NCBI GenBank assembly: GCA_023129115.1
Contig: JAGMCR010000008.1
Span: 1-62,285 of the forward strand
DNA from: Candidatus Iainarchaeum sp.
Lineage (GTDB): Archaea > B1Sed10-29 > WALL01
Length of the DNA: 62,285 nt
Reading direction: 5' to 3'
Below are positions 1-62,285 of the stretch, in pieces. The position numbers were made by a program, and so were the translations under genes. Each line of letters starts with the position of its first letter. Position 1 is the first letter of the stretch. Below the pieces are notes generated by a model. That model worked only from the letters and a program-made list of their open reading frames with translations, did not search any database and was not told the DNA's origin.

Positions 1-44
1 ATGATGGCAGCTCCCCATAGACGGGTGCCACTCCCAACTGGGGT

Positions 45-785
45 TTAGCCGGTAATCTCTTCGTAGAGGCCTTCTGCCTTCACTCCCAGCTTCTTGAAGT
101 ACTTTTCCACGTTTTCGCAGTCGCGGCGCAGGAACTGGTCTGCCTTGGGGTGGCTTAGGGGGACGCCCTGGCCGATGTCAATCATCCACGGCTTTTCCTG
201 CCACCAGAGTACGTTGAACTCGCTCAAATCGGCGTGGACGATGCCTGCCTTGTGCAGCTTCTTCATGTCTTCAGCTACGAGGCGGTAGACCTGGGATGGC
301 TCGTCTAGCTCGACGTCCTTCAACAGAGGCGCGCCGAATTCGTTGCCGATAAACTGCATAATGAGTATGTTGTTTAGGCTGAAAAAGGGCTCTGGCACCC
401 TGCAACCGGCCCTGTGGCTGGTCTGGAGGTTTTTGAGCTCTTTTTGGCACCACGCCAGCACAATATGCCTTTTCACGGGCCTGACCCGCTCGAACCGCTT
501 GTCGCCCTCGATGTAGTCCCACATGGACTGGAAGTTGCTGGTCTCAATCCGGTAAATCTTGTACGCCCGGACATTGCCCTCGCGGTCCCAGCCCTTGAAC
601 ACGTTCGCCTCCTTTCCCGTGGAAACAACGCCCCCCAGGAAATCCAGGTGCCCCCTCCGCGCCAATTTCCAGACAGTGTCCGCCGTGAACTCGTCGAACA
701 CTTCTTTTTCTATCTTCCGCTGCTCAGCGCCCTTATCGCGGCCCTTTTCCCGGAGGAACTTGTCCTCGAACCTGTCCCAGTCCAC
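45..785 (-). CDS. rio1: RIO1-family serine/threonine kinase
   Basis: STGKEANVF P-loop, WCQKELKNL, HADLSEFN catalytic loop, IDIGQ, FLRRDCENV. Confidence 0.95.
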   Translation of the reverse strand: MDWDRFEDKFLREKGRDKGAEQRKIEKEVFDEFTADTVWKLARRGHLDFLGGVVSTGKEANVFKGWDREGNVRAYKIYRIETSNFQSMWDYIEGDKRFERVRPVKRHIVLAWCQKELKNLQTSHRAGCRVPEPFFSLNNILIMQFIGNEFGAPLLKDVELDEPSQVYRLVAEDMKKLHKAGIVHADLSEFNVLWWQEKPWMIDIGQGVPLSHPKADQFLRRDCENVEKYFKKLGVKAEGLYEEITG

Positions 786-852
786 GCGTGCAATTATGGC
801 GGCAGCCCTTTAAAAGTGCACCGAAATGTATATATTTTGCATTGTTCAAAGT

Positions 853-1050
853 ATGGGCATGCCTCCACCGACTCGAATGCACCTTGACGAGTTCATGTAC
901 TACAAGTGCTATGACTGCGCGAAAAAGTATACTGGGCAGCTGCCGGACGAGTGCTCTGCGTGCGGCTGCAGGGACTTTGACCTAGTCCTTGGCGCGGACT
1001 GGGACATCTTTCACGGCGGTCCTAAAGTGCTGAAGGAAGTCCGGCGCTAG
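853..1050 (+). CDS. Small zinc-ribbon protein
   Basis: CYDC...CSACG cysteine pairs; ATG at 853 follows a TATA-like TATATAT at ~829. Confidence 0.6.
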   Translation: MGMPPPTRMHLDEFMYYKCYDCAKKYTGQLPDECSACGCRDFDLVLGADWDIFHGGPKVLKEVRR

Positions 1051-1138
1051 ACTAGCAGCCCTTTTTCGCTGGTAGCGAAAAAGCGCTGGCGGATGCAGCG
1101 TTGCTCGCCATTGCGGGCGAGCACTGGCGCCTTCGGCG

Positions 1139-1357
1139 CTAGAGCAGCTTTACTGTGTTTTCCCTTCCCCGCGGCTCCCGCTTCGCGACCCCTTTTTCCT
1201 CGAGCGAGCGCATTACCTTGTTGAACTTTACGGGGTTCATCCCCGAGGCAGCCAGCAACTCTTTTTGCTTCGTCTTCCCCTGCTTCAGCAGGGACACTAT
1301 TTTTTCCTCGTCTTCGCCGAGCTTGGGCTTGCCCAGAATCTGCTCAAGAATTCCCAC
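1139..1357 (-). CDS. Small winged-helix DNA-binding protein
   Basis: EEKIVSLL..KQKELL..MNPVKFNKVMRSLEEKGVAKREPRGRENTVKL wHTH pattern; GTG start at 1357 chosen. Confidence 0.75.
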   Translation of the reverse strand: MGILEQILGKPKLGEDEEKIVSLLKQGKTKQKELLAASGMNPVKFNKVMRSLEEKGVAKREPRGRENTVKLL

Positions 1358-1415
1358 GCCTTCACAAACCACGTGCAGCAATAAATATTTAACCTTGCTC
1401 TTCGTTGAGTCCAGC

Positions 1416-2156
1416 ATGTACGTCACGATAGGCGGCCTGCGGCCGCTCGGCAAGGAAGCCGTGTGGGTGTTGTTCGGCGGGTGCAACTGGAAGTGCCCGT
1501 ACTGCTACGAGAAGGACATCCTGGACAAGGAGGGCTGCAAGAAGAGCAAGAAGTGCAGTGTGCTGAGCATCCGCGAGCTCGTGGGCGCTTTGCTGCAGGC
1601 GAAGCCCAAGCTGGTCAGGATTGGCGGGGGAGAGCCAACGGAGCAGCCCCGGGAACTCGAGCGGCTCTGCATGTACCTCAAGGGCCAGGGGGTCAGTGTG
1701 CAGCTGCACACGAACGGCTCGCACCCCGAGGTCGTGGGCGACTTGCTGACCAAGAAGCTAGTGGACATGATTTCGATTGACGTGAAGGCGCCGCTGGACA
1801 ACGAGCGCCTGTACAAGAAGATGACCGGCGGGTTCGGCAATCCCCAGCCGGTGCGCGAGTCGATTGACATCGCGCGGGACAAGGCGGGCTACTTCGAATT
1901 GGTCTATCCCGTGGTTCCTGGCGAGAACGACAAGAAGAAGTACGTTACCGCGATTGCCAAGGACGTCTATTACTGCAACTCGTTTGTAGTCCATGGCTTT
2001 GACAAGCGGCGGCCCATTGTGAGCGAGGCGTGGTACCGCCGCAAGCAGGTGCCGAAGCACGAGGACTTGAAGAAGCTCGCCGTGGCGGCGCGGGACGCGT
2101 TCACGAACGTGGACTCTGTGCGCGTGATTTCGCACGAGGGAGAAGAAGAAATCTAG
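1416..2156 (+). CDS. Radical SAM activase-like protein (NrdG/PflA family)
   Basis: GCNWKCPYC (CxxxCxxC), GGEPT, HTNGS, IDVKAP; start moved to ATG 1416. Confidence 0.88.
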   Translation: MYVTIGGLRPLGKEAVWVLFGGCNWKCPYCYEKDILDKEGCKKSKKCSVLSIRELVGALLQAKPKLVRIGGGEPTEQPRELERLCMYLKGQGVSVQLHTNGSHPEVVGDLLTKKLVDMISIDVKAPLDNERLYKKMTGGFGNPQPVRESIDIARDKAGYFELVYPVVPGENDKKKYVTAIAKDVYYCNSFVVHGFDKRRPIVSEAWYRRKQVPKHEDLKKLAVAARDAFTNVDSVRVISHEGEEEI

Positions 2157-2164
2157 GTGGTAAA

Positions 2165-2509
2165 ATGGTTGATGAAGAAGAAGGCCCCAAGGCAAAGCTC
2201 ATGAGGCGGGGCATTGATGTGGCGACGCTTGACGCCGGCAAGGCGGCCCGCCTTGCGGGGATGACTGACTTTTCTGGGATTCCTAGGCGCAGGAAGGTTG
2301 CTACCACGTTCAAGAAAGAGTTGACCCAAAAGCCGGCTGGCATACCTGAAGTCTCACCCGCCACCAATATCAAAGAAGTCACGGCAAAGCTCAAGGAGAC
2401 CCCAGTTGACGTGCTTATAGGCCCGGGAGGCCTTCAGTTCGTCAAAAAGCCCGGCCAGAAAACGAAGTCCAAGAAAGACAAACTGAAAGAGCCCCACGTC
2501 AAGAAGTAG
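2165..2509 (+). CDS. Hypothetical basic protein
   Basis: ATG 2165 preceded by AGGTGG SD; follows the radical SAM gene. Confidence 0.6.
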   Translation: MVDEEEGPKAKLMRRGIDVATLDAGKAARLAGMTDFSGIPRRRKVATTFKKELTQKPAGIPEVSPATNIKEVTAKLKETPVDVLIGPGGLQFVKKPGQKTKSKKDKLKEPHVKK

Positions 2510-2510
2510 T

Positions 2511-3497
2511 TCACTCAAAATAGTCTTCGCTGCTCTTCAATTTCGCCTCTAGCCCCGCAATCCTTTTGTTGGCCTCGTTGATGGATGCCTTGCGCGTGAC
2601 GCCGTCGAGCTGCTGCTTCAAGAACTTGTACTCTATCCTCTTTATCAGGTCGCGCGTCTCCTTTATCTCGCGAATCAATGGCTCGCGCTTCCCTATCCAA
2701 ATCTTGTAGTTCCTGAAAGCGATTTGCTTGGCCGAGCTCGCGTTCAGCCCCTTGACGCGCAGCAGCCCCTCGGCCTTCTTCGGCGTCTTGCCCGCGTCGA
2801 ACTGGAGCATGCAGTACCTGTTGTAGTTCTCGACGCGCTCTTTCCTCGGGCGGTCGTACAATTTCGCGGGCCGCTCCACAGCCGCTTCTTTCTCCGCCTT
2901 TTCCCCAATGTCTTTTGGCGGCGTGTACTTTGGCCGCGGCGCGGGCACTGCCACGATGTCGCCGAGGTCGTCGATGTCGTACTCTTCGCCGAACTGCTGC
3001 TTGAGCAGCGTGAGGTCCTTGGCGCGCGACGGCAATGGCTTTTCTGCCCCGGCCTCTTCCCTTATTTTTTCTTCCATGCCTTCCTTGACGTCGTCCGGCA
3101 GGTCGGGCGCTGCGCCGGGCGTTGCCTCGAACTTGACTTTTTCCAGCCCTGCCTCGACGTTCGTCCGTTCCTCTGCGCCGATTGACGGAGCTGCGTCGAT
3201 GGGCTGCGCCAGCAGGGCCTCGAGCCCCCCGGTCTCGACGCTCATGCCCGCGGTCTCTTCCTCGTCCACTGTCTCGGGCGTGTCGACGCCCTTGACCCCT
3301 GCCTGGGGCGCCATCATGTCCTCGAGCTCGGTGTGCTCTCCCTCGCCGACTCCCGCGGCCTCGGGCTCTTCGCGGTGGCGGATGTGGTGGCGCTTGGGCG
3401 CCTCTTTCCGCCCGCCGAGGAGCTTCAGCGCCGCGACTAGCACAACTATTGCCGCAATCCCGCCGAAAAGCGCTTCGTCAGGTATGCCGAATACCAC
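2511..3497 (-). CDS. Hypothetical membrane-anchored protein (N-terminal TM, acidic linker, C-terminal coiled coil)
   Basis: ALFGGIAAIVVLVAAL hydrophobic segment; host-like codon usage; start approximate. Confidence 0.7.
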   Translation of the reverse strand: MVFGIPDEALFGGIAAIVVLVAALKLLGGRKEAPKRHHIRHREEPEAAGVGEGEHTELEDMMAPQAGVKGVDTPETVDEEETAGMSVETGGLEALLAQPIDAAPSIGAEERTNVEAGLEKVKFEATPGAAPDLPDDVKEGMEEKIREEAGAEKPLPSRAKDLTLLKQQFGEEYDIDDLGDIVAVPAPRPKYTPPKDIGEKAEKEAAVERPAKLYDRPRKERVENYNRYCMLQFDAGKTPKKAEGLLRVKGLNASSAKQIAFRNYKIWIGKREPLIREIKETRDLIKRIEYKFLKQQLDGVTRKASINEANKRIAGLEAKLKSSEDYFE

Positions 3498-3540
3498 GCT
3501 ACCGCTTACTGAGCGCTGGCTTAAAAACATTACCGCAGAT

Positions 3541-3720
3541 GCTAGCCAAAAAAGGTGTTGGCCCTTGCGGGCCAGGTAGAAAGGAGGGGGGTGGGAAGCA
3601 GCCCTTTTTCTGTTACTCGCTTGCGCTCGCTGGGTGGAAAAGCGCTGGCGGAAAAAAGCGTTGGCTAGTGAAGTAGGTACCGGCCCAAAGGCCGGAGATA
3701 GAAAGGAGGGGGTGGGGGGC
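3541..3720. repeat. Structured intergenic region with two hairpin + TAGAAAGGAGGGGG(G)TGGG units
   Basis: Units at 3577-3595 and 3699-3716, each adjacent to a GGCC-N-GGCC hairpin; CTAGCCAA (3542) and TTGGCTAG (3661) are inverted repeats. Confidence 0.6.
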
Positions 3721-3825
3721 TGTTAGAGACTTGCCCCCTATTTTACGCGAGGTGTTCCACAAAGATTTAGTTTACCAAGAGCAGCGGCAACGAATCCTGG
3801 TTGCTGTTCCCACCCCAGTTGAGTG

Positions 3826-4242
3826 CTATCGAGTCAGGAAATACACTTTCCTCCCGACCCGTGTTTTGGCGAGGAACCCGTCCTTCACCAGCGCGTTCAG
3901 GCGCGCGCTTGCGGCGTTCTTTCCCTTGTACTCGAACGCCGCCTGGACTTCTTCCGCGCACGCCTTTCCGGCGCCGCGGACGAACTCCAGGATTTTTTCG
4001 TCCTGTTCCGACAGCAGGGCTTCGCGCGTGTCGATGCCCTGCTTCTCCATTAGCTGGGTAAGCTTGTTGAGCTTCTTGTGAATGTCACGCAGCATCGTGT
4101 TGGTGAGCTTCCGTTCCTCCACGAGCCGGTGGATCATGGCCCCAACCACGTAGGGGTCCTTGAACTGCTCGATGTCGTACTTGACGTCCTTTGAGAGCTC
4201 TCCGTACTCTTCCGTTCCATAGAGCTCGGTCATTTTCGTCAT
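3826..4242 (-). CDS. Putative transcription regulator (coiled coil + C-terminal winged helix)
   Basis: LSEQDEKILEFV..AEEV..NAASARLNALVKDGFLAKTRVGRKVYF; GGTGA SD upstream. Confidence 0.75.
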   Translation of the reverse strand: MTKMTELYGTEEYGELSKDVKYDIEQFKDPYVVGAMIHRLVEERKLTNTMLRDIHKKLNKLTQLMEKQGIDTREALLSEQDEKILEFVRGAGKACAEEVQAAFEYKGKNAASARLNALVKDGFLAKTRVGRKVYFLTR

Positions 4243-4308
4243 GACTCACCAACGAACTGTCATGACTTAATCATGACACATATATAAGGGTTTCGGTTTC
4301 GTCATGAC
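4238..4308 (-). promoter_or_regulatory. Promoter (TTATATAT) flanked by four (G)TCATGAC palindromes, likely operator
   Basis: GTCATGAC at 4238, 4259 and 4301; TCATGAC at 4271; TATA at ~4280-4287. Confidence 0.65.
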
Positions 4309-4403
4309 TCAAAAAAGAACTAGTGATTCATTCGTTACTCCAACTTGCTTTAAATTCGTTTGGTTTTCTTGGCTTTGCACAAGAAATAAGTGCTGCACAA
4401 AAA

Positions 4404-4883
4404 TCAGGGCGTTTCGAAGTAGGCCGTCTTGGTGCTGGGGTTGAAATAGAACCCAAGGTTGTTTTCAACGAGAAAATCGCATCCTATGATTGGCGGGATA
4501 TTGTCAAGTTCGTTCATTTGCTTTCTACTAAGTTTTGTTGAAGTGGGGATTATGGAGGCTATTGGGTGTTTTATCGGAACGACATTTCCATCTTCATCAC
4601 GGAAGGAAAATTCTCCCTCCCCTAAGGGATGCTTAACAAACTTGAAGCCAGCCAATGTTAAGGACTCTCCTCTTTTTAGGGGCTTAGTTGGTATTTGCAT
4701 TCTCAAAACTTCCCTAGTTGACAATACGGTGAACGGACTTCCGGTGTCAACCAGCGCCTCCAAACGCACATGCCTCTGTCTGTACTTTGGCAAGCTGATA
4801 GTAAAAGATACAAATGGAGAAAGTGTATCTTTCACGAACTTCCTGACAGTACAAGGTATTTTTACGATTGTTCTCACGCTCAC
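4404..4883 (-). CDS. Retropepsin-like (clan AA) aspartyl protease
   Basis: ALVDTGSPFTVL and IIGCDFL motifs; lower GC. Confidence 0.8.
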   Translation of the reverse strand: MSVRTIVKIPCTVRKFVKDTLSPFVSFTISLPKYRQRHVRLEALVDTGSPFTVLSTREVLRMQIPTKPLKRGESLTLAGFKFVKHPLGEGEFSFRDEDGNVVPIKHPIASIIPTSTKLSRKQMNELDNIPPIIGCDFLVENNLGFYFNPSTKTAYFETP

Positions 4884-5119
4884 AGGATGAAGGAGACACT
4901 GCTGGGAGGCATTGTCTCCAAAAGTACTGTTCGTGGGTCAATCCCCTTTGACTGAAGCTTCTTCAGGAGATTCACTGTGTCGGTTCCGGATTCTATCACT
5001 TGCCTGTTTTTTACCGCGATTATCTTGCTCCCGTACTTCGCTTTAAGCTGGTTGTAGTTAGTAGTAACCCACTCGCTGTCCTCATTGGTTTCTTTTAGGA
5101 TTTGAACTACGCTCAGCAT
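4880..5119 (-). CDS. DUF5678-like small protein
   Basis: DSEWVTTNYNQLKAKYGSKIIAVKNRQVIESG pattern; overlaps the protease start by 4 nt. Confidence 0.75.
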   Translation of the reverse strand: MLSVVQILKETNEDSEWVTTNYNQLKAKYGSKIIAVKNRQVIESGTDTVNLLKKLQSKGIDPRTVLLETMPPSSVSFIL

Positions 5120-5223
5120 ATATACCCCTCGAGGCATATTGTTGCATACAAATATTTAAATGTAGCCCCATTCTGTTAAAACCCCCTCTATTGGGCATAC
5201 GCCGCTTCTACCTAAAGTCCGGC

Positions 5224-7338
5224 TCAGAAACAGTACTCCCCTGTTGCTTTCACAATCTTCTGCGAGGGCGAGCGCTCGCTTTCCTTCAGCACCACGCCAC
5301 TGAGGGGCAGGAATCCGAAGATATCAAACAGTGGCACGTTGTCTTTCGCGAGCCTGAGTATTTCCGATGGTTTTATGCGGAGCCTTTTCTTGGCCACGCG
5401 AATGTTGTGCTGGGCCTCTGCGTAGTACTTGCTTGATTCCGGGATTGTCTCAAGGATTTTTATTTGTGCCACCAATTCTTTCTTTTCGCGCTCGAGCCAC
5501 CCTGGGAATTGGATGAGCGTATTTGGATAGTATTGCGGCACCCGCTTCTTGTCAAGTATGTCAGCGGCTTCACCGAACTTTTCTTCTTCCACAAGCTTGT
5601 TAATTTGCTTGTTGTTGTACCTGCGTGCGCCTTTCTTGACGTTATCAATTAGTCCATTGTACTTTATCTCTCGATGCTGCCGCACTACTCTCACAGTCTT
5701 CTTCAGCTTTTTCGCGAGCCACTTCTCACCAATGCGGTTTTCTGTCCAGAGACGCGTAATCATTTTTTCGGGCCTTTCTCTTGTCGGCGACTTCGCATGC
5801 TCCCTTACTCTAGACATGAAGAACTTGTACTGCTTCGGCAGGAGCTGTTCCTTGTACTCCTTGAGAAGGCGCATGGAAGCCTGGAGCGGAAAAGTGAGGG
5901 AACTATCCGTGTACAACCCCCAAAATCTCCCGAACTTCTTATCAGTCAATGACGGGTGTTTGATGTATCGCTGCACCCTACGAACCGAGGGCCAGACAAA
6001 GAAGAACCTGCCCTTTGCCATTTGCATTTCTATATCTATCTTTGGATTGGAGGGGTGCTCTCCCCGCGAAATCATGCCCACAACTCTTTTGGCTTCCGCG
6101 TCGAGTGACGCTTCGACTGCCTTTTTTGGAAGCCTGCCGATGAATTCTTTTCGGTATCTCGGGTCTAAGTCCATATCCCAATGTTGATAGTCCTCGACAT
6201 CGCCGACGAGCTTTAGCGCGGCGTCAACCTCTTGCAATCGAGGAAAGTGAAGTATACACTTGAGGGGGATTGGCCTCCCATCTTCTTTGTTGAAGTCGAA
6301 TGTTTCTTTCGTGTCTGGGTCATAAAGCTTTATTTTTCCTTCTCCTTTGAACCGGAGTTTTTTGGCTTTGGCTTTCTGGCCGGTTCGGGTGTAGTAAGCG
6401 TGGAGGACTGAGTTTGCCTTCCAGTCGTCTGGGAGTATTTTCCGGGTAAGATTTTCCATGACTTTTTCGACTGGATCTTCCCACATGTTCCCAATCAAGC
6501 TGTCCCTTGGAGCATTTATCCATTGGCTGGCGTGGTCGCTTAAGGTGACGCGGCCATCCATGCCGACATAGAACCACATTCGGTGGGGATAAGCATGGTG
6601 GTACATGACCTCGGTGATTTGGAGTGGCCGGGGCTCTTTCCCGAGTTTCTTGAGCTGCTTGGGGTCGCCCTCCTTGAGCAACCCCTGTATGAAGAACAGC
6701 TTGGACGCCTGATGGTACTTGCCCTTGAGCCCATACTCATCCAAGAAGGAAAATAAGCGTGCCCCCCGTGCTATCCTTACGTTGTACCCTATTGTGAGGC
6801 CCAGCCTCTCCGCGGCTTTTTCGGCTGCTTGTATTCTCTCCTTGAGCTTGGGAATGTTTTTTTCGTGTTGTCTGTCAACACTCAGAATCAGCCGGCCGTT
6901 CTTGATGAAGTTCTTTGGGAGGCGGGACAAGGCCTTGTACGCGCCTTCCTCGTCAGGCGGGATAAAAGAGCCATTGCTGTTCACGCGCACTTCCGAGAAC
7001 GAGTCACCCGCCTTTTCTAGTATGTTGTATATCTCCGGGAGCAGGAACGGCTCGCCACCGCTTATGTGGAGAATGCCTTCCCTGCCCTTGAAGGCCTTTA
7101 TTACTTTGTACGCGCCTTTTATCTGCTTTTTTTTGTACGCCTCTGGCCCGCCAGGATACTCCCTCGCCTTTTTCACTATTGACTTGCGCAGCGGGGCATT
7201 GAAGCAATGAAAACAATTTGCGTTGCATAAGTGGGTCACGTCCATGAAAATGGGCGTGTCCTTGAACGAGCGGTGGACGCTGCCCAGCACATCAAAGAAA
7301 ACCGTGCCCCTCCCCTTCTTTTCCAGCTTTTTAGGCAT
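5224..7338 (-). CDS. Radical SAM domain protein with long orphan Lys-rich C-terminus
   Basis: CNANCFHC, SGGEPFL, NSNGS, LSVD. Confidence 0.85.
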   Translation of the reverse strand: MPKKLEKKGRGTVFFDVLGSVHRSFKDTPIFMDVTHLCNANCFHCFNAPLRKSIVKKAREYPGGPEAYKKKQIKGAYKVIKAFKGREGILHISGGEPFLLPEIYNILEKAGDSFSEVRVNSNGSFIPPDEEGAYKALSRLPKNFIKNGRLILSVDRQHEKNIPKLKERIQAAEKAAERLGLTIGYNVRIARGARLFSFLDEYGLKGKYHQASKLFFIQGLLKEGDPKQLKKLGKEPRPLQITEVMYHHAYPHRMWFYVGMDGRVTLSDHASQWINAPRDSLIGNMWEDPVEKVMENLTRKILPDDWKANSVLHAYYTRTGQKAKAKKLRFKGEGKIKLYDPDTKETFDFNKEDGRPIPLKCILHFPRLQEVDAALKLVGDVEDYQHWDMDLDPRYRKEFIGRLPKKAVEASLDAEAKRVVGMISRGEHPSNPKIDIEMQMAKGRFFFVWPSVRRVQRYIKHPSLTDKKFGRFWGLYTDSSLTFPLQASMRLLKEYKEQLLPKQYKFFMSRVREHAKSPTRERPEKMITRLWTENRIGEKWLAKKLKKTVRVVRQHREIKYNGLIDNVKKGARRYNNKQINKLVEEEKFGEAADILDKKRVPQYYPNTLIQFPGWLEREKKELVAQIKILETIPESSKYYAEAQHNIRVAKKRLRIKPSEILRLAKDNVPLFDIFGFLPLSGVVLKESERSPSQKIVKATGEYCF

Positions 7339-7361
7339 TGAATAAGCGACGCATTTGCGGG

Positions 7362-9509
7362 TTAAATTCGTTTGCTTTTCTTGCGCTTGATTTTGTACAT
7401 CTCTGCCTCGACCTCTGCGTGGTTCACGAGCTTCTTGAGGGGTTCCATGCTTGCGTGCCTCCTCAGCACCAGTGCCAAGCGGTCTGCTCTTGCTCCGCCT
7501 TTCTTGAATGCCTTCAGCACCTGCTTGATGGTCATCTCTCCGTGGCTGGGAATGGAATACACCCGCTCCTCTTTCTCTTCCCGAATCTCTTCCTTGAGCG
7601 CTTTCCCTCCTCCCCTCATTCGCTTCTCGCGCTGCTTTTTCGTCTTGCGTTTTCCCCTTTCCTGCCGCTCACGCTCGGCCGCTCTTTTTTCCAGCTCTTT
7701 GGCACTGACTTTTTCGCCGCGTTCGTACGCTTTTTCAATCCACTGCATGCCCTCTTCTTTTCTTCTCGCGCGCTCACTCTCCCGCTTGGTCTTCTGTTTG
7801 TACTTCCTCGCCTTTTCCCTCTCTTCCTTCTTTTCCTTTCTCAAGGCCTTCAATTCCCTGTTCATTACTTCCGCCGAGTCAAACCGAACGTCCGGGAACT
7901 TCTTGACCCAAAAGCTGTGGAACTCTTTCCGCTCCCTATCGCTGAGGACCAGCGCAAAGTTTTCCCGCACCTGCTCCCGCTGCGCGTCAGTCAAAACGTG
8001 TGAAAAGTAAGAGTGTCCCGTAGTACTCCAAAGCGCCTTGAATAACTTGAGCGCGGGCACCCCACTGATGGAGCCGTCAAACGACCCACGCGGCTTTATG
8101 GAGCTGTGGCGCACTACCTTTTCCTTCATCCAGTCCTGCACCTCGTCCGCGAACTCTTCGTAGGCCTGCTTGCCCCTCCTCGCGCGGCCCACAGTGTCGT
8201 GGTGCAGCATAAGCCTCGCGGCAATCACGTGGTCCCTTTCAGAAAGGTCCAAGTGCTCGTAGTCTGGGTGGTTCCGCATCTCAGTATGCATTTTCTGCAC
8301 CAAGTCAAAAGTTTCCCGCACAGTCCTCTTCCCAACCCTCTCAACGCTTTCGGGCCGGTAGCCCGTGTAATCAGCAAAGGGATGGTCGCAGCACCGCGCG
8401 TTCAGGATGTAATTCTTGCCCAGCCCAAGCCTCTCCGACAAAAACGCGTCCATCTCTCTTGGCCTCATACCCAATGAAGTGGGGTGCTTCAGCAAAGTGT
8501 CGTAAGCATGCATTATTACTAAAAACGTCTTTAGTCTTTGCTCTTCCCTCACAAACCTCTGGTCAACAAACTTGCTGAACTTTTCGTAGGGCCCGTACCC
8601 TCTTCGTGCCTGGCCAACAATCTCAGGGTGCAACCCCAACCGCTCTGCCACAACTTTGTCCTTGTGCTTCGTGTCAAGTAGCCGCAACAGCGGGCGCTCA
8701 TCAATCATGCGCAGCTCCTCCCGTACACGATAAAAAGTCTCTCTGATGGTCTCTTTGAGAGTCGCTTTGGGGTCGTCAGAGCGTATCTTTCGCTTTGGCA
8801 CGAGCCGCGGGTCAAGCAAATGCCTGAAGTCCGCATAGCTCCCGTGCCCAATCCGCGCCTGGTAAACCGTGCTTGTGCTCATCCCCAAGTTCTTCGCCAC
8901 AATCGCGTCCCGCTCAAAAACATTCAGCTTCGCCGTCTTCGCATCTTTCAGCAGCTTCAAGTGCTCTTTCTTTACTTGCCTCACCCGTTTGGCCGCGGGC
9001 ATTGGTGGCGGAGTCCCACGCAGCTCCTTTGGCACTCGCCTGGCAAAATCCGCATACTCCTTCAGGCCAAGCCGCACCCGCAAAACAAGAACTTTTGAAA
9101 TTGGGTTCAGCGGCGTGCTCATCTTCTCAGCGACAATTTCGTCCTTTTCGTCCCAGCTCTTGTCCTTGTGCTCCGGGTCGTCCAACAGCCCAAGATGCTC
9201 TCCCTGCACGGCCAGGAAAAACTCTTCTTTCTTGGCAGTGCCCCTGCCCTGCCTCTTCCTGTCAATCAACCGCGGGTCTACCTGGTCCGCGAACTCCGCG
9301 TGCTTGCCAAAGCCAAAGCGCGCTGCAGAAACACCCCCAACATTAAGCCCCAGCCTCTCCGCCACAATCTTGTTCCTCTCCCCGCTGGACAGCTTCGCAG
9401 TCTCCGGGTCCTCAATAAGCTTGATGTGCTCCCGCTGCACAGCCCGGAAAGTCCGCTTCTTGTTCCATCCCGGCTTCCACTTGTGTACCCGCCCCTTCTT
9501 GCCTGCCAC
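7362..9509 (-). CDS. Hypothetical basic protein with six tandem ~70-aa HTH-like repeats
   Basis: Repeated pattern (T)F..V..EH..L...P.......(R)D..VAERLGL....V..AR.G...YA.F; charged coiled-coil tail. Confidence 0.8.
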   Translation of the reverse strand: MAGKKGRVHKWKPGWNKKRTFRAVQREHIKLIEDPETAKLSSGERNKIVAERLGLNVGGVSAARFGFGKHAEFADQVDPRLIDRKRQGRGTAKKEEFFLAVQGEHLGLLDDPEHKDKSWDEKDEIVAEKMSTPLNPISKVLVLRVRLGLKEYADFARRVPKELRGTPPPMPAAKRVRQVKKEHLKLLKDAKTAKLNVFERDAIVAKNLGMSTSTVYQARIGHGSYADFRHLLDPRLVPKRKIRSDDPKATLKETIRETFYRVREELRMIDERPLLRLLDTKHKDKVVAERLGLHPEIVGQARRGYGPYEKFSKFVDQRFVREEQRLKTFLVIMHAYDTLLKHPTSLGMRPREMDAFLSERLGLGKNYILNARCCDHPFADYTGYRPESVERVGKRTVRETFDLVQKMHTEMRNHPDYEHLDLSERDHVIAARLMLHHDTVGRARRGKQAYEEFADEVQDWMKEKVVRHSSIKPRGSFDGSISGVPALKLFKALWSTTGHSYFSHVLTDAQREQVRENFALVLSDRERKEFHSFWVKKFPDVRFDSAEVMNRELKALRKEKKEEREKARKYKQKTKRESERARRKEEGMQWIEKAYERGEKVSAKELEKRAAERERQERGKRKTKKQREKRMRGGGKALKEEIREEKEERVYSIPSHGEMTIKQVLKAFKKGGARADRLALVLRRHASMEPLKKLVNHAEVEAEMYKIKRKKSKRI

Positions 9510-9625
9510 AACTAAATTACTTGAAGCGACTTTTTATATCTTCCGGGCAAATTAGTATATCTTAATCCTCACACTTAACCAGCTCTGCTCATGTTTTTAT
9601 ACTCCCAACCGCTAATTAGCCCTCA

Positions 9626-10213
9626 ATGGAGTTCGTGTTGGCGTACTTGTTCTTCGGCCCGCTCGTGGCAATTCCCCTGGGCATCACGACGATGTCGTGG
9701 GGCAGCATGCTCCTCCAGGGGATGGTGGCGCAGCTCGCCGAGCTCACGTTCATTCACTACTTGCTGGAGGGCCTTGACTACCCAATCATGCACCGCCGCG
9801 CCCTCCTGGAAAAGTTCGCGAACGCCGCGAACAAAAAGGTCAAGGACATCCGCCACAACACCGAGGCACTGGAGGCCTACTTCTACGACGAGTTCGGCCA
9901 CTTTGGCTACTACCTGTCCCTAATCTTTTTCTCGTTCACGCTTGGCGTCACGTGGTCCGCGATAATCGCGTTCGCGCTGCGGCTCCGCACCGCAGCGTCC
10001 GCCGTCTTCATCATCATCGGCTCCGTGCTCGGCTTCGCTTTTTGGTACTGGGCGTTCGAGCAGTCACTCACCTACGTCGCGGCCGACGCCTTGTCAGTGC
10101 TCGCTTTCGTGCTTTCGGTGATGCTCTTGTTCTACGGCGAAATCCGCGAAAAGCACATACTCCGCCTCGCCGTGAAGGCAATCGGCAAAAGAAAGAAGAA
10201 AAAGAAGCGCTAA
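9626..10213 (+). CDS. Multi-pass membrane protein (COG2426-like)
   Basis: About 5 hydrophobic helices; GP..AIPLG and GVTWSAIIAFAL patterns. Confidence 0.7.
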   Translation: MEFVLAYLFFGPLVAIPLGITTMSWGSMLLQGMVAQLAELTFIHYLLEGLDYPIMHRRALLEKFANAANKKVKDIRHNTEALEAYFYDEFGHFGYYLSLIFFSFTLGVTWSAIIAFALRLRTAASAVFIIIGSVLGFAFWYWAFEQSLTYVAADALSVLAFVLSVMLLFYGEIREKHILRLAVKAIGKRKKKKKR

Positions 10214-12858
10214 ATCTTGAACCCGAACAAGTTCAGCTTTTTTCCCTCTTTTTTCTCTCCCTCAAGAGTCCCGGACTGGTAAGACGACTCTTCTTGTTTC
10301 GGCTTTTCTCCTTCCCCCGGAGAACTGGATGCCTCAATCCCAGCAGAACTGGAGGCCTCGGTCCCAGCAGAACTGGAGGCCTTGGTCCCAGCAGAACTGG
10401 GGGGGGCGTCAACTGACGCCCCCCCGGTTGGAACGCCGGCTTCTGCCTCGGCTGGAGTAGTTGGTTCTGACGCCCCCCCGGTTGGAACGCCGGCTTCTGC
10501 CTCGGTTGGAGCCGGTGGTTGTGTGGGCTCTGGAGCTACGGGTTGCGCTGGTTCTGGAGGCGCGGGTTGCGCTGGCTCTGGAGCGGATGGTTGTGCCTGC
10601 CGCTCTTTCTTCTTTTCCGCCTCTGCCACGACCTTCCGCACTTTCACCACTGCGTCGGGGTTGACGCTCATGCTGTCAATCCCCTCCTTCACGAGGAACT
10701 CTGCGAAGTCCGGGTAGTTGCTCGGCGCCTGGCCGCACAGCGACACAGTCTTGCCCTTCTTGTGCGCCCCCCTGATAATCATGCGAATCGCTTTCTTGAC
10801 CGCCTCGTTCCTCTCGTCGAACAATCCCATCTTGCCCAGTATCTCGGAGTCGCGGTCCACCCCCAGCACCAATTGCGTCAAGTCGTTGCTCCCAATCGAG
10901 AACCCGTCCACGTACTCAGCGAACTCTTCGGCCAGCAATGCGTTGCTCGGGATTTCGGCCATCATCCACAGCTTGAAGTCATGGCCGCGCTCGAGCCCCT
11001 CCGCCTTCATTATTTCTTCCACTTCCTTGACCTCGTCCACGGTCCGGACGAACGGGAGCATTATCCAGATGTTCTTGTGCGTCTCGCGGGCCTTCTTGAT
11101 TGCCTTCAGCTCGAGCACGAACGCGTCCCTATAGTTTTCGTGGTAGTACCTCGACGCGCCGCGCCACCCAATCATGGGGTTGTCCTCCTCTGGCTCGAAC
11201 TCCTCGCCGCCCTCGAGGTCGCGGTACTCGTTGCTCTTGAAGTCACTCGTCCGCAGCACGACCGGCTTCGGCGAAAACGCCGCCGCCACAGCCGAAATCC
11301 CTTCCACCAGCTTGTCGATGAACACCTGCTCCCTGCCCTCGCGGATTAGCTTCAGCGGGTGCTCCTTGACGTAAGTCGCGATGATGAACTCTTCTCGCAT
11401 CAGCCCGATGCCGTCCACTGGATAGTCCTTGTACTTCTCCGCCATCTCGGGCACGCCGAGGTTCATGTAAATGTGCGTCTTTGTCTTCGGCGCGCTCGCC
11501 AGTTCCTCGGCAGTCAGCTTTGCCTCGGCCTCGATGCCGATAATGCCCTTGTACACCACGTTGTTGGACGCGTCAACAGTGATCTTGTCGCCGTCGCGCA
11601 CCAAGTCCGTGATGTTTTCCGTGCCGACGATGCACGGGATGCCCAGTTCCCTGCTGACAATCGCGGCGTGGCACGTAATGCCGCCCTCGTTCGTGACAAT
11701 CGCCGCCGCACGCCGCATCGCGGGGACCATGTCGGGGCTCGTCATCGCGGTGACGAGGATGTCGCCCTTCTGGACCTTGGGCAGGTCTTCCATTGAATGG
11801 ACGACTTTCACAATGCCACTCCCCACGCCGGGCGACGCGCCGAGCCCGCGGATGAGCTCTTCGCCCGTTGGCTTCACGCCCTCTTCCTTCTTCATCTGCA
11901 GAGTAGTAACCGCCCGGGACTGGAGGATGTAGAGCTCCCCGTCCTGCAGGCCCCACTCAATGTCCTGCGGCGACTGGTAATGTGCCTCGATTTTCTTGCC
12001 TATTTCCATAAGCTCCAGGATTTTTTCGTCTGGGAGCTTCTGCAGCCCCTGCTTGATTGGCGGCACCTGCGCCACCACTGTCCCGAGGCCGCGCTCGTTG
12101 CGGACAATCATTTCTTTTTGCGTGCCGAGCTTCTTGGACTTAATGCTGCCGCTCTTCTTGTCCACCAAATAAGTGTCGGGCGTGACCTTGCCGCCCACCA
12201 CTGCCTCTCCCAAACCGTACGCGCTTTCAATCACGAGCTCGTCGGGCCGCATGCCCGTCGGCTCTGAAGTGAACATGACCCCCGCGACTTCGCTCTTGAC
12301 CATTTCCTGCACAACGACCGCGATGCCTACCTTCTCGTGCGAAAATCCTTGCTGCACCCGGTAGAAAATCGCGCGCGGCGTGTACAATGACGCCCAGCAC
12401 TTCCGCACCGCCTTTATCAACTCGTTTTCGCCCTGGACGTCCAGGTAGGTCTCCTGCTGGCCGGCGAAGCTCGCCTCCGGCAGGTCCTCCGCAGTCGCGC
12501 TGCTCCTTGCCGCGATGTAGACCTGCTCGCCCCGCTGCTTGCACAGCTTGTTGTACTCTTCTTTGATGTCGTCCACGATGTCCCTGAGCATGGGCGCGCC
12601 GAGAATGGTCTCCTGGATTTTCCGCGCCGTGGCCTGGAGCTCGGCTGTGTCATTAACATCAACAGAGTTGGCCAGCTCGATAATCCGCTTCTGGATGCCC
12701 GTCCTCTTCACGTAGCTGAAGTACGTTTGGGCCGTGACGATGAAGCCGCCGGGAATCGGGAACTTGGCGTTCGCCATCTCGCCCAAATTCGCCCCCTTCC
12801 CACCCACAGTGGGGATATCGTCCTTGCCGATGTCCTTGAACCAGACTATGCTAGCCAT
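10210..12858 (-). CDS. ppsA: Phosphoenolpyruvate synthase
   Basis: VGGKGANLGE, RSSATAEDLPEASFAGQQET, GGITCHAAI phospho-His, FSIGSNDLTQ; extra ~125-aa low-complexity tail. Confidence 0.97.
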   Translation of the reverse strand: MASIVWFKDIGKDDIPTVGGKGANLGEMANAKFPIPGGFIVTAQTYFSYVKRTGIQKRIIELANSVDVNDTAELQATARKIQETILGAPMLRDIVDDIKEEYNKLCKQRGEQVYIAARSSATAEDLPEASFAGQQETYLDVQGENELIKAVRKCWASLYTPRAIFYRVQQGFSHEKVGIAVVVQEMVKSEVAGVMFTSEPTGMRPDELVIESAYGLGEAVVGGKVTPDTYLVDKKSGSIKSKKLGTQKEMIVRNERGLGTVVAQVPPIKQGLQKLPDEKILELMEIGKKIEAHYQSPQDIEWGLQDGELYILQSRAVTTLQMKKEEGVKPTGEELIRGLGASPGVGSGIVKVVHSMEDLPKVQKGDILVTAMTSPDMVPAMRRAAAIVTNEGGITCHAAIVSRELGIPCIVGTENITDLVRDGDKITVDASNNVVYKGIIGIEAEAKLTAEELASAPKTKTHIYMNLGVPEMAEKYKDYPVDGIGLMREEFIIATYVKEHPLKLIREGREQVFIDKLVEGISAVAAAFSPKPVVLRTSDFKSNEYRDLEGGEEFEPEEDNPMIGWRGASRYYHENYRDAFVLELKAIKKARETHKNIWIMLPFVRTVDEVKEVEEIMKAEGLERGHDFKLWMMAEIPSNALLAEEFAEYVDGFSIGSNDLTQLVLGVDRDSEILGKMGLFDERNEAVKKAIRMIIRGAHKKGKTVSLCGQAPSNYPDFAEFLVKEGIDSMSVNPDAVVKVRKVVAEAEKKKERQAQPSAPEPAQPAPPEPAQPVAPEPTQPPAPTEAEAGVPTGGASEPTTPAEAEAGVPTGGASVDAPPSSAGTKASSSAGTEASSSAGIEASSSPGEGEKPKQEESSYQSGTLEGEKKEGKKLNLFGFKI
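10321..10600 (-). repeat. In-frame tandem repeats in the ppsA 3' tail
   Basis: 24-bp unit (SSAGT[E/K]AS) about 3.5x at 10321-10400; 39-bp duplicate at 10413-10451 and 10467-10505; PEPAQPA-type units about 3x. Confidence 0.9.
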
Positions 12859-12891
12859 AAGCCAAGGCAACGAGCGTGGGGAATAAAAAGG

Positions 12892-13755
12892 TTAGTCCTT
12901 CTTCCGCTTCTTAACGAGGTCCACGAGGCCCTCGGCGCTTTCGGCGTCAGTAATCTCTTTTTCGCGCACCACCGGCACCCCCCTGACTTCCTTGCGCCGG
13001 CTCTCCATCACAATCACGGGGTGGCTTCCGAAGAAGTCCGCGGCCTTTGTCACGAACTTGGCCTTGCGCTTGGCATAGGCCTCGCTGCGCTCCTTGTCAA
13101 CGAGCAGGGACTCCTTTTCCCTGGCGAGCGCGTCGAACCCGCGGTGCACGGGCACCACGTCGAACCCGAGGCCGTGCATCTTCTGCAAATAGCCGGTGAG
13201 CACGGGGCTCTCCCTCGCCGGCACGGAAAACGGGTTGATGTCCTTAATCAGTGGCTCGTCAAGCACTTCTTCCAGGCGCTTGGCCTTCTCGAACTCGATG
13301 CGCGTGCCGTGGCGGTACGCATAAATCGCCTCGCGCGTCACGTGCAGCTCCCTCGCGAGCTCGGTCGGGCTCGTCCCCTCAAGTTTCTTTACGTCGATTT
13401 CGGCGACCACGCGGCCCTTGTAAAACCTTTTCCTCGGCAGCATCCCGCCGAGCAACGCGCTGAAGGTCTCGAGGGAGACGACGTTCACGCCGTACCTGTC
13501 GTAGACCATTCCCACTTTCAGCTCATAGGCCTTTGACTTTTCGCCAATCACCATCGGCGTCGCGCCCAGCGAGGCCGCTAGCGCCTTGAGGTCCCTTGCC
13601 TGGCTGTCCCGAAAAGAGTCAATGTTCGTAAAGGCCTTGAGGAGCAGGAGCCGCTCGCCAGAGCGGGCGGCGATGTCAAAGCAGCTCTTTTTCTCGAGTG
13701 GCACGAAGCACTGGTAGCCCGTGCCCTCCAGCTCGCGAATCAGCTGCTCAATCAT
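12892..13755 (-). CDS. Archaeal transcriptional regulator (COG1395: PD-(D/E)XK-like fold + HTH)
   Basis: SCFDIAAR..LLLKAFTNIDS, ELARELHVTREAIYAY HTH, FDALAREK. Confidence 0.85.
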   Translation of the reverse strand: MIEQLIRELEGTGYQCFVPLEKKSCFDIAARSGERLLLLKAFTNIDSFRDSQARDLKALAASLGATPMVIGEKSKAYELKVGMVYDRYGVNVVSLETFSALLGGMLPRKRFYKGRVVAEIDVKKLEGTSPTELARELHVTREAIYAYRHGTRIEFEKAKRLEEVLDEPLIKDINPFSVPARESPVLTGYLQKMHGLGFDVVPVHRGFDALAREKESLLVDKERSEAYAKRKAKFVTKAADFFGSHPVIVMESRRKEVRGVPVVREKEITDAESAEGLVDLVKKRKKD

Positions 13756-13757
13756 TG

Positions 13758-13901
13758 TTAGCGCCTGGGTTCCTTTGCCTTCCGCCTCAGCTTCTTGCTG
13801 TGGCATTTCCTACACTTCAGTGCCTTGGGCGCGTTCAGGGCGCCGCACTTGAGGCAGACCTTCTTGTTGAGCCGCGCCTTGGCAGCCAGTTCTTTTGACA
13901 T
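13758..13901 (-). CDS. rpl40e: 50S ribosomal protein L40e (47 aa, absent from ORF track)
   Basis: Manual translation [47 protein letters not shown]; GGTGG SD. Confidence 0.93.
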
Positions 13902-14035
13902 AATCCCACCCAACCCTTTAAATAAGGAGTATTGCCAAGTTATACGCCCCTTTGTTTTTAAACCTTAATACTTTTTAAGGGATTAAAGGCAAAAACAGCG
14001 GGCACGCTCCGCTAGGAGCCGAATTCGCACCGGCC

Positions 14036-14110
14036 GCTCCCGTAGTCTAGTCCGGTCAAGGATCCCGGCCTTTCAAGCCGGTGGCGTGGGTTCGAATCCC
14101 GCCGGGAGCA
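14036..14110 (+). tRNA. tRNA-Glu(TTC)
   Basis: GCTCCCG/CGGGAGC acceptor stem, CCGGC-CT TTC AA-GCCGG anticodon arm, GTTCGAATC T-loop. Confidence 0.96.
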
Positions 14111-14259
14111 TTCCCAGGGAATGGGGACACCCCCTTCCCCTAGGGATCCCTAACCCCCGCAAGCTCGCTCCGCTCGCGGTTCGTCCGCTGGCGGCAAAGC
14201 CGGCACGGACAACGTGCCAGCTGAGTTTGCAGCTGTTAGGATCCCGCCGGGAGCATTCC
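14096..14259 (+). repeat. 19-bp direct repeat of the tRNA-Glu 3' end bracketing a palindrome-rich mini-element
   Basis: ATCCCGCCGGGAGCATTCC at 14096-14114 and 14241-14259. Confidence 0.85.
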
Positions 14260-14344
14260 GCCTGAAACTCAGGCGGCACGTTAGACGGGGGCTGCACGGG
14301 GCAGCCCGGGCGGCATGCGCCGCACACAAAGAAAAGGTGAAAAA

Positions 14345-14449
14345 GTGATACTGTTCTTCAGTGGTGGAGACAAAGAAAAGAAGAAGAGGCGCTCGCGCCG
14401 CAAGTGGCGAATCAAGAAAAGGCGCAAGAAGACCCGCGGCAAGGACTGA
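14345..14449 (+). CDS. 34-aa highly basic peptide, L41e/eS32-like
   Basis: GTG start with AGGTGA SD; MILFFSGGDKEKKKRRSRRKWRIKKRRKKTRGKD. Confidence 0.55.
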   Translation: MILFFSGGDKEKKKRRSRRKWRIKKRRKKTRGKD

Positions 14450-14495
14450 GCGCCTTTAGCCGGGGCACTGGCCGCCCGCCAGTGCCGGTTTGCGC

Positions 14496-14579
14496 GCGGG
14501 GGTACCAAAGTGGACAAATGGGATGCGTTTAGGGCGCATTGGCTTAGTGCCTTCGAGAGTTCGAATCTCTTCCCCCGCA
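14496..14579 (+). tRNA. tRNA-Leu(TAG)
   Basis: GCGGGGG/CCCCCGC acceptor stem, ATGCG-TT TAG GG-CGCAT anticodon arm, long variable arm, GTTCGAATC. Confidence 0.93.
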
Positions 14580-14591
14580 TTTGGTGTTTAG

Positions 14592-15170
14592 ATGGCCGAA
14601 CTAAAAGTATTGGTCGAGGGCTATGCCCGCGAAATAGATGGCGGCTGGATAGCGAATCCAACAGTGACGCTGGTAAAATCCAACGGCAAGAACATCGTTG
14701 TCGACCCGGGGTGCAACCGCGAAAAGTTGTTGGCTGCACTCAAAGGGGAGGGATTAACTACTGCGGACATAGACTACGTTATTCTCACACACAACCACAG
14801 TGACCACATCCTGCTCGCAGGGATTTTTGAGAACGCAAAAGTGATTACTACTGACGAGATTTATGACGGCGACCACCAAGTCTATCACCACAACAAAATG
14901 CCAGAAACCGAGCTTGAGTTGATTCCCACGCCGGGGCACTGTGAAGACCATGTTTCAGTCAAAGTCCCAACAGCCAAAGGCACTTATATCGTGGTCGGCG
15001 ACGTGTTCTGGTTCATAGACGGCGAAGAGCAAACCCTTGAAGTTGAGCGGGAAGACCCCGCCCCTGAACCGGGTGTGGACATGAAAGCGCTCATTGAGTC
15101 AAGGAGAAAAGTCCTCGGGCTCGCGGACTTCATTGTCCCGGGGCACGGAAAAATAGTGAAGGTGAAATGA
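14592..15170 (+). CDS. MBL-fold metallo-hydrolase
   Basis: THNHSDH, TPGH, GD, VPGHG. Confidence 0.92.
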
Positions 15171-15171
15171 A

Positions 15172-15360
15172 ATGGAATGCCGCAAGGAAGAAAACCTGAA
15201 GGACTGCAACTGCACTTACTCGTGCTCCAAGAAGGGCATTTGCTGCGAGTGCATCAAGTACCACCGCGAGCGCGGCGAATTGCCTGCGTGCTACTTTGAC
15301 AAGGCAGCCGAAAAGACGTATGACCGCAGCATCGAGCACTTTGTCGAGCTAAACTCTTAG
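15172..15360 (+). CDS. Small Cys-rich protein (DUF6485-like)
   Basis: [28 protein letters not shown]. Confidence 0.8.
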
Positions 15361-16017
15361 CGCGCCAGGGTCGTCAGAAACAATTATGTCGACGCCAGCG
15401 CCCAGCATTTTCTTGTACGTCTCGCTGTCGTTCACTGTCCAGACCCCAACTTCGAGCCCTTCGCCGTGCACGGCTCCTACGGCTTCCGGCCCGGCTTCTC
15501 CTGTTGGGAGAATCAGTGCCCGCGCGCCAAGCGACTTCGCGGCCCCCACCGCCCCACTCGTGTAATCGCGCGAGATGAACGCAACAGCCAGTGATGAATC
15601 GATTTCCTTGACCCTTTCAAGTTCTTCTTTCTTGAAGGAAACGAAAATCACTTTTTCCAAACCGTTTTTCTTCACGAGCTCCACGGACTTCGCTGCCGTG
15701 TCGCTTCCCTTGAGCTCGACAATCAGCCCAACTTTTCCCTTGACAGTGTCAATGATTTCCTGGAGCGTTGGAATCTTCTCGCCCTTCCCCGCGTCCAATT
15801 CCTTCAGCTCGGCAAGGCTCTTCCCCTCTACTTCGCCCGTGCCGTTCGTCGTGCGCTCGAGCGTGGAGTCATGCATCGCGACCAATTCGCCGTCTTTTGT
15901 GAGCCGCACGTCGCACTCGACGTAGTCCACTCCAAGCCCTATCCCTTTTCGGAACGACAGCAAAGTGTTTTCCGGCTCGGCGTTGCGGGCGCCGCGGTGG
16001 CCCACAATCACGGTCAT
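15349..16017 (-). CDS. Glycerophosphodiester phosphodiesterase
   Basis: [26 protein letters not shown]. Confidence 0.95.
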
Positions 16018-16415
16018 TTCTCCCACAAGTCCCCTATCTTGCCCTCTGCCAGCTTCTCGACCCCGAACTCCTTCTGCTTGTCCGGGACCATAATCAGGGC
16101 GGGCCACTCGATGCCGAGCTCCCACGCCGCGCGTATCCGCCTGTGCCCGTCGATGAGCAAATCGCGGTCCCGCTTCCGCAGCACTATCACGGGCGTGTTG
16201 TAGCCGTGGCCAATGGCGCGCTTTATCTCCTCGACCTTCTGCCCGTAAGTGACAACGTTCTCGAGGCTTGGGAGGGTGTAGTACAACTCCTTTATCTCGG
16301 CGGGGCTGAGCATTTCCTCTCGCTTGACGAACTTGACTTCCTCGTGCAGGGAGTGGTAGTACTCAAGGATTTTGTCGAACAAATCCCGTTCCTCGTGGGG
16401 CTGTATGAGTGTCAT
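16014..16415 (-). CDS. ParB/Srx-like N-terminal domain protein
   Basis: PVIV..LLIDGHRRIRAA. Confidence 0.8.
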   Translation of the reverse strand: MTLIQPHEERDLFDKILEYYHSLHEEVKFVKREEMLSPAEIKELYYTLPSLENVVTYGQKVEEIKRAIGHGYNTPVIVLRKRDRDLLIDGHRRIRAAWELGIEWPALIMVPDKQKEFGVEKLAEGKIGDLWEK

Positions 16416-16497
16416 TGGGCAAATAACTCGCAACCGCTTTATAAGCTTTGTTGCAAATCCGGCTTTTTTTTATACCCCCTCATTCACAACAGCTTCC

Positions 16498-17082
16498 ATG
16501 CGACCCATGTTCATAGTATTCGAGGGCCTGGACGGCTCAGGCCAGTCCACCCAGGCCACTATCCTCTCGGCACGCCTCAACGAGGGCACCAAGTCCGTGG
16601 TCACCAAAGAGCCCACGAACAACCTCATCGGCGGCCTCATCCGCGCCCAGCTCACCAAGGAATGGTCCACGACCCAGGAATGCCTCCAGCTATTGTTCGC
16701 CGCGGACCGCGCGCACCACCTAGAGCGCACTGTCGAGCCCGCGCTCGCCAAGGGCTTCAACGTCGTGAGCGACCGCTACATGTTCTCGTCCATTGCCTAC
16801 GGCTCGGTGAGCGCGGACAAGGAGTGGCTAAAGCAAATCAACTCCAAGTTCCGCCTGCCGGACCACACCTTCTTCCTCGACGTCCCGCCGAAGACCTGCA
16901 TCAAGCGCATGGAGTCGTCCCGGTTCGAGCTCGAATTGTTCGAGCAGAGCGACTACCTCGAAAAAGTGCGCGAGAACTACCTCCAGCTCTCGAAAGAGTA
17001 CGCCAACTTCCACGTTATTGACGGCGACCGCCACAAGGAAGAGGTCCACAACGACATCGTGAAGGTGCTCGGGAATGATTGA
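16498..17082 (+). CDS. tmk: Thymidylate kinase
   Basis: FEGLDGSGQST, LLFAADR, DRYMFSSIAY. Confidence 0.95.
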   Translation: MRPMFIVFEGLDGSGQSTQATILSARLNEGTKSVVTKEPTNNLIGGLIRAQLTKEWSTTQECLQLLFAADRAHHLERTVEPALAKGFNVVSDRYMFSSIAYGSVSADKEWLKQINSKFRLPDHTFFLDVPPKTCIKRMESSRFELELFEQSDYLEKVRENYLQLSKEYANFHVIDGDRHKEEVHNDIVKVLGND

Positions 17083-17557
17083 GGCCTATCACATCGAGCC
17101 CACCGAGGCCCGCGAGACCATCGTCGGCCAGGGCAACTTCTCGCTGAAGACCGTCGACGACCTGGCGCGCGCGTTGATTGCGACCGCGTCCGGAATCAAG
17201 GTCGGCGTCGCGATGAACGACGGCGGCATGTCCATCACGCGCACGAGCGGCAACGACCCAGTGCTCGAGAAGGACGCGGGGCGCATCTGCCACGACCTCG
17301 GCGCGGGGCACGCGTTCGTCTGCCTCGTCGAAAAAGCGTTTCCAATCAACCTCTTGAACGACTTGTCGCACGTCCACGGCGTGGTCACAATCTTCGCCGC
17401 GACCGCCAACCCGCTCGACGTCTTGGTGTACAAGACCGGGCTCGGCAAGGCAGTCATCGGCGTGGTCGACGGCAAGGCCCCGACCGCTATAGAAGAAGAG
17501 CCCGACAAGCAAAGGCGCAAGGAAACCCTCAAAAAGTTTGGCTACCACCTGGGGTAA
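17075..17557 (+). CDS. Adenosine-specific kinase family (DUF355)
   Basis: IVGQGNF..TVDDL, AGHAF, FPIN, AATANP, GVVDG. Confidence 0.88.
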   Translation: MIEAYHIEPTEARETIVGQGNFSLKTVDDLARALIATASGIKVGVAMNDGGMSITRTSGNDPVLEKDAGRICHDLGAGHAFVCLVEKAFPINLLNDLSHVHGVVTIFAATANPLDVLVYKTGLGKAVIGVVDGKAPTAIEEEPDKQRRKETLKKFGYHLG

Positions 17558-17591
17558 AAGCTTTTTATATTTTGTTTTCCTTATTCTTGGT

Positions 17592-18431
17592 ATGATTGCC
17601 CACCGCTGGGAAATGAAGGCGCCTGAGCGCAAGGCACTGAAAAAGTCTCTTGCCAAGAGCGACGGCAAGGCAAACGCTGTGATGCACCTAGGTTTTTTTG
17701 GCGGCCTCGAGGAAGGAGCTATCCCGGGGTACTCGGAATTCTTGGGCAGGGTCAAGGACTTCTTGAGGAGGGACAAAAAGCCCGTGTTTTTCTTTGTTCC
17801 GCATAACGAAACACCAGTTATGGAATCAACTATCAAAAACATGGGGCTTGGCGTGCCCGTGGTTATTGTGCCAACGTTTAGGGCCTGTGCTGTGCCTGCC
17901 CACAAAGACAAAAAGAAGCGGGAGGAGTACACCTGGCCGGAAACCATGAAGCAAGCGAAAGAGTTCGAGGAGGCGCAGTGGAAAGAACTCGCCAGTGATT
18001 TGGAGGGCTTGGGAGTGCGCGAGCTGGCTGTTGGCGGCGAGGTTGGGGGGTACAAGCGGTTTGGGGAGATTGCTGAAAAAGCAACTAGTGTTGAGAAGGC
18101 TGTGAAACAAGTAAGGAGGCATATGTATCACGACATTTCCAGGCCGCGTGACAAGGAGCGGTTTATTGAAGGGGAGATTGCAAGGAAAATCGCGCACGGC
18201 AAGAAGAATGAGTCGAAGGCTGTGAAATGGTTCAAAAAAGGTTTTTACCCACGGGATGGTTGTGTTGGCGAGTTGCTCGTCAGCATTGCGAGGCACTCTG
18301 ACCAAATCAAGCTCCGCCCCCTCGCTAACTTGATGTGGGAGAATTTTCCGGGCGACAAAGAATTAGGCGAGCCCAAGGAAAAACGGGTTGGGCGCATAAA
18401 ACGCTTTTTCAAGAAAGTTTTCCGTCAATGA
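17592..18431 (+). CDS. Hypothetical Lys-rich orphan protein
   Basis: Long ORF after a TTTTATAT promoter; no recognisable motif. Confidence 0.65.
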   Translation: MIAHRWEMKAPERKALKKSLAKSDGKANAVMHLGFFGGLEEGAIPGYSEFLGRVKDFLRRDKKPVFFFVPHNETPVMESTIKNMGLGVPVVIVPTFRACAVPAHKDKKKREEYTWPETMKQAKEFEEAQWKELASDLEGLGVRELAVGGEVGGYKRFGEIAEKATSVEKAVKQVRRHMYHDISRPRDKERFIEGEIARKIAHGKKNESKAVKWFKKGFYPRDGCVGELLVSIARHSDQIKLRPLANLMWENFPGDKELGEPKEKRVGRIKRFFKKVFRQ

Positions 18432-19053
18432 GTTCTGGAAGCTTAGCGATTGAATCAAGCACTTCCACGTCGCCGAAGTCCTGCTTTTCGTTGTGGCCCG
18501 TGAGCACGGCAATGAACTTGATGCCTGCCCCCGCCGCTGCCGCCTCGTCGTTGGGCGAGTCGCCAACGTACACTGTCTCTTCCCTGGTTATGCCCTTGAG
18601 CCCCAGCACGGTGAGCGCGGGGCCGAACACCCTGCCGTCGGGCTTGCACACGGGCGTCATGCCCTCGCCGTGCACAAACTCGAACCACTCGAGGTCAAAC
18701 CCTTCTTTTTGGAGCTGGCGCTCGGCGCTGTCGGTTGGCTTGCCGGTGACAATCCCGAGCACGAACCCCGCCTGCTTCAGCTTCCGGACTGCGTCGACCG
18801 CGCCGGGAAAGGCGGCGTACCCCTTCCTGGGCGTCCTGGAATAAACAGAAACGAATTCTTCGACGTCGACGTCGGGCCACATGTCGTGGATGGCTGTTCT
18901 CCAGCCCTTGCCGCTCTGCCTAGTGTACTCTTCGCGGCTGGCGGACCGTAGCCCCATTTCTTTTGCAGTGGCCTCGTGCCTCTGTATAATCGTCTGGAGC
19001 GAGTCAATCAGCGTCCCGTCGACGTCCAGAATAACTGCCTTTAGCCGTGCCAT
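18409..19053 (-). CDS. HAD-family hydrolase
   Basis: DVDGTLIDS, KPD, YVGDSPND. Confidence 0.93.
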   Translation of the reverse strand: MARLKAVILDVDGTLIDSLQTIIQRHEATAKEMGLRSASREEYTRQSGKGWRTAIHDMWPDVDVEEFVSVYSRTPRKGYAAFPGAVDAVRKLKQAGFVLGIVTGKPTDSAERQLQKEGFDLEWFEFVHGEGMTPVCKPDGRVFGPALTVLGLKGITREETVYVGDSPNDEAAAAGAGIKFIAVLTGHNEKQDFGDVEVLDSIAKLPELIDGKLS

Positions 19054-19057
19054 GAAG

Positions 19058-19153
19058 TGGACTTGGGGGGATTTGAACCCCCGACCTCAACGTGTTCCGG
19101 AACCGCTAGCGATTCTTGCGAACGTTGCGCTCTTCCGACTGAGCTACAAGCCC
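19058..19153 (-). tRNA. tRNA-Ala(CGC) with 23-nt canonical intron (19094-19116)
   Basis: GGGCTTG/CAAGTCC acceptor stem, CAACG-TT CGC A^A-CGTTG; BHB with TTCG/CGGA helix and CAA, ACA bulges. Confidence 0.93.
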
Positions 19154-19224
19154 GTGCTCCTCTTTTCTATAAAGATAACTATTTAAACTTTAACTCCAGA
19201 ATAAAGCCCGCGAGGTGCTTAGAT

Positions 19225-19605
19225 ATGTCTCTTTTGCTTAAAGGACGAGTGGTTTCTGGTGACAAAACGGGGGCGTATTTCATCAGCAAGTACGCTGCCA
19301 AGATGAAGGCCAGGCTCGGCTACGACCCGTTCCCGGGCACGCTCAACATCGAGGTGCCGGTGGCCCCGAGCTTCCCCACGCGCTCGAACTTCATTTCTTC
19401 GTGGACAGACTCCGGCAAGCAGTTCGGCGCGGTGTGGATGTACCCCGCCGTGATGCTGAACACCAAGGTAACCGTTGTAGTCCCCGAGCTCACGCACCAC
19501 GGCAGCAAAGTCGTCGAAGTAATCTCGCAGCACTGCCTCCGCGCAAAGTTCCACCTCAAGGACGGCGACTACGTGGAAGTCGAGGTAGAGGAATTCACCC
19601 GATAA
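19225..19605 (+). CDS. ribK: CTP-dependent riboflavin kinase
   Basis: GRVVSG..G..F, LGYDPFPGTLN, VEVIS..LR..LKDGD. Confidence 0.88.
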   Translation: MSLLLKGRVVSGDKTGAYFISKYAAKMKARLGYDPFPGTLNIEVPVAPSFPTRSNFISSWTDSGKQFGAVWMYPAVMLNTKVTVVVPELTHHGSKVVEVISQHCLRAKFHLKDGDYVEVEVEEFTR

Positions 19606-20203
19606 TCGCGTTGACCTTTCCCAGCAGTTCTTTCTTCCTGCCTATGCCGTAGTAGCCCTCAACCTTTCCCTTGAGCTCGCCGCCCTCGAAAAACGCGAGG
19701 CACGGCAGTTCAGTGATGCCGTACTTTTTCAAGAGCTCTGAGCCCGGAACAACCTCTATCTTCCGGTACTTCACAGCCATCTCGCCAAACAATTGCTTGA
19801 TGGGGATGCTATTTATGAGGCACTTGATTGTCTCCGGAGCATAGAACTCGACCACCGCCAGCTGCGTGGCCTCAAGAATCTGCACGCCGAACCGCTCCCT
19901 GCAAATCTCGAACGCACGGTCGACTGTCTCCGCGCCGTACCTGTCGACGAACAAGTCCGAGACCTGGCGGGGGTCATCGTCGATTTCTTTTTTGATTCGC
20001 TGGTACTCCTCATCACTGCCAGCGACGCGGATGGCCCCCACCGGGCACGATTTTTCACACGCGCCGCAGCTCACGCACTTGGCGTCATCAATCCCAATTT
20101 TACTGTTTTCCTCGTCCCAGAAAAGCGCGTGCGTCGGGCAAATCCCAATGCCCGAGCAGTCCTTGGAGTTGTCGCAAATCTTCCGGTTAATCAAAACCGC
20201 CAT
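19595..20203 (-). CDS. 4Fe-4S ferredoxin fused to a thioredoxin-like domain
   Basis: CDNSKDC..CP and CVSCGACEKSCP; C-terminal VEFY..YGITELPCLAFF. Confidence 0.85.
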   Translation of the reverse strand: MAVLINRKICDNSKDCSGIGICPTHALFWDEENSKIGIDDAKCVSCGACEKSCPVGAIRVAGSDEEYQRIKKEIDDDPRQVSDLFVDRYGAETVDRAFEICRERFGVQILEATQLAVVEFYAPETIKCLINSIPIKQLFGEMAVKYRKIEVVPGSELLKKYGITELPCLAFFEGGELKGKVEGYYGIGRKKELLGKVNAIIG

Positions 20204-20256
20204 AACCCTTATTCTGCACGTAAACCTTTTTATTCCCGACCCGTGTTTCCTGCTTT

Positions 20257-20679
20257 ATGAAGAAGATAGGCCGCGACCCTGTCAAAAAGCACATGCGCAA
20301 GAAGTTCCCCACCCTGAAGCCAGGCGACTCCATCGCCAGGGCAGTCAAGGTGTTCAAGGGGACCACGCTCTCCGCGATTCCAGTGCTCAGCAACGGCAAC
20401 TTCGTGGGAGAGCTCCACGAAAGCGACCTACTCAAGCTCGCGGTCGACCCCACGCGCGTCTCAGAGGCAAAGGTCGCGCGCTCAGGCCTCGCGTTCTTCG
20501 CCGAAAAAGTAAGTGAATTGATGACGCGCCACGAGGACACCATCGCGCCAGACGCCCTTGTGTCCGAGGCCGCGCTCATGATGCTCAACGACGGCGACGC
20601 AATCGTCCCGGTCACTGAAGGCGGCAAAATAGTCGGCGTAATCACGAGGCAAGACATAGTCAACAGGATGGTGAAGTAA
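20257..20679 (+). CDS. CBS-domain pair protein
   Basis: IPVL..FVGELHESDL and VPVTEGGKIVGVITRQDI. Confidence 0.9.
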   Translation: MKKIGRDPVKKHMRKKFPTLKPGDSIARAVKVFKGTTLSAIPVLSNGNFVGELHESDLLKLAVDPTRVSEAKVARSGLAFFAEKVSELMTRHEDTIAPDALVSEAALMMLNDGDAIVPVTEGGKIVGVITRQDIVNRMVK

Positions 20680-21827
20680 TGGAGTTCCTCCTCGACCTCG
20701 CGCTGGTCCTCATCCTCGCCAAAGTCTTCGGCGAGTTCTTCGAGCGCATCGAAATGCCCGAGCTCCTCGGCGCCATCGTCGCCGGGTTCCTGCTTGGCCC
20801 CATCCTGGGCTTGGTCGACATTAACAACATCGCGGCGTTCGGCCAAGTCGGATTGATACTATTACTGTTCATCGTGGGCTTCGAGGAAGTCAACCTGGAG
20901 CAAATGCTCCGCAACAAAAAGTCCTCGGTAATGGCTGGCCTGTTCGGCTCCATACTCCCCCTAATCGCGGGCTACTTACTCGCCCAGTACTTCGGCTTCG
21001 GGTTCGGCGCGTCGCTCTTCATCGGCGTCGCCCTCGCAGCCACTTCAATAACCATTTCGCTCGGCTCGTTCATAGCCAAAGGCCAGCTCAACACCCGCGT
21101 CGGCCGCACCATACTCGGCGCGTCCGTGGTGGACGACATCGTGGGCCTCTTCCTCCTCGCGTTCGTCGTGTCCATGGCGGCCACCGGCGCGCTCCCGTCG
21201 CTTGGCGAGCTGGGCAGCATAGTGTTTGGCATGGTCGCGTTCGCGGCCATCTTCTTGGTCGCGGGCTGGCTGTTCCCCAAGCTCGTCGCAATCTCCAAGC
21301 GCTTCGAGGCAGAGGAGGCACAGTTCTCCGTGACAATCGTCCTGGTAATCCTCCTGGCGTTCCTCGCGGACAAGCTCGGGCTCTCCACAGTCCTCGGCGC
21401 GTTCCTAGCGGGAGTAATCCTGTCCCACACGTCAATCGGCACCAAGCGCTTCTCTGGCAAGCTCGATGTCATTTCCGAGGGCTTCTTCATCCCCCTGTTC
21501 TTCGCGTGGGTGGGGCTGCAAATCGTGGTGGACGCCAGCGCGCTCAGCATGTTCACACTCGCCCTCGTGGCAGTTGCCCTGGCGTCCAAGATGATCGCGT
21601 GCTACGGCGCAGGAATGCTGTCGGGCCTGAACAACAAGGAGTCCCTCGCGCTCGGCATCGGCATGATTCCCCGCGGCGAGGTGGCGATGGTAATTCTCGT
21701 GCTTGGCACGGGCATCGGCGTCCTCTCCGCCAGCGTGTTCAGCTCGTTCCTCATACTGATTTTCGTGAGCGTGTTCCTAACGCCAGTGCTCCTCTCGCCG
21801 CTCTTGTCCGGCAAGCTGCCGAAGTGA
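20679..21827 (+). CDS. Cation:proton antiporter (CPA2/NapA-like)
   Basis: ATSITIS, VVDDIVG, FFIPLFF, GMIPRGEV; ~12 TM helices. Confidence 0.95.
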   Translation: MEFLLDLALVLILAKVFGEFFERIEMPELLGAIVAGFLLGPILGLVDINNIAAFGQVGLILLLFIVGFEEVNLEQMLRNKKSSVMAGLFGSILPLIAGYLLAQYFGFGFGASLFIGVALAATSITISLGSFIAKGQLNTRVGRTILGASVVDDIVGLFLLAFVVSMAATGALPSLGELGSIVFGMVAFAAIFLVAGWLFPKLVAISKRFEAEEAQFSVTIVLVILLAFLADKLGLSTVLGAFLAGVILSHTSIGTKRFSGKLDVISEGFFIPLFFAWVGLQIVVDASALSMFTLALVAVALASKMIACYGAGMLSGLNNKESLALGIGMIPRGEVAMVILVLGTGIGVLSASVFSSFLILIFVSVFLTPVLLSPLLSGKLPK

Positions 21828-21973
21828 CGAAAGCCTTTTATTCCCCCCGTTCGTTGAACCGCTCATGCGAGCAGCCCAAACCTGGGCTACCCCGACAATC
21901 TTTGGGGATTCGCCAGGTGGCGCGGTCGACTAAAAGCGGGGGGCAAGCCCCCGCGGATAGGCAGGTGATATGA

Positions 21974-22411
21974 GTGAGAGCAGGAATAGTTGAAGTATTA
22001 AGCGCAGAAGAGGTAAACAACTTCCTTGAGTCAGAGTTCGAGAAGGAAGTCTCCACGCTCGAAATCAAGCGCGAGCTCGTGCCGACCATCGACGACGCAG
22101 CGCTGGGCGCGAAGCGCCTCATCGAGGACACTGCGTGCGACTTCGTCGTGATTGGCTATGCCCTTGAGGAGGGCGAGAAGCTTTCCCAGGCCTTCGAGAA
22201 CAGCATTCTCCACGCGCAGTTCACCTTGAAGAAAAACATTTTCCGCGTGATTGTCCCACACGACAAGAAGACAGAGGACTATGCCCGCGAGGCGGCCAAG
22301 GAAATAATCCGCTACTTCTACAAGCCGCACGAGCTCCAGCACGAGCGCAGCACCATGGCAGAGGGACAAGAGACCGACTCGTCGTTCAACCCGTTCGCCA
22401 TGTTCGGGTGA
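21974..22411 (+). CDS. Divergent archaeal riboflavin synthase (lumazine-synthase-fold RibC) homologue
   Basis: RELVPTIDD...AKRLIEDTACDFV resembles R.TVPGIKD...KKLIEE.GCD.V; the N-terminal DTTF.R motif is absent; AGGTGA SD. Confidence 0.55.
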   Translation: MRAGIVEVLSAEEVNNFLESEFEKEVSTLEIKRELVPTIDDAALGAKRLIEDTACDFVVIGYALEEGEKLSQAFENSILHAQFTLKKNIFRVIVPHDKKTEDYAREAAKEIIRYFYKPHELQHERSTMAEGQETDSSFNPFAMFG

Positions 22412-22415
22412 TTGA

Positions 22416-22712
22416 ATGATAATCGCGGTGACCACTTTTTCCACCGAGCGCGACGCCAGGATTGTGGCAAAAACAGTCGTCGACGAAAAGCTCGCGGCGT
22501 GCGCCCAGATAAGCAAAATCAATTCCGTCTACAGGTCCGAGGGCGAGATGAAGGACGAGACAGAGTACAAGCTCGTGCTAAAGACAACGAAAGAAAAGCT
22601 CCCCGCGCTCGAGGAAAAAGTGAAAGAAATGCACAAGTACTCCATGCCCCAATGGGTCTGGTGGGACGCAGAAGCATCCAAAGAATACGGGGACTGGGTC
22701 GAGAAAAGTTGA
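22416..22712 (+). CDS. cutA: Divalent-cation tolerance protein CutA
   Basis: EKLAACAQI..SVY, LKT, H.Y..P, Y.DWV. Confidence 0.93.
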   Translation: MIIAVTTFSTERDARIVAKTVVDEKLAACAQISKINSVYRSEGEMKDETEYKLVLKTTKEKLPALEEKVKEMHKYSMPQWVWWDAEASKEYGDWVEKS

Positions 22713-22961
22713 TTACTCCAGAAGTAGCTTTTTGAGCTCTTTTAGTTTAGTTGGGTCCAGTGAAATCCTGGCCCCCTCTTTTTTCTTTTTGTACAATAGA
22801 AAGCCGTCACGTATCAGGCCTTTCACAGCCCTCCGGACTTCTTTGGCTTCCCCCACAGGAAATCCTTTGGCCGCGTTTTCTTCAAGCATTTGCTTGTTGC
22901 CTATATACCGCTTCCGCAGCATTTTCTTCAAAAGGGCTTTTTCGTGCCTATCAACTATCAT
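22713..22961 (-). CDS. Small basic protein, possible toxin of an archaeal TA-like pair
   Basis: KRYIGNKQM..ENAAKGFP..VKGLIRDGFL..ISLDP; low GC. Confidence 0.6.
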   Translation of the reverse strand: MIVDRHEKALLKKMLRKRYIGNKQMLEENAAKGFPVGEAKEVRRAVKGLIRDGFLLYKKKKEGARISLDPTKLKELKKLLLE

Positions 22962-23050
22962 CAAACCACTGATTGACTTGGTGTCATATTTAAGTTGATT
23001 TTTGGGAAACATTTATATTGTTGTTTGTTTACTATACTGGTGTGGTTTAA

Positions 23051-23356
23051 ATGGGTTTCGTTGACTTGTTTGGCGACACGACAATGTCAAGAGTCCTGGA
23101 TTTCTTGACTACTTATGAGGGGTTTGACTACTCCTTGACAGAGATGGCCAGGAATGCTGAAGTCAGTTACCGGAGTCTGCAGAGGATTTTCCCCCAGCTG
23201 GTTGAGTGGCAGTTCGTGAAGAAGACCCGCCGCATTGGCCGGGCTGAAATGTATACTGTAAACACGGACAACGAGATTGTCAAGGAATTGGATCGCCTGG
23301 CAACTGAAATTGATTTCCTGATGGTAGAGAAAAAAGCGCTTGCTGCAACTTCTTAA
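23051..23356 (+). CDS. Winged-helix protein (antitoxin/regulator-like)
   Basis: RVLDFL..FDYSLTEMARNAEVSY..TRRIGRAEMY. Confidence 0.8.
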   Translation: MGFVDLFGDTTMSRVLDFLTTYEGFDYSLTEMARNAEVSYRSLQRIFPQLVEWQFVKKTRRIGRAEMYTVNTDNEIVKELDRLATEIDFLMVEKKALAATS

Positions 23357-23362
23357 GGGGCC

Positions 23363-23413
23363 TGGTTCGAGGCCAACGCAAGCAAGGAGTACTCGGACTG
23401 GGTTTCCCGCTAA
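23363..23413 (+). pseudogene. Orphaned second copy of the cutA C-terminus
   Basis: Translates [16 protein letters not shown] versus cutA WWDAEASKEYGDWVEKS*. Confidence 0.7.
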
Positions 23414-25416
23414 AACAATGCGTACGTCGCGATTAACGGCGCGAAGACCAGCGACACAATCGACATGAGCTTCAGCAGGATGTTCAGCGACGGCCCTGAA
23501 GTGTCCTTGAACGGGTCGCCCACAGTGTCGCCAATGACTGCCGCCTGGTGCGCGAGGCTTCCCTTGCCGCCGTGGACGCCGCTCTCAATCAGCTTCTTGG
23601 CGTTGTCCCACGCGCCCCCCGCGTTCGCCATCTCTACGGCCAGCAGGAACCCCGTGACAGTCGCCCCAACCAACAGGCCGGCAAGCGCCGCCGGGCCGAA
23701 CAAGAACCCGAACGCAACCGGGCTCACGACAGCCATCACGGCCGGCGCAATCATCTGGCGCTGTGCCGCCTTCGTGCTGATGTCGACGCACTTGCGGTAG
23801 TCAGGCCTGACCGTCCCGGCGAGTATGCCCTTGTTCTTGAACTGCCTCCTGACCTCGTCAATCATGTCCTTGGCCGCGCTGCTCACGCCCAATATGGTCA
23901 GGGACGAGAACAGGAACGGCAGTGTCCCGCCGATGAAGACGCCGACCAGCACAATTGGGCTCGCCAGGCTTATGCTGGTGGGGTCGAGGCCCGCGGCCTG
24001 TATGTAGGCCGCGATGAGCGCCAGTGTCGTCAATGCCGCGCTCCCAATCGCGAACCCCTTGCCTGTCGCGGCAGTGGTGTTGCCCATGGCGTCGAGCGCG
24101 TCAGTGCGCTTGCGCACGTTCGCAGGCATCTTCGCCATCTCTGCGATGCCGCCCGCGTTGTCCGCGACCGGCCCGTACGCGTCCGTGGCCAGGGTGATGC
24201 CCAGCGTGGAGAGCATTCCGACCGCTGCAATGGCGATGCCGAACACTCCGGCGAAGTAGTACGACGCAAGCACTGCGATGGAGATTGCAATCACTGGAAT
24301 TGCGGTGGAAGCCATTCCCACGGCCAGCCCGAACATGATGTTCGTTGCCGCGCCGGTGAGTGACGCGTCCGCGATTTCTTGTGTCTTCTTGTACTGCTCT
24401 GACGTGTAGTACTCTGTGCCGAACCCAATGATGGTGCCGGCGATTAGCCCCATGAGCACAGGCACGAACAGTTGGATTGCCATGTCCGGCGCGAGCAGCT
24501 GGAGCGCCGCGTAAACGAACACGAGCATGAGCACAGCCGCGCCAATCGTGCCCTTCCTTAGGGCACTGAGGAGGGCGGCCATGCCGCCCTTCTTGAGCTT
24601 GACGAACTTGGTCGCCACGACAGAAGCGAGTATCCCGCAAGCCGCAATCGCGAACGGAATCTCAAAGCCGAGGAGCCCAAACTGCGCGACGCCGAGCGCC
24701 GCCGCGGCAATCATCGCCCCGACGTAGGACTCGAACAGGTCTGCTCCCATTCCGGCGACATCGCCCACGTTGTCGCCCACGTTGTCCGCGATGACCGCGG
24801 GGTTGCGCGGGTCGTCCTCTGGAATCCCGGCCTCTATCTTCCCGACCAGGTCAGCGCCGACGTCGGCGGCCTTGGTGTAGATGCCGCCCCCGACGCGCGC
24901 GAACAATGCAATCGAGGAGGCGCCGAACCCGAAGCCGACAATCAGCTCCGCGATTTTCGTGTAGTCAGCGGGGAAGAAGCTGTTGAGCACGAGGTAGGTC
25001 AGCGAAAGCCCAATCAGGCCAAAGCCAACCACGCACAGGCCCATTACCGCGCCGCTTGAGAACGCGACGAGAAGGCCCTTGCCCAGGCTTTTTTCTGCGG
25101 CCTCGACTGTCCTGGCGTTTGAGTTGGTCGCCATGTACATGCCGAGGAAGCCCGCGAGCCCGGACAGCACGGCGCCAAAGACGAAGGCGCCCGCCGTGAA
25201 CGGGCTGATGAAGTAGTAGAGCAGGGCAGTGATTGCGACCACGAATACGGACATGGTCAGGTACTGCCGCTTGAGGTACGCCATGGCGCCCTCGCGAATC
25301 ATTCCTGAGAGCTCGGCGGTCTTCTTGTGCCTGAGCTTCTGTTTAAGCACTTTGTTTGCGTAGTAGTAGGCCGCGCCAAGCGCTATTAGCCCAACAAGTA
25401 TTGCCAAGTAAATCAT
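23410..25416 (-). CDS. hppA: Membrane-bound ion-translocating pyrophosphatase (K+-dependent, probably Na+-pumping)
   Basis: [42 protein letters not shown]. Confidence 0.97.
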
Positions 25417-25469
25417 TAGAAATACACCTCTTAAGAGAGTTCAGTTATTGATGAACACCTTTATAAACG

Positions 25470-26435
25470 TTAAAGGCTGCTCAGCTCTTCCCACAGCGCG
25501 TCGTCGACCTCAATGAAGCCGTTCTTGAGGTTTTCCCGCTTTTTCCTCGCGCTTTTCTCGCCGGGCACGAATATCTCTTCCACTCCCTCTGCCTTGCGCG
25601 AGGCCTTAACTTCCTCGACGAGCCTGCTGACTTTTTCCTCGAACTCGTCGCGGCCAGCGAATGCCTCTGGGTCAATTACCTGGAACAGGAATCCCCTGCC
25701 CGTCTTTTCCGTGCCGACCTTTGCCTTCACGAGCGGCCCGACGAGCGCCTCGATGGCGAGCCCGAGGCCGTAGCCTTTGTACCCGCCGAAGGCAACCATG
25801 GAGTGGACTTCATCGGGGTCGCGCGTGGGGTTCCCGCTCTTGTCAATCGCGCAGCCCTCCGGGATTTCTTCGCCGTACCTTTTGGCGTACCTCGTGACGC
25901 CCTTGGCGCGCACCGTGGTGGCCATGTCAACTATGATGGGCTCTTGCTTCGACGGAATGCCAATCGCAATCGGGTTCGTGCCGTAGACCGGGTCTATGCC
26001 CCCGAACGGGGCGGTGGCCGCGTTTGCCACGGTCGTTACTATGCCAATCATGCCTTGTTTCACGGCGTGGCGGGCCTGGTAGCCAGGCATCAAATAGGGC
26101 GGGTGGTTGTACGACCCAACCATGGCGACTCCGCTTTCTTTCGCTTTCTTGGCGGCGAGCTCCATCGCGAACTTTCCCACGAGCTGGCCCGCGTTGCCGT
26201 TGCCGTTCACCAGGGCGTACGCCGGCCCCTCGCGCTCTATCTCGATTGCACCCTTCGGCGCAATGCCCTTAATTTCGATGGGGAAGGCAATGAGGCCGTG
26301 GCAGCTGTCGCTCCTGCCGCGCAGCTCGCCGTCCATGAACTCGTCGGCGACAATGCCCGCGTCTTCCGCGGACAACCCTTTCGCAGTAAGCTTTTCTTCC
26401 AGCAGCTCCCGTGCCTCTTCAATTTGTACCTTCAT
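25470..26435 (-). CDS. Type-2 malate/L-lactate dehydrogenase family oxidoreductase
   Basis: LRG..CHG, GTNPIA, DMAT, FGGYKGYGL, VPGE. Confidence 0.92.
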   Translation of the reverse strand: MKVQIEEARELLEEKLTAKGLSAEDAGIVADEFMDGELRGRSDSCHGLIAFPIEIKGIAPKGAIEIEREGPAYALVNGNGNAGQLVGKFAMELAAKKAKESGVAMVGSYNHPPYLMPGYQARHAVKQGMIGIVTTVANAATAPFGGIDPVYGTNPIAIGIPSKQEPIIVDMATTVRAKGVTRYAKRYGEEIPEGCAIDKSGNPTRDPDEVHSMVAFGGYKGYGLGLAIEALVGPLVKAKVGTEKTGRGFLFQVIDPEAFAGRDEFEEKVSRLVEEVKASRKAEGVEEIFVPGEKSARKKRENLKNGFIEVDDALWEELSSL

Positions 26436-26439
26436 TCAA

Positions 26440-27090
26440 TCACTTCTTTTGTATGATGAGTTCCCAGGGATAGCGCTTTTGCATACCAAAAACTTTTTTG
26501 TCGCCTTTGCTGCCTTCACCATACCTCTTCATTAAATAATCAAAGTTTTTGAAAAACCTGTCCAGGATCCCCTCGTCGCAGACGTAATGGGGCTCTTCAG
26601 ATTCTGGGCCATGGATGCCCACGTAAACATTGGGGGCGATTTCCCTGCCTTCACTTATTTTTGGGTCCTTGTGTGAAATCATTGTCGCCACCAGTATGCC
26701 TTTTGGCTTCAGCACGCGTTCTATCTCTGAAATTGTTTTTTCGATATCCGCGTGGAGGCCGTGGAGTATAACCCCAACACTCACCACAGCGTCAAAGGAG
26801 CTGTCCGGGTAAACCAGGGAACGCATGTCACCCGCGTCTATCCGTGCCTCCAGCCCAGTTTTTTCAAGGAGCGCTTTAGTTCTCTTGACCGCTTCTTCAG
26901 AGATGTCAACCCCAGTCACGTCGAATCCCTGCTGTGCAAGGAATACGGTGTGCCTTCCAGCGCCACAGCCGTGGTCGAGGACAGTTCTCACGTTATGCTT
27001 TTTCAACACCGGAATGGAGTCCACAACAAGCTTTCTTGGCTCGGTCATTCCCAACTGGTATTTCTTGATAAACTCGTCCCAGCCACTCAC
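26440..27090 (-). CDS. Class I SAM-dependent methyltransferase
   Basis: VLDHGCGAGRH, GVDIS, FDAV, RVLKPKG. Confidence 0.92.
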   Translation of the reverse strand: MSGWDEFIKKYQLGMTEPRKLVVDSIPVLKKHNVRTVLDHGCGAGRHTVFLAQQGFDVTGVDISEEAVKRTKALLEKTGLEARIDAGDMRSLVYPDSSFDAVVSVGVILHGLHADIEKTISEIERVLKPKGILVATMISHKDPKISEGREIAPNVYVGIHGPESEEPHYVCDEGILDRFFKNFDYLMKRYGEGSKGDKKVFGMQKRYPWELIIQKK

Positions 27091-27834
27091 TCAAACTCAC
27101 CAAGCCTCGCCTGCAGCTTCTCCTCTTCCATCCGCTTGCTCGTGTCCCACGACTTCCGCGCGAACGGCGGGAGCTTGCCGTGCTCCTCGAAATAACTCTT
27201 CAAAAACTCTTTTGTCACCGGGTCCGCGGGGTAGCCACTCCCAATCTCGCCGTACTTGGCCCGTGTTTTCTTGACCCACTCGTCCCGCGCGACCTTCGCA
27301 ATAATCGACGCAGCGGAAACAATCGGGTAGTTCACGTCGGCCTTGTGCTCAGCGATTGCGTCAAAATCCGGCCCCAAGTACTTCCGCAGCCGCTGGATGA
27401 ACCTCGTTGGCTCGGTGTCGGGACAGTCGATAATGATTTTGTCCGGCTTTTCCTTCAGCCCCATAATCAGCTCGGCGATTTTCTTGGCCTCGACCTCGTT
27501 GAGCGACATGACTTTCCGCATTGAGTCAATCTCGTGCGCAGAAATCTCTATCACGGCGATTTCCTTTGCAGCGTTGCGTATTTTTGCAGCCAGTTCTTCC
27601 CTGCGCGCCGGCGTGAGCAGCTTCGAGTCCTTGCACCCCATCTCGCGGTAGCTGACGCTAGACTTCTCTGTGTCTACTACTCCGGCAATAACCATCGGGC
27701 CGAAAACGGGGCCTTTAGGAGGGGCATAAATCCTTCATCGATTTGATGATAGGTGTCTATACCCCACTTCCCGCCTCGTCACAGCCCAATATTAGAGTAT
27801 TTTTATTTTTTTGTTTGTCTCCACTTTTTTCCAT
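27087..27834 (-). CDS. rnhB: Ribonuclease HII, split gene: exon 1 27834-27767, exon 2 27714-27087
   Basis: Joined 696 nt gives MEKSGDKQKNKNTLILGCDEAGRGPVFGPMVIAG; KDSKLL, HKAD, VSAASIIAKVARD, GSGYPADP. Confidence 0.9.
27715..27766 (-). other. Putative 52-nt BHB-type intron in rnhB
   Basis: Stem GGGGTATAG/TTATGCCCC; GGGA/TCCT 4-bp helix with AG^T and AA^A bulges; carries an in-frame stop; removal restores DEAGRGP. Confidence 0.8.
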
Positions 27835-28874
27835 AATAGTCCTTCTTTCTTGACTAACCCTAATTTTTCAAGCTCTTTGAGCCTTAGTTTCGTTGTCTTG
27901 AACGCTCTATTTAACTCTTTTGCCACTTCAAACGTCCTCCTGGGCGTATCCAACGTGTCTAGAATACTCTTTTTGAGCTGAGAGATTATGATGGTATTAG
28001 AATCCATTCGAATCCAGTAAGATAAACTGCCGGATTGGTAGTTCATTATTTTCCCTTCTTTTTTCAATTCAATCAAGACGTCTTGTATCCGGGCGAAGCT
28101 CCGCTTGTACTTCTTCGAGAGAGCCCGCGCGGTCGTGGGCCCTTTCAAGTCCTTGTAGGCTTGCGTCTTCAGATAGTTGGCGCTGTAGTGCTCTTCTTTC
28201 ACTGTGCTCATCATTTCTTTGAACTTCTCGCGCTTGTCTTTGTGCAGAAGGGTCAAGCCAATCCGGTCAACAGTCCTTAAGTTGTTCAGCCCGAAAATGC
28301 TGTACATCCTGTTGCTTGGCGTGAACCTGTAGCTCAATCCGAAGTAGTCAAGCATCCTCTCAATTAAGGGGTTGGGAATGCCTTGCGATATCCTGACGGA
28401 ACGGCGGTGATGGTGCTTGAGTGAGTAGTGGATGTTACCTTCTCCAGCGAAGAATCCTTGTAGGATGTATCCATAATACTCTTCTTTTCCGCAAAAGTCC
28501 CTCACTGTTTCTTTCCATTCTTTTGCCAGTTTGGTTTTCGCCAACCTGAACAGAAGATAAGGTTTCCTTGCCCTATTGTCAATATAGCGCCTTATCCGCA
28601 CATTTTTTAGGTTTGGTGTTACTTCTTCTGCATCTTCTTTTGAATAGATGTAAACTCTCGCGTTAAATTCTTCGTCCTTGTAGTGCTCTTGGATTGTGTT
28701 CCCGAAAAACTCAACTAACTCAATACAGTTGTTTGTGAAAGTAATCTCACGAATTGTCTTGTTATCGCCTTCGGCTAGCCAGAGGCCTACACATTGTGCT
28801 ATTCGCTGGTCGGTTGGCACAGAACCCTCTTCCCCGAATACCTTTGCTGCGCTGGCGCTTAAATACTTTTTCAT
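27792..28874 (-). CDS. Free-standing double-motif LAGLIDADG endonuclease with C-terminal winged-helix domains
   Basis: CVGLWLAEGD and ILQGFFAGEGN motifs, ITFTN; C-terminal HTH-like segments; low GC; overlaps the rnhB start. Confidence 0.82.
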   Translation of the reverse strand: MKKYLSASAAKVFGEEGSVPTDQRIAQCVGLWLAEGDNKTIREITFTNNCIELVEFFGNTIQEHYKDEEFNARVYIYSKEDAEEVTPNLKNVRIRRYIDNRARKPYLLFRLAKTKLAKEWKETVRDFCGKEEYYGYILQGFFAGEGNIHYSLKHHHRRSVRISQGIPNPLIERMLDYFGLSYRFTPSNRMYSIFGLNNLRTVDRIGLTLLHKDKREKFKEMMSTVKEEHYSANYLKTQAYKDLKGPTTARALSKKYKRSFARIQDVLIELKKEGKIMNYQSGSLSYWIRMDSNTIIISQLKKSILDTLDTPRRTFEVAKELNRAFKTTKLRLKELEKLGLVKKEGLLWKKVETNKKIKIL

Positions 28875-28876
28875 GG

Positions 28877-29005
28877 GCCAAACCTTCTTTGAAATTTTTA
28901 CGGGGGCGATTTTAGCTGTTCGAGTCTTAGGATTTTCGTCCGCGAGCGAAAATTCATAAGAACGAGCAACGGCGGGAGAACCCGTAAAAATTGGGGGGGT
29001 TTGGC
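28877..29005. ncRNA. ~130-nt long hairpin immediately upstream of the endonuclease start
   Basis: GCCAAACC/GGTTTGGC, AATTTTTACGGG/CCCGTAAAAATT, TCTTA-GGATTTTCG/CGAAAATTC-A-TAAGA. Confidence 0.5.
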
Positions 29006-29107
29006 TTCAAGGTGTTAAAAGCCGAGAACAAGCATATTCCGGGATTAGGCAATAAAGCTTTATAAACCCGTTGGCGCATAAGGATACCCTCAATTCTGGT
29101 GATTACA

Positions 29108-29512
29108 ATGGACGGAATACTTGTGAATTACCGCCGTGGAAGGCGAACCATGAGGGGCAACCAAATGATTGTCGAGGTAAAGGGCTTTGACACCCGTGCC
29201 AAGGCAGCCCAGCTCATAGGCAAGCGCGTGGTCTGGATGACTCCAGCAAAGAACGAAATCCACGGCAAAATCGTTGGGGCCCACGGCAACTCCGGGGCAG
29301 TGCGCGCGCGGTTCAACCGCGGCATGCCCGGCCAGGCAATCGGCGGCAAAGTCGAGATAACCGACAAGGGCGCCAAAAAGGCGGCGAAGAAGGAAGCCCC
29401 AAAGAAGCCGCCCGCGAAGAAGCCCGCACCGAAGGCACGGGGGACGCCCGCGCCAAAGGCGGCGGCGCCCCCCAAAGCGCCAGCCGCAAAGAAAGCGCCG
29501 GCGAAGAAATGA
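29108..29512 (+). CDS. rpl35ae: 50S ribosomal protein L35Ae with Pro/Ala/Lys-rich tail
   Basis: NYRRG, LIGKRVVW, HGNSGAVRARF..GMPGQAIG. Confidence 0.95.
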   Translation: MDGILVNYRRGRRTMRGNQMIVEVKGFDTRAKAAQLIGKRVVWMTPAKNEIHGKIVGAHGNSGAVRARFNRGMPGQAIGGKVEITDKGAKKAAKKEAPKKPPAKKPAPKARGTPAPKAAAPPKAPAAKKAPAKK

Positions 29513-30513
29513 CTTCTGAAGAAATAACCGAGGGAAAAACGCGTCTAGCCATTTCCCCAAAAGTCTTCTTCAACCCATTGATGGAGAGCAACCGCAGCAT
29601 CACAGTGCAGCTCCTCAACTCTTTTTTCAAGAAGCCGTTCACCGCAATCGACGCACTCTCCGGAAGCGGCGCCAAAGGCGTCCGCATCGCGAACGAGACG
29701 CGCGCAAGCTTGGTCATCCTCAACGACATGAACCCCAACTCCAAAAAGCTCATGCAAAAAAGCGTCTCGCTCAACAAGCTAAAGAACACAGAGATTACTT
29801 CGGAGGACGCCAACGTCCTTTTGTCCAAGCACAAGTTCTCCACAAACTTCGTGGACATCGACCCGTTCGGCTCCCCAGCGCCGTTCACCGACTCCGCGGT
29901 CCGCGCGCTCCTCCCCAAGGACGCGGTTTTGGGCCTCACCGCGACGGACACCGGCGCGCTCGCGGGCTCTTTCAAGAACGCTGCCCGCCGCAGGTACGGC
30001 GTGCGGCTCGAAAAGACTCCCTTTTACAACGAGCTCGGCGTGCGGGCGCTCGCGGGCTTCGCGGTGCGCGAGGCAGGCAAGTACGACACCGGCCTCTCGG
30101 TATTGTTCGCCCACGCGACGGGGCACTACTACCGCGTCTTTCTCCGCACGCACCGCGGCAAGGGCGCCGCCGACGCCGCGCTCAAGCAAGTCCGCCTACT
30201 GCTCTACTGCCCCAAGTGCGGCAACATGAAGTACGGCCGCCACGATTCCTGCCACGGCACAATGCTTTCGCTGGGCCCGGTGTGGTCAGGCAAAATCTAC
30301 GAGCTGAACCTCTTCGACGAGCTCGACACGGAGCTCCCTTTCTTCGACCTGCACCGCCTCTACCAGCGCTGGGGAAAGAAGCCGGAAAAGTTCGTGGAGA
30401 TAGAGAAGAAGCTGGGCAACGCAGGATACAAAACGTCGCGCACGCACTTTAGCCGTTACGGCATCAGGTGCGACGCATCTTTCAAAGAGTTCAGGAAAAC
30501 GTTAGAAGTTTAG
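29509..30513 (+). CDS. trm1: tRNA (guanine-26-N2)-dimethyltransferase
   Basis: VFFNP.M..NR, DALSGSG, DIDPFGSP, LTATD, GPVWSG, SRTHF. Confidence 0.95.
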   Translation: MTSEEITEGKTRLAISPKVFFNPLMESNRSITVQLLNSFFKKPFTAIDALSGSGAKGVRIANETRASLVILNDMNPNSKKLMQKSVSLNKLKNTEITSEDANVLLSKHKFSTNFVDIDPFGSPAPFTDSAVRALLPKDAVLGLTATDTGALAGSFKNAARRRYGVRLEKTPFYNELGVRALAGFAVREAGKYDTGLSVLFAHATGHYYRVFLRTHRGKGAADAALKQVRLLLYCPKCGNMKYGRHDSCHGTMLSLGPVWSGKIYELNLFDELDTELPFFDLHRLYQRWGKKPEKFVEIEKKLGNAGYKTSRTHFSRYGIRCDASFKEFRKTLEV

Positions 30514-30903
30514 GTTCTTTAGTTCTTCTTTGGCGGCGACTACCACGTCAAAAAAGTGTTGACTCACGTTGTCTGGGTGTGTTGTTATTCCAGGAACACG
30601 AGGGGGTAAGTCGTCCGGGTTTGTTTCGTCAGTAAATCTGACAAGGGGTTCTGTGTTACCGTTTTTTCTGTTTAACGCTTTTTTCCATAACTCCGCGATT
30701 AATTTTTGTTCTCCTGTTTGATTAGTTACTCTTATCCAGGAAGAAATTTGTCCGTGCTTGCTGTGGAATATTTCTACGTGCACGCCCTCTTTGGTGTGAA
30801 ACTTGGCAAACTGGCCCCCGTGACCTGGTAGGTCTTCAATTTCTCCGCCACCGAATTTTTTACGAAGCCTTTCCGCGGCCTTTACATGTTCTTTCCCAAG
30901 CAT
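30502..30903 (-). CDS. Hypothetical protein (low GC)
   Basis: ORF with AGGTGG SD; no motif recognised. Confidence 0.55.
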   Translation of the reverse strand: MLGKEHVKAAERLRKKFGGGEIEDLPGHGGQFAKFHTKEGVHVEIFHSKHGQISSWIRVTNQTGEQKLIAELWKKALNRKNGNTEPLVRFTDETNPDDLPPRVPGITTHPDNVSQHFFDVVVAAKEELKNLNF

Positions 30904-30911
30904 TAATCCAC

Positions 30912-32579
30912 CTACAGCAGTGCTTTCCACAAAGTAGCGATTATCAAGAGCACGCCGATTATCAGCGCGGCAATCACGACGTCTTCCTCGGTCAGCCTCA
31001 CGCCTTCTTCCGTGACCACGACGTCAAACGTGTACACCGACTCGGACGAGACGTACCCGATTTTTGACGCGACGAGCTTCAGGGTGTACTGGCCAGTGTC
31101 GATGAACGTGTACTCGCTCTCGTAAAACCCGGTGGCAGTGTTCCGGCTCAGCTGCACAGTGTGCGTGCCCGTCAGTGGCGTCGTCACAACCGCGCGCACG
31201 TTGGCGCCGGTCACTGTCTCGCCGTCCTGGTCAGTGAGCTTGACCTGCATCGTGGTGAAGTCGTCGGTGACATTGCCGCCCGGCAGGGGGTTCAAGGGCA
31301 TTATCACGAGCCTGTCCGGTGACACGTGGAGAGTGATGTTCTTGGACACCGAGATGCCCCCCTTGGCTGCAGTAAGCATGACCGCATAGTCCCCGCGGCT
31401 CATGTTGCCCGTGGTGTTCCCGTAGTACCCGTTCCAGTCGTACGTGAGCGCTTTTGTCGTGTTGCCCCACTTGGCGGTTACGGTTGCGTCCGCCACGGGG
31501 CTGGCGGACTCGTCGATGACTTGGACCTTTATCTTTACCGAAGTGCCGTCTGGATATGTCTCTGTCTCGCTCGGGGACTCGACGCGGATGCAGATGCCGT
31601 ACTGGCAGAACACGTCTTCCGGCAATTCGGGCGCCTCTTCGCCGACGCGTATGGTGGGCATGTACAATTCCACGTCCTTGTGCCCGCTCTTGCTGGCAGT
31701 GACCTTGGCCTCGTAGAACCCGTCTTCTGCGAACAGGTAGTCCACTTCGTAAACCGTCTTGCCGCCGACCAGCTTTTCGCTGAGCGCGACGTTCTGCTCG
31801 GCGCCGCTGGGCGTCTTCACGATCGCGGAAACGCCTGCCCCTGCGACGCGCTGGTTCTGGTTGTCCAGCAGGTAAACGCTTATCACCATTTCTTCGCCGG
31901 GCCCGTACTGCGCCCGGGTCGGCGACACGCGCTTGATTTCCATTGCCTTGAGCCCCGGCACGTAAATAGTTTCGTTGCCTTCGCCGGCCTCGCCCGCGAC
32001 AGTGAACTCGACTGAAGCGCTCGCCGTTTGCCCGCCCTTGCTGACGGTCAACTCGGCAGTGTGTTCCCCGGCGCCCAGCGCCGCCTCGGCGCGGTAGCTG
32101 TTCTGCGCCTCTGGCAGCGAATACGTCGTGTTGCCGATTTCCATTGCAACGTCTGCGCCGTGGAGGAACAAGTCGTCCTGCGTGGCCTCTGCCTCGAGCA
32201 GGACCGCGCCGTAGTAAATCGTGTCTTCCGGCGAAAGAATTGTCACATAAATCTTCGATGTAGTTACTTCAAACGACGTGCTGTTCTCGTAGTCCGTCTC
32301 GTTGTGCCTCGCCGTCGCCTTTACGGAATAGCTGCCTTTTTCGTTGACCTCGAACGACGTGCTGTAGTCCGCGGTGGCTGAGTCAACGTTACTGGTCTCG
32401 AGCAGCTTCCCGCCTTCCATGAGCTCGAACTTGACCGTCTCTCCCGCGACGAACGTGGCAGAAACCGGGATTGTGCCGTGCCCGTAGCTCCCACTGGGCT
32501 CTGTTATTTGTAGGCTCGCGGCTGAAGCCGCCAAAACAAGCAATAGCAAAGCAATAACTCTTTTCAACTGGACCACCAT
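30912..32579 (-). CDS. Secreted, membrane-anchored protein with repeated Ig-like (beta-sandwich) domains
   Basis: Signal peptide; repeated V.GA.V.A..Y..G.Y.....A.K.G; C-terminal TM helix. Confidence 0.8.
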   Translation of the reverse strand: MVVQLKRVIALLLLVLAASAASLQITEPSGSYGHGTIPVSATFVAGETVKFELMEGGKLLETSNVDSATADYSTSFEVNEKGSYSVKATARHNETDYENSTSFEVTTSKIYVTILSPEDTIYYGAVLLEAEATQDDLFLHGADVAMEIGNTTYSLPEAQNSYRAEAALGAGEHTAELTVSKGGQTASASVEFTVAGEAGEGNETIYVPGLKAMEIKRVSPTRAQYGPGEEMVISVYLLDNQNQRVAGAGVSAIVKTPSGAEQNVALSEKLVGGKTVYEVDYLFAEDGFYEAKVTASKSGHKDVELYMPTIRVGEEAPELPEDVFCQYGICIRVESPSETETYPDGTSVKIKVQVIDESASPVADATVTAKWGNTTKALTYDWNGYYGNTTGNMSRGDYAVMLTAAKGGISVSKNITLHVSPDRLVIMPLNPLPGGNVTDDFTTMQVKLTDQDGETVTGANVRAVVTTPLTGTHTVQLSRNTATGFYESEYTFIDTGQYTLKLVASKIGYVSSESVYTFDVVVTEEGVRLTEEDVVIAALIIGVLLIIATLWKALL

Positions 32580-32619
32580 GTATAATTTTGCAGAATATGC
32601 TATTTAAACAGGTAGGCGC

Positions 32620-32644
32620 TTGGGGGGGCGCTTGCGCCCCCCAA
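32620..32644 (-). terminator. GC hairpin right after the tfb stop
   Basis: TTGGGGGGGCGCTTGCGCCCCCCAA inverted repeat. Confidence 0.4.
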
Positions 32645-32651
32645 CTCATAC

Positions 32652-33560
32652 TCAAGCAGCTATCTTAATCCCAAGCTCGCGCTTGAGCTCGCGGTACCTG
32701 TTCCGAATCGTGACCTCAGTCACTCCCGCGACGTCTGCCACCTCTTTTTGCGTGCGGCGCTCGCCCATCACCACGCCAGCTATGTATACAGCCGCCGCAG
32801 CAACGCCCGTCGGCCCGCGCCCGGAAATCAATCCCTTCTTAATGGCCTGGTCCAGAATCTCTTTCGCCCTTTCCTGTACTTCGCCGGACAAGCCAAGCTC
32901 CGAAGCAAACCGCGGAACGTAGTGCACCGGGTTCGTTAGAGGGACTTTGACGTACAACTCTTTCTTGATGAACCGGTACGTCCTCCCGATTTCTTTCTTG
33001 GGAATCCCGCTCACTTCAGAAATCTCGTCCAGTGTCCTCGGAATCCCGTACTGGCGGCAAAGAGTATACAGCACCGCGGCAACAACGCTTTCAATCAGCC
33101 TGCCGCGAATCAACCCCTTTTCAACGGCTTTCCGGTACAGCAATGCGCTTGCCTCGCGCACGTTGCTCGGCAGCCCCAGCGCGCTGGCTATCCTGTCCAG
33201 TTCACTGAGCGCAATCGTCAGGTTCCTCTCCATCGAGGACGAAATAGAGCTCCGCTTGTGCCACTTGCGCAGCCGGTACATCTGTGCCTGGCTCTGCGGC
33301 GAAATCTTTGAGCCGCGAATGTCGCGGTTGTACCTGTCAATCTCGGTTACCAATCCCTTGTTTGGCTTGGTGTACTTGATTGGCGCGCCGGTCCTCTGCC
33401 GCTTGGCGCGCTGGTCGGCGTCGAAGGCCCTCCACTCTGGGCCGAAGTCCACCATATTCTCCTCAATAACCGAGCCGCACTTCTGGCAATACAGCTCTGC
33501 CTTGGAATAGTCGTGTTTTAGCGCGTTGCTCCCGCACTCGGGGCATTTTGCCTCTGCCAT
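32652..33560 (-). CDS. tfb: Transcription initiation factor IIB
   Basis: CPECG..CQKCG Zn ribbon, [30 protein letters not shown]. Confidence 0.98.
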
Positions 33561-33563
33561 ACC

Positions 33564-33773
33564 TTAATCACCCACGAATAGCTCCTGGCCGGCCTTGGAG
33601 TTGCTTTTGACGAGCACGAACGGCTCCTCAACAGGCCCCACGATATCGGCCACAAAGCCCACTTTCTTGTTGTTCTTGTTGAAAACGCGCGCTTTTAGCC
33701 TCGGCACGTCTTTGCATCGAATTATTGCAAAGCCCGATGCAGACTTGCCGATGACAATGCCTAGCGACCGCAT
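33564..33773 (-). CDS. gar1: H/ACA RNP protein Gar1
   Basis: LG.V..S.SG, VG.V.DI.GPVEEPFVLVK; usual position upstream of tfb. Confidence 0.88.
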   Translation of the reverse strand: MRSLGIVIGKSASGFAIIRCKDVPRLKARVFNKNNKKVGFVADIVGPVEEPFVLVKSNSKAGQELFVGD

Positions 33774-33913
33774 TTTTGCACACCAAGAACAAAAGCTTTA
33801 TATATTTGGAGCTAACCTTATTTAAATACTTTTTGGGGAATTTGGCTCAAAATGCCCTAGGACTGCACAAAAACCCCTAGCGGCTGCACAAAAACATGTT
33901 TGGATAGTGTACT

Positions 33914-34567
33914 TCATAGTTTTGTGTTAGGTGCACCAAAATGAGTTTGTATAGCCATATCCCAAAGCAATACTTCAAGGATGTGGGGGGCGTTTGGGTT
34001 CGCCGAGGCATTTGCCCAGTAATATCTTATCCAATCCCGATACCGATCTTGCGAAGAATTATACGCCTCTTCTAGGGTATTACCCTTAATCAACGAAATC
34101 ACGGGTTTAATGGCTGAGTCTCTAAAGGGCTTTACAAGCGGATCCTGCTCAGGGCGACTTTCATAGTTGTGATCGCTCAAAAAGACGAATTCATCCTCAT
34201 ACCCAATAAAACCGTCTGCTCCCTTCTTAACGCTTTTAGGACCCAACTCTCTTCCTGAATCACACGCGAGTGCAGAAATCACTCTTGATTTTAATTCACT
34301 CCCCAGTGTTTTGGAATCTACGAGGACCTCACCACGTTGCCCAGTAATTTGGGATGGGGAGCCATGGCCATTGAAAACTATAAATCGCGGGTCTCTTTTT
34401 TGAATGACTTGATCAACTTTCTCCTTGTTAGCCCGGTCACCAACCAAATCAATTACCTTGAATCCGTGCTTTCTCCCTTCTGTTATCACTCTATTGTTCC
34501 ATGACTTAAGGAAATGGACAGTATGGTCATGATTAGGGCGAGTAACAAGCATGGTTTTTTTAGGCAT
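33914..34567 (-). CDS. Putative clan CD (caspase/gingipain-fold) peptidase-like protein
   Basis: FIVFNGHG and ISALACDSG His/Cys dyad pattern; FIGY. Confidence 0.6.
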   Translation of the reverse strand: MPKKTMLVTRPNHDHTVHFLKSWNNRVITEGRKHGFKVIDLVGDRANKEKVDQVIQKRDPRFIVFNGHGSPSQITGQRGEVLVDSKTLGSELKSRVISALACDSGRELGPKSVKKGADGFIGYEDEFVFLSDHNYESRPEQDPLVKPFRDSAIKPVISLIKGNTLEEAYNSSQDRYRDWIRYYWANASANPNAPHILEVLLWDMAIQTHFGAPNTKL

Positions 34568-34569
34568 GA

Positions 34570-34812
34570 TTATGCACTCTCTGCCGTTAATTTGCCAAGT
34601 TGTTGAAGGTAGTTTAGTTGCATCCTAGCAAAAACAGCCCCGGTAGGATCCTTAACCCGTAGGTGTTCCAAGATCTCATCTTTTGTTAAAGGATCACCGC
34701 CTCCAATGGAAACCCTTATGTTTGAGGGCATAGAGGCGAGCCTATTCTGTGCTATTTCCCATACATCGTCTGGAATCTTCTCTTTCTTCTTGATTTCCTC
34801 GTTCCCTTCCAA
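34570..34812 (-). CDS. Hypothetical small protein
   Basis: TTG start with GGAGGTGA SD; operonic. Confidence 0.7.
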   Translation of the reverse strand: MEGNEEIKKKEKIPDDVWEIAQNRLASMPSNIRVSIGGGDPLTKDEILEHLRVKDPTGAVFARMQLNYLQQLGKLTAESA

Positions 34813-34830
34813 ACGGTCACCTCCATAGGG

Positions 34831-35022
34831 TTATATGATGTTTAGTTCGGCCAGCTTTTTAAGTATTTCCATACCCAGTTTGGTATTGGCGATTACTTCA
34901 GTATGTGCCCGCTGCCAATTATACGGCTCTCCAGCAATGACTACTACTGTTAGTTGCCTCTCGCTAAGCGGCAATGAGGTGTACAATTTCATGAACTGCT
35001 CTGCCTTCGCTGTTGCTGCCAT
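34831..35022 (-). CDS. Hypothetical small protein
   Basis: Y.SLPLSER..VVVI.GEPY.W; GGGGTG SD; operonic. Confidence 0.7.
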   Translation of the reverse strand: MAATAKAEQFMKLYTSLPLSERQLTVVVIAGEPYNWQRAHTEVIANTKLGMEILKKLAELNII

Positions 35023-35124
35023 CCCACCCCTCTCAATGAAGGCGAACTATAAAAAGGCAAGAGTAACCACAAGTGATGGAAGCGAGGCAGCAAAGTTTGG
35101 GCAGAGCCCCCCCACTTCTTCGCC

Positions 35125-35355
35125 ATGCACCAGGACGAGTTCCTCCAGCAGTACCACAAAAGGTCCAACGTGGAAAGCACGTTCCACATAATCAAGGCAA
35201 AGTTCGGCGAGTACCTATACTCCAAAACGCAGCAATCTCAATTCAACGAGGCGCTATGCAAGATATTGTGCCACAATATTGTGGTGCTGATTCACGGGAT
35301 GTTTGAGTTGGGTATCGACGTCAATGTTTCAAAAATCCGACAATTGACGGGGTAG
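35125..35355 (+). pseudogene. DDE transposase C-terminal fragment (IS4/IS5-like)
   Basis: YHKRSNVESTF..IK (YREK-type signature), NEALCKILCHNI; N-terminus missing. Confidence 0.85.
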
Positions 35356-35387
35356 ATTATAAAAAGAAATAGCGGGCGAAGTAGATT

Positions 35388-35528
35388 ATGGTCAACATAA
35401 ATTTGACTAAGCAACAGAAAATCTTGGTAGTTAGCGTTGGCATAGTGGGGATAGCCTTTATCCTAAGCTATCTCGGCTGGCTTGGACCAATATCGACAGC
35501 GCCGATATCTGGAACGATAACGCCTTGA
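35388..35528 (+). CDS. 46-aa single-TM peptide
   Basis: MVNINLTKQQKILVVSVGIVGIAFILSYLGWLGPISTAPISGTITP by manual translation. Confidence 0.4.
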   Translation: MVNINLTKQQKILVVSVGIVGIAFILSYLGWLGPISTAPISGTITP

Positions 35529-35635
35529 ACCCGTTTTGTGCAGGGGGTTAAAACCCTGCACAATAACCTGGTCAGTCCTGCACAAGAACCCTGCTCGTTT
35601 TTGTGCAAAGCCGGGGAATTCCGATCAAAACGGCT

Positions 35636-36733
35636 TCAGGACTGCTTCCTCGCCTTCAAAATCCTCTGCTTGGCCATGTCCAGCGCGGCCTCGCGGGGAG
35701 TAATGTTTTCTTTCTTGGCTTCCTTCAGGACCTTCAGCGTGTTCTTGCTCACGATGTCCTTCACCAGCTTGAACATCTTTTTCTCGCTTCCGCCCCTGTG
35801 CTCCACGTACGAGCTGATTACGCCGCCCGCGTTCGCCACGAAGTCCGGCACAATCGTCACGCCCCTCTTCCACAAGAGCCTCTCAACGCTCGCCGTCATT
35901 GGAATGTTCGACCCCTCGACAATAAGCTTCGCCTTAATCCGCTTCACGTCACGCACGCTGATGAAGTCCGGCACCGCAGCGGTAACCAGTATGTCCACCT
36001 TCAGCCCAGGCATCGCGTCGTTCGGCATGATTTTCCCGGGCAAGTACTTCGTGACTGTCCGCTTTTCTTTCTTCACCGCAGCCAGTTCCTCGAAGTGAAT
36101 CCCGCCAGGGTTGTAAATCATTCCCCGCGAGTCAGAGACAGCAACCAGCTTCGCGCCCGCCTCGCACAAGAACTTCGCGACGAACCAGCCCACGTTGCCG
36201 AACCCCTCAATCGCGACAGTCGCGCCCTTCAGCGGAAGGCCAATAAACTTTGCTGCGACACGCACCGCGTGGAACGTCCCCCAGCCAGTGCTCCCCAGCT
36301 CGTGCGGCAGGCCGCCAAGCTCCTTTGGCTTTCCGGTCACCGACTTCTTGCCGTTTACTTTGGCGATTATTCTCATCTCGGGCTCGGCCATGCTCATGTC
36401 CGGCGCACAGATGTACCTCGACGGCGACAATTCCTGAATCGACTTCGCGAACGCCTTCACGATTTCGGCCTTGCGCTTCGGCGACATGGCCCGCGGGTTC
36501 GCAACAATCCCGCTCTTCGCCCCGCCGAACGGCAGCCCAGCGAGCGAGCACTTCCACGTCATCGCCCGCGCCAGGCGCTTCACCTCGTGGATGCCCACGG
36601 TCGGCGTCATGCGAATCCCGCCCTTCCCGGGGCCTAGCGCAGTGTTGTCAATCACGAGCACGCCGCGCATTCCAACGGACGGGTCGTACACCTCAACAAT
36701 TTTTTCAGGGCCAAAGTCGTCAACGTCTTCCAT
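35636..36733 (-). CDS. gdhA: Glu/Leu/Phe/Val dehydrogenase (glutamate dehydrogenase-like)
   Basis: GPGKGGIR, MTWK, GGAKSG, APD, GFGNVG, PDFVANAGGV. Confidence 0.93.
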   Translation of the reverse strand: MEDVDDFGPEKIVEVYDPSVGMRGVLVIDNTALGPGKGGIRMTPTVGIHEVKRLARAMTWKCSLAGLPFGGAKSGIVANPRAMSPKRKAEIVKAFAKSIQELSPSRYICAPDMSMAEPEMRIIAKVNGKKSVTGKPKELGGLPHELGSTGWGTFHAVRVAAKFIGLPLKGATVAIEGFGNVGWFVAKFLCEAGAKLVAVSDSRGMIYNPGGIHFEELAAVKKEKRTVTKYLPGKIMPNDAMPGLKVDILVTAAVPDFISVRDVKRIKAKLIVEGSNIPMTASVERLLWKRGVTIVPDFVANAGGVISSYVEHRGGSEKKMFKLVKDIVSKNTLKVLKEAKKENITPREAALDMAKQRILKARKQS

Positions 36734-36734
36734 T

Positions 36735-37634
36735 TCATTTCGCCTCTAGTGACTTGATGTAATTGTAAGCAGAATAGGCGGCGATGCTGCCGTACCCGGC
36801 GGCCACAATCGCCTGCTTCCACACGGGCGTCACGTCGCCCGCCGCGAACAATCCCGGCACGTTCGTCTCGCAGTCCTCGTTGATTACTACCTCGAGCTTT
36901 TCGTTCAGCTTCGCGCCCAATTTTTCGGCGAGGTCGCTCGCCGGGATGCCCCCAATTTCGATGAACAATCCCTCGAGCTTCATGTTCTTGCCCGTGTCGA
37001 GGTCAACGCTCTCCAGCATTTTTTCGCCGTTGATTTTCACGACGTTCGCGTTGTTGATTATCTCTATCTTGGGGTTGGCGTATACCAGCTTCTTGGTCGC
37101 CGGCTCTGCACGGATTTCCGGCTTGCGGTAAATGATGTACACTTTCTTGGCGTATTCCGCGAGGAGCAGGGCCTCCTTCGCCGCCGAGTCGCTTCCCCCC
37201 ACAACACCCACGACCGCGCCCTTGAACAATGCGCCGTCGCACGTGGCGCAGTAGCTCACGCCCTTGCCCATCAGTTCCTCCTCGCCCGGGACCTTGAGCT
37301 TGCGGCGCTCGCTGCCCGTCACGAGCACGATTGCCTTCGCCTCGTACTCTTCTTTGGCGGTCTTGACCTTGAACGCCCCGTTCTTGGTTATGCCGATGGC
37401 TTCCTCTGCCTTGATTTCGACTTTGAATGACTTGGCGTGGTCCTCGATTTTTTTCATCAAGTCGTAGCCAGTCATTCCGGGGAAGCCGGGGTAGTTGTCC
37501 ACCATCGGCGCAGTGGCGAGCTCTCCGCCCATTGCCTTGGCAATGAGCAGTGCCTTCATCTCGTAGCGCGTGGCGTATATGGCTGCCGCGAGGCCGCCTG
37601 GCCCACCGCCAATGATTATGATGTCGTACACCAT
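36735..37634 (-). CDS. trxB: Thioredoxin reductase
   Basis: GGGPGG, GVSYCATCDG, GLFAAGD. Confidence 0.95.
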   Translation of the reverse strand: MVYDIIIIGGGPGGLAAAIYATRYEMKALLIAKAMGGELATAPMVDNYPGFPGMTGYDLMKKIEDHAKSFKVEIKAEEAIGITKNGAFKVKTAKEEYEAKAIVLVTGSERRKLKVPGEEELMGKGVSYCATCDGALFKGAVVGVVGGSDSAAKEALLLAEYAKKVYIIYRKPEIRAEPATKKLVYANPKIEIINNANVVKINGEKMLESVDLDTGKNMKLEGLFIEIGGIPASDLAEKLGAKLNEKLEVVINEDCETNVPGLFAAGDVTPVWKQAIVAAGYGSIAAYSAYNYIKSLEAK

Positions 37635-37677
37635 TGACTCACTATTATTCACTAGTCCTTTAAATGGGTTACAGAAT

Positions 37678-38061
37678 TCAGGCCTTGACGAGAATGCCGT
37701 TGACGACCCCTTCCTGGCTCGGCCTTGAAGTAATCCTGGCGTCGCCGAGCTCGGTCTTGACAATCGCGCCCTTGGTGAGGATGTTCATCCTCTCGTAGTG
37801 GCGGTTGGCCTTGTTCTCGACTACGGTGAGTATCTTGGTCTTCTGTATTTTCTTGGTCTTGGGGTCGAGGACGTTGATTTCCTCGGCGTGGCGGAGGCCG
37901 AGCTTTACGTTGCCGCCGCGTGCCTTGTCCGAAACGCGCTTCGTTGTGCCGACAGTGACTTTCTGGGTTTTCCGCCCTAGCTCTGCCTTTATCTTGTCGC
38001 GCTTTTTCCTGTGCTTTGCGCCGGTCTTGGTCCTTTTGCTCCTGCCCTGTGACTCACTCAT
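37678..38061 (-). CDS. rps8e: 30S ribosomal protein S8e
   Basis: ELGR, RGGNVK, NILTKGAIV.TELG.ARITSRP.Q.GVVN. Confidence 0.97.
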   Translation of the reverse strand: MSESQGRSKRTKTGAKHRKKRDKIKAELGRKTQKVTVGTTKRVSDKARGGNVKLGLRHAEEINVLDPKTKKIQKTKILTVVENKANRHYERMNILTKGAIVKTELGDARITSRPSQEGVVNGILVKA

Positions 38062-38089
38062 TTAAACCACTTCTTCCATAATTCCTTCA

Positions 38090-38557
38090 ATGAAGTCCGG
38101 TTCGGTCGAGGGCACGGAATACGCCTTCGGCGCTGTTGTTCTTCCAGAAGGATGGCTCTTCCCCACCAGCCGGCTTACAGTCCAATTGGTTGCCCCGGCT
38201 TTTGTGTATGGGGAAAAACACTTGCTAGCTTCTATATACTCCCATTTAAAAGGCTTGCGGCTCGCGAAGGGCCCCAAAATCAACCTTTTGCTGCGGATAA
38301 CGGGGCTTAAGCAGATAAAGGATGCCTTGGCTGCAAAGCCTGGCGGCCGGGGCGCTGACCATGACGTTGGTCACGCTGGACCAACGTCCAGTTGCGCCAA
38401 CGTCAAGTCAAACGCGGTGATGGTTGTTGTTGGGAAAGGAGCGGTTAAGGAATACAAGAAATTACTCGCGTCTTTGAACGCCACTGACTCAGGAAACGTA
38501 AAAACACACGCGGGCGAGCTGGACGCGATTGAGCGCTCTGCATTGGTTGGGGTTTAG
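38090..38557 (+). CDS. cgi121: KEOPS subunit Cgi121-like protein (with internal hairpin)
   Basis: VYGEKHL, LLLRITGLKQIKDAL, AIERSAL. Confidence 0.72.
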   Translation: MKSGSVEGTEYAFGAVVLPEGWLFPTSRLTVQLVAPAFVYGEKHLLASIYSHLKGLRLAKGPKINLLLRITGLKQIKDALAAKPGGRGADHDVGHAGPTSSCANVKSNAVMVVVGKGAVKEYKKLLASLNATDSGNVKTHAGELDAIERSALVGV

Positions 38558-38610
38558 TCTCTGTTTAGTATCTTAATTGCTGGTTTACTTGCTGCACCAG
38601 CCAGTGCTCG

Positions 38611-38925
38611 TCATTTTCCTTGGCCGTACTTCTTTGTGAACAGCTGCAGCAGGCTCCACATGCCAAGCATGAGGCACGCGGAAATCGTGAGAGGGAGGAG
38701 TAACTCGTCGACTGTTGAAATCAGCCCCCCGCCGGGCAGCAGGCCCAACAGAATTGAGAGCGTTGTCACGCGCCTCACTGTCTGCACAAGGAGGGCTACT
38801 ATAATCAACCCCCACGATACCATCCCGCCCGTGAACTTCAATATCCTCCACGCGAAGAACGCTGCAAGGAGCTGGAAAGCCACCTGCAGGAGCGCAACCG
38901 CTACCAAAGTCATATCTGCCATCAT
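38611..38925 (-). CDS. Small 3-TM membrane protein (paralogue A)
   Basis: Q..AAF.AW..W..II.ALL....RR...LPL.IS; start overlaps the upstream stop (ATGA). Confidence 0.75.
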   Translation of the reverse strand: MMADMTLVAVALLQVAFQLLAAFFAWRILKFTGGMVSWGLIIVALLVQTVRRVTTLSILLGLLPGGGLISTVDELLLPLTISACLMLGMWSLLQLFTKKYGQGK

Positions 38926-39230
38926 TTGCCTCCGTACTTCTTTGTGAACATCCCGAGGAGGTCCCACATGCCAAGCAGCATCAGCACCGAGATAATCAGC
39001 GGCAAAGCAAGCTTGTCCACGATGCTGATTGCCTCAATCTCGGGCATCAGCCCGAACATTAGCAGCAGCGCCGTCACCCGCCTCAAAGTCATGAGCAGCA
39101 GCGCAATTATGATGAAGCCCCACGCCCGAATCCCGTCAGTATACCTCGTTATCTTCCACGCCAGGAACGCGGCGCCCAGCTGCACCACTATCTGTGCCAC
39201 GGCAAGCGGAGCAAGACCGGTATCAACCAT
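38922..39230 (-). CDS. Small 3-TM membrane protein (paralogue B)
   Basis: Clearly alignable to 38611-38925, including FTKKYG. Confidence 0.78.
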   Translation of the reverse strand: MVDTGLAPLAVAQIVVQLGAAFLAWKITRYTDGIRAWGFIIIALLLMTLRRVTALLLMFGLMPEIEAISIVDKLALPLIISVLMLLGMWDLLGMFTKKYGGK

Positions 39231-39234
39231 GGAA

Positions 39235-39552
39235 TCACTTACCCCTCACTTTGTAGAGCGTGTAAACAATCAAGAGCCCGCCAACCGTTAGGATGAGCTT
39301 TGCATAAATCCACTGGGGCTGGACAAGCGGGAACAGCGAGCTCATTATCGCGACCTTGTTCGGGTCAGTCAACGTGTTCACGCCAAAGTAAAACTCCTGA
39401 AGCGTCAGGATTGCCGTCAACGCCGCGAGCGTCGTCACGACCACGCGCGTGTCGCCGGTCGCTGTCTTGCGCTTTCTCCAGAAGTACCACGCCAAATAAG
39501 CAAAAATCAGTACATCGAGGACGTAAATTGATTCAACAAACCACCAGTACAT
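39235..39552 (-). CDS. Small 3-TM membrane protein
   Basis: Three hydrophobic helices; operonic with kaiC. Confidence 0.75.
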   Translation of the reverse strand: MYWWFVESIYVLDVLIFAYLAWYFWRKRKTATGDTRVVVTTLAALTAILTLQEFYFGVNTLTDPNKVAIMSSLFPLVQPQWIYAKLILTVGGLLIVYTLYKVRGK

Positions 39553-39562
39553 TATTCATCGC

Positions 39563-41026
39563 CTACAACTTGAATGCCTCAACAAACTTTTCTTCCGCTG
39601 TCTTCGTCGTTCTCCCCGACATTATTCCCTCGAGTCCCATGAATTTGTCCTTCAGGACCATGCCCTTGTCAGTTATCTCAAACTCGCGTATTTTCGTGTC
39701 CTGCTTGCTGCCGCGGATTTTCAGCACGACCAGGGAGCGCTTGATTTCACTCGCCATTTCCACGTACTTAAGCAGTATGATGGCGTCCGAGAGTGTGGAC
39801 AGGTGGCCTTCTGAAATGCTGTCTGTCTTGAGCAAATCAGCCGCAGTGAATGTCACAAAGAGTGTGGTGCCACGGCGCTTGCACTCGTTGTTCAGCGCTC
39901 TCAACATACGCCTGGTTTCCTTATCCCCGAATACGTTGGCTATTGCCGAGAGCGAGTCTATGACGAGGCGTTCGGCTTTTGTCTCATCAATCAGTTGGAC
40001 TATTGCCTCGATGTGTTCCTGCACATCTGCTTCCTCCGGGGTTTTGCTGCGAATCTTTAGCTTGTTTTCTTTCCCATATTTTTTTAGGTCCCACCCAAAT
40101 GCAGATGCTTGCCGGTATATCTCATCTACTGGTTCTTCAAAAGACACGAACACCACGGGCTCGTTTTTGTCCAGTCCCCCCCGGGCGAAGTGCAGGGAAA
40201 AAACCGTTTTTCCTGTGCCCGAACTCCCCGAGACAAACACGCAAGACGCTTTGAACAATCCCCCCCCAACCACTGCGTCTAATCCCGCCACTCCCGTGCT
40301 AATCCTCTTGTCAAATGACTTGTAATCCAAGTGGGGGGTAATCGGGGGGATAATATCGATGCCCTTGGCATTTATCCTGAAGTAGATTGGCTCGCGCGGG
40401 ATGGCCCGCCCACGCATCTTTTTCAACTGGAGGAAGCGGTTTTTTCTGCCATTTTCCTGGACCTGTTCCAGGGTAATCACAGCATCGGCAATGAACTTCT
40501 GGTCAGAGAACGGCATGTATGTCCCTTCTCCGGGGGAAGACTCATCTGTAACCAGTGTTGTGCACCCCACAATTGCGAGTTGTGTACTGAGTTCGAATAA
40601 GAATGAGTAAGTATCCATCTCCAAGACCTTGCTTACCCCCCTTATCGAGTCTATTACAAGCCTCTGCACATTGTTGTCACGCACCAGCGTCGTGATATTG
40701 TCAATCAGTTTCCAGTCAGCGTTCTTAACGCCTGTTGAGCGGGCCTCTTTGGCCAGTTCGTTGAAGTCGAAGAATTCAATAAGCTTCTTTTTTATAATCG
40801 ATTTTTCATAAAAATCAAAGCCCGAGAAGTAATCCACGTTTTTGAACGTAGGGGCGCTTGTAGTGATGAGCAAGCCTTTTTCACCTTTCTTGGCCCCGTG
40901 CGCAAGAAACTGCGTACAAAAAATGGTCTTGCCCGTTCCTGGTGAGCCCTCAACTAAGACCACGTACCCCTCTGGAATCCCCCCCACTATCTCATCCAAT
41001 CTCGTGCCGGTTTCGCAAAGTTTCAT
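39563..41026 (-). CDS. kaiC: Double-domain KaiC-family ATPase
   Basis: GSPGTGKT and GSSGTGKT Walker A, SFEE, IDSLS, HLSTLSDAIILLKYVE (ST phosphosites), KMRG/KIRG. Confidence 0.92.
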   Translation of the reverse strand: MKLCETGTRLDEIVGGIPEGYVVLVEGSPGTGKTIFCTQFLAHGAKKGEKGLLITTSAPTFKNVDYFSGFDFYEKSIIKKKLIEFFDFNELAKEARSTGVKNADWKLIDNITTLVRDNNVQRLVIDSIRGVSKVLEMDTYSFLFELSTQLAIVGCTTLVTDESSPGEGTYMPFSDQKFIADAVITLEQVQENGRKNRFLQLKKMRGRAIPREPIYFRINAKGIDIIPPITPHLDYKSFDKRISTGVAGLDAVVGGGLFKASCVFVSGSSGTGKTVFSLHFARGGLDKNEPVVFVSFEEPVDEIYRQASAFGWDLKKYGKENKLKIRSKTPEEADVQEHIEAIVQLIDETKAERLVIDSLSAIANVFGDKETRRMLRALNNECKRRGTTLFVTFTAADLLKTDSISEGHLSTLSDAIILLKYVEMASEIKRSLVVLKIRGSKQDTKIREFEITDKGMVLKDKFMGLEGIMSGRTTKTAEEKFVEAFKL

Positions 41027-41103
41027 TTGAATACCCCCGCCTCCAAAGCTCTCTGGGCAATAAGCACATTCAAGGCCAGTACGGCAAGCCAGATTATATC
41101 CAT
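41023..41103 (-). CDS. 26-aa hydrophobic peptide coupled to kaiC
   Basis: MDIIWLAVLALNVLIAQRALEAGVFK; GTGA SD; ATGA overlap with the kaiC start; fills the intergenic gap. Confidence 0.6.
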   Translation of the reverse strand: MDIIWLAVLALNVLIAQRALEAGVFK

Positions 41104-41107
41104 TGTA

Positions 41108-41779
41108 TCACTTTAGAAATTCCTCGACTTTTATCTCGAACGCTTGTTTTGTTATAACAAACGGAATCCACACCAATGGATGTTCCGTCCCAATCATGCG
41201 TGTAATCCGCATCAGGCGTTTCTCTCCATCTACACGCATTTCAATAGTCCCATCTGTTATGTAGTTCAGGGCATTCTCTATTGCAGGTGCATGAATGCCC
41301 GACTCCAGGCAAACAACCATCAAAAGCTTCTTTTCTTTTACGACGCCCACAAGCAACTGCAAAAGTTTGTAAACCGAAGTTGGCTCATTTTTCATTAGCA
41401 AATCACTTACGCTGTCGATAATCACGAGTTTGTTATGCTCTATCTTTTTCTCGAGCCTGATTTTGAAGTCATTCAAATCGCTCAAAGAGTGAACCGCGTC
41501 CGAGCTGGGCTTGCCCTTTCTCCAAGAATAACCATTGAGCACCGCGACATCCGTAATGCCCTTTTTTTCTAACATCTCATGCAGTTGCTTGGGCTCCATA
41601 TTCGTAAGCACAATCAGGGAGCCAAGGCCCTTCTTAAAGAGTTGGTTCACCAGTTCCCGGCAATAGGTGGACTTGCCCGAGCCCGGGGGCCCGGAGACAA
41701 GTATGGAGGAACCAAGCACGAACCCGCCGCCCACCAGCCCATCCATGCCCGGGATGCCTGTTTTGATGCGTTCGTCCAT
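41108..41779 (-). CDS. Single-domain KaiC/RAD55-family ATPase
   Basis: IKTGIPGMD, GPPGSGKS, IIDSVS, DGTIEM. Confidence 0.9.
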   Translation of the reverse strand: MDERIKTGIPGMDGLVGGGFVLGSSILVSGPPGSGKSTYCRELVNQLFKKGLGSLIVLTNMEPKQLHEMLEKKGITDVAVLNGYSWRKGKPSSDAVHSLSDLNDFKIRLEKKIEHNKLVIIDSVSDLLMKNEPTSVYKLLQLLVGVVKEKKLLMVVCLESGIHAPAIENALNYITDGTIEMRVDGEKRLMRITRMIGTEHPLVWIPFVITKQAFEIKVEEFLK

Positions 41780-41914
41780 ATGCCTTATAACCCCCTTGTT
41801 TCTTTTAAAACTACCGCCAATTTATAAACAAATATGCATAAATGTTTATATATTCGGTATAAAGCGTTATGTGGATAGGCTATTTATTTAAACAAGCGGG
41901 GTCATGTATTAACC

Positions 41915-43033
41915 ATCTTATCGAGAAATATAACAATTGAGGACACGACGCTGAGGGATGGGGAGCAGATGCCAGGGGTCTATTTCAGCCCAGAGCAGAA
42001 AATCCACTTGGCCCAGGAAATATCTGATTTCGGCGTTGACATTATCGATATTATGCCAGCCGTATCCAAGTCCGAAGCAGAGGTCACGAAAAAAATCTCG
42101 AACATGGGGCTGACCGCTGATATAGGCGCTACCGCAAGACTCAAAAAAGAGGACATCGAGCTGGCTGCTGACTGCGGTGCTCAGAGGGTAACCTTGTTCA
42201 CCCCCCTTTCTGACATTCACTTAAAGTATAAGCTCAAAATTGACAGACAAACAAACCTCCAGCGGGCACTTGAGTATATCGACTTTGCAAGAGAGCATGG
42301 CCTTACTGTAGATTTTGTTGGCGAAGACGCCACCAGGGCAGACTTGGATTATGTTGTAGAATTCATCAATTCTTTGAGGGGGAAAATAGGTTACTTCATT
42401 GCCTGTGACACATTGGGTTGTTTAACTCCCTTTCAAACATATGATTTTTTCAGGGAGCTTTCTAGTCGTTGCAACGCCAAAATTGGAAGCCATTGCCACA
42501 ACGATTTTGGCATGGCCACGGCCAACACTCTTGCCGGGATAAAGGCGGGGGTAGGTCTATTCTCTGGAACTTTTTGTGGTTTGGGTGAAAGGGCTGGGAA
42601 TGCCCCCATAGAAGAAGTGTGTGTTGCCCTAGACACATTTGAGGATGCGAATCTCAAAGTCAAATTCAACGACCTCACCAAGCTTTGCAAGCTTGTCGAG
42701 AGATATTCCAATCTAAAGATACACCCACATAAGCCATGGGTTGGGGAAAATGCATTTGCACATGAGGCTGGGGTGCATGTACACGGGGTAATAGCGAATC
42801 CAAAAACCTATGAGAATCTTGAGCCCGAACTTGTCGGCCAGAAAAGAAGGTTTGTGTTTGGTAAGCATTCTGGGAAGGGGGCGCTCAGGTATGCGCTGCA
42901 GCCACATGACATAAAACCAGATGAGGGCCAGCTTGCTGTTCTGCTCGATAGAATCAAAGAACTGTCAATTGAAAGAAAAAGGGCATTGACTGAAGAAGAA
43001 GTTTTGTCTCTCGCACGGGGCGAGCTTGGATGA
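41915..43033 (+). CDS. Homocitrate/isopropylmalate synthase family (DRE-TIM) enzyme without regulatory domain
   Basis: IEDTTLRDGEQ lies upstream of ATG 41969; HCHNDFG, GLGERAGNA, AFAHEAGVH, GKHSG; true start uncertain. Confidence 0.88.
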   Translation: MLSRNITIEDTTLRDGEQMPGVYFSPEQKIHLAQEISDFGVDIIDIMPAVSKSEAEVTKKISNMGLTADIGATARLKKEDIELAADCGAQRVTLFTPLSDIHLKYKLKIDRQTNLQRALEYIDFAREHGLTVDFVGEDATRADLDYVVEFINSLRGKIGYFIACDTLGCLTPFQTYDFFRELSSRCNAKIGSHCHNDFGMATANTLAGIKAGVGLFSGTFCGLGERAGNAPIEEVCVALDTFEDANLKVKFNDLTKLCKLVERYSNLKIHPHKPWVGENAFAHEAGVHVHGVIANPKTYENLEPELVGQKRRFVFGKHSGKGALRYALQPHDIKPDEGQLAVLLDRIKELSIERKRALTEEEVLSLARGELG

Positions 43034-43806
43034 CCAAAGACCTTTTGGAATTCATCCGATTCAAAATTTGCGTGTTCCTGGTATTTTTTGCCGGGACCGG
43101 ATTCCTTTTGTTTAATCCACTTGGGCCAAAGCTTTCTTTTGTTGTACTGGCCGCATTTTTTGGCACTGCAGCCGCATATTCGTATAATAATACACAAGAC
43201 GTGAAAGAGGACAGCATAAACCGGGGCCATATCAATAGACACTGCACTGAAGGCAGTGGCAAATGGCTCCCCGCACTGTTGTTTGGTGTGGGGCTTGTCC
43301 CCACTTTTTTTCTGGCGTTCGAATCAACTATTTTTTATATCTTAAGCGTACTTTCGGGTGTAGTGTACTCATTCCTTAAGCTGAAGAAATACACCACCCT
43401 CAAAAATGTTTATTCTGCAGTTGGGATAACCTTCATTTTCCTGATGGGGGCTTCGGGAAATGCTTTTCCAGTGCAAAGTATACAATACGCCTTACTCTTC
43501 TGTGGTGTAATACTCATTGGCAGCATAATATCGGACTTAAGGGACGTTTTGGGGGATGAAAAAGCAGGATTTAATACTCTCCCTGTTCGATGTGGCGTCG
43601 AGCAAACAAAGGGAGTTATTTATTCGCTAGTGCTATTATTGCTTGTACTGCTTTTCGTTCTCCACTCAACTGTCAAGATTTTGTATATCTTCTTGCCGCT
43701 TAGCGCAGCGCTTGTTGCAAAAGAGAGGTATCACAAAGCGCACACAATGACAGGATATTCTTTTGTGGCTATATTCCTAATTGCGTTGCTGGGGGGGCCA
43801 GTATGA
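43030..43806 (+). CDS. UbiA-family prenyltransferase
   Basis: NNTQDVKEDSIN and DLRDVLGDEKAGFNTLP Asp-rich motifs; multi-TM. Confidence 0.88.
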   Translation: MTKDLLEFIRFKICVFLVFFAGTGFLLFNPLGPKLSFVVLAAFFGTAAAYSYNNTQDVKEDSINRGHINRHCTEGSGKWLPALLFGVGLVPTFFLAFESTIFYILSVLSGVVYSFLKLKKYTTLKNVYSAVGITFIFLMGASGNAFPVQSIQYALLFCGVILIGSIISDLRDVLGDEKAGFNTLPVRCGVEQTKGVIYSLVLLLLVLLFVLHSTVKILYIFLPLSAALVAKERYHKAHTMTGYSFVAIFLIALLGGPV

Positions 43807-44468
43807 AGCCGAGACATATACTGGTAATACCAGATGGGAATCGTAGGTTTGCCAAAAAGAATAAGCTTTGTCTCGAAGAAGCTTACACAGTAGCAGCGGA
43901 AAAGATAAGCGATGTAATCAATTGGTTTGCTGAAGAAGACGGGGTAAAAGAATTAACTGTGTACGGGCTATCATACGATAATATCCAAAAAAGGGGGGAA
44001 GAGGAGTTAGACCCAATCCTGAAAGCGTGGGCAAACGAATTTATAAAATGGTGTGGCTACAAGCCCATTTCCGAAAACGATGTGAATGTCAAGATAAAGA
44101 CGAGCAATTTTGAATTCCCGGCCTACTTCTGTTCGGCAAAAGAATCGGTTGAGAATAAGACCAAGAAAAACAGTAAAAAACAGGTGAACATCTTGATTGG
44201 GTATAGCGGAACACGCGATATCCAAAAAGCAATAAACAATGTTGGGGAAGGAGAAAATCCTGATATAATGAGTTACATGCAAGTTGATAATGCTATTGAC
44301 GCAATGATAAGAACCGGAAGTGCCTACAGGCTATCGGATTGCCCATTACACCAACTGTGTTACGCAGAACTATTTTTCTTGGACAAGCTTTTCCCAGAAT
44401 TAGGGCAAGATGATTTCAAGAAAATCATGGAAGAATACGGAAAGCGTGCTAAGAGATTTGGAAGATAA
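43803..44468 (+). CDS. cis-prenyltransferase (UppS family)
   Basis: IPDGNRRFA, YGLSYDN..R, IRTG..RLS, YAELFF. Confidence 0.92.
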   Translation: MKPRHILVIPDGNRRFAKKNKLCLEEAYTVAAEKISDVINWFAEEDGVKELTVYGLSYDNIQKRGEEELDPILKAWANEFIKWCGYKPISENDVNVKIKTSNFEFPAYFCSAKESVENKTKKNSKKQVNILIGYSGTRDIQKAINNVGEGENPDIMSYMQVDNAIDAMIRTGSAYRLSDCPLHQLCYAELFFLDKLFPELGQDDFKKIMEEYGKRAKRFGR

Positions 44469-45456
44469 GGGCCAGGGCCTCGCCTTTTTTTGTTGAGCTC
44501 ACAAACTGGAATTTTTTGTTTATTAGGCGTATGTAGCCCAGGATTACGCTAGACAAAAACGCCCAGTTCTCGTTCTCAAGTTGCAGGCCATAAGGTGGCT
44601 TGTATATTGAAAGAATAACCTTATTTGTTTCCATTTGTATCGTAACCCTCCCCCATCCCATCACCTGGAGCAAGGTTTTTAGCAGATTAAGTTTTTCGCT
44701 GGCAGAAGCCGTTTTTTCAATTATTTCGCTGAAGAACCCCTGGCTTATGTCTGGGACCTCGTCAAGCAGCAGATTATTGTTTGATAGGAGATGAAAAATC
44801 GTATTTTCTATGATGCATATCCTTTTCCCCCTGAAGTAAATCCTACTGTCCCTTACTCTAAAAATCCCTTTCTTAATGGCGTCATTTAGTGTAAACCCAT
44901 CTATTGGCGAAAGTTTATTTAGCTTATTATATTTTTCTTTGTCTTTTGCATTGAAAATTGGTTTCCCTTTGGTTAACCGAATGGTGTAAATGATTTTTTT
45001 GTTCTTCCCCACTACTTTGACAATCTCGGCATTTGAATTGAAAACAACTTTGGTTGTGCCCACAAAAAAGCCGGTCATCGCAGCGTTTGGGCCTATCAAC
45101 TCACTTAAAAACTCATTTTCAGTAATAAGCTTTATCTCAGTTCCGGAAATGCGGGTGTGTACATCTGTAAGAAGCCCCAAATTTTTCCATACCTCTCCAG
45201 ACATCAAAAATATGAGTCTCGGGGGGGAGGATTTTATTGGGGCGGGAATAAGTATGTGCGACGTTAGCCTGCCCCACTCGTCGCATATCTCTCTTAATTT
45301 ATCGCCTTTGCCTCTTCTCTCACAAGCTTGGGCGTATCTGGCGATTAGTTCCTCAAAGAAAAGAGTGTTTCTCCTCTTTTTTACTTTGAATTTATTTATT
45401 ACGCTGCCAACTGTGGTCTCCAGTATACCTCTGTGCAGCGAGTGAGAGAGCTTCAT
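44449..45456 (-). CDS. Putative double V4R-like (small-molecule-binding) protein
   Basis: IYFRGKRI, LLQVMGWGRV, FLSSVILG; N-terminal half with EWG..LGL..GFFVG. Confidence 0.55.
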   Translation of the reverse strand: MKLSHSLHRGILETTVGSVINKFKVKKRRNTLFFEELIARYAQACERRGKGDKLREICDEWGRLTSHILIPAPIKSSPPRLIFLMSGEVWKNLGLLTDVHTRISGTEIKLITENEFLSELIGPNAAMTGFFVGTTKVVFNSNAEIVKVVGKNKKIIYTIRLTKGKPIFNAKDKEKYNKLNKLSPIDGFTLNDAIKKGIFRVRDSRIYFRGKRICIIENTIFHLLSNNNLLLDEVPDISQGFFSEIIEKTASASEKLNLLKTLLQVMGWGRVTIQMETNKVILSIYKPPYGLQLENENWAFLSSVILGYIRLINKKFQFVSSTKKGEALALIFQIS

Positions 45457-45476
45457 CTGGATACCTCAAGTGAGGC

Positions 45477-46151
45477 CTAAATCACTTTTGTCTTGCCAAA
45501 TTTAATGCCCTTGCTCGTTATGTCTAATCTGTGATGGACTCTTGGGTCAAACCCGGTGTACCTCATTTTATAGATTGAGAGTGCGCGCATTGGCTTCTCC
45601 TCCACACCCATAAAGCTCAGGTACACGACCCCATCGCATTCATAGGCTTCGCCGTTTTTCGTGTCGAGTGCGTGGTCCAGGGTCTCGCAAATTAGGAGGG
45701 AGGCGGACGCTTTTGACTGCAAATGCTTTATGAGTTCAGACAAGTTTGCCCTGTACTCCCGTTTACTCTCGGCAAAGATAAGCAGCTTGTTCACGTTGTC
45801 GATTACTATGCGGTCCACGTCTGGATAAGAGGCAAAAATCTTTGTGAAAAACTCTAGGTCGACCATGTCTTTTATTTGCACTTCCTCAATCACCAATGTT
45901 TTTCCAAGATATTTCCTGGTCTTACTCAAGGATTTTATGGAATCGCATGCCCTCAGCAAATTATCTTTTCCTTCGTTCAATGTTATGTAAACGCACTTTT
46001 CACCTTTTGAGGCGCCATCAACCAAAAAATTTAAGCCAACGAGGGTTTTGCCAGTGCCAGCATCTCCGGACAGAAGCACACAGGTCTTTTCCGGAAATCC
46101 ACTCCCCAAGAGACGGTCTAATCCGGTTAGGCCAGTAGTTATCCTTTTCAT
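45477..46151 (-). CDS. Single-domain KaiC/RAD55-family ATPase
   Basis: ITTGLTGLD, GDAGTGKT, VIDN, DGVVYL, KMR. Confidence 0.9.
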   Translation of the reverse strand: MKRITTGLTGLDRLLGSGFPEKTCVLLSGDAGTGKTLVGLNFLVDGASKGEKCVYITLNEGKDNLLRACDSIKSLSKTRKYLGKTLVIEEVQIKDMVDLEFFTKIFASYPDVDRIVIDNVNKLLIFAESKREYRANLSELIKHLQSKASASLLICETLDHALDTKNGEAYECDGVVYLSFMGVEEKPMRALSIYKMRYTGFDPRVHHRLDITSKGIKFGKTKVI

Positions 46152-46156
46152 CTAAA

Positions 46157-46489
46157 TCACTCCTTGAATTTAGGTTTGCCAATACTTGACTCACCTAAGC
46201 GGACCACCAAGAACTTTTCCTTGTTTAGTTCAAAAACTCCCGCAATTGCTTTATGTGGCAGTTCCTCTTCCTCAATCCCGTACTGCTTAAGCAGCTTTTT
46301 TGGCAGCATTATACGGTAACTGTTTCCCAGCTTCCCAATTGTCAAAGAATTGTTTAACGTCTTTTCTCCAATAGGCAAACAAAGGAGATGGTGGTTCTCG
46401 GGCTTCAGGATGTCGTACTCCTCATTTGAGATCTTGAGTGTAACCAAGGCCCGGCGACCCGTTAGGTCAAAAGACTGGACAACTGCCAT
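46157..46489 (-). CDS. Hypothetical protein with AbrB-like motif
   Basis: KLGNSYRIMLPKKLL...GI swapped-hairpin pattern. Confidence 0.6.
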   Translation of the reverse strand: MAVVQSFDLTGRRALVTLKISNEEYDILKPENHHLLCLPIGEKTLNNSLTIGKLGNSYRIMLPKKLLKQYGIEEEELPHKAIAGVFELNKEKFLVVRLGESSIGKPKFKE

Positions 46490-46544
46490 ACGCTAGTTGA
46501 GGGGTTATACACATTTAAACCTTTTGGAATTACGTTTAAACAGA

Positions 46545-47699
46545 TTATAACCCCCCAAAAAAGGGCTCCATCCGCTCAATTGCCCCATGCAACTTTTCCC
46601 TAGGAACAGAATACGCAAACCGCATGTACCCCCCGCCGTTCTCGCCAAACGCTGTCCCGGGGACCCCAACAACTCTTGCGTCTGTCAGCAGCCCATCACT
46701 CAAATCAAATGCGCTTAGGCCCGTCTCTGTTATGTTGGCAAAGCAGTAAAACGCCCCCTGCGGCTCGATGCAGGAGACGCCCTTAAGGGAATTCAGGCCC
46801 TTTGTTAGGATGTCTCTCCGCTGTCCATATTCTTTTCTCATCTCTTCAACACAGTCCTGTGGCCCGGTCAGTGCTGCAACGCCCGCCTTCTGCGTCGCTG
46901 TGTTGACGCATACCACAGAAAACTGGTGGGCCTTGAACACGTTGGATATCACTTCCTTTGGCCCGATTGCATACCCGAGCCTCATTCCGGTCATGGAATA
47001 CGTCTTGGAAAAGCTGTTTACTGTAACCACTTTGTCTTCCACGCCGAGCGAGGCAAAGTTTGTGTGCTTTTTCCCGTAAACCAGCTTCTCGTATACTTCA
47101 TCAGAGATTACAACAATGTCCCTGTCGTTCACAATATCTGCGATTGCCTGTTGCCCTCTTTTGCCCATTGTTGTCCCCGTCGGATTTGAAGGAAGGTTCA
47201 AGACCAAGACTTTTGTCCTGTTAGTGATGAGCTCATTAAGCCTGTCGGCCATTACATTGAAGTTCTCTTTTTCTTTGAGTTCCAGCATTACGGGCTTTCC
47301 CCCGGCTATTCTCACTATTGGCCCATAAAGCAGGAATCCGGGGTCAGGAATGATTACTTCGTCACCCGCGTTAACGATGGAAGTAATTGATGCGAAAATT
47401 GCTTCACTTGCACCACTCGTCACAATGACCTGTGTCTTTGCGTCATAGTCCACGCCGTATTCATTCCCGTACTTCTCGCTGATTGCTTGCCTTAGCTCTG
47501 GTATCCCCATTGTTGGAGCATACTTTGTGAAGCCTTTGTCAAGCGCATCCTTGTATGCCTCTATCACGTGCCCTGGCGTGGGGAAGTCCGGTTCGCCAAG
47601 CCCAAGGCTTATCAAGCCCTCAATTCCTTGGCTCAGCTCAAAAAGCCGCCTGATGCCAGAAGGCGGTATACTGGATATCCTAGTTGATGCAGGGGCCAT
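46545..47699 (-). CDS. Class I/II PLP-dependent aminotransferase (AspC-like)
   Basis: GEPDF, PSNPTG, DEVY, SFSKTYSMTGMRLG, GAFY. Confidence 0.96.
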   Translation of the reverse strand: MAPASTRISSIPPSGIRRLFELSQGIEGLISLGLGEPDFPTPGHVIEAYKDALDKGFTKYAPTMGIPELRQAISEKYGNEYGVDYDAKTQVIVTSGASEAIFASITSIVNAGDEVIIPDPGFLLYGPIVRIAGGKPVMLELKEKENFNVMADRLNELITNRTKVLVLNLPSNPTGTTMGKRGQQAIADIVNDRDIVVISDEVYEKLVYGKKHTNFASLGVEDKVVTVNSFSKTYSMTGMRLGYAIGPKEVISNVFKAHQFSVVCVNTATQKAGVAALTGPQDCVEEMRKEYGQRRDILTKGLNSLKGVSCIEPQGAFYCFANITETGLSAFDLSDGLLTDARVVGVPGTAFGENGGGYMRFAYSVPREKLHGAIERMEPFFGGL

Positions 47700-47767
47700 T
47701 GCAGCAATAGGACTCTTTTGTTTCTTTTAATTGTTTGCTAAAAATGTTTAAACATTTTCGTATTCCT

Positions 47768-48070
47768 TCACCAGCACGCGGCGGGTTTCCTTGGCGCTTT
47801 TTTCTTTTTGTATTTCCGGTTAAGGAACTTGTAGTCGGCCGGCTGTGCATTGGCGTACGCCAGGTGCGGGCAGTTTTTTTCCAGGCAAATGTAGTTAGGA
47901 ATGCCTTTACAATAACTGGGCTTTCGGGGGGTCCGGTAGTTAGGGTCATAGCTCGTGTTCTTGACTTTTGTGAACGAGCCGTCGTCCTCCATCAGGTATA
48001 CGTATTTGCCTTTTTTAGTGCTCCACTTGCGGGCACAGTACGCTTCAATAATAACATGTGTCCAACACAT
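47768..48070 (-). CDS. Hypothetical Cys-containing basic protein
   Basis: Follows the toxin gene with a GTGA SD; no motif recognised. Confidence 0.45.
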   Translation of the reverse strand: MCWTHVIIEAYCARKWSTKKGKYVYLMEDDGSFTKVKNTSYDPNYRTPRKPSYCKGIPNYICLEKNCPHLAYANAQPADYKFLNRKYKKKKAPRKPAACW

Positions 48071-48074
48071 ACAT

Positions 48075-48443
48075 TCACTTCCGCTTGTAACCGAACTTTT
48101 TGATGTATTCTTTGTGGTCGAGTATATCCACAACAAACGCGATTATTTCTATTTGCTGCTCCCCCTCTGTCAAGGAATAAAACATTCTCCAGAAGCGTGG
48201 GAGCCCAACCCAAAACAAGTTAGTTATCCCGTACTTTCGCTTGTATTCTGCCGGGATTTTTGGCTTTGCAATTGGCCGGCCATAATGAAAGTTTGCTTTT
48301 ATCAATTCCACTTTTTTGTTGATTGCCTCAAGCATCTGCGGTTCCTCCACTCTTTTGCCTGGAGGCGCTTTGCCTGCTTCCCTGTTGAGATAAGTGTACA
48401 CCTCTTCTGCTTCAGGGGACAGCTTCACCCTAACTGTTTTCAT
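48075..48443 (-). CDS. RelE-like toxin (TA module 2)
   Basis: YGITNLFWVGLPRFWRMFYSL..DILDHKEY...FGY. Confidence 0.72.
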   Translation of the reverse strand: MKTVRVKLSPEAEEVYTYLNREAGKAPPGKRVEEPQMLEAINKKVELIKANFHYGRPIAKPKIPAEYKRKYGITNLFWVGLPRFWRMFYSLTEGEQQIEIIAFVVDILDHKEYIKKFGYKRK

Positions 48444-48724
48444 AGCTCAAGCCCGTGTGTTGCCGCGGCCAACAGCGTTGCATTGCGGTTGTGTATCCAC
48501 GTAATGCCTTTAATGCTGACAGCAATCTTATTGCTCTCCTCAAGGTACTCCAGTATCTGTATGAGGGTGTTGTGGTTCACCTGGCGCGGGAGGAGCTTCT
48601 TCAGCTCAGCCACTGTTAGCACTGACTTGTCCGAGCCCTTTATCGCTTCTTCCACCATTAACACGGTGTTCAACGTCGGCGAGTGAAGCATTTGCTGCAC
48701 TGTTTGCATACTCATAACAATCAT
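48440..48724 (-). CDS. wHTH antitoxin-like protein (TA module 2)
   Basis: HSPTLNTVLMVEE..ELKK.LPR.V.H.TL..ILEYLEES.K. Confidence 0.75.
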   Translation of the reverse strand: MIVMSMQTVQQMLHSPTLNTVLMVEEAIKGSDKSVLTVAELKKLLPRQVNHNTLIQILEYLEESNKIAVSIKGITWIHNRNATLLAAATHGLEL

Positions 48725-48804
48725 TTACATTTATGTAACTAACAAGTATATAAATATACCTATTCTGAATACTTTTTCGTCAGAACCCGCCGAATTTCCT
48801 TGAA

Positions 48805-49173
48805 TCACTTCTTTTTGTATTTGAAGAGCTTGTCGTACTGCTTGTGGTCCAGCAGTTCGATGACAAAACACACGACTTCTATCTTGTCGCCCCTTAGCGT
48901 GTACAGCATCCGCCAATAATTTGTGAGCCCCACTCGCCACAAGTTCGTCAGCGCGTATCTCTCAGCGAGTTCCTTCGGCCAGTACTCGCGGGGTATCTTG
49001 TCCCCGTACGTGGGATTGAGCTTGAGTAGCTCGCCCTTCTTCTTTATTGAGGCGAGCAATTGCATTTCTTCAGAGCTCTTGATGCCCCGGCTCCTTTGCC
49101 TGCCCACAACCGCGTTTAGCTTCTCGAACTCTTCACGTGCGTCGTCTATGATAAAAAGATTGACTTTTCTCAC
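48805..49173 (-). CDS. RelE-like toxin (TA module 1)
   Basis: TNLWRVGLTNYWRMLYTL..ELLDHKQY; GTG start overlapping the antitoxin stop. Confidence 0.72.
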   Translation of the reverse strand: MRKVNLFIIDDAREEFEKLNAVVGRQRSRGIKSSEEMQLLASIKKKGELLKLNPTYGDKIPREYWPKELAERYALTNLWRVGLTNYWRMLYTLRGDKIEVVCFVIELLDHKQYDKLFKYKKK

Positions 49174-49442
49174 AGCTGTATGCCTCTGTTCTTCATTGCC
49201 TCTATTTCTTGCCTTGGGGCAAACACCCAAACAATGCCTTTTGTCGTGAGGAGTACCTTCCCGCTTTCCTGGAGGTAGTCAAGCACTTGCAAGAGTGTGG
49301 AGTGCATGACCTTCCGTGGCAATTCCCTCTTCAGCTCTGCGAGAGTAAGTGGCTCGCCAGCCCCCTCCAACGTCTCTTCAATCATGAGCACAGTATTTAG
49401 CGTGGGCGAATGCTCCACTTTCTCGATAGCAACAGTCTGCAT
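49170..49442 (-). CDS. wHTH antitoxin-like protein (TA module 1)
   Basis: HSPTLNTVLMIEE; paralogue of 48440-48724. Confidence 0.75.
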   Translation of the reverse strand: MQTVAIEKVEHSPTLNTVLMIEETLEGAGEPLTLAELKRELPRKVMHSTLLQVLDYLQESGKVLLTTKGIVWVFAPRQEIEAMKNRGIQL

Positions 49443-49479
49443 AGGTATATACTTATACCTAACAAGTATATAAATATAC

Positions 49480-51693
49480 CTATTCTGAATACTTTTTCGT
49501 CAGAACCCGCCGAATCTCTTTCGCTTTCTTCGGCCCGATTTTCCCGACTTTCTTGAGCTTCCGCTCGTCCGCCTTGAACACTTTCTCGACCGTGCCGAAA
49601 TGGCTTAGCAAGTCCTTCGCCAGCAGCCCCCCCACGCCCGGCAAGCCGCCGACCAGGAATTCCTGCTGGTCCCTGTCAGTCATCGCGCGCTTGTCGCCGC
49701 GCAGGCGAACGTTCCGCTTCTGGTCCTCCTGCTCTCTCTTGGCAAGAACAGTTATAATCGCGGCCGAGTCCTCCACCCCAGTCGACCAAATAATCGGTAT
49801 CTGGAAGTCAATCGCAATCGCCGCCAGTGCCCCACGGATTGCGTTGGGGTGCACGTTCCGCACGCTGTATAGGTCTTCCCCCTCAATAAGAATAATGGGG
49901 TTGCGGAAATTGTCCTTCAATGCCTGCGCCTGCCCGAACAGCCGCCCATCTATCATTGATTGAACAAAATCGTTCGCGCTCTTCCGCTCCACAACCACGC
50001 GCTCGCTCACCAGGAAGTCCCCGACCGGCAGCTGCATCGGCTTAATCGCAATCCCGTCGTTGCGCATCAGCTCCCTAGTGATGCCACTCGCCCTTTCCCG
50101 GTTATCGACAAAGATAGTGACTTTCCCCGGCGTCGAAAACTCTTTCAATGTCTGCTGCTTCTCCGCGATTGGCGTCGAGCTGATTTCTTCAAGCGCTTCC
50201 TTCATGTTCTTCTCCTTCCTCTTCGAGGCCCAGTAATACGCCTCGTCGACCGTTCCCTTCGTGATAAGTACAACCACTCTCCCCGTGCCGTGCCTGCCAG
50301 TGCGGCCGGCCCGCTGAATCTTCCTTATCTCACTTGCCACAGGCTCGTAGAATACAACCAAGTCCACTGATGGGATGTCCAGCCCCTCTTCCCCCACCGA
50401 AGTAGCCACCAATACCTGAAAGCACCCGTTCCTGAACTCGTTAATCATCTCGATTTGCTCTTTCTGCCGCAGCCCCTTCTCGCCTTCCCTCGTGGTCTGG
50501 CCGACGAACCGCCGCGCAGTAATCCCGTTGTCGTTCAAGAACTTCGCGACGCGCTTCGAGCTGGTCCTGTAGTGAGTAAACACAATCGCCTGCCCCGGCA
50601 ATCCTTTGGGATTTGCCAGGTGCTCCTTGCCGCCCAATAACTCCAGCAGCTTCTCGATTTTTGGGTGATGGATTTCTTCGGCAACCGCTTTTTCCACAAG
50701 CACTTTTGCCTTCTGCATTTTCGCGCTTTCCCTCATGCGCTTCGACGCCTTTGTTTCTTCTTTCCAAAGCTTTTCGAAGTACTCGCGCACCTGATCTATT
50801 CCCTGCGCCTCCACCAATTCGTGCGCGTGGTGCAGCTTCATCAAGGCGGCGACGTGCGAAATCGCTTTCCACGCCTGCGGGTTCTTTCCCTTGATTTTCA
50901 TCAGGTACTGCTGCATCTTCAAGAGGTTCCTGCGGTTGTACCACTTGATGCTCGTGTTCTTAGCCATGCCCAGGCTCTTCAGCACCGTCAGCGACGCCTT
51001 CATCTCGCCTTCGATGAGCTCTTTTATTTCCGCGTATTCCTCGGGCAAGTCGACGTAAATCCACTCAAAGTCCTTCTCGTGGACGTACGGCTTGACGTCG
51101 TCGTCTTTTTCTGTCCGGACTTCGACGTTCTTGATGAACAGGTTCCCGCACACTTCCTGGATTTTTTCGCGGGACGAGCCCGGCGACGCAGTAAGCGCCA
51201 GCATGTGCCCCTTTGTTTTGCGCTTGTACTGGTCCGCGATGAAGACATAGGCATAGTCGCCAACTGCCCTGTGCGCCTCGTCGAACACGATGAGCGAGAT
51301 GTCGTCCAGCGAGACGTCGCCAGCGAACAGGCACGACTCAATCGTTTGCGGGGTGGCGAACAATACGCGTGCGTCGTCCCACTTCTGCCTCCTTTTTTTG
51401 GCAGGTGTCTCGCCCGTCATCATGTCCAGCTCAAGTATATTGGTAAAGTCTTCGAACGACTTCAAGTGCTGCGCCACAAGTGGCTTGGTGGGCGCGAGGA
51501 AGAGGATTTTTTTCTTTGGCTCCTGCGCGAGATAATGCAGCGACACCATTAGCGCGATTGGCGTCTTCCCGAGCGCGGTCGGAGCCACAATCAGGGTGTT
51601 CCCCTGCTCAATCGCCCGCGTGGCCAATAACTCTTGATAGAGCCGTGCCTCCATTTTCCCGGGCTTCAAAAAGGGGTGGTCGAGGTACTTCAC
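49480..51693 (-). CDS. hef: Hef helicase/nuclease (FANCM-like)
   Basis: PTALGKT, DEAH, TAS, EEGLD, QRAGRTGR, ERKS..D ERCC4 domain, HhH. Confidence 0.97.
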   Translation of the reverse strand: MKYLDHPFLKPGKMEARLYQELLATRAIEQGNTLIVAPTALGKTPIALMVSLHYLAQEPKKKILFLAPTKPLVAQHLKSFEDFTNILELDMMTGETPAKKRRQKWDDARVLFATPQTIESCLFAGDVSLDDISLIVFDEAHRAVGDYAYVFIADQYKRKTKGHMLALTASPGSSREKIQEVCGNLFIKNVEVRTEKDDDVKPYVHEKDFEWIYVDLPEEYAEIKELIEGEMKASLTVLKSLGMAKNTSIKWYNRRNLLKMQQYLMKIKGKNPQAWKAISHVAALMKLHHAHELVEAQGIDQVREYFEKLWKEETKASKRMRESAKMQKAKVLVEKAVAEEIHHPKIEKLLELLGGKEHLANPKGLPGQAIVFTHYRTSSKRVAKFLNDNGITARRFVGQTTREGEKGLRQKEQIEMINEFRNGCFQVLVATSVGEEGLDIPSVDLVVFYEPVASEIRKIQRAGRTGRHGTGRVVVLITKGTVDEAYYWASKRKEKNMKEALEEISSTPIAEKQQTLKEFSTPGKVTIFVDNRERASGITRELMRNDGIAIKPMQLPVGDFLVSERVVVERKSANDFVQSMIDGRLFGQAQALKDNFRNPIILIEGEDLYSVRNVHPNAIRGALAAIAIDFQIPIIWSTGVEDSAAIITVLAKREQEDQKRNVRLRGDKRAMTDRDQQEFLVGGLPGVGGLLAKDLLSHFGTVEKVFKADERKLKKVGKIGPKKAKEIRRVLTKKYSE

Positions 51694-51839
51694 GCCAATA
51701 ATTAGGGAGAACGGCTTTTAAATAGCTACAGCTACGGCTTGCCGAGGAAAGGAGGGGGACACCCCCTCCCTTACCAGCCCTCCCCCACTTGGCGCCTTCG
51801 GCGCATTTTTTATACTCCTTCCACCTCAATACTGCCTTG

Positions 51840-52289
51840 ATGCAGTGCGAGATATGCGGCTTGGAGACCAAGTACCCCAAGGTCATCATGGTCGAGGGCT
51901 CGAGAATCACTGTGTGCAGCCGCTGCACGTCCCACGGCACCCTCGTCGGCAACTACCAGAAAGGCCCCGCCCGGGTCTACCGCCGCTCGCGTTACAAGCG
52001 CGAGGAGCAGTTCGACATCGCGGCGGACTACGACAAGCTGATTAGGGACGCGCGCGGCAAGCACGGGTGGAAGCAGGAAGAACTCGCCCGCAAAATCAAC
52101 GAGACCACGTCGGTCGTCACCCACCTCGAGAAAGGCAAGCTGTCCCCATCAAAAAAGCTCGCCGAAAAGCTCGAGAAAACACTCGGCATAAAGCTAATAG
52201 AAGCTGTTTCTGACGAGCGCGTAGAGGTACAGCAGGAAAAATCTGGCCCCGTCACACTCGGCGACATCGTGAAAATCCGCAAGCGCTGA
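51840..52289 (+). CDS. mbf1: Multiprotein bridging factor aMBF1
   Basis: CEICG..CSRC, HTH QEELARKINE, TLGD. Confidence 0.93.
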   Translation: MQCEICGLETKYPKVIMVEGSRITVCSRCTSHGTLVGNYQKGPARVYRRSRYKREEQFDIAADYDKLIRDARGKHGWKQEELARKINETTSVVTHLEKGKLSPSKKLAEKLEKTLGIKLIEAVSDERVEVQQEKSGPVTLGDIVKIRKR

Positions 52290-52290
52290 C

Positions 52291-55200
52291 TTACCAGAAC
52301 TCTCCCCAGCTGTTCAGCTTAAGGGCCCATAGCGCGTAGTTGCTGCCGCTCCTGCGCCTTGTGCCGCCCACGGCGAGGCCCCCGTCGCTGGTCTGGGCAA
52401 CGCCCTGGCCCTCGTCAGAGCCACCACCATCGTAAATTTGGTCCCACATGTAGTTGCCGCCCAGGTCAAGCTTCAGGACAAGGACGTCCGCCGCCGCGGT
52501 GCCGACTATCACGTAGCCGTCACTCACGTTGGTGATGGCCGCCCCAATGTCTGTGCCGGCCCCGCTGTCGAACGTCGTGTTCCACACCTCGTTTCCACTC
52601 GTGTCCACCTTGATTGCCCACACGTCAAAGTTGGTCCTCCCCGTGATGACGTAGCCGCCGCCGTTGGCGTGCGTTATGTCAAACCCATGGTCTGTGCCTG
52701 CGCCGCCGTCGAAAGTGCTGTTCCAGACGTGGCCGCCCGCCGAGTTGGCCTTCATGACGAGGAACTTGTCGTTGCTCATCCCCCCGATTATGAAGTCAGT
52801 CCCGTCCAGTATTATGGAGTAGCAGTAGTCATGGCCCGCGAAGTGGTGGGTCTCGTTCCACATCTGGGTGCCGTCGGTCTTGTTCAGCTTCAAAATCAGC
52901 ACGTCTGCGTCTCCGCCGGCGTTGAACACGTGCCCGCCGACGACGTACCCGTCAGCCGCTTCGACAGAGCCCCACCCAACGTTGTTGTCCCACCCACTGT
53001 AGAACAGTGACTCCCACTCCTTGCCGCCGGTGCTGTTCAGCTTGATGGTCCACACTTTTGTGTCGAACCCAAAGTTCACTTTCGCGTACCCGGTGACGAG
53101 ATAGCCGCCGTCACTGGTCTTGGTGATGGCACGCGCGCTGTCGGCATAAATGTCTTTGTCGAAGGTGCTGCTCCACACCTCGTTGCCGTCGTCGTCCAGC
53201 TTGTAGACAATCATCTCGGTGTCGATGGGGGGAGTGTTGTCTATCACTTTCTCCCCGGCAATGACCATGCTCCCCTCGGCAATGTCCCAGCCAGCGTCCT
53301 CCATCGAGCTCGGCGTGAGCATAACGCTCCACGTCGGGTGCGGCGGGGCGCACGAGCCGTGCCAGCAAATCGGCCACTGGCCCATTCCAATATCCGCAGT
53401 GGGCAAGGCGATGGCGGTCGTCGTCGTGACCCCAGTCACGTCAGTGGAGTTAGCGATGAACGTCATGTTCCACGACGTCGTCAGCGCAGCCGTGCTAACG
53501 TCACTCGTCCTGTCGCTGTACTCGCTGCAGTTCACGCAGTCGCCGTTCCTGTCCGTCTTAATCAGCCAGCCGTTGTAGAACGCGTCGGCGTAGTCGCCAG
53601 TCTCCGCAGCGATTATCATCCCCCCGTCGTCCGTGGCCTCCACGTCATACGTGTAGCCCTCTGGGTCACCATCGCCGTACTGGTTTGCCCACTGAAGGGT
53701 TCCGCTTGAGTCAACTTTCATTCCCAAAACCGCAGGGTCGACATCAGTGCCAAGCTGGCCCGCCACCACGTACTCCGTGCCCGAAACGTCAATCGAGCCA
53801 GTGCCCGACCCGAAGTCAAGCCGGTTTGATGAGTTATAGTAAGCGTTCGCCCACTCAATCAAGTTGGAGTCGTTCAGCTTCAGGACAATTCCGCCATCGT
53901 CACCGCCTGGCCCCGAAGCAGCCCCCATGTACCCGCAAACCACGTAGTCGTTGTTGCTGTCCTTCGCAATCCCGCCGGGGGACACGAAGTCATTGTTGTC
54001 CACATAAATCGCGCTCCACTCGACCCCGCCGCTCCAGTTGAGCCTCAGCAGGAACATGGACGGCGTCGTGTTTGACATGTATGGGTAGCTGTCCGCCTCA
54101 CCGGCAATCATGAAGTCGCCGCCCGGCGTCTCGACCACGCCCCACCCGCGCTCGTAATTGTTCCAGCCCGGCACCCCGTTGTCGGGCTCGCCGTACCTGT
54201 ACGCCCACGACACGACGCCCCCACTGGTCACCTTGACCGCGAACACGTCGAAGTCACTCGCGGCAACCACCGCCTCGCCGACCAGCAGGTACCCGCCGCC
54301 GCTGTACTCAATCACTTCATGGGCCTGCTCTATAGTCCCCACCTTTCCGTACGCGTTCGCCCAGCTTACCGCGCCGTCCTCGTCCAGCTTTATGAGGAAA
54401 GCGTCCCCACTGCCGGCACCGTAGCTGGCGGTGTACCCCGCGAGTATGTACCCACCGTCCGTCGTTTGCTTTATGGACTCTACGCGGTCCTCGCTTGCCC
54501 CGCCGTACTCCTTTGCCCAGACAACGGTCCCGTTGCTCGTCATTTTAGCGACCGATATGTTTGCAGGGCTGCCCCACCTGCCGGCGACTATGTAGCCCCC
54601 GTCATCAATCTGCTGGATTGCATATGCCACATCGAGTTGAGCGTTCAAGCCATACTCCCTCATGAAGTTCTGGACCATGTCAAAGTCCTGCATCGCGCTC
54701 GTGGACCACTGGTCCGCAGTGTCGTTCGCCTTGACGTAGTACCTGAACACCCCAGCCATGCCCGGAGTGAACGTCGTCTCCCACACGTTCCCCCCGATGC
54801 CCGCCATGGACCTGTTCGTCGAGCCGTCGTCCACCCACGCACTGTCGACGTCAATGTCGTCAGTGATTGTCGAGTTCACCGACACAGCCAGCCCGCACAT
54901 AATCTCGCCGCTGCTGTTGTCGAACACATTCCAGATGACCGGCGGGTTGTCCCTCACGTGGAACCAGTAAGTCCCGTTCGTGTTGGTGTGGCCCGCCGTG
55001 TCGTTCGCCCACGCGTAATACTGCACCAGCCCCCCAGCGGTGGCGTTAATTGTGACCGCGAAATTGTCCCCACCAGCCGGCGCCATTGCATAGCCCACCA
55101 TGCCGCCGGTGATGTTCGTGAAGAGCTTGACAGTGTCGAGGTCGCCGTCCGCGTCGGTCACTGTTGCAGTGAAGTTAACGTCCGTCAAGGGGTCCACAAG

Positions 55201-55632
55201 CCCACCAGTGTCCTCGCCGATGAAAGTAATCATTGGGACGTGGCCGGTCCCGACCGCCGTGCAGTTGCCGCCCATCAGCGTAATTGCAGTCGCCGTCCCC
55301 TCCCCCCAGAACAGCATTTCGCAGAATGGCGGCGCGCTCGTCGTGCACGTCGCACTCTCGCCCGGCGCCAGCGTCGTCAGTACCGGGAAGTCGCACGTAA
55401 TCCCCGACACAGTGTCCAGCCTCGCCAGCTCGATGTATTCCTCGCCCATGTTCGTCACGAGGAACTTGCCCGCGTCGACGTCCACCGGCGTCACGCTTAT
55501 ATCGACAAAAGTGGCCTGCCGTGGCGCGGACACGTCCTGCCCCGCCGCCCAAAAATAAATCCCCATCGCGGCCACCACCGCAACCGCAATCAGCAGCACC
55601 GTCGCAACAACCGGATTAATGCCATGCTTCAT
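52291..55632 (-). CDS. Large surface protein with class III (pilin-type) signal peptide and beta-propeller repeats
   Basis: MKHG/INPVVATVLLIAVAVVAA; repeated T.DGGY...G..D.W.IK.D..G...W. Confidence 0.85.
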   Translation of the reverse strand: MKHGINPVVATVLLIAVAVVAAMGIYFWAAGQDVSAPRQATFVDISVTPVDVDAGKFLVTNMGEEYIELARLDTVSGITCDFPVLTTLAPGESATCTTSAPPFCEMLFWGEGTATAITLMGGNCTAVGTGHVPMITFIGEDTGGLVDPLTDVNFTATVTDADGDLDTVKLFTNITGGMVGYAMAPAGGDNFAVTINATAGGLVQYYAWANDTAGHTNTNGTYWFHVRDNPPVIWNVFDNSSGEIMCGLAVSVNSTITDDIDVDSAWVDDGSTNRSMAGIGGNVWETTFTPGMAGVFRYYVKANDTADQWSTSAMQDFDMVQNFMREYGLNAQLDVAYAIQQIDDGGYIVAGRWGSPANISVAKMTSNGTVVWAKEYGGASEDRVESIKQTTDGGYILAGYTASYGAGSGDAFLIKLDEDGAVSWANAYGKVGTIEQAHEVIEYSGGGYLLVGEAVVAASDFDVFAVKVTSGGVVSWAYRYGEPDNGVPGWNNYERGWGVVETPGGDFMIAGEADSYPYMSNTTPSMFLLRLNWSGGVEWSAIYVDNNDFVSPGGIAKDSNNDYVVCGYMGAASGPGGDDGGIVLKLNDSNLIEWANAYYNSSNRLDFGSGTGSIDVSGTEYVVAGQLGTDVDPAVLGMKVDSSGTLQWANQYGDGDPEGYTYDVEATDDGGMIIAAETGDYADAFYNGWLIKTDRNGDCVNCSEYSDRTSDVSTAALTTSWNMTFIANSTDVTGVTTTTAIALPTADIGMGQWPICWHGSCAPPHPTWSVMLTPSSMEDAGWDIAEGSMVIAGEKVIDNTPPIDTEMIVYKLDDDGNEVWSSTFDKDIYADSARAITKTSDGGYLVTGYAKVNFGFDTKVWTIKLNSTGGKEWESLFYSGWDNNVGWGSVEAADGYVVGGHVFNAGGDADVLILKLNKTDGTQMWNETHHFAGHDYCYSIILDGTDFIIGGMSNDKFLVMKANSAGGHVWNSTFDGGAGTDHGFDITHANGGGYVITGRTNFDVWAIKVDTSGNEVWNTTFDSGAGTDIGAAITNVSDGYVIVGTAAADVLVLKLDLGGNYMWDQIYDGGGSDEGQGVAQTSDGGLAVGGTRRRSGSNYALWALKLNSWGEFW

Positions 55633-56780
55633 TTCTTCACCTCTAAGTAAAACGCCGTAAGGCACGCCATCGGGATTACAACATTAATCGACGTAGCCAC
55701 CCACTCCATCAGCAACGCAACCCCTGCTCCCGAGGCAACAGCCACCACGCCCTCGACGATCATAAGGGACACTTCTATACAGGTCGTCGACACCACAATG
55801 ACCCCAAACAGCCCGATGAACAGGGCCAGGTTTGCCTTGACTGTGCGGTAGCTGTTCGCGAAGGCCTCGAGCACCTTCTTTTTTGACAGCAGTATGGACT
55901 GCGGCAACAGGGATATGGCCACAAGGTACGCTATTGCCAGCAGTGCCAGCAAGGGAAGCAGCGCAGCCACTGCCGCCGCAGCGTCGCCCAGCCCAACCAG
56001 CGCCGCCCCAACAGCGAGTGCCCCAGCCGCCAGCGGCACCATCCCCGCCAGCGCCGCCAGGAAGACGGGCTTGCTCTTCTTCACGGACTGCCTCAGCAGC
56101 TCCTGCAGCCCCCACTTCTTCTTCACCGCGAGCACAATGGACGTGACTGCGAACGCAGTCAGCAAAAACATCAGCAGCCCCGCCACTGCAGAGGCCGCCA
56201 GCACCAGTTCCTCTGGCGCCGCAATGCCACCGACGGCGTCGCGCAGGCCAAGCATGAGGAGAACGAACCCGAACGGCAGCACGAGCGACGCCGGCGCACG
56301 GGCATACGCCTTCCACGCGCGCTTGAGCGATGAGCCAATCACTGACCCCCCTCCCTTGCCGCTCATCTTTGCGAACAAAATTCCGCCCAACGACGTGAGG
56401 AATAGCCCGCTGACCCCCAGGGTGATGAGCATTTCCGTTGTATTGAGCGCCACCAGCCCAATGGACGTGCCTGCCACGAGCATGTAGGCGAAGAACAGCA
56501 CGGACACGCCCAGCGCCGTGATTATCCCACTCAGCGTCGACGCGGACAGCGCGCGGTCCACGCGGTCCTTGGCCTTCTTTCCCGCGAGATACGCGGCGAT
56601 GAACCCACCCCCCGTGAACGCCAGCGCAGCCAAAATCAGCATCAATATGGTCGTGGCATCGACATCGACCTGCACTCCGCTCTGCAGCGACGCCGCGGCA
56701 TAAGCAGTCAGTATAATGAGCATGAAGCCAGTGCCCAAAGAGCCCATCACTGCCGGCGGTAACACGTCCTTGAGCTTCAT
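55629..56780 (-). CDS. Multi-pass membrane protein
   Basis: About 10 hydrophobic helices; ATGA overlap with the adhesin gene. Confidence 0.78.
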   Translation of the reverse strand: MKLKDVLPPAVMGSLGTGFMLIILTAYAAASLQSGVQVDVDATTILMLILAALAFTGGGFIAAYLAGKKAKDRVDRALSASTLSGIITALGVSVLFFAYMLVAGTSIGLVALNTTEMLITLGVSGLFLTSLGGILFAKMSGKGGGSVIGSSLKRAWKAYARAPASLVLPFGFVLLMLGLRDAVGGIAAPEELVLAASAVAGLLMFLLTAFAVTSIVLAVKKKWGLQELLRQSVKKSKPVFLAALAGMVPLAAGALAVGAALVGLGDAAAAVAALLPLLALLAIAYLVAISLLPQSILLSKKKVLEAFANSYRTVKANLALFIGLFGVIVVSTTCIEVSLMIVEGVVAVASGAGVALLMEWVATSINVVIPMACLTAFYLEVKK

Positions 56781-56835
56781 AGCGCTAACCTAAACCACTC
56801 ACCCTTTTAAACATTGTGGGAGTAAGGAAGCGGGC

Positions 56836-58197
56836 ATGATAGAGCTCACAATGTGGGAGCTGCTTTTCTGGGGGTTTCTCCAGGCCTTTGCCGTTTCTCT
56901 CGTAGTGGCGAACACACTGCCCGGCCTAAAGGTAACAGGGCCCGTCGTGCTCTGGAAGAGCCGCAGGGGGCTCAAGAAAATCAATGCAATCGCCAAAAAG
57001 CACCACAGGCTCTGGGAGATTTACGGCGACTTCGGCATCATCCTCGCCTTCGGCATTGTGGGCGCGCTCTACGTATTCCGCAGGTCCCGGCGCAAGTGGC
57101 TGTACTCCCTCGCGGCGTCGCTGTTCCTCATGTCGCCGTCCATCTCAAATGCAGTAATATACCTGGTGACGGGCGAGCAGTACCTCACCACGAACACCCT
57201 GTTCGCGGGAGACCTGGTGTCCCAGCTCGCGCTGCAGGCACTGCTGTTGTTCTTCGGCTACTCCGTCTCCCTCGTCTACCTAATCATGCAGTCTGCCTTT
57301 GACATAGTGCTCGGCTACCTGACGGGCACAGCGGTCCAGGCCGCGGTCGCGCCGGCACTGCCGGGCATCGCTATCAAGGGCTCGCCGTTCCAAATCCCGT
57401 GGTACGGCTGGCTCGCGTTCCCAATACTCATATTCGTCCATGAATTAAGCCACGGAATACTCGTGAAGGCCACGGGCCTCCGACTCAAGGCCACAGGCCT
57501 TTTGATGTTCGGCGTGTTTCCGTTGGGCGCGTTCGTGGAGCCGGACGAGAAACAATTGAAGAAAGCGCCCGCCCAGAAGCGCCTGCGCATTTATTCGGTC
57601 GGCTCGACCGCCAATTACTTGACGAGCTTCGCGGTGCTGGCGTTCTTCATCCTCGCGATGGTGCCGGCGCTTGACGCGGCCGGCTACTACGACCGCTTTG
57701 AGTCCTACTACGACCACCCCACGATTGGCGGCGTGCTGGAGACGTCTGACGGCTACGGCCGCCTCGCCGACGGAATGAAAATCATTTCCATCAACGGCAC
57801 GAATGTCCCCAGCATCGCAGTGCTGCACAACATAACTTCCGGGGCAGGCCCGGGGTCATTGCTGTCCATAGCCACGGACCAGGGCACTTTTGGCGTGCGC
57901 CTAAGCAACGAGTCCATGATTGGCATCACTGGCCTGCAGGACACGTTCCACCCCATGCCGCTTGAGATGGACGTGGTGACGTGGCTCATCCGCTTCACCG
58001 CGCTCGTCGTGTTCTTTAACTTCATCGTGGGCGTCATGAACCTGCTCCCGATGTACCCACTGGACGGCGGGCTCATGCTCGAGGCGCTCACGTCCACAAA
58101 AATCGGCAAGAAAAAGGCGCGCAGAATCGCAAAGGCAGCCACAGTCCTCGTGCTCGCGCTAATTTTCATCAACATGCTGCCCTTGTTTTTCCCCTAG
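56836..58197 (+). CDS. Site-2 protease (M50) with PDZ-like insert
   Basis: HELSH, GAFVEPD, NLLPMYPLDGG. Confidence 0.93.
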   Translation: MIELTMWELLFWGFLQAFAVSLVVANTLPGLKVTGPVVLWKSRRGLKKINAIAKKHHRLWEIYGDFGIILAFGIVGALYVFRRSRRKWLYSLAASLFLMSPSISNAVIYLVTGEQYLTTNTLFAGDLVSQLALQALLLFFGYSVSLVYLIMQSAFDIVLGYLTGTAVQAAVAPALPGIAIKGSPFQIPWYGWLAFPILIFVHELSHGILVKATGLRLKATGLLMFGVFPLGAFVEPDEKQLKKAPAQKRLRIYSVGSTANYLTSFAVLAFFILAMVPALDAAGYYDRFESYYDHPTIGGVLETSDGYGRLADGMKIISINGTNVPSIAVLHNITSGAGPGSLLSIATDQGTFGVRLSNESMIGITGLQDTFHPMPLEMDVVTWLIRFTALVVFFNFIVGVMNLLPMYPLDGGLMLEALTSTKIGKKKARRIAKAATVLVLALIFINMLPLFFP

Positions 58198-58255
58198 TTC
58201 ACCATCACGACAAGGCGTATTAGTTTGAGTGGAGATGCTGCTGTTTGTTAGCTAG

Positions 58256-59386
58256 CTATTCCCAGAATGCTTTTTCCTCGCGCCACACGGTTTTGTTTAC
58301 TCCACTCTCTGTTGACTTTGTTATATAATACCGCCCATTACGGTATTCTAGATGTAGTTCCCCGCCAATCGGTCCGATTGTATGGCCGGGGCATGGCGTA
58401 ATGAAGCCGCGGCTTGTTTCCATTGTCCTTGCAAGCAACTTAACTTCCTCAAATTGCTCTGGAGTCATGTCCTCAAGGGGTGGCTTTTTCATTGAATGGA
58501 AAATGGTTTTGTGGTTCTTTTGTTCTTCTTCAGTGGCACGACGCGCCATAATCATGCCTGGTTTTTCCCCCCGTTCTTTTTCGTAGTTAATCTTGTCCAG
58601 CCACTCTTGGGTGTGACCGAGGTCTTTTCTTATCTTCAGTATGGACTCGCCACGAAACACATTTCCTTCAGCCACTACCCGGGGGTTTTCCTCAAGGAGC
58701 ATTCCCTCAGGGGTTGGTTTTCCGTCTCTGCCCACGAGCTGGATTTTATCACCTCTGGCATACCCCCCCTCCAAAACAGAGAACCCCACGTCTTCAGTAA
58801 ATATATGGGCCTCGCCTTTTGGCTTGAGAATCTCTACAACATTGTGCAGTCCTTTCACTTTTGGCAGTGGCGTATAAGTCAATCCACCACTGCGGGACAC
58901 GACCAAGTGAAAGCTCTCCTTGCCGAACTTTTCGAGCAGCTCTTCCGGACTCAATTGATAGTAGTTGTTTGCCTCTAACTGAATCCCTTTTTCATCAAGC
59001 CTCTTGTTTTCTTCGGCAATTAACTCCTTGAAGCGTCCTGGTGAATAAACGTCGGTGCGAATCACTTCTAGGTCAACGCCCTTCTTCTTGCACTTGTTAA
59101 CAAGTTCTTCAGGAAAGGTGCTTATGCCACACCCCTCAAAAAGCACTCTGATTTTTTCGTTCGGAAACCTTTTTTTCATTTCCTTGGTTAGTCCCACAAA
59201 ATCAGTGTTCAATACACTACACACGTCTACCAAGGATGACACGTCACGAACCTTAACCGCGACGTGCCTCTCACTCCCGCCTGTAGGCATCCTTCCATGA
59301 GTCCAAACGCGCCTGTTGGCACTCCTTTTTATTCCTTTAATGACCTTTCTTTCTTCAGCCGTTAGCGCATGCTTCCGTGGTGGCAT
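58256..59386 (-). CDS. Orphan protein with SAM-methyltransferase-like core
   Basis: IRVLFEGCG, FHLVVS, ILKPKGEA; lower GC. Confidence 0.6.
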   Translation of the reverse strand: MPPRKHALTAEERKVIKGIKRSANRRVWTHGRMPTGGSERHVAVKVRDVSSLVDVCSVLNTDFVGLTKEMKKRFPNEKIRVLFEGCGISTFPEELVNKCKKKGVDLEVIRTDVYSPGRFKELIAEENKRLDEKGIQLEANNYYQLSPEELLEKFGKESFHLVVSRSGGLTYTPLPKVKGLHNVVEILKPKGEAHIFTEDVGFSVLEGGYARGDKIQLVGRDGKPTPEGMLLEENPRVVAEGNVFRGESILKIRKDLGHTQEWLDKINYEKERGEKPGMIMARRATEEEQKNHKTIFHSMKKPPLEDMTPEQFEEVKLLARTMETSRGFITPCPGHTIGPIGGELHLEYRNGRYYITKSTESGVNKTVWREEKAFWE

Positions 59387-59425
59387 ACCCAGAATTAGGT
59401 ACCGAGGAGATAAAAAGCCTTTTGC

Positions 59426-59527
59426 CTAGCTGGCGTTCGCCTCGTACTCGGGCTTTATCGATTCTTCTGCCATGGCTATCCAGTCAACGCCTTCTTCTTC
59501 CTGCTTTTTCTCTTTTTTCTTTGCCAT
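59426..59527 (-). CDS. 33-aa peptide downstream of ftsZ
   Basis: MAKKKEKKQEEEGVDWIAMAEESIKPEYEANAS by manual translation. Confidence 0.4.
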   Translation of the reverse strand: MAKKKEKKQEEEGVDWIAMAEESIKPEYEANAS

Positions 59528-59567
59528 GGCTAGCCAACAAAAAAGTGTTGGAAGGGCTTCCCGCCCT

Positions 59568-60650
59568 TCACATTATGGAGTCAATTCCGAGGTCTGTCTT
59601 GCTGCTGGTCGTTGGCTGCTCGTCCATGCCGACCGTGCCGCTGGAGCCGCGGATGTGCGGCGACTGCACGCCGGTGAAGATGCCGATGACCTCAATCTTG
59701 CCCTCGTACTCCGGGATGATTCTCGAGCCCCAAATCACGCTCGCGCTCGGGTCGATTGCCTCGGTCAGGCGCTCGCCAATCTCGTTGGCCTCGCCCAGCG
59801 TCAGGTCCGGCCCGCCACTGATGTGGATGAGCGCGCCCTTGGCGCCGCGGTAGTCGACGTCGAGCAGCGAATTCTTGAGGGTGTCGCTCACGACTTCGTC
59901 CACGCGCCTGTGGCCCTTGGACTCGCCGACCGAGATAACAGAGACTCCGCCAGTGCTCATGATTGCCCGGACGTCAGCATAGTCCAGGTTAATCAGTGAC
60001 GGCACGGTAATCGTCTCCGTAATGCCCTTCACGGCGCGGGCAATCACTTCGTCCGCGACCGAGAACGCCTGCTCAATCGGCAGGTTCGGCACCAATTCAA
60101 CGAGGCGGTTGTTGTCGATTATAATAACGGTGTCGGTGACCTTCCTCAGCTTCTCAATCCCTTCCTCCGCCTTCTGGATTCTCGCGCGCTCGAGCAGGAA
60201 CGGGAACGTGACCATCGCAACAACGATGGCGCCCTGCTCCTTCGCGATGTCCGCCACGATTGGCGAGCTGCCAGTGCCGGTGCCGCCGCCCATGCCCGCC
60301 GTGAGGAACACCAGGTCGGCGTCCTCAAGCGCCTGCGAAATCGCTGCCCTGGAGACTTCGGCTGCCTTCGCCCCGACCTCGGGGTAGCCGCCTGCGCCCA
60401 GGCCTCGCGTCACGCTCTGCCCAATCAAAAGCTTCTTGACAGAGTCGTGGACAAGCGTCAAGTGCTGCTTGTCGGTGTTCAGCGCCACCAGCTCGGCGCC
60501 GCTGATGCCGATGCGGGCAAGCCGGTTGACGGAGTTGTTTCCTGCACCACCGCATCCAATGACCACAATCTTGGGGCCGTCAAAGTCATCACTGGGGGTT
60601 GGGGCCGGTGCGCTTGAGTAAGAAGTTGCTGTCTTCACTAGATTTTCCAA
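59568..60650 (-). CDS. ftsZ: Cell division protein FtsZ (FtsZ2-type)
   Basis: VIGCGGAGNN, GMGGGTGTG, INLDYADV; TTG start with GGGTGA SD. Confidence 0.98.
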   Translation of the reverse strand: MENLVKTATSYSSAPAPTPSDDFDGPKIVVIGCGGAGNNSVNRLARIGISGAELVALNTDKQHLTLVHDSVKKLLIGQSVTRGLGAGGYPEVGAKAAEVSRAAISQALEDADLVFLTAGMGGGTGTGSSPIVADIAKEQGAIVVAMVTFPFLLERARIQKAEEGIEKLRKVTDTVIIIDNNRLVELVPNLPIEQAFSVADEVIARAVKGITETITVPSLINLDYADVRAIMSTGGVSVISVGESKGHRRVDEVVSDTLKNSLLDVDYRGAKGALIHISGGPDLTLGEANEIGERLTEAIDPSASVIWGSRIIPEYEGKIEVIGIFTGVQSPHIRGSSGTVGMDEQPTTSSKTDLGIDSIM

Positions 60651-60728
60651 GAGGAATCACCCGCCATTTTTCTAACGGTGAAGTATTTATAGGTTTTGCC
60701 CACTCCCACGGGGTTTCCGCTAATTGCT

Positions 60729-61271
60729 TTATAAAGGAGCCACGCAGGCGAGCGCCGCGCGGACCGCCTGGGCCGGGGACTCCGAAAGCAGGCGAATCAT
60801 GGGCTCCTTCCCGACATCGCCCCTGTCGTAGACCGCGTCCGGCACCCCCCCCAATTTCTTGATTGCTTCCTCGAGCACGAACGAGACGCTCCTGCCCTCC
60901 AGCGCCTTGCTCCCGCTTGGCTCCCCGGCACGGTCCACGAACACCACCTTGAGCCCCCCCCGCCCCTCCAGCGCCTTCACGTTGGCCTCGGAGTACTTGA
61001 TGTTCATGGCGCACCGCTTCGACGCGTCGCGCTTCATCGCCTGCAAGGCCAGTTTTGCCATGTGCGACTCCACGCCAAACGCCGCCTTGAACGCCACGCT
61101 CGGCGTGCCGAACGCCTTCCTGATTCTCCCTGGGAACGCGGCCACGTCCTCCAGCCCCTTGGCGCCTTCTTTGGCGTAAGCGATGTTCATCCCGACCTCG
61201 GGAATCAGCCCGGCCGACTTCGGCGCGGCCTTGAGTTCCTTGAGTGCCTGGTCAAGGTCGTCTGTTTCCAC
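60729..61271 (-). CDS. thiN: ThiN-domain thiamine-phosphate synthase family protein
   Basis: LIPEVGMNI, DVAAFPGRI, FG..SHMA, D.G.VGKEPMIR. Confidence 0.88.
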   Translation of the reverse strand: METDDLDQALKELKAAPKSAGLIPEVGMNIAYAKEGAKGLEDVAAFPGRIRKAFGTPSVAFKAAFGVESHMAKLALQAMKRDASKRCAMNIKYSEANVKALEGRGGLKVVFVDRAGEPSGSKALEGRSVSFVLEEAIKKLGGVPDAVYDRGDVGKEPMIRLLSESPAQAVRAALACVAPL

Positions 61272-61306
61272 AACCGTTTTATTCCCCTTTCATGTTAATA
61301 AAACCC

Positions 61307-62224
61307 ATGCGGCTGACCGAGCTCGGGGAGCGTGCGATTGTGGAGAGGCTGCGCTCCCTCCTCCGCAACCCCCCCGAGAAACTAACAACGCTGCAAGAGG
61401 ACGCGGAAGTCTTCGACTTTTCCGGCCTGCTTACGGTGTCGGTGGACATGAACGTTGCGGGCAACCACTTCCAGTCCGACAACCCAAAAGTCATCGGCGC
61501 GAAGAACGTTGTTTCGGCCGCGACCGACCTATTGGCGAAGGGCGCGTTGCCCAAGTACCTCTTAACCTCCATTGGCCTGCCCGCGGACTACGGCATCGAG
61601 TTCGTCGAAGAGCTTTATTCCGCAATGGACTCCAAGCTGAAAGAGCTCGACGCCTTCCTCGTGGGCGGCGACACCGTGGAAGCCAAGGAATTGACAATCG
61701 CGAACACGTTCATCGGCCGGACAGAAAAAGCTCTTTTGCGGAGCAACATGCAGGCCGGCGACTACATTGTCTTGACCGGCGAAGTCGGCTCGGCCGCGCT
61801 GGGCTACACCATGTTCAAGAACAATCTCGTGCCCGAGGAGCCGTTCGTGCAAGCACAGCTTTCGCCTTCGATTGACTTCGAGTTGTGCAAGAAAATAATC
61901 CCGGGCGCGAACGCTGGGATTGATGTTTCGGACGGCCTTGGCTTCGAGCTGAACGAGCTCGCGAAGCAGTCGAACAAGAAAATAATAATCCACGAAGCAA
62001 AGCTCCCGGTGAACCCGCGCCTTTACTCGTACTGCGCCGAGCACGGCCTTGACTCTGACAAGCTTATTTTCCACAGCGGCGAGGACTACCAGGTCGTTTA
62101 TTCCACGCCCGAGAAAAAAGGCATCGTAATCGGCCGCGTTGAGGAAGGCAGCGGTGTTTCCCTCGTGCGAAAAAACGGCAAAGAAGAGCCGCTTAGCGAC
62201 GCTGGCTGGCAGCACTTTCGCTAG
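61307..62224 (+). CDS. thiL: Thiamine-monophosphate kinase
   Basis: ELGE, D.LA.GA.P, VGGDT, DVSDGL, GEDY, GWQHF. Confidence 0.93.
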   Translation: MRLTELGERAIVERLRSLLRNPPEKLTTLQEDAEVFDFSGLLTVSVDMNVAGNHFQSDNPKVIGAKNVVSAATDLLAKGALPKYLLTSIGLPADYGIEFVEELYSAMDSKLKELDAFLVGGDTVEAKELTIANTFIGRTEKALLRSNMQAGDYIVLTGEVGSAALGYTMFKNNLVPEEPFVQAQLSPSIDFELCKKIIPGANAGIDVSDGLGFELNELAKQSNKKIIIHEAKLPVNPRLYSYCAEHGLDSDKLIFHSGEDYQVVYSTPEKKGIVIGRVEEGSGVSLVRKNGKEEPLSDAGWQHFR

Positions 62225-62285
62225 ATTCTCAGTGTTTTTTCGTGCTTGGCTATCAACACCCCGTGGGGGGGGGGGGGGGGGGGGG

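Follow-up and report, generated by a model that had tools for sequence, protein, structure and literature searches.

The window, by which we mean the whole analysed stretch of 62,285 nucleotides, carries on its minus strand an rnhB gene, encoding RNase HII, with an interrupted catalytic motif. The longest conventional open reading frame (ORF) of this gene (27087–27695, minus strand, 202 amino acids) is recognized as RNase HII (Pfam PF01351, E 3e-40) and matches profile positions 9–198 of 199, without the catalytic D-E residues. The missing residues, LGCDEAG, are encoded upstream in a different frame. Between them lie 52 nucleotides (27766–27715), which separate GGA AG (ending at 27767) from A GGC CCC (starting at 27714) and split the Arg codon of the DEAGRGP motif. 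All of these elements were found where the original prediction had described them, together with its proposal that the insert is an archaeal bulge-helix-bulge (BHB) intron. The features relevant for this proposal are:

27767–27834, minus strand: replacement exon 1 of rnhB, from ATG 27834 (or TTG 27789) to the AG of the Arg codon, encoding ...LILGCDEAG
27780–27773, minus strand: outer-helix strand of exon 1; the bulge nucleotides of exon 1 are A27768/G27767
27715–27766, minus strand: predicted BHB intron, with 5' bulge nucleotide U27766 and 3' bulge nucleotides A27716 and A27715
27720–27717 (UCCU, intron) with 27772–27769 (GGGA, exon 1), minus strand: central helix, 4/4 pairs
27765–27756 with 27730–27721, minus strand: inner hairpin of the intron, 10 contiguous pairs, longer in the minimum free energy (MFE) fold
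27705–27712, minus strand: outer-helix strand of exon 2, pairing with 27773–27780 at 7/8 positions, with one A.C mismatch
27087–27714, minus strand: rnhB exon 2 (Pfam RNase_HII); starts with A27714 as third base of the Arg codon, followed by GPVFGPM... to the stop codon

Joining the exons in silico after the second nucleotide of each bulge restores DEAGRGP and yields, as originally claimed, an open frame of 696 nucleotides (68 + 628), encoding 231 amino acids with no internal stop; unspliced read-through meets a stop at residue 26. Against an HMM built from 25 uninterrupted relatives, the spliced product covers positions 2–218 of 219 and the ORF of exon 2 alone covers positions 18–218, and the D-E-A-G-R-G motif of the RNase HII domain is complete only once exon 1 is joined to exon 2. 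Exon 1 overlaps the 3' end of an upstream ORF in a different frame, and an N-terminal extension of the same kind is also present in a homolog (L020). Exon 2 is intact over 208 codons, with 91% amino-acid identity to the same-genus genome G002. A protein query of the 88.6%-complete assembly detected no second rnhB, although one could sit in the unassembled part. With regard to the DNA itself, a contig of 352 nucleotides from a second sample of the same study (run X2) covers 27488–27839 with 0 differences and 0 gaps; since the insert is unchanged in this contig, a misassembly can be rejected. Run X1 also spans the insert and is possibly the window's own source. No RNA run was among the sequencing runs listed for this locus.

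The MFE RNA fold of 27695–27790 amounts to −47.1 kcal/mol, compared to −28.4 ± 3.1 kcal/mol for 200 dinucleotide shuffles (z = −6.0), of which 0/200 were as stable. It displays the bulge AGU, the 4-bp helix GGGA/UCCU, an A-rich second bulge, an exon-exon helix, and an inner helix of 10 bp that includes two G.U pairs. The fold thus confirms the predicted hairpin with its G-U pairs and the BHB core, in which bulges AGU and AAA flank the 4-bp helix. The outer helix (ACGAGGC/GCCCCGT) had been called imperfect and the motif a relaxed BHB; this assessment holds, with the nuance that the helix as written needs one extra unpaired G. This implies either a 3' bulge of 4 nucleotides, or one of 3 nucleotides plus a single C:G pair and then a 1-nt bulge. 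In the strict 3-nt register, the exon-side helix of the window is reduced to the closing C:G pair, followed by G.G, as compared to 7/8 pairs with a 4-nt 3' bulge. Across the family of interrupted loci described below, the outer helix has a mean of 6.3/8 pairs with the 4-nt bulge versus 3.8 in the strict register. These register results mark the motif as relaxed on the exon side. A search of the window against Rfam at gathering thresholds returned no known RNA families other than tRNAs.

Of 156 unique rnhB loci collected, 121 are interrupted at the identical site. The loci are mutually related and are counted here and below per locus, not per evolutionary event. According to the submitters' titles, the carriers comprise Asgard archaea, Hadarchaeota, several DPANN groups, Methanosarcinales and Bathyarchaeia. 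The rebuilt codon encodes Arg in 121/121 interrupted loci, part of which were found via a pattern requiring AG...R; the subset found by way of the upstream ORF (ORF-first subset, with no intron features imposed) is free of that constraint. The intron measures 20–52 nucleotides over the 121 loci, that of the window being the longest, and its central helix has 4/4 pairs in 97 loci and 3/4 pairs in 22. Where the splice phase, which was chosen per locus partly by helix pairing, is phase 2, the central helix is fully paired in 93/114 introns, versus a mean of 27.5 and a maximum of 45 in 5000 shuffles of the pairing partners. The ORF-first subset gives 42/48 fully paired versus 15.4 (maximum 25). 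Shifting the 3' side by 1–3 nucleotides lowers the mean number of central-helix pairs from 3.82 to 1.15–2.11 and that of inner-helix pairs from 6.0 to at most 1.2; in the proper register, the inner helix has at least 4 contiguous pairs in 86/114 family members. G.U pairs far outnumber A.C pairs (166 versus 25), which assigns the structure to the sense RNA.

The synonymous sites of the outer helix (exon-2 strand) are C or U in 77–91% of interrupted versus 32–52% of uninterrupted loci, the uninterrupted set of this comparison coming from a single phylum. Site N4 is C/U in 80% versus 32% of genes (p = 7e-6) and site N5 in 91% versus 40% (p = 2e-7). At the Glu codon, GAG is used in 81% versus 44% of genes. 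Of 30 rnhB loci fetched from the window's phylum, 25 are continuous, while the other 5 carry unrelated inserts of 31–52 nucleotides in precisely this codon, each with the same type of fold. The interrupted-motif pattern matches 5/31 genomes of the phylum and 0 for the reversed control. Among species-representative genomes, RNase HII lies downstream in 58 of the 80 pattern matches listed; the remaining matches listed are mostly bacterial, without RNase HII downstream. Taken together, the recurrence of the site, the restored Arg, the covariation, the synonymous-site bias, and the splicing enzymes described below strongly support the reading of 27715–27766 as an archaeal BHB intron in the rnhB mRNA. 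We consider this very likely, with splicing itself inferred from these features.

Programmed translational bypassing, as known from phage T4 gene 60, by which the ribosome would skip an insert that the RNA keeps, would fit a gap of about 50 nucleotides with a stable hairpin and an in-frame stop soon past the take-off region, but it appears exceedingly improbable, given that the GGA take-off has no matching landing codon, that the Arg codon would not be rebuilt from AG + A, and that the insert varies in length as given above and conserves the geometry of a BHB, with its two bulges and its covarying helix of 4 bp, instead of take-off and landing sites. Very improbable as well is a decaying pseudogene with a junk insert, RNase HII being either lost or provided from an unassembled part of the genome. 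The incompleteness of the genome (88.6% complete), the reduced nature of DPANN-type genomes and a conventional ORF devoid of the catalytic motif would all agree with decay. However, an intact exon 2, 121 independent-looking inserts at the same codon, every one restoring Arg and retaining a covarying BHB, and exon synonymous sites biased towards the helix would not be preserved under decay, and the pseudogene is rejected on these grounds.

The genome contains one ORF for the tRNA splicing endonuclease EndA, with N-terminal and catalytic domains (PF01974, 4.9e-32; PF02778, 3.8e-10). It is similar to 1a79, the enzyme of M. jannaschii, across residues 9–167 (6e-28). From its sequence, this EndA appears to be single and alpha4-like. 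No second EndA subunit was detected even at E <= 10 in the 88.6%-complete assembly; one could lie in the missing part of the genome. The ligase RtcB is present (6.1e-143), its gene being interrupted by an intein. A textbook hBHBh' motif is found in 4 of 9 analysed tRNA introns of the genome, and the tRNA introns have a regular outer helix of 4–5 bp, unlike the exon side of rnhB. One of them lies in the window:

19057–19153, minus strand: tRNA-Ala(CGC) with a 23-nt canonical hBHBh' intron; H 4/4 pairs, 7 inner and 5 outer pairs (strict register)

By its predicted structure, this tRNA intron counts as a bona fide substrate of EndA within the window itself. Passages of one study describe alpha4-type EndAs as a strict class unless an extra loop is present, and also describe a DPANN-type L3 loop (PMC5829648). 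Membership in the strict alpha4 class would count against a relaxed motif such as that of rnhB being cut.

Compared to two same-genus genomes (G002 and G001), the window contains an insertion of 1304 nucleotides, the right edge of which is the 3' splice site of rnhB. Going beyond the original prediction, we consider it fairly probable that this insertion is a mobile cassette of 1.3 kb, in which a LAGLIDADG-like endonuclease gene is followed by a replacement exon 1 and, at the 3' end, by the mini-intron. The corresponding features are:

27714–29017, minus strand: insertion comprising the ORF, replacement exon 1 and the intron (boundaries from BLASTN, nucleotide alignment)
27792–28874, minus strand: LAGLIDADG-like ORF of 360 amino acids with the motifs GLWLAEGD and GFFAGEGN and C-terminal winged-helix domains
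29015–29035, minus strand: relic of the ancestral rnhB 5' end, ATG CTT GTT CTC GGC TTT TAA (MLVLGF-stop)
29059–29066, minus strand: TTTATAAA box, about 24–31 nucleotides 5' of the relic ATG, conserved in G002 and G001

The uninterrupted same-genus alleles have just 15–25 nucleotides between the two flanks, and similarity to them restarts at 27713. Exon 2 of the window is 67% identical to G002 in the 60 nucleotides beside the junction, as compared to 78–93% elsewhere. The relic aligns with the rnhB start of both genomes and breaks off just 5' of the D-E codons. Comparable exon-1 relics are present in loci L064, L101, L113, L134, L158, L194 and L207, where they end within the DEAG codons at break points that vary by locus; recognizable relics occur in about 10 of 68 ORF-bearing loci, versus 3 in the reverse-strand control. 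Such relic fragments indicate that the unit was inserted into a once-continuous gene. Transcription of the relic, the ORF and rnhB would now be driven by the TATA-like TTTATAAA box, probably the original promoter of rnhB.

It might be argued that the ORF segment is a second, large BHB intron, joining relic exon 1 to replacement exon 1 in the manner of the Pyrobaculum 16S rRNA, for which passages of one paper provide the precedent of a homing-endonuclease intron 8 nucleotides from a mini hairpin intron (PMC4496867). The joined product of the relic MLVLG and ...CDEAG would indeed resemble the N-terminus of the relatives. However, 7 relic-bearing loci that were scanned gave weak 3-bp candidates, about as many as control windows, at junctions that are inconsistent and mostly out of frame. 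The variable break points of the relics do not fit splicing either, and replacement exon 1 has a start codon of its own, often overlapping the ORF stop codon. Hence, a second BHB intron seems highly doubtful.

In the cassette, the 360-aa ORF would encode a free-standing homing endonuclease. From our reading of the alignment, we take GLWLAEGD and GFFAGEGN as its LAGLIDADG motifs; each contains one glutamate (E35 and E145) that is invariant in 11/11 aligned members of the ORF family, which has at least 380 database members. The window's ORF scores 14.1 bits (E 0.058) against Pfam LAGLIDADG_3, below the cut-off of 22.5 bits, while 9/11 family members match this profile at E <= 0.01 (best E 9e-9) and 3 of 5 scanned homologs exceed the curated cut-off (35.9, 25.9 and 36.1 bits). 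Many database homologs carry PF14528, and one is named LAGLIDADG family homing endonuclease. In the Atlas model of the homolog P0021, residues 1–196 align to LAGLIDADG_3 clusters (TM 0.43–0.69). The best LAGLIDADG match in a PDB profile search with the ORF is I-SmaMI, which is sub-threshold (E = 0.59).

Homologs of the ORF (37–47% identity) are situated directly upstream, on the same strand, of interrupted rnhB in 14/69 pattern-found loci. ORF-first sampling of metagenomes finds rnhB directly downstream in 75/75 loci with room. After de-duplication, 55/64 ORF-linked rnhB genes are interrupted and 9/64 are uninterrupted. The divergent motif DD(S/A)(G/A)R is present in 8 of these 9, L134 keeping the canonical DEAGRGP. 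A diverged target might conceivably render such uninterrupted genes immune, but a DD-type motif also occurs in 8 interrupted genes. Among viral contigs, 53 pattern matches to the ORF yielded 0 confirmed relatives, and none were found in a plasmid collection.

WhiA combines LAGLIDADG-like domains with an HTH domain. The intron may be spliced while the ORF, which resembles this layout, encodes a domesticated, WhiA-like DNA-binding protein with LAGLIDADG and winged-helix domains, which would regulate rnhB or be co-expressed with it and be transmitted vertically in an operon with rnhB. One member of the ORF family weakly matches LAGLIDADG_WhiA (E 0.0036), and several sources call the homologs transcriptional regulators. 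In many loci, the stop codon of the ORF and the start codon of rnhB share nucleotides (ATGA or GTGA), as in an operon; the 9/64 intron-free ORF-linked genes would be compatible with this as well, and between phyla the identity of the ORF is similar to that of RNase HII. On the other hand, the ORF is missing from the homologous site in both same-genus genomes and is found upstream of rnhB in 0/25 uninterrupted loci of the phylum, and the relic exon-1 fragments point to insertion into a once-continuous gene. The acidic residues are invariant in both motifs. Divergence of the ORF is poorly correlated with that of RNase HII (rho 0.38), including clearly discordant pairs such as L188 and L197 (RNase HII 82% identical, ORFs just 45%), and the ORF is spread in a patchy manner over at least six phyla by record title. 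A domesticated regulator therefore appears unlikely.

For the intron and, less certainly, the mobile cassette, our preferred readings, we propose the following mechanism. In the transcript, the GGGA at the end of exon 1 would pair with the UCCU at the end of the intron, leaving the bulges AG/U and AA/A on either side (the slash denoting the cut). The single alpha4-like EndA is predicted to cut each bulge behind its second nucleotide, so that ligation by RtcB would rebuild the Arg codon of DEAGRGP and give rise to the full-length RNase HII of 231 amino acids. The cassette would have been inserted at the DEAGR/GP codons of a formerly continuous rnhB, and its endonuclease would cleave intron-less rnhB at this highly conserved site. 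Repair from the cassette-bearing allele would then copy the whole unit, with relic exon 1 and exon 2 serving as homology arms. The intron would disrupt the target site, yet keep the host gene working, and lineages that later lose the ORF would retain the short intron. On balance, we lean slightly towards the broader view of a composite selfish element that targets the active-site codons of rnhB by homing. By now it would have reached at least six archaeal phyla, Asgard archaea among them, and the ORF-less introns of most carriers would be lasting remains of past invasions. Perhaps these introns also protect their carriers from being invaded again.

Gene calling yields a truncated or split rnhB in carriers, so that RNase HII will seem catalytically dead or absent in the annotation of many MAGs. 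RNase HII acts in replication and repair, and its expression would rely on the machinery of tRNA splicing, here with an intein-bearing RtcB. The structural covariation at rnhB is as clear as in a curated RNA family. Owing to the linked ORF, the exon relics and the polymorphism of the insertion, the mobility and siting of BHB introns, a long-standing question, become directly testable. If our interpretation is true, it would provide the first demonstrated mechanism by which EndA-type introns enter protein-coding genes and persist there, and rnhB would have the first archaeal mRNA intron of wide distribution. If the ORF is active, its family of at least 380 database members may provide new natural meganucleases for a conserved site of 20–30 bp.

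In the open full-text literature, to which our search was confined, no description was found of a BHB intron in rnhB or of a LAGLIDADG gene linked to rnhB; the terms RNase HII, homing endonuclease, archaea and intron co-occur in one paper, in passages unrelated to each other (PMC3082918). Similar to canonical tRNA introns at position 37/38 (hBHBh'), the rnhB motif consists of a 3-nt bulge, a 4-bp helix, a 3-nt bulge and an inner helix. In tRNAs, however, the 5-bp anticodon stem lies outside, whereas the outer helix of rnhB is constrained coding sequence with an A.C mismatch and an extra unpaired G.

Known EndA-spliced archaeal mRNAs, as given in passages of two papers, are the cbf5 pre-mRNA of Crenarchaeota (Desulfurococcales and Sulfolobales) and the HVO_1309 mRNA of Haloferax volcanii (PMC10485636, PMC2738675), and more are expected still to be found (PMC10485636, in the same passages). 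Going by these passages, rnhB would represent the third archaeal mRNA intron of EndA type, and a different sort of case. The rarity of archaeal mRNA introns, which the original prediction had pointed out, agrees with what is stated there (PMC10485636); at the rnhB site, however, the sequences indicate that a BHB intron is widespread among archaea. As in cbf5 and HVO_1309, from which the intron is removed by the tRNA splicing endonuclease and a ligase according to these sources, a short intron with a somewhat relaxed BHB resides in a protein-coding transcript. In contrast to cbf5, the rnhB intron, a case known from sequence, is situated within the codons of a catalytic motif and adjoins a LAGLIDADG-like ORF in many loci. 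The cbf5 intron is confined to a small related group and linked to (alpha-beta)2 EndA, whereas that of rnhB occurs in many phyla by record titles and, here, in a host with a single alpha4-like EndA.

A LAGLIDADG gene a few nucleotides from a short hairpin BHB intron is also known from the 16S rRNA of Pyrobaculum oguniense, where passages of one paper place the endonuclease-encoding intron Pog.S1213 near the mini hairpin intron Pog.S1205, the two being thought to co-convert after cleavage at the empty site of the mini-intron (PMC4496867). Both of these are rRNA introns, whereas the host of the rnhB intron is an mRNA and the ORF segment is without a BHB of its own. Moreover, the rnhB-linked ORF is located upstream of a duplicated replacement exon 1 and is apparently co-transcribed and translationally coupled with the host gene. 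In collaborative homing, as outlined in passages of another paper, a free-standing endonuclease gene adjoins an intron-containing gene and targets the intron-less allele at the insertion site, the intron shielding the allele that carries it (PMC6083498). The same logic may apply to the rnhB cassette, as its gene arrangement suggests; the divergent DD(S/A)(G/A)R motif in 8/9 intron-less ORF-linked genes is compatible with such homing, though not demanded by it. The described system belongs to a phage and pairs a self-splicing group I intron with a nuclease of Endo VII type, whereas the rnhB cassette would combine a protein-spliced BHB intron with a putative nuclease of LAGLIDADG type, in cellular archaea, and bring along its own copy of exon 1.

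The conventional ORF list holds, at the position of rnhB (RNase HII), solely a 202-aa ORF with its start ATG at 27695. Translation from 27713 yields 208 RNase HII residues (Pfam PF01351, E 3e-40); the match begins at profile position 9, and the D-E-A-G-R part is thus missing from the conventional frame, as the original prediction had held for the N-terminal catalytic motif. Translation also confirms that the missing piece, LGCDEAG, is encoded upstream in a different frame. The features concerned are:

28874-27792, reverse strand: 360-aa ORF, terminating in TAA
27766-27715, reverse strand: 52-nt candidate BHB intron

The reverse strand reads, 3' of the 360-aa ORF, ...ATA TTG GGC TGT GAC GAG GCG GGA AG, then the 52 nt, then A GGC CCC GTT TTC GGC CCG ATG.... 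Excision of the candidate intron in silico fuses 68 and 628 nt into the proposed 696-nt frame, which encodes 231 aa and has no internal stop; read-through without splicing from the ATG at 27834 ends in a stop at residue 26. The spliced product covers positions 2-218 of 219 in an HMM of 25 uninterrupted relatives, compared with 18-218 for the exon-2-only ORF.

A contig of 352 nt from a different sample, sequenced in the same study, spans 27488-27839 with no differences and no gaps, which argues against misassembly; the first sequencing run containing the insert is a possible source of the window and is not counted as independent support. A single rnhB match, and hence no other intact copy, was detected in the genome assembly (1.25 Mb, 19 contigs, 88.6% complete). 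At 26440-27090 (reverse strand) lies a SAM-methyltransferase gene, whose GTG start codon at 27090 overlaps the region of the rnhB stop codon. In the same-genus genome G002, rnhB homology is directly followed by homology to 26439-26002 of the window, and this 216-aa methyltransferase gene is apparently absent.

The minimum-energy RNA fold of 27695-27790 has -47.1 kcal/mol, compared with -28.4 +/- 3.1 kcal/mol for shuffled sequences (z = -6.0; 0 of 200 shuffles equal). It displays an exon-exon helix, the GGGA/UCCU pairing, a 5' bulge AGU (3 nt), an A-rich 3' bulge and a long intron hairpin, and so contains the proposed 4-bp helix with two bulges. By the canonical 37/38 tRNA case, the splicing endonuclease is expected to cut after the second nucleotide of each bulge, here G27767 and A27715. 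This position agrees with the tRNA introns of the same genome, and joining at the predicted cuts restores AGA (Arg). The weak point of the motif is the exon-side helix, already described as imperfect in the original prediction: in strict register it has one C:G closing pair only, and with one additional unpaired G it reaches 7 of 8 pairs.

The genome encodes EndA as a single gene (contig C14, about 23102-23569; 171 aa, N-terminal and catalytic domains) whose product can be aligned over its full length to 1a79, the homotetrameric enzyme of M. jannaschii (6e-28); a second EndA subunit was not found in the genome at E <= 10. According to an excerpt of PMC5829648, relaxed BHB motifs require an EndA with an extra loop, a feature of alpha4 enzymes from DPANN and Hadesarchaea and of Asgard/TACK enzymes. 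As far as that excerpt goes, these are, by labels, the groups in which the rnhB intron was found. RtcB is encoded outside the window (contig C4 of the same genome, 41556-44339; L037/L038) by a single open frame of 994 codons. A segment of about 1.5 kb that matches Intein_splicing (E 2e-16) splits its Pfam match at profile position 50, so that an intein interrupts the very ligase on which intron removal would depend.

ARAGORN with intron search called 11 intron-bearing tRNAs in the genome, 2 of which were excluded for implausible introns of >1 kb. The remaining 9 comprise 4 textbook hBHBh' introns (H 4/4, inner helix 5-11 bp, outer helix 4-5 bp), 2 partial and 3 poor ones. Within the window the search gives:

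19057-19153, reverse strand: tRNA-Ala(CGC) with a 23-nt canonical BHB intron at 37/38 (H 4/4 pairs, 7 inner, 5 outer)

The default ARAGORN call at this site is a 97-nt tRNA-Leu(CAA); the BHB geometry agrees with tRNA-Ala(CGC).

Comparison with relatives, suggested as a check on presence and covariation of the intron, gave a positive result for both. An rnhB match is present in 40 of 41 related genomes, and 30 loci were inspected. M-x-x-LGIDEAGRGPV is uninterrupted in 25; the other 5 (the window and four further genomes, one from the same family, two from the same order and one from the same class) carry an insert at the identical codon. Both same-genus genomes carry an uninterrupted rnhB. The five inserts (52, 34, 31, 31 and 36 nt) are unrelated in sequence, yet every one separately folds into the identical architecture, with compensatory changes in the central helix (GGGA/UCCU, GGGC/GCCC, GGGC/GCCU, GGGU/GCCC, CGGC/GCCG). 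A pattern specific for the interrupted motif matched 5 of 31 phylum genomes, and its reversed control none.

Beyond the phylum, the pattern GACGARGCNGGNAG-N(24-54)-RGGNCCNGTNNTNGG was run on one-genome-per-species contigs and matched 89 stretches, 80 of them listed. RNase HII lies directly downstream in 58 of the 80 matches listed, an undercount as the pattern demanded GAC for Asp and AG...R for Arg; a further 2 probably represent rnhB genes truncated at the locus end or by a stop. The other matches listed, mostly bacterial records without RNase HII, are due to chance. Three Corynebacterium records (L071, L084, L092) share a 24-nt spacer and have no RNase HII downstream; this is conserved unrelated sequence fitting the degenerate pattern by chance. 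Introns of 30 nt without ORF predominate at the Asgard-labelled loci.

Labels of the 58 loci with RNase HII downstream, by submitters' record titles (labels of MAGs are fallible)
Asgard (Promethearchaeota, Hodarchaeota, Thorarchaeota): 22
Hadarchaeota: 8
Unlabelled archaea: 8
Woesearchaeota: 6
Methanosarcinales: 4
Micrarchaeota: 3
Nanohaloarchaea: 3
Bathyarchaeia: 2
Norongarragalinales: 1
Diapherotrites: 1

All fetched loci were pooled and classified independently of the search pattern. The 170 loci with an rnhB N-terminal match reduce to 156 unique ones, 121 interrupted, 34 uninterrupted and 1 unclassified (L139, interrupted on visual inspection); the loci are interrelated, and counts are per locus, not per event. 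Over the 121 interrupted loci the intron measures 20-52 nt, the window's being the longest, and the rebuilt Arg codon is AGA in 115 and AGG in 6. With the choice of phase at each locus partly guided by helix pairing, the splice site follows base 2 of the Arg codon in 114 loci and base 1 in 5, with 2 weak assignments; the central helix has 4/4 pairs in 97 loci and 3/4 in 22. A second class of rnhB intron, with the predicted splice site after base 1, is present in the metagenome loci L132, L136, L162, L173, L193 and L197, all ORF-linked, with a bulge AAA and the central helix displaced by one base (e.g. CAGG/CCUG).

Two central-helix positions are free to vary in the 114 phase-2 introns, namely those where the Ala and Gly codons contribute their third base to a pair with the intron. 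Both display all Watson-Crick types and G.U: at position 1, U-A 34, A-U 25, G-C 19, G-U 12 and C-G 11; at position 4, U-G 44, C-G 29, G-C 15, U-A 14 and A-U 9 (n=114 each). Full central-helix pairing occurs in 93 of 114, whereas re-dealt partners average 27.5 and reach at most 45 (5000 shuffles). Among loci found through the ORF alone, where intron features were not imposed, 42 of 48 are fully paired (mean 15.4, maximum 25). Pairing in the central and inner helix is lost once the 3' side is shifted by 1-3 nt. G.U pairs (166) far outnumber A.C pairs (25), which places the structure on the sense RNA. In interrupted genes, third-codon positions facing each other in the outer helix are biased to pairing.

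Codon bias in interrupted and uninterrupted rnhB (uninterrupted set from one phylum)
N4 = C/U: interrupted 80%, uninterrupted 32%, p 7e-6
N5 = C/U: interrupted 91%, uninterrupted 40%, p 2e-7
Glu codon = GAG: interrupted 81%, uninterrupted 44%, p 5e-4
N3 = C/U: interrupted 77%, uninterrupted 52%, p 0.02

BLASTN against the two same-genus genomes places the flanks 29404-29018 and 27713-27094 only 15-25 nt apart there; the window therefore holds a 1304-nt insertion, whose right edge is the 3' splice site. Upstream of it lie:

29035-29015, reverse strand: relic of the old gene start, ATG CTT GTT CTC GGC TTT TAA (MLVLGF-stop)
29066-29059, reverse strand: conserved TTTATAAA box

Relic and box align with the rnhB start of the same-genus relatives, and the alignments of flank, relic and box show the insertion to be made up of three parts, namely the ORF, a replacement exon 1 whose LGCDEAG contains an unusual Cys, and the intron. 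A 41-aa ORF (MRQRVYKALL...) at 28954-29079 (reverse strand) and in the homologous region of L003/L004 is kept in same-genus genomes; it is probably not a gene, and conserved because it overlaps the rnhB promoter/start region in another frame.

Homologs of the 360-aa ORF share 37-47% identity with it (E down to 1e-86). In 14 of the 69 unique loci recovered by the pattern, such a homolog is found immediately 5' of interrupted rnhB in the same orientation; none precedes any of 25 uninterrupted rnhB loci of the phylum. At most ORF-linked loci the stop codon of the ORF and the start codon of rnhB share bases (ATGA or GTGA) and are preceded by a GGTGAT-like box; a similar Lys-rich N-terminal extension arises in the window and L020 from an other-frame ATG about 45 nt before the ORF stop. 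Relics of the old exon 1 are present 5' of the ORF at other loci (MIICGIDEAGK, IIVGLD, LCDEAD, MTKVLGIDEAE-stop, MSLVLGIDDD, MKILGLDE, MTLILGID-stop), and every one of these ends inside the DEAG codons. On the sense strand, 10 of 68 loci contain a relic-like motif (1 a short-locus artefact), versus 3 in the reverse-strand control; for a stricter motif the counts are 4 and 0.

A metagenome scan with an alignment of 11 ORFs yielded 177 relatives, 80 of them kept. All 75 loci with downstream room (5 have none) carry rnhB directly downstream; by script and manual reading, 65 are interrupted (47 canonical motif, 12 DDAG/DDSG/EEAG variants, 6 with the splice site one base earlier) and 10 uninterrupted. 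The de-duplicated set, classified automatically, gives 55 interrupted and 9 uninterrupted (n=64), the latter with a DD(S/A)(G/A)R motif in 8 cases and the canonical one in L134. L134 has the ORF and an upstream relic exon 1 (MTKVLGIDEAE-stop), yet its rnhB reads an uninterrupted DEAGRGP with Arg = CGC. It may represent intron loss or an intron-less cassette, and is an exception to the protection logic.

The ORF family shares the motifs GLWLAEGDxK...TFTNN and GFFAGEGN, with E35 and E145 invariant, and all members have 1-2 winged-helix domains at the C-terminus. Pfam LAGLIDADG_3 is matched by 9 of 11 members (best E 9e-9), and its curated cut-off is exceeded by 3 of 5 scanned in detail; the window's own ORF is sub-threshold (E 0.058), and homologs such as the L072 and L125 products score better. 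In a large protein database, 380 sequences are related to the family at E <= 1e-5; precomputed PF14528 and/or PF01978 are common among them, and those with a name are mostly called 'hypothetical protein' or labelled as transcriptional regulator. One is named 'LAGLIDADG family homing endonuclease', and the first ~200 residues of its Atlas model align to LAGLIDADG_3 clusters, one of them intein-associated.

Pairwise identities of ORF and RNase HII correlate weakly over 65 loci (Spearman 0.38). Some pairs are discordant, among them L188 and L197, with 82% identical RNase HII, 45% identical ORFs and different intron phases (L197 base-1, L188 the usual one). The window's exon 2 shares 67% identity with G002 over its initial 60 nt and 78-93% over the following 60-nt bins, a pattern that a co-conversion tract would give in this single comparison. 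No viral or plasmid carrier of the ORF was found in the viral contigs and plasmid collection searched. The ORF segment was also considered as a second BHB intron and rejected, as a BHB scan from relic to replacement exon 1 gave nothing consistent.

The interpretation as a BHB intron stands, with cleavage and ligation predicted from sequence. The accompanying view that archaeal mRNA introns are rare agrees with an excerpt of a 2023 review (PMC10485636), which names cbf5 and HVO_1309 as mRNAs spliced by the tRNA endonuclease and expects more; it does not hold at the rnhB site (121 of 156 loci), where the intron in the Arg codon of DEAGRGP is neither an isolated oddity nor rare. Linkage to the ORF, exon-1 relics, a polymorphic insertion and patchy occurrence across phyla appear to be explained most economically by a homing cassette with a putative endonuclease. 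Short introns without ORF (e.g. 30-nt, Asgard-labelled) would be the residue once the endonuclease gene is lost.

Full-text searches of mostly open-access literature returned no description of a BHB intron in rnhB. The case extends two known phenomena, the BHB mRNA intron and the homing endonuclease accompanied by a helper intron, and is not categorically new. The proposed rnhB cassette has its analogues in the collaborative homing of cyanophage psbA and in the pair of endonuclease-intron and mini-intron in Pyrobaculum 16S rRNA.
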